IMG/VR virus record: IMGVR_UViG_2606217102_000012 | Reading direction: 5' to 3' (one strand) | DNA length: 4,083 bases | Source of the DNA: a virus | Taxonomy: Duplodnaviria > Heunggongvirae > Uroviricota > Caudoviricetes | Part shown: positions 1 to 4,083 of the stretch, piece after piece | How positions within the stretch are numbered: position 1 is the first letter of the stretch | How the letters are laid out: each line of letters starts with the position of its first letter | Notes under the pieces: generated by a model | The model's database searches: none | Told to the model about the DNA's origin: nothing | Seen by the model: only the letters and a program-made list of their open reading frames with translations | Position numbers and translations under genes: made by a program

Positions 1-99
1 GGACAATTCCCATCACGGCGTAAACTCGGCGGTCGTTCCGTTGGCTGGTCTTTATCCGAAGTTCTGGCATGGAAGGACAGCCGCGAGGCAGTTCACTAA
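1..99 (+). CDS. alpA: AlpA/Vis-family phage regulatory protein (excisionase-like HTH), C-terminal fragment; 5' end lies outside the window
   Basis: Frame 1 reads GQFPSRRKLGGRSVGWSLSEVLAWKDSREAVH then stop (TAA 97-99). The FPxxRxLGxxSVGWxxxExxxW pattern matches the conserved C-terminus of AlpA-family proteins as recalled from memory (E. coli CP4-57 AlpA ...FPKKRMLGVKSVGWIEAEIDEWL...). Not verified by search. Confidence 0.7.
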   Translation, partial: GQFPSRRKLGGRSVGWSLSEVLAWKDSREAVH

Positions 100-240
100 T
101 CAGGCTGGCGGCGCACCGCCGCCACCCATCCACTAACACAGAGATCTAACCATGAATACTGGATATACGCCCGAACAGGGGCGGGGCTTCGTTCGTCCTG
201 GTGAAACTAAAAAGCCATGTTATCGGGTATTTTCAGGCAT

Positions 241-271
241 AAAAAAAGCGGCCCCGATAAGGAACCGCCTT
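241..271 (-). terminator. second, weaker hairpin plus T-run (possible back-up or bidirectional terminator between alpA and the minus-strand cassette)
   Basis: Imperfect stem GCGG(c)CC (248-254) / GG(a)CCGC (262-268) with a 7-nt loop. On the minus strand it is followed by a run of 7 T (plus-strand A-run 241-247); on the plus strand only by CTTTCT. Stem is short and interrupted. Confidence 0.3.
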
Positions 272-360
272 TCTGAACAATTAACCTGCTGCGAAAAAAA
301 TGGATCAGTGCAGGGGAATTATATCAACCGTGTGGTGAAGCGCCACTATTGCCGGATAAC

Positions 361-393
361 AAGCAAAACAAAGGCGACCGCAAAAGGGTCGCC
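361..393 (-). terminator. Rho-independent terminator candidate for the minus-strand RHH cassette
   Basis: Perfect 7-bp GC-rich inverted repeat GGCGACC (373-379) / GGTCGCC (387-393) with a 7-nt loop. On the minus strand the hairpin is followed immediately by TTTGTTTTGCTT (revcomp of 361-372). It lies 67 nt past the stop of the 460..633 gene. Confidence 0.55.
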
Positions 394-459
394 AGTGGGA
401 ACAAGGGAAAACAAAAGCATCACCAACAATGCCACATTTGCGGCTGGTGGGCAATGCAA

Positions 460-633
460 TCAGTCTGGTTCAGTTCGTTGCCATACCTGCAATGAGCGCT
501 TTTCCCTGTACTCTTTAAGGAATTGCTCAAGGGCAAAAGCACATGGCGCGAATCTTTCTGATTCATGCTCTATCTTTCTGCGCCGTCTTTTCCGTGTCGG
601 TGATAATGTTTTGGTCAATTCTTTATCGGTCAT
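460..633 (-). CDS. small highly basic hypothetical protein (57 aa; 62 aa if the upstream ATG at 648 is used), second gene of the RHH cassette
   Basis: Minus-strand ORF in tandem with the RHH gene (42-57 nt gap). The ATG at 633..631 has a weak AGGG SD-like sequence 7 nt upstream; stop TGA at 462..460. Product MTDKELTKTLSPTRKRRRRKIEHESERFAPCAFALEQFLKEYREKRSLQVWQRTEPD, with an R/K-rich stretch (TRKRRRRK). Followed 67 nt downstream by a hairpin plus T-tract. No family recognised. Confidence 0.45.
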   Translation of the reverse strand: MTDKELTKTLSPTRKRRRRKIEHESERFAPCAFALEQFLKEYREKRSLQVWQRTEPD

Positions 634-690
634 TGTGTTGCCCTGCATAGCAATGCGCCGTAGTTACTCACACCACGGCGCTGGTGATGG

Positions 691-870
691 TTACTCCTGC
701 TCTTTGGCCTTGCGACGCTGGCGGCGTTTGATCTCGCCTTTTGCGGCAGTAACTAAAAAACCAGCGGTACTTTCGCCAGGTTCTTTAAGTTGCTCAATAT
801 CATCCATTACTTCATGTGGGATTCTGACAGTTGTCATTTGTGATTTTGCGTTCTTTGCACCAGTTGCCAT
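691..870 (-). CDS. Arc/MetJ-type ribbon-helix-helix DNA-binding protein (59 aa), candidate element repressor or antitoxin-like regulator
   Basis: Minus-strand ATG at 870..868 preceded by AGGAGA (revcomp of 876-881) at good spacing; stop TAA at 693..691. Product MATGAKNAKSQMTTVRIPHEVMDDIEQLKEPGESTAGFLVTAAKGEIKRRQRRKAKEQE. The segment VRIPHEVMDDIEQL...GESTAGFLVTAAKGEI follows the Arc-repressor RHH pattern (beta-strand R-x-P-x-E-hydrophobic, then two helices). The six-frame track extends this ORF to 1038, but that N-terminal extension has no RBS and overlaps the promoter region. Confidence 0.65.
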   Translation of the reverse strand: MATGAKNAKSQMTTVRIPHEVMDDIEQLKEPGESTAGFLVTAAKGEIKRRQRRKAKEQE

Positions 871-891
871 TTCTGGATCTCCTAAAAATTG

Positions 892-984
892 GTGTATGTC
901 AGTATACGCAAAAAAAATGATAAAAAAAGGCTTGAAGTGTATTTCACCAGTGAGTAAATTAAAAAGCAAAGGTGAAATACACCT
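892..984. promoter_or_regulatory. divergent promoter/operator region between the minus-strand RHH gene and the plus-strand small-gene/rep operon
   Basis: Perfect 12-bp inverted repeat GTGTATTTCACC (937-948) / GGTGAAATACAC (971-982) separated by a 22-bp AT-rich spacer, plus another GTGTAT at 892-897. A-tracts at 909-929. Candidate sigma70-like elements: plus-strand TTGAAG (932-937), 17 bp, TAAATT (955-960); minus-strand -10-like TATACT (revcomp of 901-906). Promoter hexamers are weak matches and unverified. Confidence 0.4.
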
Positions 985-1063
985 AAAAGAGCAACGCCCC
1001 GCAGTGCTCGCAACACATGCAGGGCGTCTAACCACCAACGATAACGAGAGTATCGAGGTAGCT

Positions 1064-1270
1064 ATGAGAAATTATACCAGACACCCGCAAGGGCGGGACT
1101 CGTACAACCTGAATAAATACATCTGGCGTTTTATCGCCCTGAGCACGGCACAACCGCGCGTGATTACCATTGAGGCCACCAGCGAACAGGAAGCGCGTCA
1201 GCAATCTCCTGATGGCTGCGTGATGGTATTCGCTGCCCGTATTCGCCAGGGGGAAACCTATGCACAATAA
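1064..1270 (+). CDS. small hypothetical protein (68 aa), tentatively Icd-like (host cell division inhibitor family); first gene of the plus-strand operon
   Basis: ATG 1064 preceded by GAGG (1055-1058) with 5-nt spacing; stop TAA 1268-1270. Product MRNYTRHPQGRDSYNLNKYIWRFIALSTAQPRVITIEATSEQEARQQSPDGCVMVFAARIRQGETYAQ. The ...EAxSEQEAR...FAAR... C-terminal pattern resembles what I recall of Icd-like small proteins in P4-like/satellite islands; family assignment is from memory only. These are the last 68 codons of the otherwise spurious 152..1270 ORF. Confidence 0.5.
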   Translation: MRNYTRHPQGRDSYNLNKYIWRFIALSTAQPRVITIEATSEQEARQQSPDGCVMVFAARIRQGETYAQ

Positions 1271-1496
1271 AACCACACCGGACGCAGCCGCCGAAGCCAT
1301 CAAAACGCTGATGCACGCGCTGATTGATATTTCTGTTATCGCAGACAAGGCGCATAAGCACGCCACCAGCGAAACAGAATATGCCGGGGCTTTCGTTCCT
1401 CACTCACTGGCTCTTATGCAATTTAGTGCTGATATGGCGCTGAATGAGGCAGGCAAAATTCTTACCGCAGATATTCAGGGGGTGCACCATGCATGA
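1260..1496 (+). CDS. hypothetical protein (78 aa)
   Basis: ATG 1260 preceded by GGGGG (1250-1254); overlaps the upstream gene by 11 nt, suggesting translational coupling. Stop TGA 1494-1496. Product MHNKTTPDAAAEAIKTLMHALIDISVIADKAHKHATSETEYAGAFVPHSLALMQFSADMALNEAGKILTADIQGVHHA. No family recognised. Confidence 0.5.
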   Translation: MHNKTTPDAAAEAIKTLMHALIDISVIADKAHKHATSETEYAGAFVPHSLALMQFSADMALNEAGKILTADIQGVHHA

Positions 1497-1716
1497 TGAC
1501 CGTTATCTTAAATCAATGAGCCATGCAGAAAACGCACTGACTAACAGTGAATGTTTGAGGCAAATATTTCTTATCTGGCTTGATGGTTTAAGTGATGCGC
1601 CGGAAGATGAGCGTGAGTCTAATCTTGCTGGTGCGTTTATTTCATTACTCGATACGGTAATCGTCGAATTAAATAAAGCGATCGAAATTCACGATAAAAA
1701 AATAAACGCGGAATAA
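1489..1716 (+). CDS. hypothetical acidic protein (75 aa)
   Basis: ATG 1489 preceded by AGGGGG (1477-1482) with 6-nt spacing; overlaps the upstream stop in ATGCATGA (1489-1496). Stop TAA 1714-1716. The track's upstream ATG at 1444 has no SD. Product MHDDRYLKSMSHAENALTNSECLRQIFLIWLDGLSDAPEDERESNLAGAFISLLDTVIVELNKAIEIHDKKINAE. Confidence 0.5.
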   Translation: MHDDRYLKSMSHAENALTNSECLRQIFLIWLDGLSDAPEDERESNLAGAFISLLDTVIVELNKAIEIHDKKINAE

Positions 1717-1721
1717 AAACC

Positions 1722-2009
1722 ATGAAAAATAAAAATTCTGGCTTTACTGCCAGCGGCCCCGCTCGGCCTGAAATCCGCCCCGGCGATATTTTCCGGGATA
1801 ACTATGGCGGCACGGTAACGATAAAAGGCGTGGCAGAACGGCGCATCACTTACCGCCGTGATGGCTACGAATATGACTGCGTGATGCCTGTTTATCAGTT
1901 CCGGCGTGATTTCACGCTGGTGGGCCATCGTAAAGCCGTAAATCAGAAACGTGCAGCAAGTCATATCCGCAAAATTCGTGAAATGCTGGTCGCAGGGGGT
2001 AAAAAATGA
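1722..2009 (+). CDS. hypothetical basic protein (95 aa), translationally coupled to the downstream helicase gene
   Basis: ATG 1722 begins 6 nt after the upstream stop; its stop TGA (2007-2009) overlaps the ATG of the rep gene (2006-2008) in ATGA. Product MKNKNSGFTASGPARPEIRPGDIFRDNYGGTVTIKGVAERRITYRRDGYEYDCVMPVYQFRRDFTLVGHRKAVNQKRAASHIRKIREMLVAGGKK. No family recognised. Confidence 0.55.
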   Translation: MKNKNSGFTASGPARPEIRPGDIFRDNYGGTVTIKGVAERRITYRRDGYEYDCVMPVYQFRRDFTLVGHRKAVNQKRAASHIRKIREMLVAGGKK

Positions 2010-3412
2010 AACTGGCACCGAACGTAAAACTGTTACCGAAAGATAAACACACTGAGGCGGTTATTTTTGCGGGTGATAATGCTCACTCCTTTGCAGAACA
2101 TTACATGATTGCACAGGCCAAAAAAGCAGGCGATCCCATCCCTCCGGTTTACCTGGGCCGTTATCAGTTAAGCGAACTGGACAACCTGCAGATTGTTGAT
2201 GAGGGGCGATACAGGGTAACGGTGATACGCGCCGGAAATATTGACGAAGCGCAGCTGTTAACCATAGCGACAAAACTGGCGATCGCCGGAGTCCAGGAAG
2301 CGCGGCTGCTTTCTGAAAACTTCGAATTACTGGAGAAATGGACCGACCAGCTTCCACGGCTACGGGAGACATGGGAGAGAGGGGAAAGCCTGATCATGAA
2401 CGGAGGAAAACAAAAAATCACGCTACCGATTTCATGGGGTTCTGAGGGATTCGACGCGCAGCAAAGCTACGTAATTAAGGGGCTTATTCCGGCTGAATCA
2501 TTATGCAGCACCTACGGGGCCAGCGGTTCTTATAAATCGTTCCTGGCTATTTCCTGGTCGTGCCATGTTGCCACAGGTATGGCATGGGGAGGCCGCAGGG
2601 TAAGTAAGGGCGCGGTTATCTATATCGCTGGCGAAGGCAGTATGGGCGTAAAACGCCGCGTTAAGGCGTGGGAGATAACCCACGACAAGGTGGTTACGGA
2701 TTTGTGCATCGTTAACGCGCCTGTCTTCCCTGCATCGCCTGACTATGTGGAGCAGGTTATCAGGACCGCCGGATTAGTGCAGGACAGAACGGGCGAAAGG
2801 GTGCGGATGATTGTCATTGACACGCTGGCCCGTTGCTTTGGTGGTCATGATGAAAATGACTCCCGCGACATGGGGGCGTTTATCCAGGGGTGTGACGCGA
2901 TAAAGCAGGCCACGGGGGCCACGGTTCTGGTTGTGCATCATTCCGGCAAGGATGAGACGAAAGGGGCGCGGGGTTCCAGTGCATTCCGTGCGGCGCTTGA
3001 TGCTGAGTTCCGAATCAGTCGGGAACATTCAGAGGCTACGGCGCTGGTTGCAGCATGTACGAAGATGAAGGACGCGGAGGAGCCAAAAGAAAGCGCCTAC
3101 GACCTTAAGAGCGTGGAGGTATTTACGGATCCTGAGGGTGAAGAAATCGTGTCCATGGTGGTGATTGACGTTCCCCGCGCCCCTGCTGAACTGGAGCGCA
3201 TAGAGGAGGCCGGGAACAAGACGGAAAATCACACGGCTTTATGGGGTTGTATCCGGTCACGTATACAGCATGGTGATAAATGCACGATCCCGCTGCTACG
3301 TGATGACATGAAAAAGCTGGGATATGACACAAAACACCTTAAACGATGGTTAGCCAAACTGGAAAAAGACGGCGTGATTTGCGTCGATGGGGATGATGTT
3401 CACCCACTGTAA
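2006..3412 (+). CDS. RepA-like RecA-fold (AAA_25-type) ATPase / replicative helicase-initiator of the element (468 aa)
   Basis: Long ORF with SD AGGGGG (1994-1999) 6 nt before the ATG. P-loop-like motif YGASGSYKSFLAI; Walker B / helicase motif RMIVIDTLARCF followed by HDENDSRDM; motif TVLVVHHSGKDETKGARGSSAFRAALDAEFRI typical of RepA/DnaB-like RecA-fold helicases. N-terminal ~150 aa and C-terminal ~90 aa regions (...DDMKKLGYDTKHLKRWLAKLEKDGVI..., possibly winged-helix) are unassigned. Iteron array begins at its stop codon. Confidence 0.85.
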   Translation: MKLAPNVKLLPKDKHTEAVIFAGDNAHSFAEHYMIAQAKKAGDPIPPVYLGRYQLSELDNLQIVDEGRYRVTVIRAGNIDEAQLLTIATKLAIAGVQEARLLSENFELLEKWTDQLPRLRETWERGESLIMNGGKQKITLPISWGSEGFDAQQSYVIKGLIPAESLCSTYGASGSYKSFLAISWSCHVATGMAWGGRRVSKGAVIYIAGEGSMGVKRRVKAWEITHDKVVTDLCIVNAPVFPASPDYVEQVIRTAGLVQDRTGERVRMIVIDTLARCFGGHDENDSRDMGAFIQGCDAIKQATGATVLVVHHSGKDETKGARGSSAFRAALDAEFRISREHSEATALVAACTKMKDAEEPKESAYDLKSVEVFTDPEGEEIVSMVVIDVPRAPAELERIEEAGNKTENHTALWGCIRSRIQHGDKCTIPLLRDDMKKLGYDTKHLKRWLAKLEKDGVICVDGDDVHPL

Positions 3413-3612
3413 AAAGTGGGCGTTAAAAGTGGGAATAGTGGGTAATTTAACTGGAATTTAACAAAATCGCCCACTTTCCCACGTGTATACATCCCAAAAA
3501 GTGGGCACTAAAAAAATTCTTATGAAACAGTACGATATAAAACCACAAAATCCCAGGTGGGACGAAGTGGGAAACCATGAAAAGTGGGTAGAAAAAGTGG
3601 GCGCAGGTGGGC
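3403..3612. repeat. iteron array, candidate origin of replication (ori) of the element
   Basis: Direct copies of (A)AGTGGG ending at 3420, 3433, 3442, 3505, 3571, 3588 and 3601, plus AGGTGGG variants ending at 3561 and 3611. Inverted copies CCCACT at 3403-3408 and 3470-3475, and CCCAC at 3478-3482. Two clusters (3403-3505 and 3555-3612) flank an AT-rich ~45-bp segment (3506-3550). AATTTAAC occurs twice (3444-3451, 3455-3462). Placement directly 3' of the helicase gene matches the rep-ori layout of SaPI/PICI-type elements. Confidence 0.7.
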
Positions 3613-3614
3613 GC

Positions 3615-3866
3615 ATGACCAGAAAAACCAGAGATAAGACAACACCAAAATATCGCGCATTAGACATGACAGAGCACGCCTTAAAGGTGGCAATCAGAAC
3701 GATAGACCGCCACGCCGGAGAAGGATACGCGAAAGCACATCCCGAACTGATAAGCGCATTCATGATCACGGCGGCGGCAAATTTTGCCACACTGACAGAA
3801 CGGGAGATTGCCGAAGCGGAACAGGTGACAACCATCAACGTTAAAACCGGAGAGCAGACAGCATGA
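3615..3866 (+). CDS. hypothetical protein (83 aa); start uncertain
   Basis: ATG 3615 preceded by AGGTGG (3605-3610, itself an iteron variant) with 4-nt spacing; stop TGA 3864-3866 overlaps the next ATG (3863) in ATGA. Product MTRKTRDKTTPKYRALDMTEHALKVAIRTIDRHAGEGYAKAHPELISAFMITAAANFATLTEREIAEAEQVTTINVKTGEQTA. The track's start at 3483 is a GTG and would make the iterons coding, which is judged unlikely. Confidence 0.45.
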   Translation: MTRKTRDKTTPKYRALDMTEHALKVAIRTIDRHAGEGYAKAHPELISAFMITAAANFATLTEREIAEAEQVTTINVKTGEQTA

Positions 3867-4083
3867 CAGCACAGATAGCGGCTTACGGGCGGCTGGTGGC
3901 TGACCCGCAGCTAAAGACCACCAGCAAAGGGACACAAATGGCGATGGCGAGTATGGCGGTTCCCCTGCCATGCAGCCAGGCAGATGACGGAACGGCGACG
4001 ATGTGGTTATCTGTCCTGGCGTTTGGCAGACAGGCCGACGCACTGGCAAAACACCACAAAGGCGAACTGGTGAGCGTGGCGGG
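3863..4083 (+). CDS. SSB-like OB-fold single-stranded DNA-binding protein, N-terminal part (3' end outside window)
   Basis: ATG 3863 with GGAGAG (3849-3854) upstream; open to the window end. Product MTAQIAAYGRLVADPQLKTTSKGTQMAMASMAVPLPCSQADDGTATMWLSVLAFGRQADALAKHHKGELVSVAG. It aligns by eye with the SSB N-terminus (E. coli SSB [29 protein letters not shown] ... [30 protein letters not shown]): G-x-L-x-x-DP-x-h-x-x-T-x-x-G, a W-containing strand, F-G-x-x-A-x-x-h-x-x-h-x-KG-x-x-V-x-h-x-G. Confidence 0.6.
   Translation, partial: MTAQIAAYGRLVADPQLKTTSKGTQMAMASMAVPLPCSQADDGTATMWLSVLAFGRQADALAKHHKGELVSVA

What the first reader, a model, noticed from the sequence alone, without database searches (positions are those of the whole stretch)
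460..870. Oppositely oriented two-gene cassette: Arc-like RHH protein plus a 57-aa arginine-rich protein with its own terminator; candidate master repressor or RHH-led toxin-antitoxin-like module
The cassette is transcribed against the rest of the module, sits between alpA and the replication operon, and has a strong RBS and a clean hairpin plus T-tract terminator, so it looks like an autonomous unit. An RHH protein transcribed divergently from the replication operon occupies the position of the master repressor in SaPI/PICI-type islands (Stl). RHH-first two-gene operons are also the classical layout of type II TA modules (ParD/ParE, CcdA/CcdB), though the second protein resembles no toxin I recognise. 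Its function is not evident from sequence.
Basis: inference. Interest (0 to 1): 0.55.

Follow-up and report, generated by a model that had tools for sequence, protein, structure and literature searches.

The report
Allele-specific RHH repressor of a satellite
A tiny DNA-binding protein gene in an E. coli phage satellite looks like the element's own switch-off (immunity) repressor, because its three nearby binding sites change in step with the protein across many relatives. Its 57-residue neighbour is an E. coli-only passenger, not a toxin partner.

Summary
The minus strand carries a 59-aa ribbon-helix-helix (RHH) gene (691-870, YlcI/YnfO family) and a 57-aa arginine-rich ORF (460-633), followed by terminators.

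The window is the alpA-to-replication part of an E. coli PICI/P4-like satellite. The master-repressor reading is supported by comparative evidence:
- Three operator-like sites (891-903, 936-948, 971-983) bracket a positionally conserved promoter of the icd/kil-like replication operon.
- In about 70 RHH alleles from many Enterobacterales genera, all three sites change together with the RHH beta-strand.
- The sites do not track AlpA, Icd or the 57-aa protein.

The toxin-antitoxin reading is not supported:
- The 57-aa gene is confined to E. coli/Shigella.
- It is absent downstream of the RHH gene in other genera.
- It is linked to more than 10 different RHH alleles, including Arc-like ones.
- It has no toxin-like fold.

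Its coding signature is moderate and its function is unknown.

Unexpectedly, the whole cassette lies antisense inside a long plus-strand ORF (152-1270). That ORF is kept open across the "intergenic" region and ends in the Icd-like domain that phage P4's eta/kil region also carries. The locus therefore looks like P4's immunity region with a protein repressor in place of the CI RNA. Everything about function is inference; nothing was tested experimentally.

The parts
1..99 (+). 3' end of alpA (AlpA/Vis-type regulator), stop TAA at 97-99
   Evidence: The translation GQFPSRRKLGGRSVGWSLSEVLAWKDSREAVH matches full-length AlpA of related loci. Those proteins are Pfam Phage_AlpA, E 2.7e-18.
152..1270 (+). 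Long eta-like ORF (372 aa). Its C-terminus is the Icd/Kil-like domain. It runs antisense through both cassette genes and through the operator region.
   Evidence: ORF listed. NF033153 Icd-like domain at residues 323-366. This frame has no stops in the roughly 200-nt RHH-icd spacer in 42 of 50 unique sequences, against 3 of 50 and 0 of 50 for the other plus frames. It is open over the whole alpA-icd gap in 73 of 126 unique segments.
373..393 (-). Intrinsic terminator of the cassette (7-bp stem with 6 GC pairs, then TTTGTTTT)
408..457 (-). First 3'-UTR hairpin followed by a U run (possible tandem terminator)
   Evidence: RNA fold of 355-470 on the minus strand, z -3.96.
460..633 (-). 57-aa arginine-rich ORF ('P57'). 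Predicted disordered basic N-terminus (residues 1-23) and one helix (29-54). Function unknown.
   Evidence: (phrog_21027).
655..681 (-). Hairpin between the RHH stop and the P57 start. It is part of the constant segment shared by all RHH alleles.
   Evidence: (I21).
691..870 (-). 59-aa RHH protein, YlcI/YnfO family; candidate immunity/maintenance repressor
879..883 (-). Shine-Dalgarno AGGAG of the RHH gene
   Evidence: Read from the sequence.
891..903 (.). Operator-like site O1 (GGTGTATGTCAGT). It abuts the putative -10 (TATACT, 906-901) of the RHH promoter.
932..960 (+). Putative promoter of the icd/kil-like replication operon: TTGAAG (932-937), 17 nt, TAAATT (955-960)
   Evidence: Read from the sequence; it scores 8 of 12, below the threshold of the scan. 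A -35 at this same position is the best sigma-70-like match in 75 of 100 unique upstream sequences.
936..948 (.). Operator-like site O2 (AGTGTATTTCACC), in the spacer of the icd promoter
971..983 (.). Operator-like site O3 (GGTGAAATACACC, inverted), just downstream of the -10 of the icd promoter
994..1027 (+). Conserved hairpin in the leader of the icd/kil-like gene, followed by conserved TCTAACCACC
1064..1270 (+). Icd/Kil-like 68-aa gene nested at the end of the eta-like ORF; first gene of the replication operon
   Evidence: NF033153, E 1e-19. The P4 eta/kil-region ORF carries the same domain, E 8e-21.

Best explanation
The cassette is the maintenance (immunity-type) arm of a P4/PICI-like phage satellite.

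RHH protein. The 59-aa RHH protein is an autoregulated repressor. It most likely binds three roughly 13-bp GGTG-N5-CACC-type sites. O2 and O3 sandwich the -10 of the promoter that drives the icd/kil-like gene and the replication genes. O1 abuts the -10 of the RHH gene's own promoter. This would keep the satellite's early/replication operon shut while the element is integrated. The recognition residues in the beta-strand and the operators have diversified together into many specificity classes, like phage immunity types. That would let several satellites share one cell without cross-repression.

Override. The cassette lies antisense inside a long eta-like reading frame that starts just after alpA and ends in the Icd/Kil-like domain, as in phage P4. 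By analogy with P4's late promoter, helper-induced AlpA-dependent transcription from the alpA side is proposed to read and translate through this frame. That would bypass the repressed internal promoter and run head-on into the repressor operon.

57-aa protein. It is a lineage-specific passenger co-transcribed with the repressor. It is probably a small nucleic-acid-binding protein with a basic arm plus one helix. It is not a toxin neutralised by the RHH protein.

What is shown: the genes, the fold, the sites, the co-variation and the open frame. What is inferred: binding, repression, read-through and any role of the 57-aa protein.
For: Fold and family:
- NF041551 at 64 bits.
- AF2 pLDDT 88.

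Conserved layout:
- The RHH gene is divergent from the icd-like gene, with a roughly 200-nt spacer, in 77 loci from Escherichia, Yersinia, Pectobacterium, Xenorhabdus, Serratia, Proteus and other genera.
- alpA and int lie beyond the RHH gene in about 50 of 77 loci.

Sites:
- Three copies fall within 93 bp; a fourth, 3-mismatch match at 2332-2344 looks like chance (1.18 matches expected).
- In about 70 alleles, three sites sit at about -101/-114, -77 and -32 from the RHH ATG, and their core differs by allele.
- Loci with at most one beta-strand difference share 62% of their repeated 9-mers, against 1.1% for other pairs; 0 of 2000 permutations reached this.
- Repeated 9-mers are kept better than the rest of the spacer (64% against 26% within a class).

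Natural swaps:
- Window against L001: Icd and P57 are 100% identical, RHH is 51% identical, and the operators differ.
- L005, L002, L004 and L244 share AlpA at 90-97% but have four RHH alleles and four operator sets.
- L244 and L243 have AlpA at 61% but RHH at 100% and identical operators.

Promoter geometry:
- The -35 lies at the same position in 75 of 100 unique sequences, and the operators flank the -10.

Co-resident elements carry different alleles:
- Only 1 of 26 pairs is the same. In Xenorhabdus it is 0 of 16 against a 21.8% background.

P4 analogy:
- The P4 eta/kil ORF and this long ORF share NF033153.
- Vis and AlpA are both PF05930.
- The frame is kept open.
- P4 eta/kil logic as summarised in PMC10111431.
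- AlpA acts as an antiterminator in P. aeruginosa (abstracts listed).
- Fillol-Salom 2018 states that a global repressor in Gram-negative PICIs is 'unclear' and that AlpA is the activator.
Against: - There is no experimental evidence of binding or repression.
- The RHH N-terminus and the operators are physically adjacent, so linkage alone produces some co-variation: non-repeated 9-mers are also shared more within a class (26% against about 2%).
- The promoters fall below the threshold of the generic scan.
- No Pfam RHH family reaches its cut-off for this protein. The Foldseek search was not significant.
- The long frame is open in only about 58% of unique alpA-icd segments, and it is short in Pectobacterium/Dickeya. 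Read-through translation therefore cannot be universal.
- Published work on E. coli PICIs explains induction by AlpA alone and mentions no such repressor.
- The role of P57 is a guess.
Confidence: 0.6

Rival explanations
1. Type II toxin-antitoxin-like module: the RHH protein is an antitoxin that neutralises the 57-aa protein and autoregulates the operon.
For: - The layout is an RHH-first two-gene operon.
- The C-terminal tail RRQRRKAKE(Q/P/S)E is constant across many YlcI-type alleles that precede P57.
Against: - P57 is restricted to E. coli/Shigella: 32 clusters and 9 representatives among 1.84 billion proteins.
- The RHH gene is solo in other genera and in some E. coli islands such as L004.
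- An identical P57 follows RHH alleles of 51-66% identity, as well as Arc-like proteins ending in RRGIEPKG.
- The same basic tail is present where P57 is absent.
- There is no toxin family, defence-system or PDB match.
- The model is a disordered arm plus one helix.
- The two genes are separated by a 57-nt gap with a hairpin, not by overlap.
Confidence: 0.05
2. The 57-aa ORF is not translated. The cassette is a monocistronic RHH gene with a long structured 3' UTR, and the ORF persists because the segment is constrained for other reasons (antisense eta-like frame, RNA structure).
For: - dN/dS of 0.36-0.38 is only modestly better than other frames (0.42-0.62).
- The antisense eta frame is open in all 36 variants.
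- The N- and C-terminal parts evolve almost neutrally (2:10 and 6:19 synonymous to non-synonymous), and tails are frameshifted in some relatives.
- The Shine-Dalgarno sequence is weak (AGGG).
- PGAP omits the gene in some genomes.
Against: - Core codons 11-41 show 12 synonymous to 7 non-synonymous changes, and third-position variation dominates (11/5/2). Both are better than any other frame, including the eta frame at 9:10.
- Divergent relatives have in-frame 2-aa insertions.
- The start codon and the length are conserved in 36 of 38 unique sequences.
- A PHROG family exists.
Confidence: 0.2
3. The RHH protein is a CopG/Omega-like copy-number controller. It throttles the replication operon after induction, rather than acting as a quiescence or immunity repressor.
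For: - The fold and operator logic match plasmid CopG/Omega repressors, which bind repeats at rep promoters (established knowledge of those families).
- The target operon encodes RepA-type helicase and SSB.
Against: - The diversification into many specificity classes, and the different alleles in co-resident elements, are what immunity predicts.
- The position equals the P4 immunity region.
- The two roles are not mutually exclusive.
Confidence: 0.15
4. Only the plus-strand long ORF (a 'Bro-network'/eta-like protein) is real, and the minus-strand ORFs are shadow ORFs.
For: - The long frame is conserved and open.
- PGAP and other annotators call only plus-strand genes here in some records.
- Published PICI maps describe the genes as unidirectional.
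Against: - dN/dS in the RHH frame is 0.149, against 0.234 for the wobble-sharing antisense frame.
- The RHH gene has a curated family match, a confident RHH fold and a strong Shine-Dalgarno sequence.
- The RHH gene and its three sites persist in Pectobacterium/Dickeya loci, where the plus frame is open for only 11-31 codons.
- The N-terminal 300 residues of the long ORF match no family.
Confidence: 0.03

Closest known systems
Phage P4 immunity region (vis - eta/kil - CI RNA, promoters PLL/PLE)
   Same: - An AlpA/Vis-type gene lies upstream (PF05930 in both).
- A long ORF begins after it, contains an internal early promoter and ends in a small nested Icd/Kil-like gene (NF033153 in both).
- Replication genes lie downstream.
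- The frame is kept open across the internal promoter, as expected if translation from upstream transcripts matters (P4 logic as summarised in PMC10111431).
   Different: - P4 immunity is an RNA (CI) acting on termination. No C4/IsrK-type RNA was found here.
- Here an antisense-encoded RHH protein with three DNA sites sits at the equivalent place.
- P4 has no gene on the opposite strand of eta.
Stl/Rpr master repressors of SaPIs and Gram-positive PICIs
   Same: - Transcribed divergently from the excision/replication operon.
- Expected to hold the island silent.
- Sited in the regulatory region next to int and the regulator genes.
   Different: - No homology: the fold is RHH, and the protein is 59 aa.
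- Induction of Gram-negative PICIs is reported to need the activator AlpA.
- No helper-protein antirepressor is known or testable here.
Arc and Mnt of phage P22, CopG and Omega (RHH transcriptional repressors)
   Same: - Small size.
- Repeated short operators overlapping promoters.
- Autoregulation geometry.
   Different: - Sequence family differs: YlcI/YnfO, with Pfam Arc below threshold.
- Three sites are spread over about 90 bp and serve two back-to-back promoters.
- There is a very large allele series with matched operators.
RHH antitoxins of type II TA systems (ParD, CcdA, CopA_SO, TacA, Rv0298)
   Same: RHH fold, and first gene of a two-gene operon.
   Different: - No toxin-binding extension.
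- The partner gene is not conserved, not co-varying and not toxin-like.
E. coli K-12 YlcI (DLP12) and YnfO (Qin)
   Same: Same NCBIfam family, NF041551.
   Different: - Those are uncharacterised prophage genes. My literature search found no functional study.
- Their genomic context was not examined here.
Arginine-rich-motif peptides of lambdoid phages (N, Nun), as a lead for the 57-aa protein only
   Same: A short basic arm (RKRRRRK) at the N-terminus of a small protein in an element that lives with lambdoid helpers. This resemblance is from memory and composition only.
   Different: No family hit, no alignment and no target RNA identified. Membership is not claimed.

Membership tests
Ribbon-helix-helix (Arc/MetJ/CopG) DNA-binding superfamily | Beta-strand, helix, helix fold of about 45 residues | tested here: met
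   [not shown]
Ribbon-helix-helix (Arc/MetJ/CopG) DNA-binding superfamily | Sequence match to a curated RHH family | tested here: inconclusive
   No Pfam RHH family reaches its cut-off; the best was GhoS/DUF noise. The PDB sequence profile search found nothing. NCBIfam YlcI_YnfO_N is matched, but that model is not labelled RHH.
Ribbon-helix-helix (Arc/MetJ/CopG) DNA-binding superfamily | Dimer inserts a two-stranded sheet into the major groove of repeated sites | tested here: inconclusive
   Only indirect evidence. Three sites per locus co-vary with beta-strand residues 11-15, while R16 and the outer GTG/CAC are constant. No binding assay or complex model was possible.
YlcI/YnfO family (NF041551) | Score above the curated cut-off over the full model | tested here: met
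   64 bits against a cut-off of 30, covering model positions 1-42 of 42.
Type II toxin-antitoxin module | Two adjacent co-oriented small genes, antitoxin with a DNA-binding domain | tested here: met
Type II toxin-antitoxin module | Second protein belongs to, or folds like, a known toxin family | tested here: not met
   Pfam, NCBIfam, PADLOC and PDB searches found none. The AF2 model is a disordered arm plus a single helix.
Type II toxin-antitoxin module | The two genes are inherited and co-vary as a pair | tested here: not met
   The RHH gene is solo in other genera. One P57 pairs with at least 10 RHH alleles of two types. P57 is 100% identical where the RHH protein is 51% identical.
Type II toxin-antitoxin module | Toxicity of the second protein and rescue by the first | not testable with these tools
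   Needs expression experiments.
PICI/SaPI master repressor (Stl/Rpr) | Divergent from the excision/replication operon in the island's regulatory region | tested here: met
PICI/SaPI master repressor (Stl/Rpr) | Homology to Stl/Rpr proteins | not tested
   No Stl/Rpr sequence or structure was compared here. The protein is 59 aa with an RHH fold, and from memory Stl proteins are much larger helix-turn-helix proteins, so homology looks unlikely.
PICI/SaPI master repressor (Stl/Rpr) | Represses island genes and is relieved by a helper-phage protein | not testable with these tools
   Needs genetics and biochemistry.
P4-type immunity region | vis/alpA followed by a long ORF with a nested Icd/Kil-like gene and an internal promoter | tested here: met
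P4-type immunity region | CI/C4-type immunity RNA with target sites | tested here: not met
   No Rfam match at E up to 1 other than one chance-level hit. A different conserved leader hairpin exists.

The most novel reading that the evidence does not exclude
The YlcI/YnfO-type RHH protein is the missing immunity/master repressor of Gram-negative PICIs and related P4-like satellites. It comes in dozens of specificity classes that make co-resident satellites heteroimmune.

It is encoded antisense inside the eta-like reading frame. Helper-triggered, AlpA-dependent transcription and translation of that frame would therefore both bypass the repressed promoter and shut down repressor synthesis by head-on transcription, giving a convergent-transcription switch.

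The 57-aa arginine-rich protein, made only while the satellite is quiescent, would act on RNA or DNA of the helper phage or of rival satellites.
Probability: 0.3. Interest if true: 0.8.

Novelty: new variant of a known kind. Interest (0 to 1): 0.62.

Why it matters
The paper that defined Gram-negative PICIs says it is unclear whether these islands have a global repressor at all; only the activator AlpA is known (PMC6092414). Later comparative work describes the alpA-to-replication zone as unidirectional Bro-network genes and immunity RNAs (PMC10111431).

This analysis gives a concrete, testable candidate. It is a 59-aa protein with mapped sites and a ready-made panel of natural specificity variants for swap experiments.

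It also shows that annotation pipelines treat this region inconsistently. The segment carrying the 57-aa ORF that follows this RHH gene is present in 1586 of 5426 complete E. coli genomes.

If confirmed, three things would follow:
- It would explain how several related satellites coexist in one genome.
- It would link PICI regulation to the P4 paradigm.
- It would document a protein gene embedded antisense in a frame that is itself kept open.

The orthogonal repressor-operator pairs might also be useful parts for synthetic biology.

Tried and rejected
- PDB sequence-profile searches for both proteins gave only noise.
- PADLOC found no defence-system match for five proteins.
- tblastn of both proteins against 50,697 phage records found nothing. 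A divergent RHH allele does exist in the satellite-like record LR881103, so this reflects sensitivity.
- Rfam found no C4/IsrK or other family.
- The generic promoter scan found no promoter at its threshold. Promoter calls therefore rest on positional conservation.
- The profile search of 1.84 billion representatives added no remote relatives of the 57-aa protein.
- hhalign of the 63-aa ORF of L005 to the P57 profile was weak: probability 23% over 18 columns. I treat that ORF as a possible analogue only.
- I fetched a CFT073 region hoping to find EcCICFT073 and got a lambdoid prophage instead. Presence of the cassette in that prototype was not checked.
- The P4 eta/kil paper (PMC94026) is not held. 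I rely on its summary in PMC10111431 and on memory.
- My first alpA translation used the wrong frame. I corrected it by reading frame 1 and comparing with full-length AlpA.
- I considered and rejected AlpA, Icd or P57 as the factor that reads the three sites, because natural swaps separate them from the sites.
Full report
WHAT IS IN THE WINDOW

The 4083-bp window is the left part of an E. coli phage satellite of the PICI/cf-PICI type. Megablast finds it on the chromosome of 1916 of 5426 complete E. coli genomes. It sits next to integrase and alpA genes and is followed by capsid, decoration and small-terminase genes.

The gene order in the window is as follows:
- the end of alpA (1-99);
- two minus-strand ORFs (460-633 and 691-870);
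- then, on the plus strand, an Icd-like gene (1064-1270), two small ORFs, DUF4222, a RepA/AAA_25 helicase (2006-3412), a small ORF and SSB.

- The 59-aa ORF has an AGGAG 8 nt before its ATG.
- The 57-aa ORF has 9 Arg and 6 Lys.
- A 7-bp, GC-rich hairpin with a T run at 393-373 ends the unit. A second hairpin plus U run precedes it, and the 3' region as a whole folds with z -3.96.

THE FIRST GENE

The 59-aa protein is a member of NCBIfam NF041551, YlcI/YnfO (64 bits, cut-off 30), and of phrog_949. No Pfam family and no PDB sequence matched.

The gene is clearly coding. Among 18 unique sequences of one allele class from eight genera, pS is 0.58 and pN is 0.086 (ratio 0.149), and 46 of 73 variable sites are third positions.

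Relatives form 179 clusters in Salmonella, Enterobacter, Klebsiella, Pectobacterium, Dickeya, Yersinia, Hafnia, Morganella, Xenorhabdus, Edwardsiella, Serratia and other genera.

THE SITES AND THEIR CO-VARIATION

The 193 bp between the RHH start and the icd ATG contain three copies of a GGTG-N5-CACC-like 13-mer, at 891-903, 936-948 and 971-983 (inverted). A fourth, 3-mismatch match at 2332-2344 looks like chance; 1.18 matches are expected by chance in the whole window.

I fetched 77 loci from one-genome-per-species contigs using the RHH profile, and 160 loci from metagenomes and viral contigs using the 57-aa protein.

In about 70 distinct RHH alleles there are again three sites, at about -101/-114, -77 and -32 from the RHH ATG, but their core sequence differs by allele. 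Examples of beta-strand against site:
- KSQMTTVRIP with GGTGTATTTCACC, in Escherichia, Yersinia, Phytobacter, Pectobacterium, Hafnia, Kosakonia, Raoultella and Xenorhabdus;
- KSQQLNARFP with TGAATCGCACC, in Escherichia, Dickeya, Pectobacterium, Citrobacter, Xenorhabdus and Morganella;
- KSKKLEARVP with GTGTCAGCCAC;
- KSLQVSVRLP with GGTGAACACCAC.

The outer GTG/CAC and Arg16 are constant. The centre of the site and residues 11-15 vary.

Quantitatively, loci with at most one beta-strand difference share 62% of their repeated 9-mers, and all other pairs share 1.1%; 0 of 2000 label permutations reached this difference. Linkage contributes, because non-repeated 9-mers are also shared more within a class (26%). 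Even so, the repeats are kept better (64%). More tellingly, all three copies within a locus have changed to the same new sequence, which linkage cannot explain.

WHICH PROTEIN READS THE SITES

Natural recombinants separate the candidates:
- The window and L001 have identical Icd-like and 57-aa proteins but RHH proteins only 51% identical, and their site sets differ.
- L005, L002, L004 and L244 share AlpA at 90-97% identity yet carry four RHH alleles and four site sets.
- L244 and L243 have AlpA proteins only 61% identical but identical RHH proteins and identical sites.

So the sites follow the RHH protein.

PROMOTER GEOMETRY

The best sigma-70-like match on the icd side has its -35 at the same distance (60-64 nt from the RHH ATG) in 75 of 100 unique upstream sequences. 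In the window this is TTGAAG (932-937), 17 nt, TAAATT (955-960).

O2 fills the spacer and O3 starts just after the -10. O1 abuts a TATACT (906-901) that is the likely -10 of the RHH promoter. These promoters score 8 of 12 or less, and the generic scan did not report them, so they are predictions.

HETEROIMMUNITY

Genomes with several such elements carry different alleles. Only 1 of 26 co-resident pairs is the same (2.4 expected). Within Xenorhabdus it is 0 of 16 against a 21.8% background, P about 0.02. Draft assemblies may collapse identical copies, so this support is modest.

THE SECOND GENE

The 57-aa protein has only 32 clusters among 5.8 billion, almost all E. coli or Shigella. It has 9 representatives among 1.84 billion in a full HMMER scan.

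It has no Pfam, NCBIfam, PADLOC or PDB match. Only phrog_21027, of unknown function, matches.

In the other genera, nothing homologous follows the RHH gene. The space up to alpA is 0.2-1.8 kb of variable content.

Within E. coli, the 57-aa ORF segment (window 440-690) is the constant part: it is found in 1586 of 5426 genomes. This particular RHH/operator allele is found at full length in only 121.

The same 57-aa protein follows at least 10 YlcI-type alleles. It also follows three Arc-like small proteins that end in RRGIEPKG and have their own repeated sites. Pfam support for those Arc-like proteins is below threshold: HicB E 5e-4 and Arc E 0.04-0.14.

The AlphaFold model (pLDDT 73) is a disordered basic arm (1-23) plus one helix (29-54).

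Coding evidence is moderate:
- The core SPxRKRRRRKIEHESERFAPCAFALEQFLKE shows 12 synonymous to 7 non-synonymous distinct changes, with third-position variation dominant. This is better than any other frame.
- Divergent relatives carry in-frame insertions.
- The ends, however, evolve almost neutrally, and some tails are frameshifted.

These facts fail the defining tests of a toxin-antitoxin pair: no toxin fold, no co-inheritance and no co-variation.

AN UNEXPECTED LAYER

The plus strand has a 372-codon ORF (152-1270) that runs antisense through both cassette genes and the operator region and ends as the Icd-like protein. I first took it for a shadow ORF, but it is not random.

In the roughly 200-nt RHH-icd spacer, the icd frame has no stop in 42 of 50 unique sequences (14 of 19 allele classes). 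The other two plus frames are stop-free in 3 of 50 and 0 of 50, averaging 4.6 and 5.5 stops.

In 73 of 126 unique alpA-icd segments, the frame is open over the entire 0.6-1.8 kb gap. In those, a first ATG typically lies 10-60 nt after the alpA stop. This also holds in Phytobacter, Raoultella, Hafnia, Proteus, Serratia and others, but not in Pectobacterium/Dickeya.

The ORF of phage P4 annotated as 'cI gene product' (the eta/kil region) carries the same NF033153 domain (E 8e-21). P4 Vis and the AlpA proteins here are both PF05930.

According to the summary of P4 work in PMC10111431:
- kil is nested at the end of eta;
- eta begins upstream of the constitutive promoter PLE;
- eta is translated only from the late promoter upstream;
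- its translation prevents immunity-dependent termination.

The window has the same skeleton, but no CI-type RNA. Instead, a protein repressor gene lies on the other strand.

The frame that is open is the one whose third positions coincide with those of the RHH gene. This explains its low apparent dN/dS (0.234 against 0.149 for the RHH frame). It also shows that the RHH protein is the primary constraint there.

MODEL

Shown: the genes, the fold, the sites, their co-variation, the fixed promoter position and the open frame.

Inferred:
- The RHH protein binds O1-O3. It represses the icd/kil-replication promoter and its own promoter, and so holds the integrated satellite silent and confers allele-specific immunity.
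- On helper infection, AlpA is made (shown for E. coli PICIs).
- Transcription from the alpA side then reads, and is translated, through the eta-like frame into the replication genes. This would be independent of the repressed promoter and head-on to the repressor operon.
- AlpA of P. aeruginosa is a processive antiterminator (abstracts listed), which would fit reading through the hairpins in this region.
- The 57-aa protein is a passenger expressed with the repressor. A nucleic-acid-binding role is a guess from composition.

COMPARISON AND NOVELTY

The closest system is the P4 immunity region, with the differences given above. Functionally the RHH protein resembles Arc/Mnt, CopG or Omega. Positionally it resembles Stl, but it is not an Stl homologue.

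In the searchable literature I found no study of YlcI/YnfO function and no description of a protein repressor in Gram-negative PICIs:
- one paper calls its existence unclear;
- another describes the zone as Bro-network genes and immunity RNAs with mostly unidirectional genes;
- a 2026 survey lists 'YlcI/YnfO, prophage-associated protein' merely as cargo of cf-PICIs.

Subscription-journal papers are not covered, so prior description cannot be excluded. I rate it a new variant of a known kind.

CAVEATS
- All functional statements are comparative inference.
- Many E. coli loci are close relatives, although I dereplicated them.
- The promoters are weak matches.
- The structure model is a monomer.
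- I did not verify the cassette in the experimentally studied EcCICFT073 or EcCIEDL933. An O157:H7 island at roxA-phoQ does carry the 57-aa ORF segment, which PGAP annotates there only as a plus-strand pseudogene.

Noticed in passing
window 152-1270 (+): A 372-codon ORF runs antisense through both cassette genes and the operator region and ends in the Icd/Kil-like domain. Its frame is kept free of stops in the 'intergenic' spacer in 42 of 50 unique sequences, and over the whole alpA-icd gap in 73 of 126. It looks like the counterpart of P4 eta with nested kil.
   Followed up: yes
window 994-1027 and 1028-1040 (+): A conserved hairpin sits in the leader of the icd/kil-like gene, followed by an almost invariant TCTAACCAC(C/A)A. 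The RNA fold has z -3.4. Across 24 diverse alleles, 5 of 9 pairs show compensatory changes. No Rfam family matches. On the minus strand the same hairpin is followed by a T-rich run. Its function is unknown.
   Followed up: partly
window 3414-3601: Seven exact AAGTGGG repeats (one inverted) lie immediately after the repA-type helicase gene, against 0.52 expected by chance. This is probably the satellite's iteron-type replication origin.
   Followed up: partly
window 655-681 (-): A 10-bp hairpin sits between the RHH stop and the 57-aa ORF start. It lies at the start of the constant segment that recombines with all RHH alleles. It is not followed by a clear U run, so it may be an attenuator or a processing site.
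   Followed up: partly
L134/L225, L112/L121 and L183 (upstream of the 57-aa gene, locus coordinates about 1250-1450): In some E. coli islands the YlcI-type RHH gene is replaced by unrelated small Arc-like proteins (for example ...SPQFRMRISPELKEQFDKEAQSDGISLANWLKEL...RRGIEPKG). These have their own repeats (GGTGACCACC; GGTAATTACCATGT). This is cassette exchange of repressor plus operators at one position.
   Followed up: partly
L243, L244, L247 and L245 (annotation tables): Annotation of this region is inconsistent between records. Some call the minus-strand RHH gene plus a hypothetical gene. Some call a plus-strand 'Icd-like' or 'BRO-N' pseudogene over the same DNA. The record LR881103 calls only a 324-aa plus-strand protein that contains an antisense RHH ORF.
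   Followed up: partly
L017 3179-3443, L038 3194-3431, L005 about 3427-3618: The slot between the RHH gene and alpA holds other small ORFs in other elements: 87 aa and 78 aa ORFs overlapping the RHH stop, and a 63-aa basic ORF in E. coli GF4. None has a family match, so this is a variable cargo position.
   Followed up: partly
phrog_6196 / P4 NC_001609 8168-8584: The PHROG label 'transcriptional repressor' for Icd-like proteins appears to derive from the old P4 annotation 'cI gene product' for the eta/kil ORF. P4 immunity is actually an RNA, so the label is probably misleading.
   Followed up: no

What the first reader, a model, noticed from the sequence alone, without database searches (positions are those of the whole stretch)
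892..984. Perfect 12-bp inverted repeat (GTGTATTTCACC / GGTGAAATACAC) in the divergent control region: candidate operator
A perfect 12-bp dyad with a 22-bp AT-rich spacer lies between the divergently transcribed RHH gene and the small-gene/rep operon; a third GTGTAT half-site is at 892-897 and A-tracts at 909-929. This is the expected position for a switch operator controlling replication-module expression, bound either by the RHH protein or by AlpA. RHH dimers-of-dimers typically bind repeated short half-sites.
Basis: seen in the sequence. Interest (0 to 1): 0.5.

Follow-up and report, generated by a model that had tools for sequence, protein, structure and literature searches.

The report
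Operator sites of a satellite-island repressor
The 12-bp inverted repeat is real. It is two of three binding sites for a small, previously uncharacterised ribbon-helix-helix protein (YlcI/YnfO family) that most likely shuts off the replication genes of a phage-satellite island, a type of island for which no repressor had been identified.

Summary
The dyad is confirmed: 937-948 GTGTATTTCACC and 971-982 GGTGAAATACAC, with a 22-bp spacer. It is rare by chance (18 of 2000 shuffles). The functional unit is not the dyad but a single 11-13 bp site (GGTG-N5-CACC) present three times.

- Site A (891-903) lies over the -10/start of the leftward ylcI promoter.
- Site B (936-948) abuts the -35 of the rightward icd-like/replication promoter.
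- Site C (971-983) lies just after that promoter's -10.

In 67 homologous loci from about 20 genera the positions are fixed. The site sequence changes from island to island, and all three copies change together. The site type tracks the N-terminal strand of the divergently encoded YlcI/YnfO protein, whose predicted structure matches ribbon-helix-helix (RHH) repressors. It does not track AlpA or the adjacent Icd-like protein. In 27 of 67 loci site C is a direct rather than an inverted copy, so a hairpin or cruciform role is excluded.

Best reading: an autoregulated RHH repressor with operators on back-to-back promoters, occurring in many specificity ("immunity") types. The prototype Gram-negative PICI (phage-inducible chromosomal island), EcCICFT073, has the same module. 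Binding and repression are inferred, not shown.

The parts
891..903 (.). Operator site A (GGTGTATGTCAGT). It is a degenerate copy that overlaps the -10 and the likely start of the leftward ylcI promoter.
   Evidence: It matches site B at 9 of 11 positions. It sits at a fixed offset (24 nt from the ylcI ATG; 45 nt start-to-start from B) in nearly all of the 67 loci, and its sequence changes together with B and C.
901..906 (-). Putative -10 of the leftward promoter P_L (TATACT on the minus strand).
   Evidence: CAGTATAC is invariant in the E. coli alignment. A TATAnT-like hexamer is present at this place in 60 of 67 loci. No transcription start has been mapped.
909..929 (.). A-rich tract between the two back-to-back promoters. 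It is possibly UP-element-like for P_R and the -35 region of P_L.
   Evidence: It is visible in the sequence and its A-richness is conserved in homologues. Its role is inferred.
932..937 (+). Putative -35 of the rightward promoter P_R (TTGAAG).
   Evidence: TTGAnn at a fixed offset, then 16-18 nt, then TAnnnT, is found in 65 of 67 loci. It falls below the threshold of the generic promoter scan (8 of 12 matches).
936..948 (.). Operator site B (AGTGTATTTCACC). This is the left arm of the reported dyad and overlaps the -35 and spacer of P_R.
   Evidence: It always starts at the last base of the -35 hexamer in homologues.
955..960 (+). Putative -10 of P_R (TAAATT), 17 nt after the -35.
   Evidence: TAnnnT conserved in 65 of 67 loci.
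971..983 (.). Operator site C (GGTGAAATACACC). This is the right arm of the dyad, at about +5 to +17 of the predicted P_R transcript.
   Evidence: It is a perfect reverse complement of the GGTGTATTTCACC consensus. In homologues it lies 22-25 or 34-35 nt after B, inverted in 40 loci and direct in 27.
691..870 (-). ylcI-like gene: a 59-aa ribbon-helix-helix protein, the proposed repressor.
460..648 (-). Second small gene (62 aa) of the leftward operon; function unknown.
   Evidence: ORF. It matches phrog_21027, E 1.5e-15. A gene is annotated at the same place in L002, L003, L005 and EcCICFT073.
373..393 (-). Terminator-like hairpin followed by a T run, ending the leftward operon.
   Evidence: 7-pair stem, 6 G-C pairs, then TTTGTTTTGC.
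994..1027 (+). Leader hairpin 1 of the rightward transcript.
   Evidence: 11 of its 13 pairs show changes on both sides across 37 sequences. It is conserved even in islands that lack ylcI.
1039..1055 (+). Leader hairpin 2, immediately before or overlapping the Shine-Dalgarno sequence (GAGG, 1055-1058) of the icd-like gene.
   Evidence: 4 of its 5 pairs show changes on both sides, and 91% of cells are paired.
1064..1270 (+). Icd-like gene, the first gene of the controlled rightward operon. It is followed by small ORFs, a DUF4222 gene and the RepA-like helicase at 2006-3412.
   Evidence: NF033153, E 1e-19; AAA_25, E 7e-43.

Best explanation
The dyad is two of three copies (A 891-903, B 936-948, C 971-983) of an 11-13 bp operator, GGTG-N5-CACC. 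The operator is recognised by the ribbon-helix-helix protein encoded next door (ylcI/ynfO family, 870-691, minus strand).

RHH dimers would insert their N-terminal two-stranded ribbon (residues about 11-17, KSQ-MTTVRI-P) into the major groove. The invariant Arg16 would read the conserved GTG/CAC flanks. The variable outward-facing residues 12 and 14 would read the central 5 bp.

Sites B and C bracket the -10 of the rightward promoter (TTGAAG-17-TAAATT), so an occupied operator blocks RNA polymerase and keeps the icd-like/replication operon off while the island is quiescent. Site A covers the -10/start of the repressor's own promoter, giving negative autoregulation.

The repressor plus its operators form a swappable cassette that exists in many specificity types.

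What is shown: the sites, their fixed positions relative to conserved promoter-like hexamers, their concerted change across islands, their association with the RHH strand and not with AlpA or Icd, and the RHH fold of the model.

What is inferred: actual binding, the stoichiometry (one dimer per site is the simplest guess), the direction of regulation (repression), and how repression is relieved.
For: 1. The repeat is real and rare by chance.
2. In 67 loci from Escherichia, Yersinia, Pectobacterium, Xenorhabdus, Serratia, Proteus, Gilliamella and others, an 11-mer taken right after the -35 recurs at the A and C positions of its own locus. The mean is 19.4 of 22 identities, against 14.1 of 22 in loci whose YlcI strand differs. 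A score of 19 or more occurs in 81% of own-locus comparisons and 0.5% of cross-locus ones.
3. The same strand goes with the same operator across genera: MTTVRIP with GTGTATTTCAC, LTTVRVP with GTGTGTTTCA, QLNARFP with GTGCGATTCAC, KLQARAP with GTGGAGTCCAC, ALKARVP with GTGGGCCACAC, and so on. Pairs with the same operator share 7.5 of 8 strand residues.
4. Residues 12 and 14 carry the most mutual information with the operator core (z 15 and 11). N7, K9, S10 and R16 are invariant.
5. AlpA and the equally close Icd-like gene are uncoupled from operator type. Identical Icd or AlpA proteins occur with unrelated operators.
7. Promoter-like hexamers are conserved around the sites.
8. There are no other good copies of the operator elsewhere in two complete islands.
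9. Site C is direct in 27 of 67 loci, and direct or inverted with the same strand sequence (L040, L049, L053 against L055). This fits independent protein sites, as known for the omega repressor, and does not fit a structure-forming palindrome.
Against: No binding, footprint or transcription-start data exist here. The promoters fall below the consensus threshold of the generic scan.

The association between strand and operator is confounded by physical linkage and shared descent. Background intergenic DNA also correlates with operator identity. The uncoupling of the equally linked Icd gene argues against pure linkage.

Site A is degenerate: 9 of 11 positions here, and 8 of 11 by eye in EcCICFT073, where the search allowing up to 2 mismatches missed it.
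Confidence: 0.75

Rival explanations
1. The sites are bound by AlpA, the known activator of Gram-negative PICIs, which would act at this promoter.
For: AlpA is encoded just upstream (1-99). It is required for expression of island genes in EcCICFT073 (PMC6092414). In P. aeruginosa the AlpA site lies between the -35 and -10 of its target promoters (PMC7969949), which is where site B lies here.
Against: AlpA type and operator type are uncoupled. L001 has identical sites but an AlpA only 22-33% identical to those of other loci with the same operator. AlpA proteins that are 100% identical occur with operators sharing 1-6 of 11 bases. Spearman rho is 0.10 for AlpA against 0.52 for the YlcI strand. 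The published AlpA element GGGACG-N5-GGTA has no match with 2 mismatches or fewer in 880-1000.
Confidence: 0.04
2. The sites are bound by another island protein rather than, or together with, YlcI. Candidates are the 62-aa product of the second leftward gene (460-648) or a Cro-like product of the rightward operon.
For: The 62-aa gene is co-transcribed with ylcI and is basic. PHROGs label the Icd-like family 'transcriptional repressor'. Lambda-type switches use two proteins on the same operators.
Against: The Icd-like protein does not track operator type: identical Icd proteins occur with operators sharing 5-7 of 11 bases. No gene is annotated directly after ylcI on its strand in L004 and L008, and a different, larger gene lies there in L006 and L007, yet these loci keep the three sites. 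YlcI is the only protein present in every locus that has the architecture, because the loci were found through it. That selection also means the set cannot reveal islands that have the operators without ylcI.
Confidence: 0.1
3. The inverted repeat acts through nucleic-acid structure: a cruciform, an RNA hairpin, or a terminator for leftward transcription.
For: The single strand folds at -10.6 kcal/mol, z -5.1. The scan flags site C plus a T run as a weak minus-strand terminator (984-970).
Against: In 27 of 67 homologues site C is a direct copy, so no hairpin can form. The left arm lies upstream of the predicted start, so it is not in the rightward RNA. The third copy at site A and the concerted sequence change have no structural explanation.
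Confidence: 0.03
4. It is a chance repeat in AT-rich intergenic DNA.
For: Short repeats are common in AT-rich spacers.
Against: 18 of 2000 shuffles contain such a repeat. The repeat is conserved in position with covarying sequence in 67 loci.
Confidence: 0.01

Closest known systems
Arc and Mnt repressors of phage P22 immI; RHH repressors in general (MetJ, CopG, omega)
   Different: There is no detectable sequence similarity to any solved RHH protein. The site is 11-13 bp with conserved GTG/CAC flanks. This differs from Arc's 21-bp operator bound by a tetramer and from omega's 7-bp heptads (sizes from my knowledge). The stoichiometry is unknown. The second helix is long and ends in a basic tail.
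Lambda-type CI/Cro switch (OR1-3 between PRM and PR)
   Same: Three related operators lie in a region of about 90 bp between back-to-back promoters. One promoter drives the repressor gene and the other drives the early/replication operon. The system occurs in many immunity types with matched changes in repressor and operator.
   Different: The reading head is RHH, not helix-turn-helix. No Cro counterpart was found. No LexA-like cleavage domain is present, since the protein has only 59 aa. The arrangement is one site on P_L and two on P_R.
Stl/Rpr master repressors of Gram-positive PICIs (SaPIs)
   Same: The gene is divergently transcribed from the excision/replication operon of a phage satellite. 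The proposed role is to keep the island silent.
   Different: The protein is unrelated and very small. Induction of Gram-negative PICIs has so far been attributed to helper-induced alpA expression, not to an anti-repressor (PMC6092414). Whether a helper protein targets YlcI is unknown.
P4 CI RNA / P1 C4 antisense-RNA immunity (Rfam C4, isrK)
   Same: It occupies the same place in related satellites, between alpA and the icd-like/replication genes. A related island (L069) has isrK and C4 matches just downstream of the same conserved leader.
   Different: There is no C4 or isrK match in this window, nor (at gathering threshold) in the six other ylcI-bearing loci searched, L001-L003, L005, L008 and L071. 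Here the candidate immunity factor is a protein acting on DNA.

Membership tests
Ribbon-helix-helix (Arc/MetJ/CopG) DNA-binding fold (for the neighbouring protein) | A beta-alpha-alpha fold superimposable on solved RHH domains | tested here: met
Ribbon-helix-helix (Arc/MetJ/CopG) DNA-binding fold (for the neighbouring protein) | An N-terminal strand whose alternate residues face the DNA and determine specificity | tested here: inconclusive
   Residues 12 and 14 have the highest mutual information with the operator core (z 15 and 11), and R16 is invariant. This fits the i, i+2, i+4 pattern. The sequences are not phylogenetically independent, and the strand is not formed in the monomer model.
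Ribbon-helix-helix (Arc/MetJ/CopG) DNA-binding fold (for the neighbouring protein) | Obligate dimer that binds DNA | not testable with these tools
   This needs biochemistry or a multimer prediction.
YlcI/YnfO family (NCBIfam NF041551) | Score above the curated cut-off of the family model | tested here: met
   64 bits against a cut-off of 30, E 9e-18, covering residues 9-50. RefSeq annotates the homologues as 'YlcI/YnfO family protein'.
Transcriptional operator | Repeated sites that overlap the core elements of the regulated promoters | tested here: met
   Site A lies over the P_L -10, site B over the P_R -35 and spacer, and site C just after the P_R -10. The hexamers are conserved in 65 of 67 and 60 of 67 loci. 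The promoters themselves are predicted, not mapped.
Transcriptional operator | Sites conserved in position and covarying with the cognate regulator in homologues | tested here: met
Transcriptional operator | Specific binding by the regulator, with an effect on transcription | not testable with these tools
   This needs gel-shift or footprinting assays and reporter assays.
Gram-negative PICI (phage-inducible chromosomal island) | int-alpA, then a replication module with an iteron origin, and a few captured packaging genes, in an island of about 10-15 kb | tested here: met
   The window has the end of alpA, an AAA_25 helicase, six AAAGTGGG iterons at 3413-3601 (0.14 expected) and ssb. Over 650-1300 the window is 98% identical to L001, which is an island at tRNA-Pro of roughly 10 kb (int to last island gene) carrying int, alpA, a primase, ssb, capsid, decoration and terS genes. 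The prototype EcCICFT073 has the same control module.
P4/P1-type antisense-RNA immunity (Rfam C4 RF01695, isrK RF01394) | A match to the covariance models | tested here: not met
   There is no match in the window at E up to 1, or up to 10 for 880-1100. Matches were found only in L069, which lacks ylcI.
AlpA binding element | The site type follows the AlpA type; the P. aeruginosa motif is GGGACG-N5-GGTA | tested here: not met

The most novel reading that the evidence does not exclude
YlcI/YnfO-family RHH proteins are the long-sought master repressors of Gram-negative PICIs and cf-PICIs, including the prototype EcCICFT073. Their more than a dozen matched repressor-operator types would define satellite immunity groups.

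Induction would work by bypassing or removing this repressor. One route is AlpA-modified RNA polymerase reading from the alpA promoter through the convergent ylcI gene into the replication operon, since AlpA is a processive antiterminator in P. aeruginosa. The other route is a helper-phage anti-repressor, as for SaPI Stl.
Probability: 0.35. Interest if true: 0.7.

Novelty: new member of a known kind. Interest (0 to 1): 0.55.

Why it matters
[quoted passage not shown] My full-text searches found no paper that assigns a function to YlcI/YnfO proteins or notes a divergent repressor gene in these islands.

In RefSeq the prototype EcCICFT073 carries this small gene (C_RS30120) with three GTGGGCCACAC-type sites at the same positions. 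The hypothesis can therefore be tested directly in the established experimental system.

This control region matches at 80% coverage or more in 613 of 5426 complete E. coli genomes, so the module is common.

The many natural pairs of strand and operator also form a ready-made data set for how RHH ribbons read DNA, and a source of orthogonal small repressors.

Tried and rejected
- Rfam search of the whole window and, with lax thresholds, of 880-1100 found nothing credible; in particular there was no C4 or isrK.
- The generic sigma-70 scan found no promoter in the window. The proposed promoters match 8 of 12 consensus positions and rest on conservation instead.
- AlpA as the binder was rejected on covariation. 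The Icd-like protein as the binder was also rejected, despite the PHROG label 'transcriptional repressor'.
- A hairpin or cruciform role was rejected because site C is a direct copy in many homologues.
- Extra operator copies elsewhere in two whole islands: none better than 2 mismatches, at chance frequency.
- My first guess at the EcCICFT073 coordinates returned a lambdoid prophage. The right coordinates came from the paper's supplement.

Full report
**Context.** The window is part of a phage-satellite island of the Gram-negative PICI (phage-inducible chromosomal island) type.
- It starts in the last 32 codons of alpA (Phage_AlpA, E 1e-7).
- It contains a leftward pair of small genes (870-691 and 648-460).
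- A rightward operon begins with an Icd-like gene (1064-1270; NF033153, E 1e-19). It continues through small ORFs and a DUF4222 gene to a RepA-like AAA_25 helicase (2006-3412).
- An iteron field follows, with six AAAGTGGG copies at 3413-3601 against 0.14 expected, and then ssb.
- Over 650-1300 the window is 98% identical to E. coli M7424. There the region lies in an island next to tRNA-Pro that carries int, alpA, a primase, ssb, a major capsid protein, a decoration protein and terS.

**The observation.** Only 18 of 2000 dinucleotide-preserving shuffles of the window contain such a repeat with a spacer of 40 nt or less. Each arm is itself a near-palindrome, GGTG-N5-CACC.

**Comparative anatomy.** I collected 8 E. 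coli loci of 71-98% identity and 59 loci from other genera by searching for relatives of the small leftward protein. These include Yersinia, Pectobacterium, Hafnia, Kosakonia, Xenorhabdus, Photorhabdus, Proteus, Providencia, Morganella, Serratia, Pantoea, Gilliamella and a Pasteurellaceae strain.

The layout is nearly invariant:
- Site A starts about 24 nt from the ATG of the leftward gene.
- Site B starts 45 nt further on, at the last base of a TTGAnn hexamer.
- Site C starts 22-25 nt after B (short form) or 34-35 nt after B (long form, as in this window).

TTGAnn, then 16-18 nt, then TAnnnT is present in 65 of 67 loci. B covers the -35/spacer, and C overlaps or follows the -10. On the other strand a TATAnT-like hexamer (TATACT here, 906-901) overlaps site A in 60 of 67 loci. 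The generic promoter scan misses both promoters because they match only 8 of 12 consensus positions. The promoters are therefore predicted from conservation, not mapped.

**Concerted change of the sites.** The positions are fixed but the sequence is not. It is GTGTATTTCAC here, and GTGCGATTCAC, GTGCAAGTCAC, GTGGAGTCCAC, GTGTAAGACAC, GTGGTGTTCAC, GTGGGCCACAC, GTGGTTAGCAC and more elsewhere. Within each island all three copies carry the same variant.

The 11-mer at B matches its own A and C sites at a mean of 19.4 of 22 positions. It matches the A and C regions of islands with a different protein strand at 14.1 of 22. A score of 19 or more occurs in 81% of own-locus comparisons and 0.5% of cross-locus ones. 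This is the signature of a sequence-specific, island-encoded binding protein. It excludes a host factor of fixed specificity.

**Which protein.** The leftward 59-aa protein belongs to the YlcI/YnfO family (NF041551, 64 bits against a cut-off of 30). Neither PHROGs nor any paper I could find assigns a function to this family.
- An AlphaFold2 model (pLDDT 88) has an extended N-terminus and two helices.
- Foldseek and sequence searches of the PDB found nothing significant.
- The predicted ribbon, K9-S10-x-x-x-x-x-R16-x-P18, aligns with Arc's Q9-F10-N11-L12-R13-W14-P15. This is my alignment, made from memory of the Arc sequence.

Identical strands go with identical operators across genera, and locus pairs with the same operator share 7.5 of 8 strand residues. 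Residues 12 and 14, which would face the DNA together with the invariant R16, carry the most mutual information with the variable operator core (z 15 and 11). One example: the strands MTTVRIP and LTTVRVP differ at the DNA-facing residue 12 (and at residue 17), and their operators differ by one base (GTGTATTTCA against GTGTGTTTCA).

**Controls for linkage.** Background intergenic DNA also correlates with operator type, so linkage is a real confounder. Two neighbouring genes serve as controls.
- AlpA is uncoupled. Of 73 locus pairs with AlpA at least 80% identical, 61 have operators sharing 7 of 11 bases or fewer. Of 83 same-operator pairs, 45 have AlpA below 40% identity.
- The Icd-like gene lies as close to the operators as ylcI does, yet it is also uncoupled. 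Same-operator pairs have a median Icd identity of 39%. Pairs with 100% identical Icd (L008 and L041; L044 and L053) have operators sharing 7 and 5 of 11 bases.

Many E. coli islands match this window only from about 978-997 onwards. One of them (L069) has a different small divergent gene with three GTGTACAC palindromes in the corresponding place. Repressor plus operators therefore behave as an exchangeable cassette in front of a conserved leader.

**Mechanism proposed.** YlcI dimers occupy B and C and occlude the rightward promoter. This keeps the icd-like/replication operon silent. Occupancy of the weaker site A limits ylcI transcription. No further good copies of the operator exist elsewhere in two complete islands, so the regulon is local.

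How repression is lifted is not known. AlpA is required for island gene expression and activates its own promoter (PMC6092414). The P. aeruginosa AlpA is a processive antiterminator (PMC7969949, PMC9371919). In P4, a late promoter upstream of the alpA homologue reads through the immunity region (summarised in PMC10111431). A plausible but untested route is therefore read-through from the alpA promoter across the convergent ylcI gene into the operon. An anti-repressor from the helper phage is the alternative.

**Relation to what is known.** The module works like a small lambda-type switch built from an Arc-like protein. It occupies the place that antisense-RNA immunity (C4/isrK) occupies in P4-like relatives. 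Those RNAs are absent here but present in L069.

[quoted passage not shown] Later papers that I could search mention YlcI/YnfO only as an accessory 'prophage-associated protein' in cf-PICIs (PMC13612085). In RefSeq the prototype island EcCICFT073 carries ylcI (C_RS30120, strand QALKARVP). It has GTGGGCCACAC at B and C and a degenerate copy at A.

**Verdict.** The binder is assigned to the RHH protein and not to AlpA. The function (repression) and the binding itself remain inferences. The finding is a new, widespread member of a known kind of regulatory device, and it bears directly on an open question about how Gram-negative phage satellites are kept silent.

Noticed in passing
window 994-1063: There is a conserved structured 5' leader in front of the icd-like gene. 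It consists of a G+C-rich hairpin (994-1027), an almost invariant single-stranded UCUAACCA, and a second hairpin (1039-1055) that abuts the Shine-Dalgarno sequence. Across 37 sequences, 15 of 18 pairs show changes on both sides and 84% of cells are paired, against 29-42% when partners are slid; 0 of 500 shuffles reach the observed values. There is no Rfam match. The leader is conserved even in islands that lack ylcI: 1730 of 5426 E. coli genomes match at least this part. Its function is unknown.
   Followed up: partly
L071 3474-3853 (E. coli CFT073, NC_004431.1 1380473-1380852): The prototype PICI EcCICFT073 carries a YlcI/YnfO gene and an Icd-like gene (locus tags C_RS30120 and C_RS30125). 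It also has three GTGGGCCACAC-type sites in the same layout.
   Followed up: yes
L069 1752-2010 and 2269-2457 (E. coli EC12): A related island has a different small divergent gene in place of ylcI. This is a 64-aa product whose sequence contains an FHMRIVPEL stretch, RHH-like by eye. Three GTGTACAC palindromes lie nearby. Rfam isrK (69 bits) and C4 (76 bits) matches lie just downstream of the same leader. This suggests that protein and RNA immunity cassettes are swapped or combined.
   Followed up: partly
window 3413-3601: Six copies of AAAGTGGG (five on the plus strand, one on the minus) flank an AT-rich stretch directly after the helicase gene, against 0.14 expected by chance. This is the iteron-type origin described for PICIs.
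   Followed up: partly
window 460-648 (minus strand) and 373-393: A second small leftward gene (62 aa, basic, phrog_21027, no known function) follows ylcI. It ends at a strong terminator-like hairpin. It is present in some homologous islands (L002, L003, L005, EcCICFT073) but not all.
   Followed up: no
L003, L004, L006, L007 (1203-1508, minus strand): Some YlcI homologues are 101 aa long, with an extra C-terminal helical extension. They have the same N-terminal strand type and the short-form operator spacing (B to C 22 nt).
   Followed up: no
window 1064-1270: PHROGs label the Icd-like family (phrog_6196, phrog_1743) 'transcriptional repressor', whereas NCBI names it a host cell division inhibitor. 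The N-terminal third of these proteins comes in at least two unrelated versions (MRNYTRHPQGR... and MAxxQHTQTRPKF...).
   Followed up: partly
L046 (contig labelled Pseudomonas lundensis): One locus with Enterobacterales-like ylcI, leader and icd sequences sits in an assembly labelled Pseudomonas. This could be contamination or horizontal transfer.
   Followed up: no

What the first reader, a model, noticed from the sequence alone, without database searches (positions are those of the whole stretch)
1064..2009. Four small overlapping genes translationally coupled to the helicase gene; functions unknown
The four ORFs are chained by overlaps (11 nt, ATGCATGA, a 6-nt gap, then ATGA into rep), and three have G-rich SD sequences, pointing to a tightly co-expressed operon. 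The first may be Icd-like (host cell division inhibitor); the other three match no family I can recognise. Small genes at this position in satellite-type islands are often helper-phage interference, derepression or replication accessory factors, so these are candidates for undescribed functions.
Basis: partly seen in the sequence, partly recalled or inferred. Interest (0 to 1): 0.5.

Follow-up and report, generated by a model that had tools for sequence, protein, structure and literature searches.

The report
PICI early operon of small genes
The four small overlapping genes are real and open the early operon of an E. coli-type phage-inducible chromosomal island: the first is an Icd-like protein, the last belongs to the already described RgdR (DUF4222) regulator family, and the two between them are interchangeable cassettes whose function is still unknown.

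Summary
Four ORFs (1064-1270, 1260-1496, 1489-1716, 1722-2009) are chained to the rep gene (2006-3412) by an 11-nt overlap, an 8-nt overlap, a 5-nt gap (not 6) and a 4-nt overlap. All four are intact, with dN/dS of about 0.2-0.5, in related elements. The window is the regulatory and replication part of an EcCICFT073-type phage-inducible chromosomal island (PICI).

- **ORF1** is Icd-like: NCBIfam NF033153 at 1e-19, and 37% identity to P1 Icd.
- **ORF4** is not an orphan. It is a DUF4222 protein, 58-61% identical to RgdR/c1493. These are tested activators of LEE/type III secretion, and RgdR was already reported in all analysed E. coli PICIs.
- **ORF2 and ORF3** match only PHROGs of unknown function.

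In 76 related arrays the Icd-like gene is always first and DUF4222 always last before rep. Between them lie 0-5 unrelated small cassettes in 19 architectures. ORF3-like genes occur in 60 arrays and ORF2-like genes in 40, and most junctions keep a Shine-Dalgarno sequence plus a start/stop overlap.

DUF4222 genes also overlap replication-initiator genes in an unrelated group of lambdoid phages. This suggests a replication-linked role, which remains unproven.

The finding is a new member of a known kind and is of modest interest.

The parts
1..99 (+). 3' end of the alpA gene (AlpA-family regulator, the activator of the cycle in Gram-negative PICIs)
   Evidence: Pfam Phage_AlpA 1e-7 over the last 24 profile positions. 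The role of AlpA comes from PMC6092414.
460..648 (-). Small leftward ORF (62 aa), unknown function
   Evidence: phrog_21027 1.5e-15. A 174-nt hypothetical CDS is annotated at the same place in L001 and L002.
691..870 (-). YlcI/YnfO family gene, divergent from the small-gene operon
   Evidence: NCBIfam NF041551 9.6e-18. It holds the same position in all E. coli loci fetched.
871..1063 (+). Divergent intergenic region and 5' leader of the operon, with hairpins at 932-987 and 994-1027; GAGG at 1055-1058
   Evidence: Inverted repeats. RNA fold of 900-1075 gives z = -5.1. No Rfam family, including C4. No sigma-70-like promoter found in 600-2100.
1064..1270 (+). ORF1: Icd-like protein, 68 aa, always the first gene of the array
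   Evidence: NCBIfam NF033153 1e-19, 70.3 bits against a cut-off of 25. 37% identity over 43 aa to P1 Icd, E 1e-7. AF2 core is beta-beta-alpha-beta over 19-59, pLDDT 83-88. dN/dS 0.28-0.63.
1260..1496 (+). ORF2: variable cassette 'C', 78 aa, mildly acidic, function unknown
   Evidence: phrog_5146 3e-35 and phrog_2512 4e-30. No hit in Pfam, NCBIfam, PADLOC or PDB. Present in 40 of 76 arrays. dN/dS 0.18-0.89.
1489..1716 (+). ORF3: cassette 'G', 75 aa, acidic (net charge about -8), usually the gene just before DUF4222; function unknown
   Evidence: phrog_2196 2e-21. Only about six true small relatives among 1.84 billion representatives. Present in 60 of 76 arrays and, where present, always adjacent to DUF4222. 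Charge.
1722..2009 (+). ORF4: RgdR-family DUF4222 protein, 95 aa, pI 10.5, overlapping rep through ATGA
2006..3412 (+). rep: RepA-type (AAA_25) helicase with an N-terminal ~125-aa domain shared with PICI primases
   Evidence: Pfam AAA_25 6.8e-43. The N-terminus is about 46% identical to the CFT073 and Sakai primases and has no Pfam family.
3412..3615 (.). Iteron-type origin downstream of rep
   Evidence: AAGTGGG occurs 7 times at 3414-3601 against 0.5 expected. Repeat families. PICI ori organisation described in PMC6092414.
3615..3866 (+). Conserved 83-aa ORF between the ori and ssb
   Evidence: phrog_1231 7e-50. 74-86% identical to the CFT073 and Sakai counterparts.
3863..4083 (+). 5' part of an ssb gene (runs off the window)
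   Evidence: Pfam SSB 3e-8 and phrog_44 4e-21.

Best explanation
The four ORFs are the promoter-proximal genes of the rightward early operon of an EcCICFT073-type phage-inducible chromosomal island. They are read as one translationally coupled string that runs into the replication helicase gene.

Shown here:
- All four are conserved coding genes.
- The Icd-like gene is always first and the RgdR/DUF4222 gene always last, overlapping rep by ATGA.
- Between them lies a variable set of 0-5 unrelated small-protein cassettes. ORF2 (type C) and ORF3 (type G) are two of these.
- Most internal junctions carry AGGrGG, then 5-8 nt, then an ATG that overlaps the upstream stop by 8 or 11 nt.

Inferred from the literature:
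- Transcription is switched on when a helper phage induces alpA, and AlpA activates the island genes.

Inferred mechanism:
- Coupling makes expression of every downstream gene, rep included, depend on translation started at ORF1. The P1 genome record notes a comparable dependence, describing icd as apparently required for expression of ant.
- ORF1, by homology with P1 Icd and by analogy with the ECOR61 locus, arrests host division or growth during the island's cycle.
- ORF4 is a small basic protein with a Tudor/SH3-like barrel and a C-terminal helix. It binds DNA without sequence specificity and perturbs transcription. Because its gene is physically tied to initiator genes in two unrelated element types, it probably acts at or around replication initiation as a non-essential accessory factor.
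- ORF2 and ORF3 are accessory binders or inhibitors of helper or host proteins. This last step is the weakest.
For: Element identity:
- L001 (98.9% identical over window 990-4083) has tRNA-Pro, int, alpA, the same four CDS, RepA helicase, ssb, capsid, decoration protein and terS.
- EcCICFT073 and Sakai Sp7 have the same layout.
- An iteron-type ori follows rep.

Coding status:
- dN/dS is about 0.2-0.5 for all four ORFs and the frames are intact.
- Each ORF has a family match.

Array rule:
- 12 RefSeq/GenBank loci and 76 IMG/VR arrays in 19 architectures show the same rule.
- The Icd-like gene is first and DUF4222 last in every array.
- The gene before DUF4222 is type G in 60 arrays and type F in 14.
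- DUF4222 and rep overlap by 4 nt in 63 arrays.
- Junction motif.
- Mosaic breakpoints fall at gene junctions, near 1253-1267, 1494-1497, 1711-1716 and 2082.
- The cassette families are unrelated to each other except D and F.

ORF1:
- NF033153 at 1e-19 and 37% identity to P1 Icd.
- P1 icd is ATGA-coupled to ant1 and is annotated as apparently required for ant expression.
- In the ECOR61 locus (Icd-like gene plus five linked genes, including a primase), growth inhibition was abolished when the Icd-like gene was removed (bioRxiv 10.1101/2023.04.06.535777).

ORF4:
- DUF4222 at 1e-25 and 58-61% identity to RgdR and c1493.
- RgdR activates LEE1, represses motility and binds DNA non-specifically (PMC3378721).
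- Fold.
- A second DUF4222 lineage overlaps an O-like/DnaD-like initiator gene in 77 of 77 lambdoid loci.

Regulation:
- AlpA activates EcCICFT073 genes and is induced by helper phages (PMC6092414).
- No internal promoter or plus-strand terminator was found.
Against: - No function was tested here.
- ORF4 has PGD where RgdR has RGD. Residue 20 affects activity in a context-dependent way.
- A cloned rep-ori segment of EcCICFT073, with rep under an arabinose-inducible promoter, was maintained at the restrictive temperature as described. The Klebsiella island L015 has no DUF4222 gene before its primase. Any replication role for DUF4222 is therefore dispensable.
- The linkage between DUF4222 and initiator genes comes from two lineages of closely related elements. 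The three PICI Rep types share their N-terminal domain, so there are really only two independent associations.
- For ORF2 and ORF3 there is no evidence on function at all. Pseudogenised cassettes occur (L012, L014).
- The junction motif may reflect nothing more than the constraints of a Shine-Dalgarno sequence plus a start/stop overlap.
Confidence: 0.7

Rival explanations
1. ORF4's real job is to regulate host transcription, as a virulence or motility regulator of the RgdR type, possibly by contacting RNA polymerase through its Tudor-like barrel in the way CarD or the UvrD/PcrA C-terminal domains do. On this view its position before rep is a historical accident of operon layout.
For: - RgdR and c1493 activate LEE1/T3S and repress motility when expressed in trans. 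Deleting OI-51 reduces colonisation of sheep (PMC3378721).
- A rep-ori plasmid is maintained without the rgdR gene.
Against: - The family is common in strains without LEE, and 1927 of 5426 complete E. coli genomes match the block.
- A distant DUF4222 lineage sits in lambdoid phages, again overlapping the initiator gene, in 77 of 77 loci.
- ORF4 lacks the RGD arginine.
Confidence: 0.3
2. The Icd-like gene, the small genes and rep together form a phage-triggered growth-arrest module (abortive infection or superinfection exclusion). The Icd-like protein would be the effector and the other small proteins would be sensors or modulators.
For: [quoted passage not shown] Transposon suppressors mapped to three of the genes, and removing the Icd-like gene abolished the effect. 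The high turnover of the cassettes (19 architectures in 76 arrays) fits genes engaged in conflict.
Against: - The ECOR61 sequence could not be compared with the window, so homology of the whole locus is unproven.
- No PADLOC model matches any of the proteins.
- The reconstituted effect in that study was described as muted.
- PICI interference described so far maps to other genes, namely Rpp acting on TerS (PMC6739421).
Confidence: 0.2
3. ORF2 and ORF3 matter only as translated spacers that carry ribosomes from ORF1 to ORF4 and rep. Their protein products would have no function of their own.
For: - They are dispensable. Arrays exist without type C (36 of 76) or type G (16 of 76), and the minimal arrays are A-G-H, A-F-H and A-H.
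- Pseudogenised cassettes exist.
- The families are very narrow.
Against: - dN/dS is well below 1 in most comparisons: 0.18-0.37 for ORF2 at 61-79% identity and 0.18-0.24 for ORF3.
- Conserved residue patterns persist across family members that are only 20-53% identical.
- Type G keeps a fixed position next to DUF4222 in 60 arrays.
- Natural C-E fusion proteins keep both reading frames.
Confidence: 0.1

Closest known systems
RgdR (ECs1581, O-island 51 / Sp7 of E. coli O157:H7) and c1493 of EcCICFT073
   Same: Same Pfam family (DUF4222) and 58-61% identity over the full length. Same position, immediately upstream of the island's replication gene and overlapping it by ATGA. K35 and the whole 23-67 core are conserved.
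   Different: ORF4 is 95 aa rather than 99 and has PGD instead of the RGD motif at 20-22. Its C-terminal region also differs, although some related copies (L009, L010, L014) share the same C-terminal end as the window. The downstream gene is a RepA-type helicase rather than a D5- or DUF927-type primase. No LEE or motility phenotype was tested.
Phage P1 icd-ant operon
   Same: A small Icd-family protein (37% identity over 43 aa) is the first cistron and overlaps the next gene (ATGA in P1, 11 nt here). P1 icd is annotated as apparently required for ant expression.
   Different: In P1, icd is preceded by the C4 antisense RNA and followed by an antirepressor. Here no C4 or other Rfam RNA is found, and the downstream genes are small cassettes, DUF4222 and a helicase.
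EcCICFT073-type Gram-negative PICIs (Fillol-Salom et al. 2018, PMC6092414)
   Same: int-alpA, then the rightward operon, then rep, an iteron ori, ssb and capsid/decoration/packaging genes, with RgdR encoded by the island.
   Different: This island carries four small genes before rep where CFT073 has six and Sakai five. Its Rep has a RepA-type helicase core. Only part of the island lies in the window.
ECOR61 Icd-like growth-arrest locus (Silas et al. preprint, 10.1101/2023.04.06.535777)
   Same: An Icd-like gene linked to several small genes and a replication (primase) gene in an integrated element. [quoted passage not shown]
   Different: That Icd-like protein is described as having a long N-terminal extension.
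Bacterial Tudor/SH3-like domains (UvrD/PcrA C-terminal domain, CarD N-terminal domain, NusG/Spt5 KOW)
   Different: Sequence identity is only 8-16% and no sequence-profile link was found. The scores are typical of any small barrel, and contact with RNA polymerase is untested.

Membership tests
Icd-like proteins (NCBIfam NF033153; prototype P1 Icd) | Score above the curated HMM cut-off over the whole domain | tested here: met
   70.3 bits against a cut-off of 25; residues 19-62 cover profile positions 1-48 of 48.
Icd-like proteins (NCBIfam NF033153; prototype P1 Icd) | Direct similarity to P1 Icd, including the WRF...ATxExEAR...P.G...F.AR core | tested here: met
   BLASTP gives 37% identity over 43 aa, E 1e-7. 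The motif columns are invariant in alignment A3.
Icd-like proteins (NCBIfam NF033153; prototype P1 Icd) | Reversible inhibition of host cell division when expressed | not testable with these tools
RgdR / DUF4222 (Pfam PF13973) | Score above the Pfam gathering threshold | tested here: met
   89.4 bits against 27; residues 16-67 cover profile positions 1-52 of 53.
RgdR / DUF4222 (Pfam PF13973) | Orthology-level similarity and synteny with ECs1581 and c1493 (gene directly before the PICI replication gene) | tested here: met
   58-61% identity over the full length. ATGA overlap with rep here, in L002 and in L003.
RgdR / DUF4222 (Pfam PF13973) | RGD tripeptide at residues 20-22, after which the protein was named | tested here: not met
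   ORF4 has P20-G21-D22. The published mutagenesis shows that residue 20 matters, but in a context-dependent way.
RgdR / DUF4222 (Pfam PF13973) | Activation of LEE1/T3S, repression of motility, DNA binding | not testable with these tools
   Phenotypes are known only for ECs1581 and c1493.
EcCICFT073-type Gram-negative PICI | alpA upstream, a unidirectional rightward operon, a replication gene followed by an iteron ori, about 10-15 kb, own integrase and att site, no full set of phage genes | tested here: met
   In the window: the alpA 3' end, rep, and AAGTGGG iterons. In the 98.9%-identical L001: tRNA-Pro, int, alpA, then capsid, decoration protein and terS, about 9.5 kb.
EcCICFT073-type Gram-negative PICI | Induction, replication and packaging that depend on a helper phage | not testable with these tools
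   Experimental property, shown for EcCICFT073 and not for this island.
Known anti-phage defence systems (PADLOC-DB) | Match of any of the small proteins to a defence-system model | tested here: not met
   No family at E up to 0.1 for ORF1-4, the other cassettes, YlcI/YnfO or the 62-aa ORF.

The most novel reading that the evidence does not exclude
DUF4222/RgdR may not primarily be a virulence regulator. It could be a small Tudor-like, DNA-binding accessory factor of replication initiation. Mobile elements would keep it translationally coupled to initiators of unrelated types (RepA helicase, D5- and DUF927-type primase-helicases, O-like/DnaD-like initiators). Its effects on LEE and motility would then be by-products. 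The stretch between the Icd-like gene and DUF4222 would be a recombination-prone cassette site, with junctions made of a Shine-Dalgarno sequence and a start/stop overlap, where PICIs exchange small inhibitors of helper or host proteins. ORF2 and ORF3 would be two such inhibitors.
Probability: 0.2. Interest if true: 0.55.

Novelty: new member of a known kind. Interest (0 to 1): 0.33.

Why it matters
About a third of complete E. coli genomes (1927 of 5426) carry DNA similar to some part of this block. Even so, only one of its genes (rgdR) has published phenotypes. The work here has several practical uses:
- It corrects the idea that three of the four genes are orphans.
- It places ORF2 and ORF3 in a defined, variable cassette site of PICIs.
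- It gives a testable link between DUF4222 proteins and replication initiators.
- It gives a structural model (barrel plus basic helix) for a regulator of type III secretion whose mechanism was still described only at the level of LEE1 activation in a 2024 review.

None of this changes how PICIs are understood. It mainly sharpens which experiments are worth doing.

Tried and rejected
- **C4/CI-like antisense RNA.** I looked for one upstream of the Icd-like gene, as in P1. Rfam at E up to 1 found nothing relevant in the window.
- **Solved structures.** I searched PDB sequences with each single protein and with family profiles of ORF2 and ORF3. Nothing scored below E 0.1.
- **ORF3 relatives.** The exhaustive phmmer search found about six small true relatives. 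The large proteins that also hit are repeat artefacts.
- **Genome-wide locus scan.** The scan of genome contigs with a DUF4222 alignment returned only two loci because the derived patterns were too specific.
- **Shared ancestry of cassettes.** The idea that the cassettes are paralogues of one helical family is rejected. hhalign probabilities are below 2%, except for D and F at 88%.
- **ORF2/ORF3 fusion.** I suspected this from the 154-position phrog_2512. The fusions are in fact between type C and type E cassettes, not C and G.
- **Phage origin.** There is no nucleotide match in 50,697 phage records. tblastn with ORF1 or ORF3 finds only a 16.5-kb induced 'prophage' record that carries int, an Icd-like gene, small ORFs, a primase and head/packaging genes, so it looks like a capsid-encoding PICI-type island.
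- **Literature.** Searches on EcCICFT073 found no study of the small genes other than rgdR.
- **Not done.** ORF2 and ORF3 were not modelled, because both structure-prediction jobs went to ORF1 and ORF4.
Full report
**1. The observation**

The window holds four plus-strand ORFs chained to a larger gene:
- ORF1: 1064-1270 (68 aa)
- ORF2: 1260-1496 (78 aa)
- ORF3: 1489-1716 (75 aa)
- ORF4: 1722-2009 (95 aa)
- rep: 2006-3412 (468 aa)

G-rich Shine-Dalgarno sequences precede ORF2 (1248-1254), ORF3 (1477-1482) and rep (1994-1999). ORF1 has GAGG at 1055-1058. ORF4 has no convincing Shine-Dalgarno sequence.

The ORF3 frame is open from an ATG at 1444. Homologues and the PHROG profile start at the 1489 ATG.

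There is no sigma-70-like promoter and no plus-strand terminator within the block. Antisense ORFs have no significant family match.

**2. Are they genes?**

Yes, on three grounds.
- RefSeq annotates the same four CDS with the same junctions in E. coli islands that are 98.9% (L001) and 99.4% (L007) identical here.
- Against 8-12 homologues per ORF, all frames are intact. Nei-Gojobori dN/dS is mostly 0.2-0.5.
- Each ORF matches a protein family.

**3. What element is this?**

The window begins with the 3' end of an alpA gene. Next come a leftward 62-aa ORF and a leftward YlcI/YnfO gene. After the rep gene come seven AAGTGGG iterons against 0.5 expected, a conserved 83-aa ORF, and the start of an ssb gene.

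The near-identical island L001 lies at a tRNA-Pro gene. It carries int, alpA, this block, ssb, major capsid, head decoration and terS genes in about 9.5 kb. EcCICFT073 and the Sakai Sp7/OI-51 island have the same plan. This is the Gram-negative PICI organisation of Fillol-Salom et al. 2018, in which a helper phage induces alpA and AlpA activates the island genes (PMC6092414).

There is no nucleotide match in 50,697 phage records. Of 5426 complete E. coli genomes, 1927 match some part of the block.

**4. ORF1**

- NCBIfam NF033153 (Icd-like) scores 70.3 bits against a cut-off of 25.
- P1 Icd aligns at 37% identity over 43 residues, and the core motif is shared.
- In P1, icd overlaps ant1 by ATGA and is annotated as apparently required for ant expression. 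A small Icd-type first cistron that leads a coupled operon therefore has a precedent.
- No C4-type RNA precedes it here.
- A preprint reports an integrated ECOR61 locus with an Icd-like gene, five linked genes and a primase. [quoted passage not shown]

**5. ORF4**

ORF4 matches Pfam DUF4222 at 1e-25. It is 58-61% identical to RgdR (ECs1581) and c1493.

What is known about these two proteins comes from PMC3378721:
- They activate LEE1 and type III secretion.
- They repress motility.
- RgdR binds DNA without specificity.

[quoted passage not shown] ORF4 is therefore not an orphan. It has PGD in place of RGD.

**6. ORF2 and ORF3**

- Both hit only PHROGs of unknown function.
- Neither hits anything in Pfam, NCBIfam, PADLOC or PDB sequences, even with family profiles.
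- An exhaustive search of 1.84 billion representatives found about six true small relatives of ORF3.
- ORF3 is acidic (net charge about -8) and ORF2 mildly so.

**7. The array rule**

I compared 12 annotated loci and 80 IMG/VR loci. Among 76 complete arrays:
- The Icd-like gene (A) is always first.
- DUF4222 (H) is always last.
- Zero to five small cassettes lie between them, in 19 architectures.

I labelled the cassette families s, B, C (ORF2-like), D, E, F and G (ORF3-like). They are unrelated to one another except D and F. Type G is present in 60 arrays and, where present, always directly before H. Type F takes that place in 14. Type C is present in 40. The window's order, A-C-G-H, occurs in 8.

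The order is mostly collinear (s, B, C, D, E, then F or G), with some D-C exceptions.

Most internal junctions keep AGGrGG followed by an ATG that overlaps the upstream stop by 8 or 11 nt. Mosaic breakpoints between islands fall at gene junctions. Some cassettes are pseudogenes.

These counts are descriptive, because the loci are not independent samples.

**8. DUF4222 and replication genes**

In the PICIs, H overlaps rep by ATGA whatever the Rep type: D5-type primase in 55 arrays, RepA helicase in 20 and DUF927-type primase in 1. However, the three Rep types share a ~125-aa N-terminal domain, so they do not count as independent associations.

A distant DUF4222 lineage (34% identity to ORF4) sits in lambdoid Klebsiella-type phages after cro and cII. 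It overlaps an O-like/DnaD-like initiator gene in 77 of 77 loci.

Three things count against an essential replication role:
- A rep-ori plasmid of EcCICFT073 is maintained as described without it.
- The Klebsiella island L015 has no DUF4222 gene.
- The two lineages are each dominated by close relatives.

**9. Interpretation**

*Shown.* This is a conserved, translationally chained early operon of a PICI. It has a fixed first gene (Icd-like), a fixed last gene (RgdR-type DUF4222) and a variable cassette site between them, which here holds ORF2 and ORF3.

*Inferred.*
- Transcription depends on AlpA.
- Translation started at ORF1 governs the whole string through to rep.
- ORF1 arrests division or growth.
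- ORF4 is a non-specific DNA-binding accessory factor linked to replication initiation, or else a transcription modulator.
- ORF2 and ORF3 are accessory binders of helper or host proteins.

The rival readings are set out in the rival-explanations section with the evidence for and against each.

**10. Novelty and score**

Two of the four genes belong to named families, and one of those families has published phenotypes and a published link to PICIs. The block itself is annotated in many genomes.

The cassette-site description, the link between DUF4222 and initiator genes, and the fold model are useful leads rather than discoveries.

Verdict: a new member of a known kind, with interest of about 0.33.

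Noticed in passing
window 2006-2380 (rep N-terminus); L002:5242-5630; L003:4601-4980: The first ~125 aa of the RepA-type helicase are about 46% identical to the N-termini of the D5-type (CFT073) and DUF927-type (Sakai) PICI primases. This region has no Pfam family. Nucleotide similarity to many islands stops at window 2082, so rep genes look like chimeras of a shared N-terminal domain and exchangeable helicase cores.
   Followed up: partly
L024:2808-3260, L026:2830-3294, L032:2805-3269, L089:2805-3269: A poly-G run (G8-G11) lies at the junction between ORF2-like (C) and E cassettes. In several islands the two genes are fused in frame into proteins of 150-154 aa. These fusions appear to correspond to the 154-position phrog_2512, which ORF2 matched over its first half.
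   Followed up: partly
window 900-1075: The leader upstream of ORF1 folds far better than shuffled sequence (-44.8 kcal/mol, z = -5.1) into three hairpins. The last hairpin (about 1034-1059) covers ORF1's GAGG. No Rfam family matches, and no sigma-70-like promoter was found. It could be a regulatory leader or an AlpA target.
   Followed up: partly
window 3412-3615: Seven AAGTGGG iterons (0.5 expected) lie in two groups around an AT-rich stretch directly after rep, which is the ori arrangement described for PICIs.
   Followed up: yes
proteins P0129, P0132, P0138, P0142: Proteins of about 190-205 aa are annotated as 'Ash family' or 'Icd-like'. They consist of the N-terminal half of an Icd-like domain, an inserted Pfam Phage_ASH segment of about 100 aa, and then a complete second Icd-like domain. 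This looks like an insertion into, or a duplication of, the Icd-like gene.
   Followed up: partly
L009:2281-2646; arrays in L023, L028, L033, L091: Some islands carry tandem Icd-like domains, either within one 121-aa protein or as two successive genes.
   Followed up: no
window 152-1270 (+); L008:2300-2704; L013:2300-2701: The Icd-like reading frame is open for 372 codons upstream, antisense to the ylcI/ynfO gene. RefSeq calls N-terminally extended 'Icd-like' proteins of 133-134 aa in some islands. These are probably start-codon overcalls, since the 1064 start has the Shine-Dalgarno sequence and matches the shorter annotations. The 121-aa L009 protein is a different case (see the tandem-domain item).
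   Followed up: partly
window 460-648 (-) and 691-870 (-): Two leftward small genes diverge from the operon: a 62-aa ORF (phrog_21027) and a YlcI/YnfO family gene. The YlcI/YnfO gene holds this position in every E. coli island examined and is a candidate regulator of the divergent promoter region. Neither was studied further.
   Followed up: no
L015 (LR881103.1, 'Escherichia phage vB_KppS-Ant', 16.5 kb): The only 'phage' record with relatives of ORF1 and ORF3 carries int, an Icd-like gene, small ORFs, a primase and head/packaging genes. It therefore looks like a capsid-encoding PICI-type satellite deposited as a phage. It has an ORF3-like gene overlapping the primase gene directly and no DUF4222 gene.
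   Followed up: partly

What the first reader, a model, noticed from the sequence alone, without database searches (positions are those of the whole stretch)
2006..3412. RepA-like helicase with a non-canonical P-loop (GASGSYKS: Tyr where the Gly preceding Lys is expected) and no visible primase domain
The DNA reads ggg gcc agc ggt tct tat aaa tcg, i.e. G-A-S-G-S-Y-K-S, whereas canonical Walker A is GxxxxGK[S/T]. Either this family tolerates Tyr here or the ATPase is altered. By eye the 468-aa protein has no TOPRIM or zinc-ribbon primase signature, unlike the primase-helicase fusions of P4 alpha or SaPI Pri-Rep, which suggests priming is borrowed from the host or a helper phage. The unassigned N-terminal ~150 aa and C-terminal ~90 aa are candidate origin-recognition domains.
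Basis: partly seen in the sequence, partly recalled or inferred. Interest (0 to 1): 0.5.

Follow-up and report, generated by a model that had tools for sequence, protein, structure and literature searches.

The report
Satellite replication helicase, odd P-loop
This gene encodes the replication helicase of a small E. coli phage-parasite island. The tyrosine in its ATP-binding loop is a normal trait of a large helicase clade, not a defect, and the protein has no primase domain.

Summary
ORF 2006-3412 encodes a 468-aa Pfam AAA_25 / RSF1010-RepA-like protein whose Walker A reads GASGSYKS, with Tyr176 where the Gly before the Lys is expected.

The Tyr is not an anomaly of this gene. All 120 closest homologues have G[AP]SGSYKS. 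Among 146 cluster representatives of the helicase domain, 92 carry Tyr, Phe or Leu (a few carry other residues) and 54 carry Gly. All other catalytic residues are 100% conserved in both groups. Proteins with the aromatic residue include genuine zinc-ribbon/TOPRIM and PriCT_2 primase-helicase fusions, and the replicative helicase-primase of Salmonella Jersey-type phages. No ATPase assay exists for any of them.

No primase domain is detectable.
- Residues 1-125 form a separate alpha/beta module. It is also found, at 46-57% identity, on the unrelated D5-type Rep of the tested island EcCICFT073 and on a DUF927 protein of a Klebsiella phage. Each of the three has different iterons, so this module does not set origin specificity.
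- Residues 405-468 form a winged helix that co-varies with the iterons.
- The origin lies directly downstream at 3403-3611, with AAAGTGGG repeats flanking AT-rich tracts.

The setting is an EcCICFT073-like phage-inducible chromosomal island, and the protein is identical to RefSeq WP_000761817.1. This is a new variant of a known kind, of moderate interest.

The parts
1..99 (+). 3' end of the alpA-type regulator gene of the island (32 codons plus stop)
   Evidence: Pfam Phage_AlpA, E = 1.1e-7. In the near-identical island L001 an HTH regulator follows the integrase.
1722..2009 (+). DUF4222 gene immediately upstream. Its TGA stop overlaps the rep ATG (ATGA), which suggests translational coupling.
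   Evidence: Pfam DUF4222, E = 1.1e-25. The same DUF4222-then-rep order is seen in L005 (EcCICFT073), L006, L007 and L008.
2006..3412 (+). rep: the 468-aa RepA-like helicase and initiator, 100% identical to RefSeq WP_000761817.1
2006..2380 (+). N-terminal alpha/beta module (aa 1-125). It has no cysteine and no family assignment, and it is shared with two other helicase classes.
   Evidence: AF2 pLDDT is about 80-91 over most of aa 20-125, with the order b-a-b-a-b-a-b-b-a. It is 46% identical to EcCICFT073 Rep aa 1-131 and 57% identical to a Klebsiella phage DUF927 protein. There is no Pfam, NCBIfam or PDB sequence match.
2441..2956 (+). AAA_25 (RecA-fold) ATPase core, aa 146-317
2516..2539 (+). 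Walker A variant GASGSYKS (Tyr176 replaces the canonical Gly; Lys177 and Ser178 are retained)
2633..2635 (+). Glu210, the predicted catalytic glutamate (motif H1a, 'AGEG')
   Evidence: Aligned to the 'PAED' Glu of RepA. Conserved in 146 of 146 representatives.
2819..2821 (+). Asp272, Walker B ('IVIDTLAR')
   Evidence: Aligned to RepA 'MVLDTLRR'. Conserved in 146 of 146 representatives.
2936..2971 (+). The HHSGK motif (His311, His312, Lys315) through Arg322 of 'ARGSS', the predicted gamma-phosphate sensor and arginine finger
   Evidence: Aligned to RepA 'LHHASK ... SRGS'. His311, His312, Arg322 and Gly323 are conserved in 146 of 146 representatives.
3218..3409 (+). C-terminal winged-helix domain (aa 405-468), the predicted iteron-binding domain
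3403..3611 (.). Replication origin: 9 copies of AGTGGG (consensus AAAGTGGG) plus 2 AGGTGGG variants, in two groups
   Evidence: AGTGGG occurs 10 times in the window against 1.7 expected, and 9 of the 10 lie here. All 9 matches to ARGTGGG lie in 3414-3611 against 0.94 expected. The layout matches the ori of Gram-negative islands described in PMC6092414.
3425..3554 (.). AT-rich tracts between the iteron groups (GC minima of 30% at 3425-3464 and 3485-3554), the candidate DNA-unwinding element
3615..3866 (+). Conserved 83-aa gene of unknown function between the ori and ssb; also present in EcCICFT073
   Evidence: Annotated in L001 and L005. The homologous sequence is visible. No Pfam match.
3863..4083 (+). 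5' part of the island's own ssb gene (cut by the end of the window)
   Evidence: Pfam SSB, E = 3e-8. The full protein in L001 ends in ...GDNIPF.

Best explanation
The gene encodes the replication initiator-helicase of an EcCICFT073-like phage-inducible chromosomal island (a phage satellite) integrated at a tRNA-Pro gene of E. coli.

The proposed mechanism has three parts.
1. The C-terminal winged helix (aa 405-468) binds the AAAGTGGG iterons directly downstream of the gene.
2. The RecA-fold AAA_25 core (aa ~140-395) assembles as a ring on the AT-rich DNA between the iteron groups and unwinds it using ATP.
3. Priming and synthesis are left to the host, most likely DnaG and Pol III, helped by the island's own SSB with its conserved IPF tail. 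Neither the protein nor the island has a primase.

Tyr176 in the P-loop is the normal state of a large clade of these helicases, in which Tyr or Phe, sometimes Leu, replaces Gly. It is compatible with an active ATPase.

The N-terminal 125 aa are a separate, exchangeable module that enterobacterial satellite initiators attach to three different motor types. It most likely makes a host- or island-specific protein contact, for example recruiting the primase or SSB. It does not read the origin sequence.

Shown here: domain identities, motif conservation, synteny, the iterons, and the iteron/C-terminus covariation. Inferred: ATPase and helicase activity, ring assembly, DNA binding by the winged helix, use of host DnaG, and the role of the N-terminal domain.
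For: Helicase identity:
- AAA_25 match at E = 7e-43.
- Alignment to RSF1010 RepA.

The Tyr is a clade trait:
- 120 of 120 close homologues have G[AP]SGSYKS.
- Among 146 representatives the residue is Y 45, F 34, L 7, other 6, G 54, with at least 13 Gly/non-Gly switches on a neighbour-joining tree.
- K177, E210, D272, T273, E283, H311, H312, R322, G323 and D332 are 100% conserved in both groups.

Proteins with the aromatic P-loop are partners of real primases and of free-living phages:
- Zn_Ribbon_Prim + Toprim_3 fusions (P0121, P0123, P0124, P0137), PriCT_2 fusions (P0126, P0127) and a DnaB N-terminal-domain fusion (P0125), all carrying GxSGSYKS or GSPGSYKS.
- The Jerseyvirus Ent3 'replicative helicase-primase' has GESGTYKSF. 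Vibrio phages have GPGGSYKSF and GATGTFKTF.

Satellite context:
- Gene order is int, alpA, Icd-like, DUF4222, rep, ori, small ORF, ssb, capsid, decoration, TerS. This is the same order as EcCICFT073.
- Rep plus ori of EcCICFT073 drive plasmid replication in DH5alpha (PMC6092414).

Origin:
-.

Winged helix and covariation:
-. The iterons are AAAGTGGG in the window, AAAGTGAGG in L008 and AAGTGCGCG in L006 and L007, and the C-terminal sequence type changes in step.

The N-terminal module does not set specificity:
- The same module (46-57% identity) sits on a D5-type Rep with GGTAGAYA iterons and on a DUF927 protein with TGAACCAAC iterons.

No primase:
-.

SSB tail:
- The island's SSB ends in ...NIPF.
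Against: - No member of the aromatic P-loop clade has a published ATPase or helicase assay or a solved structure. The only PDB relative is RepA, which has Gly. No paper in the searchable library mentions the motif.
- The AF2 model is unreliable around the P-loop (aa 150-175, pLDDT below 50) and over aa 313-396. It therefore says nothing about how the Tyr is accommodated.
- The replication experiment was done on EcCICFT073, whose motor is of a different helicase class. Only the N-terminal domain and the gene order are shared.
- The iteron/C-terminus covariation rests on four loci.
- Use of host DnaG is an inference from absence. The N-terminal module might prime by an unrecognised mechanism.
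Confidence: 0.7

Rival explanations
1. The Tyr disables or strongly alters ATP hydrolysis. On this reading the protein is an ATP-binding origin-recognition or loader factor that recruits host DnaB, rather than a motor in its own right.
For: The Gly before the Lys is among the most conserved positions of P-loop NTPases (general knowledge). No activity data exist for any member with the aromatic residue. AF2 gives low confidence at the P-loop.
Against: Every other catalytic residue is invariant in 92 of 92 non-Gly representatives: the Walker A Lys and Ser/Thr, the catalytic Glu, the Walker B Asp, the HH motif and the Arg finger. Such conservation is not expected in a dead enzyme. The same P-loop occurs in the annotated replicative helicase-primase of propagating Jersey-type phages and in TOPRIM and PriCT_2 primase fusions. 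Gly and aromatic states interconvert at least 13 times among close relatives.
Confidence: 0.1
2. The N-terminal 125 aa are a cryptic primase, either a highly diverged TOPRIM or a new type. The protein would then be a primase-helicase after all, like P4 alpha or T7 gp4.
Against: The hhalign probability is only 0.8-1.4%. Pfam, NCBIfam, PHROG and PDB-profile searches find nothing. The TOPRIM catalytic Glu and DxD positions are Ala22 and Gly77/Asn78 in that alignment. There is no cysteine, so no zinc ribbon. The whole-model fold hits cannot be assigned to this domain. The 'primase' labels in databases probably come from D5_N and Pox_D5 naming.
Confidence: 0.12
3. The protein is mainly an interference or defence ATPase that blocks helper-phage replication, not the island's replicase.
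For: Satellites often carry interference functions, and RecA-fold ATPases occur in defence systems. No direct functional data exist for this protein.
Against: The gene occupies the replication slot of the island, directly followed by an iteron/AT-rich origin and ssb. This is the same layout as the experimentally tested EcCICFT073 replicon. No other replication initiator is encoded in the island.
Confidence: 0.04

Closest known systems
RSF1010 RepA, a hexameric replicative helicase (PDB 1g8y; Pfam AAA_25)
   Different: RepA has the canonical GGAGKS, whereas this protein has GSYKS. RepA is a bare 279-aa motor that relies on a separate initiator (RepC) and primase (RepB'), by general knowledge. 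This protein adds a 125-aa N-terminal module and a C-terminal winged helix, and appears to be its own initiator.
The Pri/Rep protein and ori of EcCICFT073, the Gram-negative phage-inducible chromosomal island studied by Fillol-Salom et al. 2018 (PMC6092414)
   Same: The gene order is the same: int, alpA, Icd-like, DUF4222, rep, ori, small ORF, ssb, capsid, decoration. The N-terminal module is shared at 46% identity, E = 1e-26. The ori architecture is the same, with two iteron sets flanking an AT-rich region just 3' of rep.
   Different: The motor is of a different class. EcCICFT073 has D5_N + DUF5906 + Pox_D5, whereas this protein has AAA_25 plus a winged helix. The iterons are unrelated: GGTAGAYA against AAAGTGGG. 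Only EcCICFT073 has been tested experimentally.
Primase-helicase fusions: P4 alpha, T7 gp4, SaPI Pri-Rep, and the uncharacterised Zn-ribbon/Toprim_3-AAA_25 proteins P0121, P0123 and P0124
   Same: P0121-type proteins share the helicase plus C-terminal module at 50-60% identity, including the GxSGSYKS loop. The overall logic is shared with P4 alpha and SaPI Rep (general knowledge; PMC9371898 listed): one polypeptide carries an N-terminal accessory domain, a motor and a C-terminal origin binder.
   Different: This protein has no zinc ribbon, TOPRIM or archaeo-eukaryotic primase domain. The primase part is replaced by the 125-aa module.
Replicative helicase-primase of Jersey-type Salmonella phages (for example vB_SenS-Ent3 gp43)
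   Same: It has a homologous AAA_25 core with an aromatic P-loop, GESGTYKSF.
   Different: Identity is only about 29%. It is a much larger protein (728 aa, from the 34781-36967 CDS) from an autonomous phage, with a different N-terminal region.

Membership tests
Pfam AAA_25 / RepA-like RecA-fold (SF4-type) helicases | Profile match above the curated threshold | tested here: met
   147 bits against a cutoff of 27, over aa 146-317. RepA 1g8y matches at E = 2e-4.
Pfam AAA_25 / RepA-like RecA-fold (SF4-type) helicases | Canonical Walker A, GxxxxGK[ST] | tested here: not met
   The motif is GASGSYKS, with Tyr176 at the second Gly and Lys-Ser kept. The same deviation occurs in 92 of 146 related cluster representatives, so it is a subfamily state and not a reason for exclusion.
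Pfam AAA_25 / RepA-like RecA-fold (SF4-type) helicases | Catalytic Glu, Walker B Asp, His motif (H3) and arginine finger | tested here: met
   E210, D272, H311/H312 and R322 align to the RepA motifs. They are invariant in 146 of 146 representatives.
Pfam AAA_25 / RepA-like RecA-fold (SF4-type) helicases | RecA-like fold | tested here: met
Pfam AAA_25 / RepA-like RecA-fold (SF4-type) helicases | Hexameric ring; DNA-stimulated ATPase; 5'-3' unwinding | not testable with these tools
   Needs biochemistry or a multimer structure.
Replication module of Gram-negative phage-inducible chromosomal islands (EcCICFT073 type) | Location in a unidirectional int-alpA-...-rep island next to a tRNA or other attachment site, with packaging or capsid genes downstream | tested here: met
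   L001 reads tRNA-Pro, int, HTH..., DUF4222, rep, ssb, capsid, decoration, TerS. The window starts with the 3' end of alpA.
Replication module of Gram-negative phage-inducible chromosomal islands (EcCICFT073 type) | An ori immediately 3' of rep, with two iteron sets flanking an AT-rich region | tested here: met
   compared with the description in PMC6092414.
Replication module of Gram-negative phage-inducible chromosomal islands (EcCICFT073 type) | Rep homologous to the tested EcCICFT073 Pri/Rep | tested here: inconclusive
   Only aa 1-126 are homologous (46% identity). The motor and the C-terminus belong to a different family.
Replication module of Gram-negative phage-inducible chromosomal islands (EcCICFT073 type) | rep plus ori are sufficient for autonomous replication; the island is induced and packaged by a helper phage | not testable with these tools
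   Requires a plasmid-maintenance assay and a transfer assay.
Primase-helicase fusion (P4 alpha, T7 gp4 or SaPI Pri-Rep type) | A primase catalytic domain: TOPRIM with Glu and DxD, or an archaeo-eukaryotic Prim-Pol domain | tested here: not met
   No Pfam, NCBIfam or PHROG match in aa 1-145. hhalign against the Toprim_3 alignment gives Prob 0.8-1.4%, and the catalytic positions are Ala and Gly/Asn.
Primase-helicase fusion (P4 alpha, T7 gp4 or SaPI Pri-Rep type) | Zinc-ribbon DNA-recognition element | tested here: not met
   There is no cysteine in aa 1-135 (sequence) and no Zn_Ribbon_Prim match.
Winged-helix origin-binding domain | A three-helix bundle plus beta-hairpin fold | tested here: met
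Winged-helix origin-binding domain | Sequence-specific binding to the iterons | tested here: inconclusive
   The C-terminal sequence type co-varies with the iteron type in four loci. There is no binding assay.

The most novel reading that the evidence does not exclude
The aromatic residue at the Gly position of Walker A marks a distinct way of binding nucleotide in a large clade of phage and satellite replicative helicases that has not been described in the literature searched. For example, the Tyr or Phe side chain could pack on the nucleotide or on the neighbouring subunit and change NTP preference or the coupling between subunits. In addition, the 125-aa N-terminal module could be a catalytically dead descendant of TOPRIM that enterobacterial satellites reuse on three unrelated motors as an adaptor to capture the host primase.
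Probability: 0.2. Interest if true: 0.65.

Novelty: new variant of a known kind. Interest (0 to 1): 0.42.

Why it matters
The Gly-Lys-Ser/Thr end of Walker A is treated as almost untouchable, and motif-based annotation and 'dead enzyme' calls rely on it. Here a large clade of phage, satellite and prophage replicative helicases carries Tyr or Phe at that Gly while keeping every other catalytic residue. A non-canonical P-loop should therefore not be read as inactivation in this family, and the family offers a natural system for asking what that Gly is really needed for.

The work also clarifies the 'Pri' proteins of Gram-negative phage-inducible islands. They are modular, with one shared N-terminal module, any of three helicase motors, and a C-terminal origin reader. 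The two Rep proteins of chromosomal islands examined here (this window and EcCICFT073), and the related Klebsiella phage protein, contain no recognisable primase. That bears on how these satellites depend on the host replisome.

Tried and rejected
- Single-sequence AlphaFold gave a poor model (pLDDT 41). It was replaced by a run on a 27-sequence alignment, which is still weak at the P-loop.
- The N-terminal domain was searched as a profile against PDB sequences. Only chance-level hits came back (best E = 0.21).
- hhalign of the N-terminal domain against a Toprim_3 alignment built from related fusion proteins gave Prob 0.8% with 11 sequences and 1.4% with 64. The motif positions line up, but the result is not significant, so TOPRIM homology is not claimed.
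- Whole-model fold searches could not be restricted to the N-terminal domain. The hits to type IA topoisomerases, lumazine synthase and T7 gp4 are ambiguous. The afdb50 library was unavailable.
- A first search with the N-terminal domain alone returned mainly fragments. The profile search returned mostly short or partial proteins. It confirmed that the module is widespread in Enterobacteriaceae but added no new partner domains apart from probable deletion fusions.
- Literature searches for the motif strings and for non-canonical Walker A helicases found nothing relevant.
- A cluster look-up of the closest primase-fused relatives found only uncharacterised 'AAA family ATPase' entries from Xenorhabdus, Pantoea, Endozoicomonadaceae and Aeromonas.
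- The Rfam scan found no RNA family and the sigma-70 scan found no promoter-like site.
- Two guesses at the CFT073 coordinates missed the island before it was located.
- Rejected: Tyr176 as a sequencing error or pseudogene lesion. It is invariant in homologues and the ORF is intact.
- Rejected: the N-terminal domain as the iteron reader. The same domain accompanies three unrelated iteron sets.
Full report
**1. The observation**

ORF 2006-3412 on the + strand encodes 468 aa. Its ATG overlaps the stop codon of the upstream DUF4222 gene (ATGA at 2006-2009).

Nucleotides 2516-2539 read ggg gcc agc ggt tct tat aaa tcg, which is G171-A-S-G-S-Y176-K177-S178.

The protein matches Pfam AAA_25 over aa 146-317 with E = 6.8e-43, 147 bits against a cutoff of 27. 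Its only relative with a solved structure, by sequence, is the RSF1010 RepA helicase (1g8y; E = 2e-4 with the single sequence, 4e-4 with a family profile). In those gap-free alignments GSYKS lies over GAGKS. Tyr176 therefore replaces the canonical Gly that precedes the Walker A lysine.

The protein is 100% identical to RefSeq WP_000761817.1, 'helicase RepA family protein'.

**2. Is the Tyr an anomaly?**

No. The evidence is as follows.

- All 120 best homologues in the 5.8-billion-protein collection (53-96% identity) have G[AP]SGSYKS.
- An exhaustive HMMER search of 1.84 billion cluster representatives gave 31,607 hits.
- For 146 of the best 150, I extracted the helicase domain and aligned it. 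At the Tyr176 column the counts are:

| Residue | Count |
|---|---|
| Tyr | 45 |
| Phe | 34 |
| Leu | 7 |
| Arg, Cys, Ser or Thr | 6 |
| Gly | 54 |

- On a neighbour-joining tree the aromatic forms make up most of the half nearest the query. There are a few reversions to Gly, and independent non-Gly cases inside the Gly half. At least 13 Gly/non-Gly changes are needed.
- In both groups K177, E210, D272, T273, E283, H311, H312, R322, G323 and D332 are 100% conserved. By alignment to RepA these include the Walker A Lys, the catalytic Glu, the Walker B Asp, the His motif and the arginine finger. The functional roles of the RepA motifs are from my own knowledge of that structure.
- The position two residues after the first Gly tends to be Ser in the non-Gly group (73 of 92) and Pro in the Gly group (32 of 54). 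This hints at a compensating change within the loop.

**3. Are members with the aromatic P-loop real helicases?**

There is no direct assay, but the company they keep says yes.

- The closest non-family representatives (49-60% identical over aa ~136-465, all with GxSGSYKS) are fused to several kinds of N-terminal region:
  - Zn_Ribbon_Prim + Toprim_3 in P0121, P0123 and P0124 (a more distant representative, P0137, about 41% identical with GSPGSYKS, has the same fusion);
  - PriCT_2 in P0126 and P0127;
  - the DnaB N-terminal domain in P0125.
- Among isolated phages:

| Phage protein | P-loop |
|---|---|
| Salmonella Jerseyvirus Ent3 'replicative helicase-primase' | GESGTYKSF |
| Vibrio phage 1.076.O helicase | GPGGSYKSF |
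| Vibrio phage 168E36-1 | GATGTFKTF |
| Escherichia phage SSL-2009a (homologue) | Gly at this position |
| Mycobacteriophage UncleHowie gp57 (homologue) | Gly at this position |
| Caulobacter phage GB2A (homologue) | Gly at this position |

- No paper in the searchable library contains the motif strings.
- The closest fused relatives are all uncharacterised database entries.

The conclusion 'the family tolerates an aromatic residue here' therefore rests on conservation and context, not on enzymology.

**4. Where the gene sits**

The window matches 1,916 of 5,426 complete E. coli genomes at some level and no phage record.

In strain 504239 the gene lies in a ~10-kb island next to tRNA-Pro. The gene order is: integrase, HTH regulator (the window begins with the alpA 3' end), YlcI/YnfO-like, Icd-like, two small ORFs, DUF4222, this gene, an 83-aa ORF, ssb, major capsid, head decoration, HTH, and a small terminase subunit.

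This is the layout of EcCICFT073, the phage-inducible chromosomal island studied by Fillol-Salom et al. (PMC6092414). I located EcCICFT073 in CFT073 at 1,377,930-1,388,654.

That paper shows that EcCICFT073 rep plus ori maintain a temperature-sensitive plasmid in DH5alpha without a helper phage. [quoted passage not shown]

**5. The origin**

Directly after the stop codon, and overlapping the last codons, lie 9 copies of AGTGGG within 3403-3601. The whole window contains 10 copies against 1.7 expected by chance, and none of 200 shuffles reached 10.

All 9 matches to ARGTGGG lie in 3414-3611, against 0.94 expected.

The repeats form groups separated by AT-rich tracts. GC falls to 30% at 3425-3464 and at 3485-3554 (repeats also).

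**6. The C-terminal domain**

With a 27-sequence alignment, AlphaFold2 gave mean pLDDT 67. Confidence is high (80-91) for most of aa 20-125 and for aa 400-468.

Across four islands with this type of Rep, the iteron and the C-terminal sequence change together:

| Locus | Iteron | C-terminal sequence |
|---|---|---|
| Window | AAAGTGGG | ...DTKHLKRWLAKLEKDG... |
| L008 | AAAGTGAGG | ...EMKNFRRWLYKLEGDG... |
| L006 (Yokenella) | AAGTGCGCG | ...GENGRKGFRRWLNKL... |
| L007 | AAGTGCG-type (fewer copies) | ...GENGRKGFNRWLEKL... |

An invariant R-W sits in the third helix, and its neighbours vary. This fits a role for the winged helix as the iteron reader, although four loci is a small sample.

**7. 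The N-terminal domain**

Residues 1-125 have no Pfam, NCBIfam or PDB-sequence match and contain no cysteine. In the representative search only one other full-length cluster shares them. Everything else matches from aa ~136 onward.

The same module is nevertheless present on two other helicase types:

- at 46% identity (E = 1e-26) at the start of the EcCICFT073 Rep, whose remainder is D5_N + DUF5906 + Pox_D5;
- at 57% identity at the start of a 711-aa DUF927 protein of Klebsiella phage P12620-1.

Those two genes are also followed by iteron origins, but with unrelated repeats: GGTAGAYA/CTGTCTACC and TGAACCAAC. The module is therefore exchangeable between three motor classes and does not determine origin specificity.

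A profile search shows it is widespread in Escherichia, Shigella, Klebsiella, Enterobacter and Salmonella. Sources mostly label it 'DNA primase, partial'. A published clustering of satellite proteins lumped Pox_D5, D5_N, DUF927, Prim-Pol and Prim_Zn_Ribbon proteins into one 'Primase' family (PMC10111431). The shared module may be part of the reason, but that is my inference.

**8. Is the N-terminal module a hidden primase?**

Points in favour:

- It occupies the slot that Toprim_3 fills in the closest fused relatives.
- It has a beta-alpha-beta-alpha-beta-alpha-beta order.
- hhalign puts its invariant A22-G23 under the E-G of the 'EGYATA' motif, A76-G77-N78 under 'DND', and E110-x-W112 under 'DW.D'.

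Points against:

- The hhalign probability is only 0.8-1.4%.
- In that alignment the catalytic acidic residues are missing.

I therefore treat 'degenerate TOPRIM-like adaptor' as a lead and 'cryptic primase' as a minority rival.

**9. Priming**

Neither the protein nor the island has a recognisable primase. The EcCICFT073 Rep also shows only D5_N, DUF5906 and Pox_D5 domains plus the shared module. Yet its rep-ori replicon works in a helper-free host.

The island's own SSB ends in ...GDNIPF. [quoted passage not shown]

One close relative of the helicase carries a DnaB N-terminal domain (P0125). By general knowledge, that domain is the DnaG-binding part of DnaB.

Host DnaG is therefore the most likely source of primers. 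This is an inference.

**10. Verdict**

The finding is real. Its main 'anomaly' is explained as a clade-wide variant of Walker A in an otherwise intact helicase.

The gene is the initiator-helicase of an EcCICFT073-like satellite. It has a C-terminal winged helix that probably reads the origin, and an N-terminal module shared among satellite initiators.

Two points may be new, since I found neither described: the breadth of the aromatic P-loop clade, and the three-motor distribution of the N-terminal module. Neither is backed by experiment, and the protein itself is already in RefSeq under a correct general name.

Noticed in passing
window 2006-2380; L005:32242-32634; L002:4995-5402: The first ~125 aa of the protein are a module with no family assignment. 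It also heads the D5-type Rep of EcCICFT073 (46% identity) and a DUF927 protein of Klebsiella phage P12620-1 (57% identity), so three different helicase motors share one N-terminal domain.
   Followed up: yes
window 152-1270 (+): The longest ORF upstream (372 aa) is probably not a gene. It runs across the region where the near-identical island L001 has two minus-strand genes (YlcI/YnfO-like and a small ORF) and the plus-strand Icd-like gene. No Pfam match was found for the annotated small ORFs there.
   Followed up: partly
proteins P0312, P0313 and P0372: Some E. coli proteins join the N-terminal Rep module directly to an SSB domain (233 aa) or to a PerC domain (199 aa). These look like deletion derivatives in which the helicase and the origin were lost.
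   Followed up: no
protein P0105: A 563-aa E. coli homologue carries a Pfam PF02924 match in front of AAA_25. In L007 the product with a PF02924 (HDPD) hit lies directly after the capsid-protein gene. This is probably a rearrangement or a gene-call artefact.
   Followed up: no
window 2006-2009 and 3863-3866: There are ATGA stop/start overlaps between DUF4222 and rep, and between the 83-aa ORF and ssb. These suggest translational coupling. The DUF4222-then-rep pairing is conserved in five islands, whichever Rep motor is present.
   Followed up: partly
alignment A1; The Rep family is mosaic. For example, P0077 has an N-terminal domain like that of EcCICFT073 but a latter half like the window protein. 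P0040 has the window's N-terminal domain and C-terminal end around a divergent core. This indicates recombination at the domain boundaries.
   Followed up: partly
window 373-393 (-): A strong intrinsic-terminator-like hairpin (GGCGACC...GGTCGCC followed by a T-run) lies on the minus strand, downstream of the minus-strand small genes.
   Followed up: no
window 3615-3866; L005:34285-34542: An 83-aa ORF between the ori and ssb is conserved between this island and EcCICFT073 even though their Rep motors differ. It has no family match.
   Followed up: no
L001:15767-16189: The island's SSB (140 aa) ends in ...GDNIPF, which keeps the partner-binding tip of bacterial SSB.
   Followed up: partly
protein P0128 aa 81-157: A 506-aa representative with the Tyr P-loop has a region just before its helicase that weakly resembles the second half of the N-terminal module (E = 0.006 in a 149-sequence set). 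It may be a distant relative of the module outside the Enterobacteriaceae family of full-length homologues.
   Followed up: partly

What the first reader, a model, noticed from the sequence alone, without database searches (positions are those of the whole stretch)
3403..3612. Dense AAGTGGG iteron array directly 3' of the RepA-like helicase gene: candidate element-specific replication origin
At least 8 direct copies of (A)AGTGGG and AGGTGGG, plus 3 inverted copies, sit within about 210 bp in two clusters flanking an AT-rich ~45-bp segment (3506-3550). A random 6-mer would be expected only once or twice on both strands in 4 kb. The first inverted copy lies in the last codons of the helicase gene. 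Iteron clusters flanking an AT-rich unwinding region next to the initiator gene is the established ori layout in SaPIs/PICIs and iteron plasmids; the iteron sequence would define this element's replicon specificity.
Basis: partly seen in the sequence, partly recalled or inferred. Interest (0 to 1): 0.7.

Follow-up and report, generated by a model that had tools for sequence, protein, structure and literature searches.

The report
Phage-satellite replication origin with matched initiator
The repeat-dense 200 bp after the helicase gene is almost certainly the replication origin of an E. coli phage-satellite island (PICI), a layout already published for this class, and comparison with about 130 relatives indicates that one amino acid of the helicase's DNA-binding tail sets which repeat sequence it recognises.

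Summary
Eleven RGTGGG sites lie in 3403-3611, against at most 4 per 210 nt in 5000 shuffles. They fill the 202-bp gap between the RepA-type helicase gene (2006-3412) and the next gene (3615). The window belongs to a roughly 10-kb E. coli PICI-type phage satellite at the tRNA-Pro/yejM-narP site, a site already listed for published PICIs.

The interpretation as a Rep-specific origin is strongly supported by computation. The same array layout follows every related rep gene across Enterobacterales. The repeat core also switches in concert with a single residue, H444 in the window, at the start of the third helix (inferred recognition helix) of Rep's predicted C-terminal winged-helix domain. H or K goes with GTGGG, N with GTGAG, and S or G with GTGCG, in 132 unique pairs with none discordant.

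Two corrections apply. The "inverted copy" inside the rep coding sequence (3403-3408) does not covary and is probably fortuitous. A family-wide TGTATAYA box flanked by opposed iterons (3470-3505) is a second candidate melting site beside the AT-rich stretch.

This origin layout was published for E. coli PICIs in 2018 and for SaPIs, so this is a new member of a known kind. No binding or replication experiment exists for this replicon type.

The parts
2006..3412 (+). The rep gene, 468 aa. It has an N-terminal domain of unknown family (about residues 1-135), a RecA-fold hexameric-helicase core of the RSF1010 RepA type, and a C-terminal winged-helix domain.
   Evidence: Pfam AAA_25 matches residues 146-317 at E 7e-43. 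The only PDB sequence hit is RSF1010 RepA 1g8y. The AF2 model's best fold hits are 1g8y, T7 gp4, and RAD51/RadA. Close relatives are annotated 'helicase RepA family protein'.
3197..3409 (+). Rep C-terminal domain, residues about 398-468. It is a predicted winged helix and the inferred iteron-binding domain.
   Evidence: The AF2 model of residues 392-468 has pLDDT 84.9 and H-H-H-beta-beta topology. Foldseek top hits are DtxR/IdeR, LexA, ArsR/SmtB, the MCM WH domain, DnaD-N and histone H1, with prob 0.9-0.99 and TM about 0.6 but weak E-values of 0.07-0.2.
3335..3337 (+). Codon CAC for His444, at the N-terminal cap of the third helix of the winged-helix domain (inferred recognition helix) (K443-H444-L-K-R447-W448). 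It is the inferred specificity residue.
   Evidence: Of the last 120 Rep residues it is the only column that predicts iteron type with 100% accuracy (next best 76%, baseline 60%). All 132 unique Rep/origin pairs are concordant.
3403..3408 (-). AGTGGG on the minus strand, inside the last rep codons. It is probably not a functional iteron.
   Evidence: It is not conserved in relatives and does not switch with the iteron type. L010 keeps CCCACT although all of its iterons are GTGAG, and L007 keeps it with GTGAG left-half iterons.
3413..3614 (.). The whole inferred replication origin: the intergenic region between rep and the next gene.
   Evidence: The 202-bp gap has the same position and about the same length in relatives. 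No promoter-like site was found, no Rfam family, and no DnaA, IHF, Fis or GATC consensus.
3413..3442 (+). Left direct iterons D1 (3413-3420, AAAGTGGG), D2 (3426-3433, AAAGTGGG) and D3 (3437-3442, AGTGGG, a weaker copy).
   Evidence: D1 and D2 are among the best-conserved columns across 42 unique E. coli-type origins and switch G to A together with H444N.
3443..3467 (.). AT-rich spacer (GC 0.16) containing two AATTTAAC repeats.
   Evidence: It is partly conserved as GAATTTAACAAAAT in relatives.
3470..3482 (-). Inverted iterons I1 (3470-3477, CCCACTTT, the complement of AAAGTGGG) and I2 (3478-3482, CCCAC, a weaker copy).
   Evidence: I1 is conserved and switches to CTCACTTT in the N-type islands.
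3484..3491 (.). TGTATACA box lying between the inverted and direct iterons. It is a candidate site for helicase assembly or initial melting.
   Evidence: It is conserved as YRTATAYA throughout the family, including Xenorhabdus, Pectobacterium, Serratia, Kosakonia and Pantoea. At least 99 of 167 loci match a strict pattern of inverted iterons, the box, then direct iterons.
3498..3505 (+). Direct iteron D4 (AAAGTGGG), the right-hand partner of I1 across the TGTATACA box.
   Evidence: The inverted-repeat pairs I1 and I10 are reported.
3506..3550 (.). AT-rich segment, the candidate DNA-unwinding element.
   Evidence: 3506-3552 has GC 0.26. The second least stable 30-mer of the window starts at 3511.
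3551..3562 (.). Palindrome TCCCAGGTGGGA. It consists of a degenerate inverted iteron (CCCAG) abutting direct iteron D5.
   Evidence: Relatives L003, L101 and L004 have a true CCCAC at this position. The terminator scan flagged it as a hairpin.
3556..3611 (+). Right direct iterons D5 (3556-3561, GGTGGG), D6 (3565-3571, AAGTGGG), D7 (3581-3588, AAAGTGGG), D8 (3594-3601, AAAGTGGG) and D9 (3606-3611, GGTGGG).
   Evidence: D7 and D8 are strongly conserved and switch with H444N, while D5, D6 and D9 are more variable. D9 also lies where a Shine-Dalgarno sequence for the ATG at 3615 would be.
3615..3866 (+). Downstream 83-aa gene of unknown function. Syntenic genes follow the origin in many of the E. 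coli-type relatives inspected, including EcCICFT073.
   Evidence: Annotation of L001-L011. It has no Pfam or NCBIfam hit.
3863..4083 (+). Island-encoded single-stranded DNA-binding protein. The gene runs off the end of the window.
   Evidence: Pfam SSB at E 3e-8. Annotated as SSB in L001.

Best explanation
Positions 3413-3614 are the vegetative replication origin of a PICI-type phage satellite. The adjacent Rep protein recognises it through its C-terminal winged-helix domain.

Rep is a self-loading initiator-helicase, built from a RecA-fold RepA/gp4-type motor and a winged-helix tail. The tail reads the AAGTG-GG iterons, and His444 at the start of the third helix (the inferred recognition helix) is inferred to contact the fourth base of GTG(G)G.

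Several Rep protomers are inferred to bind the two iteron arms. The opposed iterons flanking TGTATACA (3470-3505) and the AT-rich 3506-3550 stretch provide easily melted DNA on which hexamers can assemble. The island's own SSB, encoded two genes downstream, would coat the unwound strands, and host primase and polymerase would complete replication.

Shown here: the enrichment, the position, conservation of the layout across the family, the winged-helix prediction, and the residue-to-base covariation. Inferred: binding, melting, helicase loading, and which of the two low-stability sites opens first.
For: 1. Enrichment is far above chance.

2. The island context and synteny match EcCICFT073, whose rep-proximal intergenic region was shown to act as an origin. 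Literature: PMC6092414, read. Synteny.

3. Every related rep gene is followed by the same architecture: 2-3 direct iterons, a spacer, an inverted iteron, YRTATAYA, a direct iteron, a spacer, then 3-5 direct iterons. This holds in E. coli and in Xenorhabdus, Pectobacterium, Serratia, Pantoea, Kosakonia and Morganella.

4. There is concerted evolution. All strong iteron copies change together between islands, and the core tracks Rep residue 444. The counts are H with GTGGG (45), N with GTGAG (37), K with GTGGG(GGA) (25), S with GTGCG(GCA) (18) and G with GTGCGC (7), with 0 discordant among 132 unique pairs and about 9 H/N switches on a tree. Rep pairs that differ by 0.6% elsewhere differ at residue 444 and in iteron type.

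5. The association is not mere physical linkage. Variable residues closer to the origin (456, 459, 466) predict the type at only 74-76%, and the gene on the other flank reaches 92% at best.

6. The C-terminal domain is predicted with confidence as a winged helix, with residue 444 at the cap of the third helix, the inferred recognition helix.

7. The residue-to-base pairings are chemically sensible: Asn with adenine, His or Lys with guanine. This point rests on established protein-DNA recognition knowledge, not on a tool result.

8. SaPI Reps are documented self-loading helicases whose C-terminal winged helix binds 6-12 penta- or hexanucleotide iterons placed immediately downstream of rep, with an AT-rich centre (PMC9371898).
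Against: - No binding, melting or replication data exist for this replicon type. The only Gram-negative PICI origin tested (EcCICFT073) uses an unrelated initiator (D5_N/SF3) and a different iteron, GGTAGAYA.
- The fold matches for the C-terminal domain have weak E-values of 0.07-0.2.
- The full-length model is mediocre (pLDDT 65), with a disordered 314-396 linker.
- The covariation could partly reflect co-transfer of the rep 3' end together with the origin by recombination.
- Hybrids exist. L007 and L113 have an N-type Rep with some GTGGG copies in the right arm.
- In several family members the central spacer is not AT-rich, so the unwinding site is uncertain.
Confidence: 0.85

Rival explanations
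1. The array is indeed the origin, but initial melting and double-hexamer assembly occur at the TGTATACA box between the opposed iterons (3470-3505), not in the AT-rich 3506-3550 segment that the first reader proposed. The direct-repeat arms and the AT stretch would be auxiliary.
For: The YRTATAYA box flanked by an inverted and a direct iteron is the most widely conserved non-iteron feature of the family (and 70, where at least 99 of 167 loci match). In several relatives (L141, L063, L032, L163) the central spacer is not AT-rich and instead carries a conserved CTGAAA..CC..TACTGG element. Opposed initiator sites around a short melt site are the arrangement of SV40 and papillomavirus core origins (established knowledge).
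Against: In this window 3506-3552 is much less stable than the 8-bp box. Both published PICI/SaPI descriptions place the melting region in the AT-rich centre. No data distinguish the two sites.
Confidence: 0.35
2. The repeats are operator or regulatory sites rather than an origin. Rep or another island protein would bind them to control expression of the downstream 83-aa, ssb and capsid genes, for example as a roadblock or by occluding the ribosome-binding site.
For: The last iteron (3606-3611) lies where the Shine-Dalgarno sequence of the 3615 gene should be. The array lies inside a unidirectional operon with no detectable promoter or forward-strand terminator. Iteron plasmids use initiator sites for autoregulation (established knowledge).
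Against: Eleven sites in two arms around easily melted DNA is excessive for an operator. The same position is functionally an origin in the syntenic EcCICFT073. Downstream gene content varies among relatives (ssb, PerC, ProQ, capsid types) while the array stays attached to rep. A regulatory side-effect is compatible with the origin reading rather than an alternative to it.
Confidence: 0.07
3. The array is a packaging signal (pac or cos-like) recognised by the island's small terminase.
For: Terminase small subunits often recognise repeated short motifs (established knowledge), and the island encodes a TerS.
Against: The repeat core covaries with a Rep residue. The array follows rep in islands with quite different packaging modules: lambda-like capsid plus decoration protein, ClpP-capsid fusions, and other capsid/TerS sets. 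It is several kb from terS.
Confidence: 0.02
4. The cluster is a chance or low-complexity purine-rich sequence.
For: The region is A/G-rich on the plus strand.
Against: None of 5000 shuffles reached the observed clustering, and a local-composition shuffle gave 0.57 sites against 11 observed. Copies are conserved position for position, and change in concert, across many islands.
Confidence: 0.005

Closest known systems
E. coli PICI origins, prototype EcCICFT073 (Fillol-Salom et al. 2018, ISME J, PMC6092414)
   Same: The element class and gene order are the same: int, alpA, Icd-like, DUF4222, rep, origin, small ORF, ssb, capsid and decoration genes. The origin occupies the same intergenic slot immediately 3' of rep. 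It has many short iterons in both orientations around low-stability DNA. The yejM-luxR(narP) insertion site is listed for published PICIs.
   Different: The initiator family is unrelated. EcCICFT073 pri-rep carries D5_N, DUF5906 and Pox_D5 (SF3), whereas this Rep carries AAA_25 (RecA-fold, RSF1010 RepA-like) plus a winged helix. The iteron is GGTAGAYA there and AAGTGGG here. Only the EcCICFT073 origin was tested experimentally.
SaPI Rep-ori modules (Ubeda et al.; Qiao et al. 2022, PMC9371898)
   Same: Both have a self-loading initiator-helicase with a C-terminal winged-helix domain. Both have 6-12 penta- or hexanucleotide iterons immediately downstream of the rep ORF, an AT-rich centre, iterons in opposite orientations, and iteron sequence defining replicon specificity.
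   Different: SaPI Reps have SF3 or MCM-like AAA+ motors, whereas this one has a RecA-fold SF4-type motor. The hosts are Gram-positive. No sequence similarity to a SaPI Rep was detected in PDB searches.
IncQ plasmid RSF1010 replicon (RepA helicase, RepC iteron-binding initiator, RepB' primase)
   Same: The helicase motor is the closest solved relative, 1g8y, by sequence (E 2e-4) and by fold (E 5e-4). Both origins combine iterons with an AT-rich region (established knowledge).
   Different: In RSF1010 a separate protein, RepC, binds the iterons, which are 20-bp units. Here the DNA-binding domain is fused to the helicase and the iterons are 6-8 bp. No RepC or RepB' homologue and no ssi hairpins were identified in the window.
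T7 gp4-type primase-helicase fusions
   Same: Longer members of the same Rep family (678-730 aa; Serratia, Pectobacterium, Xenorhabdus) carry Zn_Ribbon_Prim and Toprim domains ahead of the AAA_25 motor. They end in the same winged-helix domain and are followed by the same kind of origin.
   Different: The window's Rep lacks the primase domains. It has a 135-aa N-terminal domain with no family match. T7 gp4 has no origin-binding winged helix (established knowledge).

Membership tests
PICI/SaPI-type Rep-ori module | The origin lies immediately 3' of the replication initiator gene. | tested here: met
   The first iteron starts 1 nt after the rep stop codon (3410-3412), and the array fills the 202-bp gap to the next gene.
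PICI/SaPI-type Rep-ori module | There are multiple (6-12) short penta- to octanucleotide iterons in two sets. | tested here: met
   There are 9 direct and 2 inverted copies, plus 1 degenerate inverted copy. No shuffle among 5000 reached this clustering.
PICI/SaPI-type Rep-ori module | An AT-rich region lies between the iteron sets. | tested here: met
   3506-3552 has GC 0.26 against 0.504 for the window, and contains the second least stable 30-mer of the window.
PICI/SaPI-type Rep-ori module | [quoted passage not shown] | tested here: inconclusive
   Clear inverted copies (3470-3482) occur only on the left of the AT stretch. On the right there is only a degenerate CCCAG at 3552-3556, which is a true CCCAC in relatives L003, L004 and L101.
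PICI/SaPI-type Rep-ori module | The initiator is a helicase with a C-terminal winged-helix DNA-binding domain. | tested here: met
   The AAA_25/RepA-like motor is supported. The C-terminal domain is predicted as a winged helix at pLDDT 85 with winged-helix fold hits. This rests on prediction only.
PICI/SaPI-type Rep-ori module | Rep binds its cognate iterons specifically. | not testable with these tools
   Indirect support only: the covariation between residue 444 and the iteron core is perfect in 132 unique pairs.
PICI/SaPI-type Rep-ori module | rep plus ori drives autonomous replication. | not testable with these tools
   Shown only for EcCICFT073, which has a different initiator.
PICI (phage-inducible chromosomal island), Gram-negative lineage | An island of about 8-12 kb with int, alpA, a replication module, capsid-morphogenesis and terS genes, unidirectional transcription, and a dedicated att site. 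| tested here: met
   L001 spans about 9.3 kb from int to the last island gene, next to tRNA-Pro between yejM and narP, with all modules present. The window starts with the AlpA C-terminus. The yejM-luxR site is listed in Table S1 of PMC6092414.
PICI (phage-inducible chromosomal island), Gram-negative lineage | Induction, replication and packaging depend on a helper phage. | not testable with these tools
   No experimental data for this island were found.
Classical iteron plasmids (Rep_3/RepA WH1-WH2 initiators, e.g. pSC101, F, RK2) | The initiator belongs to the Rep_3/RepA_N type, and the origin has 17-22-bp iterons plus DnaA boxes. | tested here: not met
   Rep has no Rep_3 or RepA_N match, only AAA_25. 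The iterons are 6-8 bp. No DnaA-box consensus occurs in 3380-3640.
IncQ (RSF1010) replicon | A three-protein system (RepA helicase, RepC iteron binder, RepB' primase) with ssiA/ssiB sites. | tested here: not met
   Only the RepA-like motor is present. None of the other window ORFs submitted to Pfam or NCBIfam resembles RepC or RepB'.

The most novel reading that the evidence does not exclude
A simple one-residue recognition code governs replicon specificity across a large family of Enterobacterales phage-satellite replicons. The family combines a RecA-fold helicase with a winged-helix tail.

The residue at the N-cap of the third helix of the winged-helix domain (the inferred recognition helix; H444 in the window) sets the fourth base of the GTGNG iteron core. 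H or K gives G, N gives A, and S or G gives C. A single H-to-N substitution together with concerted G-to-A changes in the iterons would then create a new, orthogonal origin specificity or incompatibility group.

Natural near-isogenic pairs (L113 and L115 differ by 0.6% elsewhere) and tandem origins of different specificity (L013) suggest that such switching and cross-recognition shape competition among co-resident satellites. I found no published description of this in the searched library.
Probability: 0.5. Interest if true: 0.55.

Novelty: new member of a known kind. Interest (0 to 1): 0.35.

Why it matters
For this window the practical result is a confident annotation. Positions 3413-3614 are the satellite's origin and Rep is its cognate initiator-helicase.

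In general terms the layout is already textbook for SaPIs and was reported for E. coli PICIs in 2018, so it is not a surprise.

The added value lies in the comparative result. This RepA-type replicon is a different motor family from the only tested Gram-negative PICI origin. It is widespread across Enterobacterales and is shared between the islands with the window's capsid-plus-decoration module and islands with quite different capsid and packaging modules. It shows an unusually clean protein-DNA specificity switch that could be tested with one point mutation.

That would allow co-resident satellites to be sorted into replicon specificity groups from sequence alone. It would also offer orthogonal rep/origin pairs for engineering.

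Tried and rejected
- A promoter and terminator scan of 3300-3700 found no sigma-70-like promoter. The only terminator-like hit, on the minus strand, is the TCCCAGGTGGGA palindrome. This gives no support to a promoter or operator reading.
- An Rfam scan of the whole window found nothing.
- DnaA-box, IHF, Fis and GATC consensus searches in 3380-3640 found nothing. There is therefore no evidence for host-initiator dependence.
- NCBIfam and Pfam gave no hits for the Rep N-terminal 140 aa, the C-terminal 80 aa, or the 83-aa downstream protein.
- BLASTP of the Rep N-terminus against the Toprim region of a long relative was not significant, so I dropped the idea that it is a truncated primase.
I repeated it with database homologues.
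- The full-length model is only moderate (pLDDT 65), and I did not interpret it beyond domain boundaries.
- A full-text search for AAGTGGG together with 'iteron' returned only irrelevant papers. The iteron sequences in Fig. 2a of the 2018 paper are not held as text, so I could not check whether this exact iteron was drawn there.
- A search for cf-PICI together with iterons found nothing relevant.
- The phage collection holds homologues of the helicase core only, not of the C-terminal domain.
- I considered and rejected the copy at 3403-3408 as a true iteron.
Full report
**1. What is in the sequence**

The window carries a run of co-oriented genes:
- the C-terminus of an AlpA-family regulator (1-99)
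- a minus-strand YlcI/YnfO gene (691-870)
- an Icd-like gene (1064-1270)
- two small ORFs
- a DUF4222 gene (1722-2009)
- a 468-aa AAA_25 'helicase RepA family' gene (2006-3412)
- a 202-bp gap
- an 83-aa ORF (3615-3866)
- the start of an ssb gene (3863 onward)

The finding concerns the gap. RGTGGG occurs 14 times in the window, against 3.9 +/- 1.9 expected. Eleven of these sites fall in 3403-3611.

In 5000 dinucleotide-preserving shuffles, the densest 210-nt span held 1.5 sites on average and never more than 4. Shuffling only the local region gave 0.57 sites against 11 observed.

Five direct copies and one inverted copy carry the longer form AAAGTGGG. Positions 3506-3552 have GC 0.26, against 0.504 for the window, and contain the second least stable 30-mer of the 4 kb.

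**2. What the element is**

The window matches E. coli chromosomes at 94-98% identity. In the best match (L001) it is part of an island of about 9.3 kb inserted beside tRNA-Pro between yejM and narP. That island carries an integrase, an AlpA-like HTH protein, the genes of the window, a major capsid protein, a head decoration protein, a further HTH protein and a small terminase.

This is the gene order of EcCICFT073, the prototype Gram-negative phage-inducible chromosomal island. The yejM-luxR site appears in that paper's table of E. coli PICIs.

[quoted passage not shown] It shows that the EcCICFT073 rep-ori cassette supports plasmid maintenance.

**3. The window has a different replicon type from the tested one**

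EcCICFT073's initiator is a D5_N/DUF5906/Pox_D5 (SF3) primase-helicase, and its origin repeats GGTAGAYA about 11 times.

The window's Rep has only an AAA_25 domain by Pfam. Its sole solved relative by sequence is the RSF1010 RepA hexameric helicase. Its AlphaFold model also matches 1g8y best, followed by T7 gp4, RAD51/RadA and KaiC, so it has a RecA-fold motor.

Longer family members (about 680-730 aa; Serratia, Pectobacterium, Xenorhabdus) add a primase Zn-ribbon and a Toprim domain in front of the same motor. The window's first 135 residues match no family.

**4. The layout is conserved in relatives**

I fetched 9 related E. coli islands, 80 loci from other Enterobacterales genomes and 80 IMG/VR contigs. 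In all informative cases the rep stop codon is followed by the same architecture, in this order:
- two or three direct repeats
- an AT-rich spacer
- one or two inverted repeats ending in TTT
- a YRTATAYA box
- one direct repeat
- a spacer of about 45-60 bp
- three to five direct repeats

In an alignment of 42 unique E. coli-type origins, the best-conserved columns are the window's D1, D2, I1, the TGTATACA box, D4, D7 and D8. D3, I2, D5, D6 and D9 are weaker copies.

The supposed inverted copy inside rep (3403-3408) is not conserved. It stays CCCACT in L010, all of whose iterons are GTGAG, and in L007, whose left-half iterons are GTGAG. I do not count it as part of the origin.

**5. Concerted change and a matching protein residue**

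Between islands the repeat core changes at all strong positions together, from GTGGG in the window's group to GTGAG in another E. coli group. In other genera the core is GTGGGGGA, GTGCGGCA or GTGCGC.

The core is predicted by one Rep residue, three positions before an invariant Arg-Trp (window K443-H444-L-K-R447-W448). Among 132 unique pairs of Rep core and origin the counts are as follows, with none discordant (mean copy numbers):

| Residue at position 444 | Iteron core | Unique pairs |
|---|---|---|
| H | GTGGG | 45 |
| N | GTGAG | 37 |
| K | GTGGG | 25 |
| S | GTGCG | 18 |
| G | GTGCG | 7 |

A distance tree built with that column masked requires about 9 H/N changes, each matched by an iteron change. 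Pairs such as L113 (N) and L115 (H) differ at only 0.6% of the other 329 positions.

Codon 444 lies only 75 nt from the origin, so I tested whether linkage alone could explain the association. Among the last 120 residues, only 444 predicts the iteron type perfectly. Variable residues nearer the origin (456, 459, 466) reach 74-76% against a 60% baseline. The best column of the gene on the other flank reaches 92%.

**6. The C-terminal domain**

Residues about 400-468 are modelled with pLDDT 82-95 as three helices followed by a beta-hairpin. Residue 444 sits at the N-terminal cap of the third helix.

Foldseek places the domain among winged-helix DNA binders: DtxR/IdeR, LexA, ArsR/SmtB, the MCM winged-helix domain, DnaD-N and histone H1. 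Probabilities are 0.9-0.99 and TM is about 0.6, but E-values are only 0.07-0.2, as is usual for a 70-residue domain.

Asn pairing with adenine and His or Lys pairing with guanine are standard direct-readout contacts (established knowledge). Taken together, the most economical reading is that the Rep winged helix binds the repeats.

**7. Mechanism and what remains inferred**

The closest mechanistic model is the SaPI Rep. It is a self-loading helicase whose C-terminal winged helix recognises 6-12 penta- or hexanucleotide iterons placed immediately downstream of rep, around an AT-rich centre (PMC9371898).

I infer the same logic here, with a RecA-fold motor instead of an SF3/MCM one:
- Rep protomers bind both arms.
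- DNA opens at a low-stability site.
- Hexamers assemble.
- The island's SSB stabilises the bubble.
- Host enzymes prime and extend.

No DnaA box, IHF, Fis or GATC consensus occurs in the region, which fits host-initiator independence.

Which site opens first is unresolved. In this window the AT-rich 3506-3550 stretch is the least stable. Across the family, however, the invariant feature is the YRTATAYA box between opposed iterons, and some relatives have a central spacer that is not AT-rich.

**8. Rival explanations**

- Chance is excluded.
- A packaging site is unlikely. The array follows rep whatever packaging module the island carries, and it tracks a Rep residue.
- A purely regulatory operator array is unlikely, though a side effect is possible. 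D9 lies where the Shine-Dalgarno sequence of the 3615 gene should be, and no promoter or forward terminator separates rep from the downstream genes.

**9. Novelty**

The kind is known for E. coli PICIs (2018) and for SaPIs. I could not check whether this exact iteron is drawn in Fig. 2a of the 2018 paper, because figures are not held. Full-text searches for the motif found nothing relevant.

The finding itself is therefore a new member of a known kind.

The one-residue specificity pattern is, as far as I could search, not described, and it is directly testable.

Noticed in passing
L013:about 3990-4420 (first 430 nt after the rep stop; Xenorhabdus beddingii): There are two complete origin-like arrays in tandem. 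The first has GTGAGG iterons, matching the locus's N-type Rep. It is followed at once by a second full array (direct iterons, inverted iteron, TGTATATA, direct iteron) with GTGGGG iterons of the H-type specificity. This could be an orphan origin usable by another satellite's Rep.
   Followed up: partly
L010:2022-2499 (E. coli UMNF18): The gap after rep is 478 bp instead of about 200 bp. It holds a second core (inverted iteron, GCGTATATATA, direct iteron) of the same GTGAG type. The downstream gene is ProQ/FinO-like instead of the usual 83-aa ORF and ssb.
   Followed up: partly
L114 and L103 (IMG/VR contigs), region after the rep stop: L114 has lost the whole centre of the origin: iteron 2 is joined directly to the last iterons, as expected from recombination between direct repeats. 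L103 has a smaller internal deletion. These are natural origin-deletion variants.
   Followed up: no
L007 and L113, origin region: These are hybrid origins. The Rep is N-type and the left arm, the inverted copy and D4 are GTGAG, but two or three copies in the right arm are GTGGG. The left-half spacers also differ from close H-type relatives. This suggests a recombination breakpoint inside the origin and tolerance of mismatched right-arm copies.
   Followed up: partly
L002:7180-7205 (EcCICFT073 origin), and the central spacers of L141, L138, L163, L063 and L032: A shared element of the form CTGAAA(N)CC(N)C..CA(N)TACTGG lies in the central spacer of several RepA-type origins. It is also present in the origin of EcCICFT073, whose initiator is unrelated. 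It is absent from the window, which has TTATGAAACAG... there. It may be a host-factor or priming site.
   Followed up: no
window 3606-3617: The last iteron, GGTGGG, sits 3 nt upstream of the ATG at 3615, where a Shine-Dalgarno sequence would be. GAG-type relatives have GAGTGAGGAG at the same place. Rep occupancy could therefore affect translation of the downstream gene.
   Followed up: no
window 2006-2410 (Rep residues 1-135): The Rep N-terminal domain exists in two allelic forms in E. coli, about 45% identical, which assort independently of the helicase core and of the iteron type. It matches no Pfam family, is modelled confidently (pLDDT about 80-90) as a small alpha/beta domain, and replaces the Zn-ribbon and Toprim primase of longer relatives.
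   Followed up: partly
L003, L009, L006 and L004 compared with L001, L005 and L007: The same RepA-type rep-ori module is attached to different capsid and packaging modules. Some islands have lambda-like major capsid plus decoration proteins. Others have ClpP-protease/capsid fusions or another 'phage major capsid protein' with terS, which resemble capsid-forming PICIs. This indicates modular exchange of the replication block.
   Followed up: no
window 1-237: The closest relatives (97.6% identity) align only from position 238 onward. The AlpA 3' end and the following ~140 nt (window 1-237) align only to more distant islands. The island is therefore mosaic at this junction.
   Followed up: no
window 1260-3412: Three of the four junctions between the five consecutive genes from 1064 to 3412 overlap the next start codon (1260/1270, 1489/1496, 2006/2009); 1716/1722 is a 5-nt gap. 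This suggests translational coupling of the small ORFs, DUF4222 and rep.
   Followed up: no

What the first reader, a model, noticed from the sequence alone, without database searches (positions are those of the whole stretch)
3483..3866. Small ORF whose likely Shine-Dalgarno is itself an iteron variant; its start codon is ambiguous
The six-frame ORF starts at GTG 3483 and would translate the iterons into repeated K-V-G tripeptides, which looks like an artefact of the repeat. The more plausible start, ATG 3615, uses the last iteron variant AGGTGG (3605-3610) as its ribosome-binding site. That would couple expression of this gene, and of the translationally coupled SSB-like gene, to initiator occupancy of the origin.
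Basis: inference. Interest (0 to 1): 0.4.

Follow-up and report, generated by a model that had tools for sequence, protein, structure and literature searches.

The report
Satellite origin's last repeat doubles as ribosome site
The small gene starts at ATG 3615, as public annotation already has it; everything upstream in that reading frame is the non-coding replication origin of a phage-satellite island, whose last repeat also serves as the gene's ribosome-binding site, an ordinary by-product of tight packing and not a shown regulatory switch.

Summary
The region 3403-3613 carries 12 RGTGGG repeats, against about 4 expected in the whole window.

The window is a PICI-type phage-satellite island of E. 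coli. It reads RepA-family helicase, then origin, then an 83-aa protein, then SSB.

Six lines of evidence put the start at ATG 3615:
- RefSeq annotates that start.
- The PHROG profile and distant homologues begin there (median N-terminal offset 0).
- Sister origins have in-frame stops 1-2 codons upstream, or 25 codons upstream with no ATG in between.
- GTG 3483 is CTG in relatives and lies inside a conserved origin core.
- Substitutions in 3483-3614 show no codon periodicity (24/19/22), unlike the gene (11/15/27).
- GTG 3483 and ATG 3522 have no Shine-Dalgarno sequence.

The terminal repeat is a plausible Shine-Dalgarno (-6.4 kcal/mol). All four RepA-type origin variants take their SD from repeat sequence.

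The proposed coupling to initiator occupancy is unsupported. The same gene follows three unrelated origin types with ordinary, non-repeat SDs. The initiator is expected to bind DNA, whereas an SD acts in RNA. This is an ordinary finding of low interest.

The parts
2006..3412 (+). RepA-family helicase (replication initiator), 468 aa
   Evidence: Pfam AAA_25 at E 6.8e-43. phrog_2850 matches full length. RefSeq names it 'helicase RepA family protein'.
3403..3442 (.). Left repeat set of the origin: one inverted copy inside the end of rep (3403-3408) and three direct copies (3415-3420, 3428-3433, 3437-3442)
   Evidence: The same layout follows the rep stop in RepA-type loci of many Enterobacterales.
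3469..3506 (.). Origin core: two inverted repeats (GCCCACTTTCCCAC, 3469-3482), the palindromic CACGTGTATACA that contains GTG 3483, then a direct repeat (3497-3506)
   Evidence: The arrangement inverted repeat, TATA(TA), direct repeat is conserved in Xenorhabdus, Pectobacterium, Kosakonia, Leclercia and others. GTG 3483 is CTG in L002-L005.
3507..3553 (.). A+T-rich spacer, the probable melting region; contains the in-frame ATG 3522
   Evidence: GC is 0.35-0.39 here. PICI origins have two repeat sets flanking an A+T-rich region (PMC6092414). ATG 3522 has no SD (-2.9 kcal/mol).
3554..3613 (+). Right repeat set: five direct copies (cores at 3556, 3566, 3583, 3596, 3606)
   Evidence: In sister origins the repeat cores are far more conserved than the spacers (8/66 against 61/136 variable sites, p = 3e-6).
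3605..3613 (+). Terminal repeat AGGTGGGCG, whose AGGTGG is the Shine-Dalgarno for ATG 3615
   Evidence: Anti-SD duplex of -6.4 kcal/mol. GTGGGCGCA is repeated 10 nt upstream. A terminal 'aGGTGxGG' repeat ends RepA-type origins in other genera even when no gene follows.
3615..3866 (+). Small gene, 83 aa, helical, function unknown (phrog_1231)
   Evidence: RefSeq CDS has the same start. phrog_1231 matches at E 7e-50 over residues 1-82. Homologue N-termini coincide. Third-position substitution bias is 11/15/27. AlphaFold2 model has pLDDT 83 and two long helices.
3863..3866 (+). ATGA stop/start overlap between the small gene and ssb
   Evidence: Sequence. The same 4-nt overlap is annotated in 11 of the 12 related loci with an intact ssb gene.
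3863..4083 (+). 5' part of the SSB gene; it runs off the end of the window
   Evidence: Pfam SSB at E 3.1e-8. RefSeq names it 'single-stranded DNA-binding protein'.

Best explanation
Positions 3403-3613 are the replication origin of a PICI-type phage-satellite island. The origin lies directly after its RepA-family helicase gene. It has a left set of GTGGG repeats, a core made of inverted repeat, TATA and direct repeat, an A+T-rich spacer, and a right set of five direct repeats. The ORF opening at GTG 3483 is a chance open frame across the right half of this origin. The real gene starts at ATG 3615 and encodes an 83-aa helical protein of unknown function. That protein belongs to a family found in the replication or early modules of integrative elements. 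The gene module (small gene plus ssb) is joined flush to the end of the origin. The G-rich, transcription-oriented terminal repeat (AGGTGGGCG) therefore also serves, in the mRNA, as the Shine-Dalgarno. The ssb gene is then translated by ATGA termination-reinitiation coupling.

Shown: the anatomy, the conservation, the start position and the SD complementarity.
Inferred: co-transcription with rep, actual use of the SD, and Rep binding to the terminal repeat.

The overlap is best read as sequence economy, not as a regulatory device.
For: 1. RefSeq/PGAP annotates the CDS at the equivalent of 3615-3866 and at the equivalent ATG in all four sister loci with RepA-type origins.
2. phrog_1231 is an 83-position profile. 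It aligns to residues 1-82 of the 83-aa form and to residues 45-126 of the 127-aa form.
3. For 70 distant homologues, the difference in N-terminal length from the 83-aa form has median 0 and IQR -2 to +2. Only 3% are long enough to match a start at 3483.
4. In-frame stops lie 1 codon (L002), 2 codons (L003, L004) and 25 codons (L005) upstream of the ATG in sister origins. There is a 1-nt indel just before the ATG.
5. Variable sites by codon position: rep 28/15/63 (p = 3e-8); 3483-3614 24/19/22 (p = 0.75); 3615-3863 11/15/27 (p = 0.02). Variable-site density falls from 50% to 22% at 3615 (p = 3e-8).
6. Anti-SD duplex energies: +1.9 at 3483, -2.9 at 3522, +0.5 at 3666 and -6.4 at 3615.
7. In elements with other origin types, DNA homology to the window begins at 3605-3623.
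8. The origin architecture matches the published PICI origin (PMC6092414) and recurs across Enterobacterales.
9. No promoter-like site and no plus-strand terminator lie in 3200-4083.
Against: There are no expression data of any kind. The SD strength of -6.4 kcal/mol is only in the top 17% or so of all window positions.

GTG 3567 and GTG 3597 are in frame and have equally good repeat-derived SD-like sequences (-6.4 and -6.0). Minor initiation there cannot be excluded for this particular allele, where the frame is open. Some gene callers pick 99-, 114- or 127-aa forms.

Whether Rep really binds the terminal, slightly divergent repeat is not shown.
Confidence: 0.85

Rival explanations
1. The long form is real: translation starts at GTG 3483 or ATG 3522 and reads through the right half of the origin, giving a 127- or 114-aa protein with a repeat-encoded N-terminal extension.
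For: The frame is open for 51 codons upstream in the window and in L001. Some database entries carry 114-, 127- or 142-aa forms, so the frame is also open in a few diverged alleles.
Against: - Neither start has an SD (+1.9 and -2.9 kcal/mol).
- GTG 3483 is CTG in L002-L005 and lies in the conserved origin core.
- The frame is closed 1-2 codons before the ATG in L002-L004.
- Substitutions show no codon periodicity.
- Only the repeat cores are conserved, not the residues between them.
- The PHROG profile and distant homologues lack the extension.
Confidence: 0.03
2. Initiator occupancy of the origin controls expression of the small gene and ssb. The route would be Rep bound to the repeat array blocking RNA polymerase that reads through from rep, or some other effect on the leader.
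For: The gene has no promoter-like site of its own, so transcription must cross 12 repeats. In all four RepA-type variants the array reaches to within 0-4 nt of the ATG. A Kluyvera element places an unrelated gene 2 nt after its last repeat.
Against: - No data bear on it.
- Rep would be expected to bind duplex DNA, whereas the SD acts in RNA, so the SD overlap itself cannot transmit occupancy.
- The same gene follows three other origin types with non-repeat SDs 30-55 nt beyond the last repeat.
- Other RepA-type origins have the next gene 24-26 nt downstream with its own GGAG.
- A roadblock would act equally without any overlap.
Confidence: 0.12
3. AGGTGG 3605-3610 is simply the gene module's own SD and not a functional repeat. 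Its likeness to the repeats is coincidence, or a micro-homology at the recombination joint.
For: L008 has a DUF927-type initiator and unrelated TAACCCGCA repeats, yet carries GAGGTGG-caa-ATGACCAGAA at the same place. Its homology to the window begins at 3605.
Against: - GTGGGCGCA is repeated exactly 10 nt upstream, and CAGGTGGG recurs at 3554.
- The position aligns with the terminal repeat of the sister origins, and its sequence tracks their repeat type.
- RepA-type origins in other genera end with 'aGGTGAGGA' or 'aGGTGGGGGA' even where no gene follows.
Confidence: 0.15

Closest known systems
PICI / SaPI replication origin (Fillol-Salom et al. 2018, PMC6092414; Ubeda et al. for SaPIs, the latter from my own knowledge)
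   Same: The origin lies immediately 3' of the initiator gene. Two sets of short direct repeats flank an A+T-rich region. The element is an integrase/AlpA island at a tRNA gene with capsid and small-terminase genes.
   Different: The initiator here is a RepA-family (AAA_25) helicase without a primase domain. A central unit of inverted repeat, TATA and direct repeat is conserved. The right repeat set runs into the ribosome-binding site of the next gene. Replication function was not tested here.
Autoregulation in iteron plasmids (P1 RepA, R6K pi, pSC101 RepA; from my own knowledge)
   Same: Initiator-binding repeats overlap an expression signal of a neighbouring gene.
   Different: In those plasmids the repeats overlap a promoter, which is a DNA signal, and the regulated gene is the initiator itself. 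Here no promoter is detected, the overlapped signal is an SD, which is an RNA signal, and the downstream gene is not the initiator.
phrog_1231 and the wider 'GEGYAKxHPELIxAFMxTAAxDF' family of small proteins
   Same: Full-length match at E 7e-50. More than 500 relatives were found, typically 70-110 aa. The three contexts examined are elements carrying an integrase (two of three), AlpA, or a primase or helicase.
   Different: No member has a known function, a Pfam family or a solved structure. Pairing with ssb is specific to the Escherichia/Shigella elements.
ATGA stop/start overlap with termination-reinitiation coupling (Huber et al. 2019, PMC6728339)
   Same: There is a 4-nt ATGA overlap between the small gene and ssb, conserved across loci.
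   Different: Coupling was not measured. The ssb gene also has its own GGAG SD 10 nt upstream (-6.6 kcal/mol).

Membership tests
PICI-type replication origin | Located immediately 3' of the replication initiator gene | tested here: met
   The repeats start inside the last codons of rep (3403) and fill the 202-nt gap up to the next gene.
PICI-type replication origin | [quoted passage not shown] | tested here: met
   Left set 3403-3442, right set 3554-3613, and an A+T-rich stretch 3507-3553 with GC 0.35-0.39. Definition taken from PMC6092414.
PICI-type replication origin | Supports initiator-dependent autonomous replication | not testable with these tools
   This needs a rep-ori plasmid maintenance assay, as was done for EcCICFT073.
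PICI-type phage satellite | Integrase and AlpA, a replication module, a few morphogenesis or packaging genes, no full phage gene set, and a specific attachment site | tested here: met
   In L001 the island sits between tRNA-Pro and yejO. It reads int, HTH, Icd-like, DUF4222, RepA, small gene, SSB, major capsid, decoration, TerS. Whether it is a capsid-forming PICI in the strict sense was not tested; no portal, protease or large terminase is annotated in L001.
phrog_1231 small protein | Full-length profile match | tested here: met
   E 7e-50, with residues 1-82 aligned to profile positions 1-82 of 83.
Canonical SD-led start at ATG 3615 | Complementarity to the 16S 3' end a few bases upstream, and a start codon conserved in relatives | tested here: met
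   -6.4 kcal/mol with AGGUGG. ATG is present in all RepA-type and DUF927-type loci examined. Homologue N-termini coincide.
Iteron-mediated control of gene expression (P1 / R6K / pSC101 type) | Initiator-binding repeats overlap a promoter | tested here: not met
   No sigma-70-like site in 3200-4083 on either strand. This was a consensus scan only.
Iteron-mediated control of gene expression (P1 / R6K / pSC101 type) | Expression of the downstream gene responds to initiator level | not testable with these tools
   This needs reporter fusions with and without Rep.
Translational coupling by overlap | Stop and start codons overlap (ATGA) in co-oriented genes | tested here: met
   3863-3866. Conserved in 11 of the 12 related loci with an intact ssb gene.

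The most novel reading that the evidence does not exclude
In RepA-type satellite origins, the transcription-oriented G-rich repeats are kept SD-like because they do two jobs: they bind Rep on DNA, and they act as ribosome-binding or standby sites in the read-through mRNA. Rep loading on the array would then gate read-through from the replication genes into the ssb and morphogenesis genes. Late-gene expression would follow origin occupancy or firing.
Probability: 0.08. Interest if true: 0.5.

Novelty: already known. Interest (0 to 1): 0.15.

Why it matters
The result settles an annotation question: the 83-aa form is right, and the 99- to 142-aa forms in several databases are over-extensions into the origin. 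It also shows how repeat arrays rich in GTG and G-runs create false starts and false SDs for gene callers.

The flush joint between origin and gene module, and the swapping of that module behind four unrelated initiator/origin types, illustrates modular recombination in phage satellites. None of this changes current understanding of how they work.

Tried and rejected
- **RNA structure that might hide or present the SD.** One fold of 3400-3660 pairs the SD with the inverted repeats at 3468-3482 (z = -3.35). A slightly different window instead puts AGGUGG in the loop of a GCGC/GCGC hairpin, with P(unpaired) 0.52, which is no different from the sequence average. No pattern is consistent across loci. 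Because repeats in both orientations co-vary anyway, no inference about RNA-level selection is possible. Dropped.
- **Rfam scan of 3300-3900.** Only a chance match, far below threshold.
- **Function of the 83-aa protein.** No Pfam match. No sequence relative among solved structures. The AlphaFold2 model is a two-helix hairpin with no Foldseek match in the PDB. Neighbours of distant homologues place it in the early or replication modules of integrative elements and say nothing more.
- **Phage collection.** No near match to the window.
- **Internal ATG 3666 as the start.** Rejected. It has no SD (+0.5 kcal/mol), and the Met is Leu or Ile in many homologues.
- **Similarity between window GTGTATACATC and the start region ATGTGCATACATC of the primase-type loci.** Noted, but not distinguishable from chance.

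Full report
**What is in the sequence**

The six-frame ORF 3483-3866 (127 aa, GTG start) exists. ATG 3615 is in frame, AGGTGG lies at 3605-3610 with four bases (GCGC) before the ATG, and the stop overlaps the next start as ATGA at 3863-3866.

The repeats are far above chance. AGTGGG occurs 10 times against 1.7 expected, and no shuffle of 200 reaches that. RGTGGG occurs 14 times against 3.9 expected, with 12 of the 14 in 3403-3611. The last unit shares GTGGGCGCA with its neighbour 10 nt upstream, and CAGGTGGG also occurs at 3554. It is therefore a member of the array and not just a look-alike.

**Where the window comes from**

The window matches E. coli chromosomes at up to 97.6% identity and matches no deposited phage. 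In strain 504239 the element lies between tRNA-Pro and yejO. Its gene order is integrase, HTH (AlpA-like), YlcI/YnfO, Icd-like, two small genes, DUF4222, RepA-family helicase, an 83-aa hypothetical protein, SSB, major capsid, head decoration, HTH and small terminase. This is a PICI-type phage satellite.

The helicase (2006-3412) carries AAA_25. RefSeq places the small CDS at exactly the equivalent of 3615-3866.

**The origin**

For PICIs, the region immediately 3' of the initiator gene is the replication origin. It has two iteron sets flanking an A+T-rich region, and this was tested experimentally for EcCICFT073 (PMC6092414). The window fits:
- left set at 3403-3442;
- A+T-rich stretches (GC 0.35-0.39);
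- right set at 3554-3613.

I fetched 80 relatives of the helicase from other Enterobacterales. Wherever repeats could be recognised, the layout after the rep stop was the same. It begins with three direct repeats, followed by an inverted repeat, a TATA(TA) centre and a direct repeat. A spacer of about 45 nt comes next, and three to five direct repeats close the array about 185-200 nt after the stop.

GTG 3483 lies in that conserved centre (cacGTGTATACA). The terminal repeat in other genera is often 'aGGTGAGGA' or 'aGGTGGGGGA', even where no gene follows. This argues that the window's AGGTGGGCG is a genuine origin element.

**Which start codon**

Several independent tests agree on ATG 3615.

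1. *Profile.* phrog_1231 has 83 positions. It aligns to residues 1-82 of the short form and to residues 45-126 of the long form.
2. *Distant homologues.* An exhaustive HMMER search found 136 relatives sharing a GEGYAKxHPELIxAFMxTAAxDF core. For 70 of them, the N-terminal length differs from the 83-aa form by a median of 0 (IQR -2 to +2). Only 3% are long enough to fit a start at 3483. In the alignment their initiator methionines line up with M at 3615.
3. *Sister origins.* These are four loci with the same architecture but repeats GTGGGGAG or GTGAGG (L002-L005). They have in-frame stops 1, 2, 2 and 25 codons upstream of the ATG. They read CTG where the window has GTG 3483, and they carry a 1-nt indel just before the ATG.
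4. *Substitution pattern.* Variable sites by codon position are as follows.

| Region | Pos 1 / 2 / 3 | p |
|---|---|---|
| rep 3' end | 28 / 15 / 63 | 3e-8 |
| 3483-3614 | 24 / 19 / 22 | 0.75 |
| 3615-3863 | 11 / 15 / 27 | 0.02 |

   The share of variable sites falls from 50% to 22% at 3615 (p = 3e-8). Within the intergenic region, conservation follows the repeat cores and not codons: 8/66 variable sites in cores against 61/136 outside (p = 3e-6).
5. *Ribosome binding.* Duplex energy with the 16S 3' end is given below. The background mean is -3.4, and 17% of window positions reach -6.

| Candidate start | kcal/mol |
|---|---|
| GTG 3483 | +1.9 |
| ATG 3522 | -2.9 |
| ATG 3666 | +0.5 |
| ATG 3615 | -6.4 |

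6. *Module boundary.* In E. coli elements with other origins, DNA similarity to the window begins at 3605-3623.

One caveat applies. The in-frame GTG 3567 and GTG 3597 also have repeat-derived SD-like sequences (-6.4 and -6.0). Some gene callers choose them (99-aa forms). They are not conserved as coding sequence, but minor use in this allele cannot be excluded.

**Is the SD a repeat?**

In the window, yes. AGGTGG is the first six bases of the terminal repeat.

In the other RepA-type variants the SD-like element is also repeat sequence, but it belongs to the penultimate unit: GGGGAG or GAGAGG, with a 7-8 nt spacer and -6.5 to -8.0 kcal/mol. The array reaches to within 0-4 nt of the ATG in all of them. 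A Kluyvera element places an unrelated membrane-protein gene 2 nt after its last repeat.

The overlap is not general. Five other RepA-type elements start the next gene 24-25 nt after the last repeat, and one more does so at 26 nt. The three of these read in full carry their own GGAG.

More important, the same small-gene/ssb module follows three unrelated initiator/origin types:

| Initiator | Repeats | SD of the small gene |
|---|---|---|
| DNA primase family | GGTAGA | GAGGGGG |
| DUF927 | TAACCCGCA | GAGGTGG |
| Primase-like DNA-binding protein | GGTGAACAG | GAGG |

In all three the SD is not a repeat and lies 30-55 nt beyond the last one.

**Mechanism**

The best reading is sequence economy. 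The right-hand repeats are G-rich and point in the direction of transcription, so any gene joined flush to the origin inherits an SD-like leader.

No promoter-like site and no plus-strand terminator were found in 3200-4083. The small gene is therefore probably read from the rep transcript; this is an inference. The ssb gene overlaps by ATGA, an arrangement known to give termination-reinitiation coupling (PMC6728339). The overlap is conserved in 11 of the 12 related loci with an intact ssb gene.

The overlap cannot transmit occupancy, because a Rep protein would be expected to bind duplex DNA while the SD works in RNA. A transcriptional roadblock is conceivable but would not need the overlap. 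RNA folding gave no robust or conserved structure around the SD, and Rfam gave nothing.

**The protein**

The 83-aa product has no Pfam family and no relative among solved structures. It is predicted as two long helices (pLDDT 83) with no fold match. Distant members lie next to AlpA, DUF927 or AAA_25 helicase genes, and two of the three contexts also carry an integrase. The hosts include Nitrosomonas, Pseudomonas and marine bacteria. The only conclusion supported is an accessory role in the early or replication module of integrative elements.

**Verdict**

The origin is of a published kind. The repeat/SD overlap is real, lineage-specific and most simply a packing by-product. The regulatory coupling is unsupported. 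Interest is low.

Noticed in passing
L016 2520-2950 (Xenorhabdus beddingii): Two complete RepA-type origin units lie in tandem after a single rep gene. They have different repeat sequences (GTGAGGA, then GTGGGGA). The second may be an orphan origin of another specificity.
   Followed up: no
L006 1738-1801 and L009 1738-1801: In primase-type elements, RefSeq starts the small gene at MTKMRRD (SD -5.7 kcal/mol). A conserved GAGGGGG-N7-9-ATG lies 63 nt upstream in frame (-11.8 kcal/mol). It is the start used in L007 and L012, so the annotated start is probably too far downstream.
   Followed up: partly
L011 1780-2150 (E. coli 83972): A 1-nt deletion in the N-terminal codons of the small gene makes the annotation fall back to a TTG start. 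The ssb gene there is truncated, so this looks like a decaying copy of the island.
   Followed up: no
window 3615-3866 and loci L002-L015: The small-gene/ssb module is found behind four unrelated initiator/origin types: RepA helicase, DNA primase family, DUF927 and primase-like DNA-binding protein. The homology break lies within about 10 nt of the start codon, which makes a clean example of module swapping.
   Followed up: partly
P0125 (2461 aa): A very long protein matches the 83-aa query in 14 separate stretches around the 'HPEL' motif. Its sequence looks like repeated globin-like units, so this is probably motif-level similarity only.
   Followed up: no
window 3567-3599: The repeats contain in-frame GTG codons preceded by SD-like repeat sequence. 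This produces pseudo-starts that several gene callers accept (99-aa, 114-aa and 127-aa database entries).
   Followed up: yes
L038 2700-2720 (Kluyvera genomosp. 1): An unrelated 119-aa membrane-protein gene starts 2 nt after the last origin repeat. This is an independent case of a gene start abutting the repeat array.
   Followed up: partly

Follow-up and report, generated by a model that had tools for sequence, protein, structure and literature searches.

The window (the whole stretch of DNA analysed here, 4,083 nucleotides) carries a replication region that is followed, at its 3' end, by the beginning of a gene for a protein (SSB) that binds single-stranded DNA. The 3' end of alpA, rep, ori and ssb fit the layout of phage-inducible chromosomal islands (PICIs) and capsid-forming PICIs (cf-PICIs), in which int, alpA, rep and a 3' iteron ori form a co-oriented string ahead of packaging or capsid genes, and tail and lysis genes are missing. 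The following features were recognised:

1–99 (+): 3' end of an AlpA-family regulator gene, a PICI-type marker
1722–2009 (+): DUF4222 small protein (PF13973), overlapping the start of rep in the same co-oriented gene string
2006–3412 (+): RepA-family, hexameric-helicase-type replication protein, with an AAA_25 core at residues 146–317
3413–3611 (no strand assigned): putative replication origin, in which AAAGTGGG-type iterons form two sets, one on either side of an AT-rich stretch (approximately 3506–3553)
3615–3866 (+): 83-codon open reading frame (orf83), phrog_1231
3849–3854 (+): Shine-Dalgarno-like GGAGAG, 8 nt 5' of the ssb ATG, found by direct reading of the sequence
3863–4083 (+): 5' part of ssb, codons 1–73 plus 2 bases

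Positions 1–724 of the window are 99% identical to positions 6132–6855 of a related locus (L011), in which an AlpA gene (PF05930) occupies positions 6042–6230. Small ORFs, including an Icd-like one, lie 5' of ssb on the same strand. A 372-codon ORF at 152–1270 (+) is probably spurious, because it spans a region which is annotated in related records as a minus-strand YlcI/YnfO-like gene (approximately 691–870) and a plus-strand Icd-like gene (1064–1270).

The product of rep has the RefSeq name 'helicase RepA family protein'. Its core matched Pfam family PF13481 (E 7e-43) and the RepA protein of RSF1010 (1g8y, E 2e-4), and its PHROG matches were confined to the helicase parts of primase-helicases. 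Only this central AAA_25 core could be assigned to a family; residues 1–145 and approximately 390–468 (the C-terminal ~80 residues) are without assignment. Neither a primase nor a polymerase domain was detected in the window using Pfam and PHROG and, since RepA has no detectable primase domain, priming presumably depends on the host. The first-pass annotation had described the region as a largely self-contained replication module. A RepA-type helicase/initiator, an origin and an SSB are indeed present, but with no primase or polymerase detected the module is only partly self-contained.

Exact copies of AAAGTGGG occur six times in the origin region, compared with 0.34 expected, and none of 200 shuffled sequences reached six. 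Variants and inverted copies of the same repeat are also found there, and GC falls to 0.35 at 3450–3549. Such a layout, with iterons immediately 3' of rep, is that published for the origins of Gram-negative PICIs (PMC6092414). Comparison with other loci revealed that the iteron sequence co-varies with the type of Rep at the same position 3' of rep, and that the downstream ssb is homologous throughout:

RepA (AAA_25) type, window 3413–3611: AAAGTGGG, six copies
DUF927 Rep, EDL933 and another O157:H7 strain, L032 10172–10541 and L013 10381–10752: TGCGGGTTA, 11 copies
DUF927 Rep, E. albertii, L014 9753–10000: GGGACAAG, five copies

This co-variation, with ssb remaining constant, supports the assignment of the origin and suggests that ssb is an accessory which is independent of the Rep type. 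The three combinations (RepA and two DUF927 Reps) also provide a tidy example of a rep-ori cassette swap inside one satellite backbone.

The ATG at 3863–3865 opens a frame of 73 codons plus 2 bases which is free of stops to the end of the window. It overlaps the stop codon of orf83 (ATGA, 3863–3866), and this stop/start overlap suggests translational coupling of orf83 and ssb. No promoter-like sites were found between rep and ssb, nor any terminator-like sites on the coding strand there, and an Rfam scan of the window gave no match at E up to 0.1. The orf83 product had no match in Pfam, NCBIfam, PDB or PADLOC. In E. coli, orf83 accompanies ssb whether the preceding Rep gene is of the RepA or of the DUF927 type. 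We also considered orf83 as an obligate partner of ssb; this was rejected because the ssb copies of E. albertii, Leclercia, Buttiauxella and other genera lack orf83 as a neighbour.

Family, fold and C-terminal tail of the SSB

The 73-residue translation of the ssb fragment, MTAQIAAYGRLVADPQLKTTSKGTQMAMASMAVPLPCSQADDGTATMWLSVLAFGRQADALAKHHKGELVSVA, represents the N-terminal three quarters of an OB domain, and the remainder of the gene lies outside the window. This fragment matched the SSB family PF00436 with 34 bits (gathering cut-off 26, E 3e-8, profile positions 4–74 of 104 in Pfam) and the PHROG SSB family phrog_44 with an E value of 4e-21. These two matches show that the frame is real and not open by chance.

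None of the contigs retrieved matches the window over its full length, because the window is a mosaic, in which RepA is as in the satellites found at the yejM site and orf83 and the 5' part of ssb are as in cf-PICIs; both the ssb bases and the first 724 bases of the window have their best matches in cf-PICI versions. The full-length protein was therefore read from loci in which these ssb bases are identical; the window does not extend to the 3' half of its own copy. All 221 ssb bases of the window are unchanged in four loci (L005, L006, L010 and L011), and 2–7 differences are present in eight others. The loci with identical bases encode a protein of 141 amino acids which ends in ...QHDDPYGDNIPF, with the tip DDPYGDNIPF, and a close variant of 140 amino acids ends in ...EPYGDNIPF. 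The 141-residue form is RefSeq WP_000126639.1, named "single-stranded DNA-binding protein", and the AST240 gene encoding it matches the ssb of L005 with 100% identity over all 426 bases.

An IPF end is encoded in all 12 loci examined, whose 5' parts are identical or almost identical to that of the window, and all full-length copies whose 5' part is at least 97% identical end in D-x-IPF. Multiple comparison of 20 cluster representatives (75–96% identity) showed that D136, P139 and F140 are invariant and that I138 is at least 90% conserved, with a variable linker preceding them. In most of the more distant representatives, the C-terminus is DD-x-[IL]PF. The acidic C-terminal tail is thus present in the full-length form of the gene, including what, judged from these sequences, is the tip for docking of host partners; the first-pass annotation had left this point to the full gene, which runs off the window. 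Past position 4083, a further ~210 bases are expected to encode ...GNMQVSQWTGQNG...DDPYGDNIPF followed by a stop codon.

Profile searches with the full-length protein gave 55.3 bits for PF00436 (cut-off 26), and the two full-length variants reached 57.1 and 62.7 bits for TIGR00621 (cut-off 53.95). All PDB sequence matches below E 0.003 (27 of the 28 listed) were SSBs, and a catalase appeared only at E 0.005. An AlphaFold model was built on protein P0008 (96% identity with the protein of the window type), using an alignment of 62 sequences. Its mean pLDDT was 85.6, with values of 93–98 over residues 1–100 and 56–64 over residues 101–140. The model has strands at 3–11, 16–19, 25–36, 44–54 and 69–82 and a helix at 55–62, forming a five-stranded OB barrel with the helix between strands 3 and 4, which can be superposed on solved SSBs. 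The part encoded in the window covers strands 1–3, the helix and the start of strand 4, and includes the conserved Trp48 and Phe54. Low pLDDT suggests that region 101–140 is probably disordered. The full protein of about 141 amino acids would then consist of an OB domain (residues 1 to ~100), a short, variable and disordered linker (~101–130) and a conserved acidic tip ending in IPF.

Foldseek searches of the model against PDB returned bacterial SSBs for all of the top 50 matches (target TM 0.65–0.82, E 2e-9 to 2e-7), and the matches among viral models were likewise SSBs. By every sequence and fold criterion tested, the protein is a member of the bacterial SSB family. The earlier reading of positions 3863–4083 as an SSB-like OB-fold protein was therefore borne out by Pfam, TIGR00621, PDB sequence, AlphaFold and Foldseek, with a predicted structure that is an OB fold and not a different one.

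The equivalents of W54, F60 and W88 of E. coli SSB are W48, F54 and W81, the last of which lies outside the window; all of them are invariant in the clade. Three of the four aromatic residues that stack on ssDNA in E. coli SSB are thus kept, and the equivalent of the fourth, W40, is Asp. Bacterial SSBs are homotetramers, or dimers of chains with two OB domains, which bind ssDNA with high affinity. The equivalent of E. coli H55 is Leu, and the oligomer interface may therefore differ from that of E. coli SSB. Considering that the residues equivalent to W40 and H55 are not conserved and that the linker is about half as long, the binding mode and the oligomeric state may both differ from those of E. 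coli SSB.

Satellite elements carrying the gene

Parts of the window matched 1916 of 5426 complete E. coli genomes, and the RefSeq label under the match was 'single-stranded DNA-binding protein'. DNA similarity to ssb itself was detectable in 1369 of the 5426 genomes, at 60% to 100% identity, which means that this ssb lineage is represented in roughly one in four complete E. coli genomes. At the protein level, 759 clusters (90% identity) were found at E up to 1e-5, and the source name was SSB for all of the 120 that were listed. Hundreds of such 90%-identity clusters are intact and some contain >1000 members. With P0008 as the query against a 50%-representative library, 342 representatives were found below E 1e-10.

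No close homologue was detected in 50,697 phage records, in which the best matches were SSBs of Gram-positive siphophages with ~30% identity. This distribution indicates a satellite/island lineage rather than a helper-phage gene. Values of dN/dS over the OB domain, calculated for copies from E. coli, E. albertii, Leclercia, Buttiauxella, Rosenbergiella and Pantoea, range from 0.05 to 0.24; thus, ssb is under purifying selection.

A few 'plasmid' records also have copies, at 50–69% identity. Homologues of the SSB N-terminal part with 51% identity are encoded by the small Enterobacter 'plasmids' OW969629.1 and OW969669.1 (both 10.6 kb) and NZ_CP066105.1 and NZ_CP047733.1 (both 15.5 kb), and the 10.6- and 15.5-kb ones could be episomal satellites. 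One record, NZ_CP141089.1, is listed among PLSDB plasmids yet has a size of 4.9 Mb.

In addition to the genes seen in the window, related loci contain an integrase and either an HK97-type set running from capsid to TerL or a set of the lambda gpE/gpD/Nu1 type. No tail genes were found between the flanking host genes in the related loci examined. The rep-ori-orf83-ssb module is common to two satellite architectures, the cf-PICIs and a satellite of ~9.5 kb. The former carry HK97-type capsid, protease, portal, connector, HNH, TerS and TerL genes. The latter is located at the tRNA-Pro/yejM site of E. coli 504239 (L001 10003–19291) and shares the replication module of the window. Its genes include a lambda gpE-like major capsid gene, a gpD-like decoration gene, a second AlpA-like gene and a Nu1-like TerS. 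Portal, protease and TerL genes were neither annotated in this satellite nor detected by Pfam, and its packaging set differs from that of the cf-PICIs. Directly 3' of ssb, some cf-PICIs have a gene for a ProQ/FinO-domain protein, and others one for a PerC-family regulator (L005 10711–11253; L013 11424–11696; L032 11211–11483), and the same ssb-ProQ or ssb-PerC neighbourhood recurs in other genera.

The cf-PICI at roxA/phoQ of EDL933 encodes an intact SSB of 136 amino acids at the same position (L032 10790–11200). On the basis of element size, strain and gene numbering, this element is probably the published prototype EcCIEDL933. Helper-phage-dependent induction and transfer have been published for EcCIEDL933, which is another variant than that of the window (bioRxiv 10.1101/2022.09.08.507074). 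A second O157:H7 cf-PICI, located at tqsA in strain SS TX 754-1 (L013 11001–11411), has an ssb pseudogene in which the codon of the conserved Trp81 is changed to a stop. This copy differs from the intact EDL933 protein at 6 of 136 positions and is 68% identical to the window-type protein. Both copies follow a DUF927-type Rep gene with iterons different from those of the window. The pseudogene gives no argument for dispensability of ssb in the cf-PICI prototype, as it sits in the tqsA element and the roxA/phoQ ssb of EDL933 is intact. In other Enterobacterales, ssb is again found after a DUF927-type Rep gene, in integrase-bearing islands. The position of ssb after rep and ori is thus conserved across Rep types and genera.

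These observations agree with the first-pass annotation in that the gene is element-encoded, belonging to PICI/cf-PICI satellites which have an integrase and AlpA, and in that it lies beside rep and downstream of the origin, namely 3' of a RepA-type gene, an iteron origin and the 83-codon ORF. Taken together, we consider it highly probable (roughly 85%) that the ORF represents the 5' part of a genuine SSB gene of the bacterial type, carried by an E. coli phage-inducible chromosomal island.

Proposed role and alternative explanations

Considering that ssb is located 3' of rep, ori and orf83 on the same strand and that no promoter- or terminator-like site intervenes, we propose that it would be made together with Rep after induction by a helper phage. 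As the RepA-type helicase unwinds the iteron origin and then moves the fork along, single strands would become exposed, and the protein would coat them. In E. coli SSB the tip binds chi, DnaG, PriA, ExoI and others; analogously, the host-like tip would pass the coated strands on to partners in the host replisome (Pol III chi, DnaG primase, PriA and exonucleases). In addition, the satellite SSB may supplement a host SSB pool that would be limiting during simultaneous amplification of helper and satellite. The analysis establishes family membership, fold, tail retention, gene position and purifying selection; ssDNA binding, oligomeric state, partner recruitment and a contribution to satellite replication are inferences. 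The host-type tail also argues for dependence on the host replisome, which further trims the proposed self-containment of the module.

It is likely that the satellite SSB is an accessory and not essential. The pri-rep-ori cassette of the related PICI EcCICFT073 was tested alone for plasmid maintenance, in a construct which apparently lacks ssb (PMC6092414), and the natural pseudogene copy in the tqsA element indicates that the gene can be lost.

Some of the same features could also be expected if the protein acted mainly through its tip. Carried on a short linker, a host-type tip might sequester SSB-interacting proteins (ExoI, PriA, RecQ and chi), or the protein might displace host SSB, with support of replication being secondary; a helper phage relying on host SSB would then be at a disadvantage, or satellite DNA would be shielded. 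The strict conservation of the tip next to a variable linker would fit such a takeover, and so would a satellite-specific lineage whose best relatives in the phage records reach only ~30% identity. Phage SSB-like proteins with the same tip have been reported to perturb host ssDNA metabolism and to trigger defence systems (bioRxiv 10.64898/2026.04.29.721553), and the test of a rep-ori cassette on its own for plasmid maintenance (PMC6092414) could be taken in the same direction. However, ssb sits in the replication string right after rep and ori and not among interference or packaging genes; no PADLOC match was obtained with SSB, nor with orf83, RepA, DUF4222 or the small ORFs; there is no experimental hint of interference; and an ordinary SSB role explains every feature. 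We therefore regard takeover or competition as unlikely. If it did occur, capture of host SSB partners, or their exclusion from helper DNA, during co-replication would contribute to helper interference, or SSB-sensing defence systems might be inadvertently set off or evaded.

The nearest relatives outside the clade, SSBs of Staphylococcus and Streptococcus phages and S. aureus SsbA/SsbB (28–30% identity), raise the question of whether the protein acts in recombination or establishment. Like the SSBs in the recombination modules of Gram-positive siphophages, it might shield single-stranded intermediates, or take part in their processing, when the element is excised, packaged, or circularised and integrated after transfer. 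This is very improbable, given that no single-strand-annealing recombinase (RecT, Erf or Sak type) was annotated or Pfam-matched beside ssb in any locus examined, the neighbours being rep and ori upstream and ProQ/FinO, PerC or capsid genes downstream. The pseudogene copy in an O157:H7 cf-PICI would be expected if ssb were a captured, decaying hitch-hiker with no current function in the element. Such an explanation is hardly credible in view of purifying selection across the six genera/species compared, the invariance of both aromatics and tip, and the large number of intact clusters. All three alternatives are ranked low because of the gene position, the selection signal and the fact that neither a neighbouring recombinase gene nor a PADLOC match was found, and an ordinary SSB serving satellite replication is the preferred reading.

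Comparison with known systems

E. coli SSB (PF00436/TIGR00621; PDB 1eyg, 1eqq) shares with the satellite protein the OB fold, the W54/F60/W88 equivalents, a C-terminal region predicted to be disordered and an acidic IPF tip. The two proteins are only 25% identical over the OB domain (E 6e-9), in accordance with the earlier description of the satellite protein as divergent from host SSB. The satellite SSB is also shorter (141 versus 178 amino acids), and its loop between strands 2 and 3 is five residues shorter than that of E. coli SSB. Its linker comprises ~30–35 residues, is not Gly/Gln/Pro-rich in this variant and contains a weakly predicted helix at 116–127. The tip is DDPYGDNIPF, compared with MDFDDDIPF in E. 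coli SSB.

The closest proteins outside the clade, by both sequence and structure, are the SSBs of temperate siphophages of Gram-positive hosts, such as Staphylococcus phages (StB20-like and PVL) and Streptococcus phage 5093, and S. aureus SsbA/SsbB (PDB 5xgt, 5yyu). At 28–30% identity and a target TM of ~0.8, they are similarly short (130–150 amino acids). The siphophages in question infect another host phylum, and in Gram-positive siphophages ssb usually accompanies a recombinase module, whereas the satellite ssb follows rep and ori. As to the upstream gene, RSF1010 has the RepA/AAA_25 helicase core in common with the Rep of the window. RSF1010 additionally encodes a primase (RepB') and an initiator (RepC) of its own; in the window, in contrast, no primase was detected, and the iterons are located 3' of the helicase gene, an arrangement shared with PICIs. 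The literature on A-family polymerase-SSB primases was considered and set aside as unrelated to this locus.

That this gene encodes an SSB and belongs to the replication module of PICIs is already known from the RefSeq/PGAP name and the satellite literature. PICI SSB has been grouped with primase and ori as a replication module or category of Gram-negative PICIs (PMC10111431); ssb is unmentioned in the cf-PICI paper and the satellite census. Since this is an ordinary, known gene, the present analysis has little discovery value, and what is gained is a verified call, a tail shown to be present and a more modest view of how self-contained the module is. Compared with the ssb genes of Gram-negative PICIs and cf-PICIs, which are represented by the named proteins WP_000126639.1 (AST240 cf-PICI, gcd/hpt), WP_000126631.1 (tRNA-Pro/yejM satellite) and WP_000126692.1 (EDL933 cf-PICI, roxA/phoQ), there is no substantive difference: it is the same gene, in the same place after rep, ori and the 83-codon ORF.
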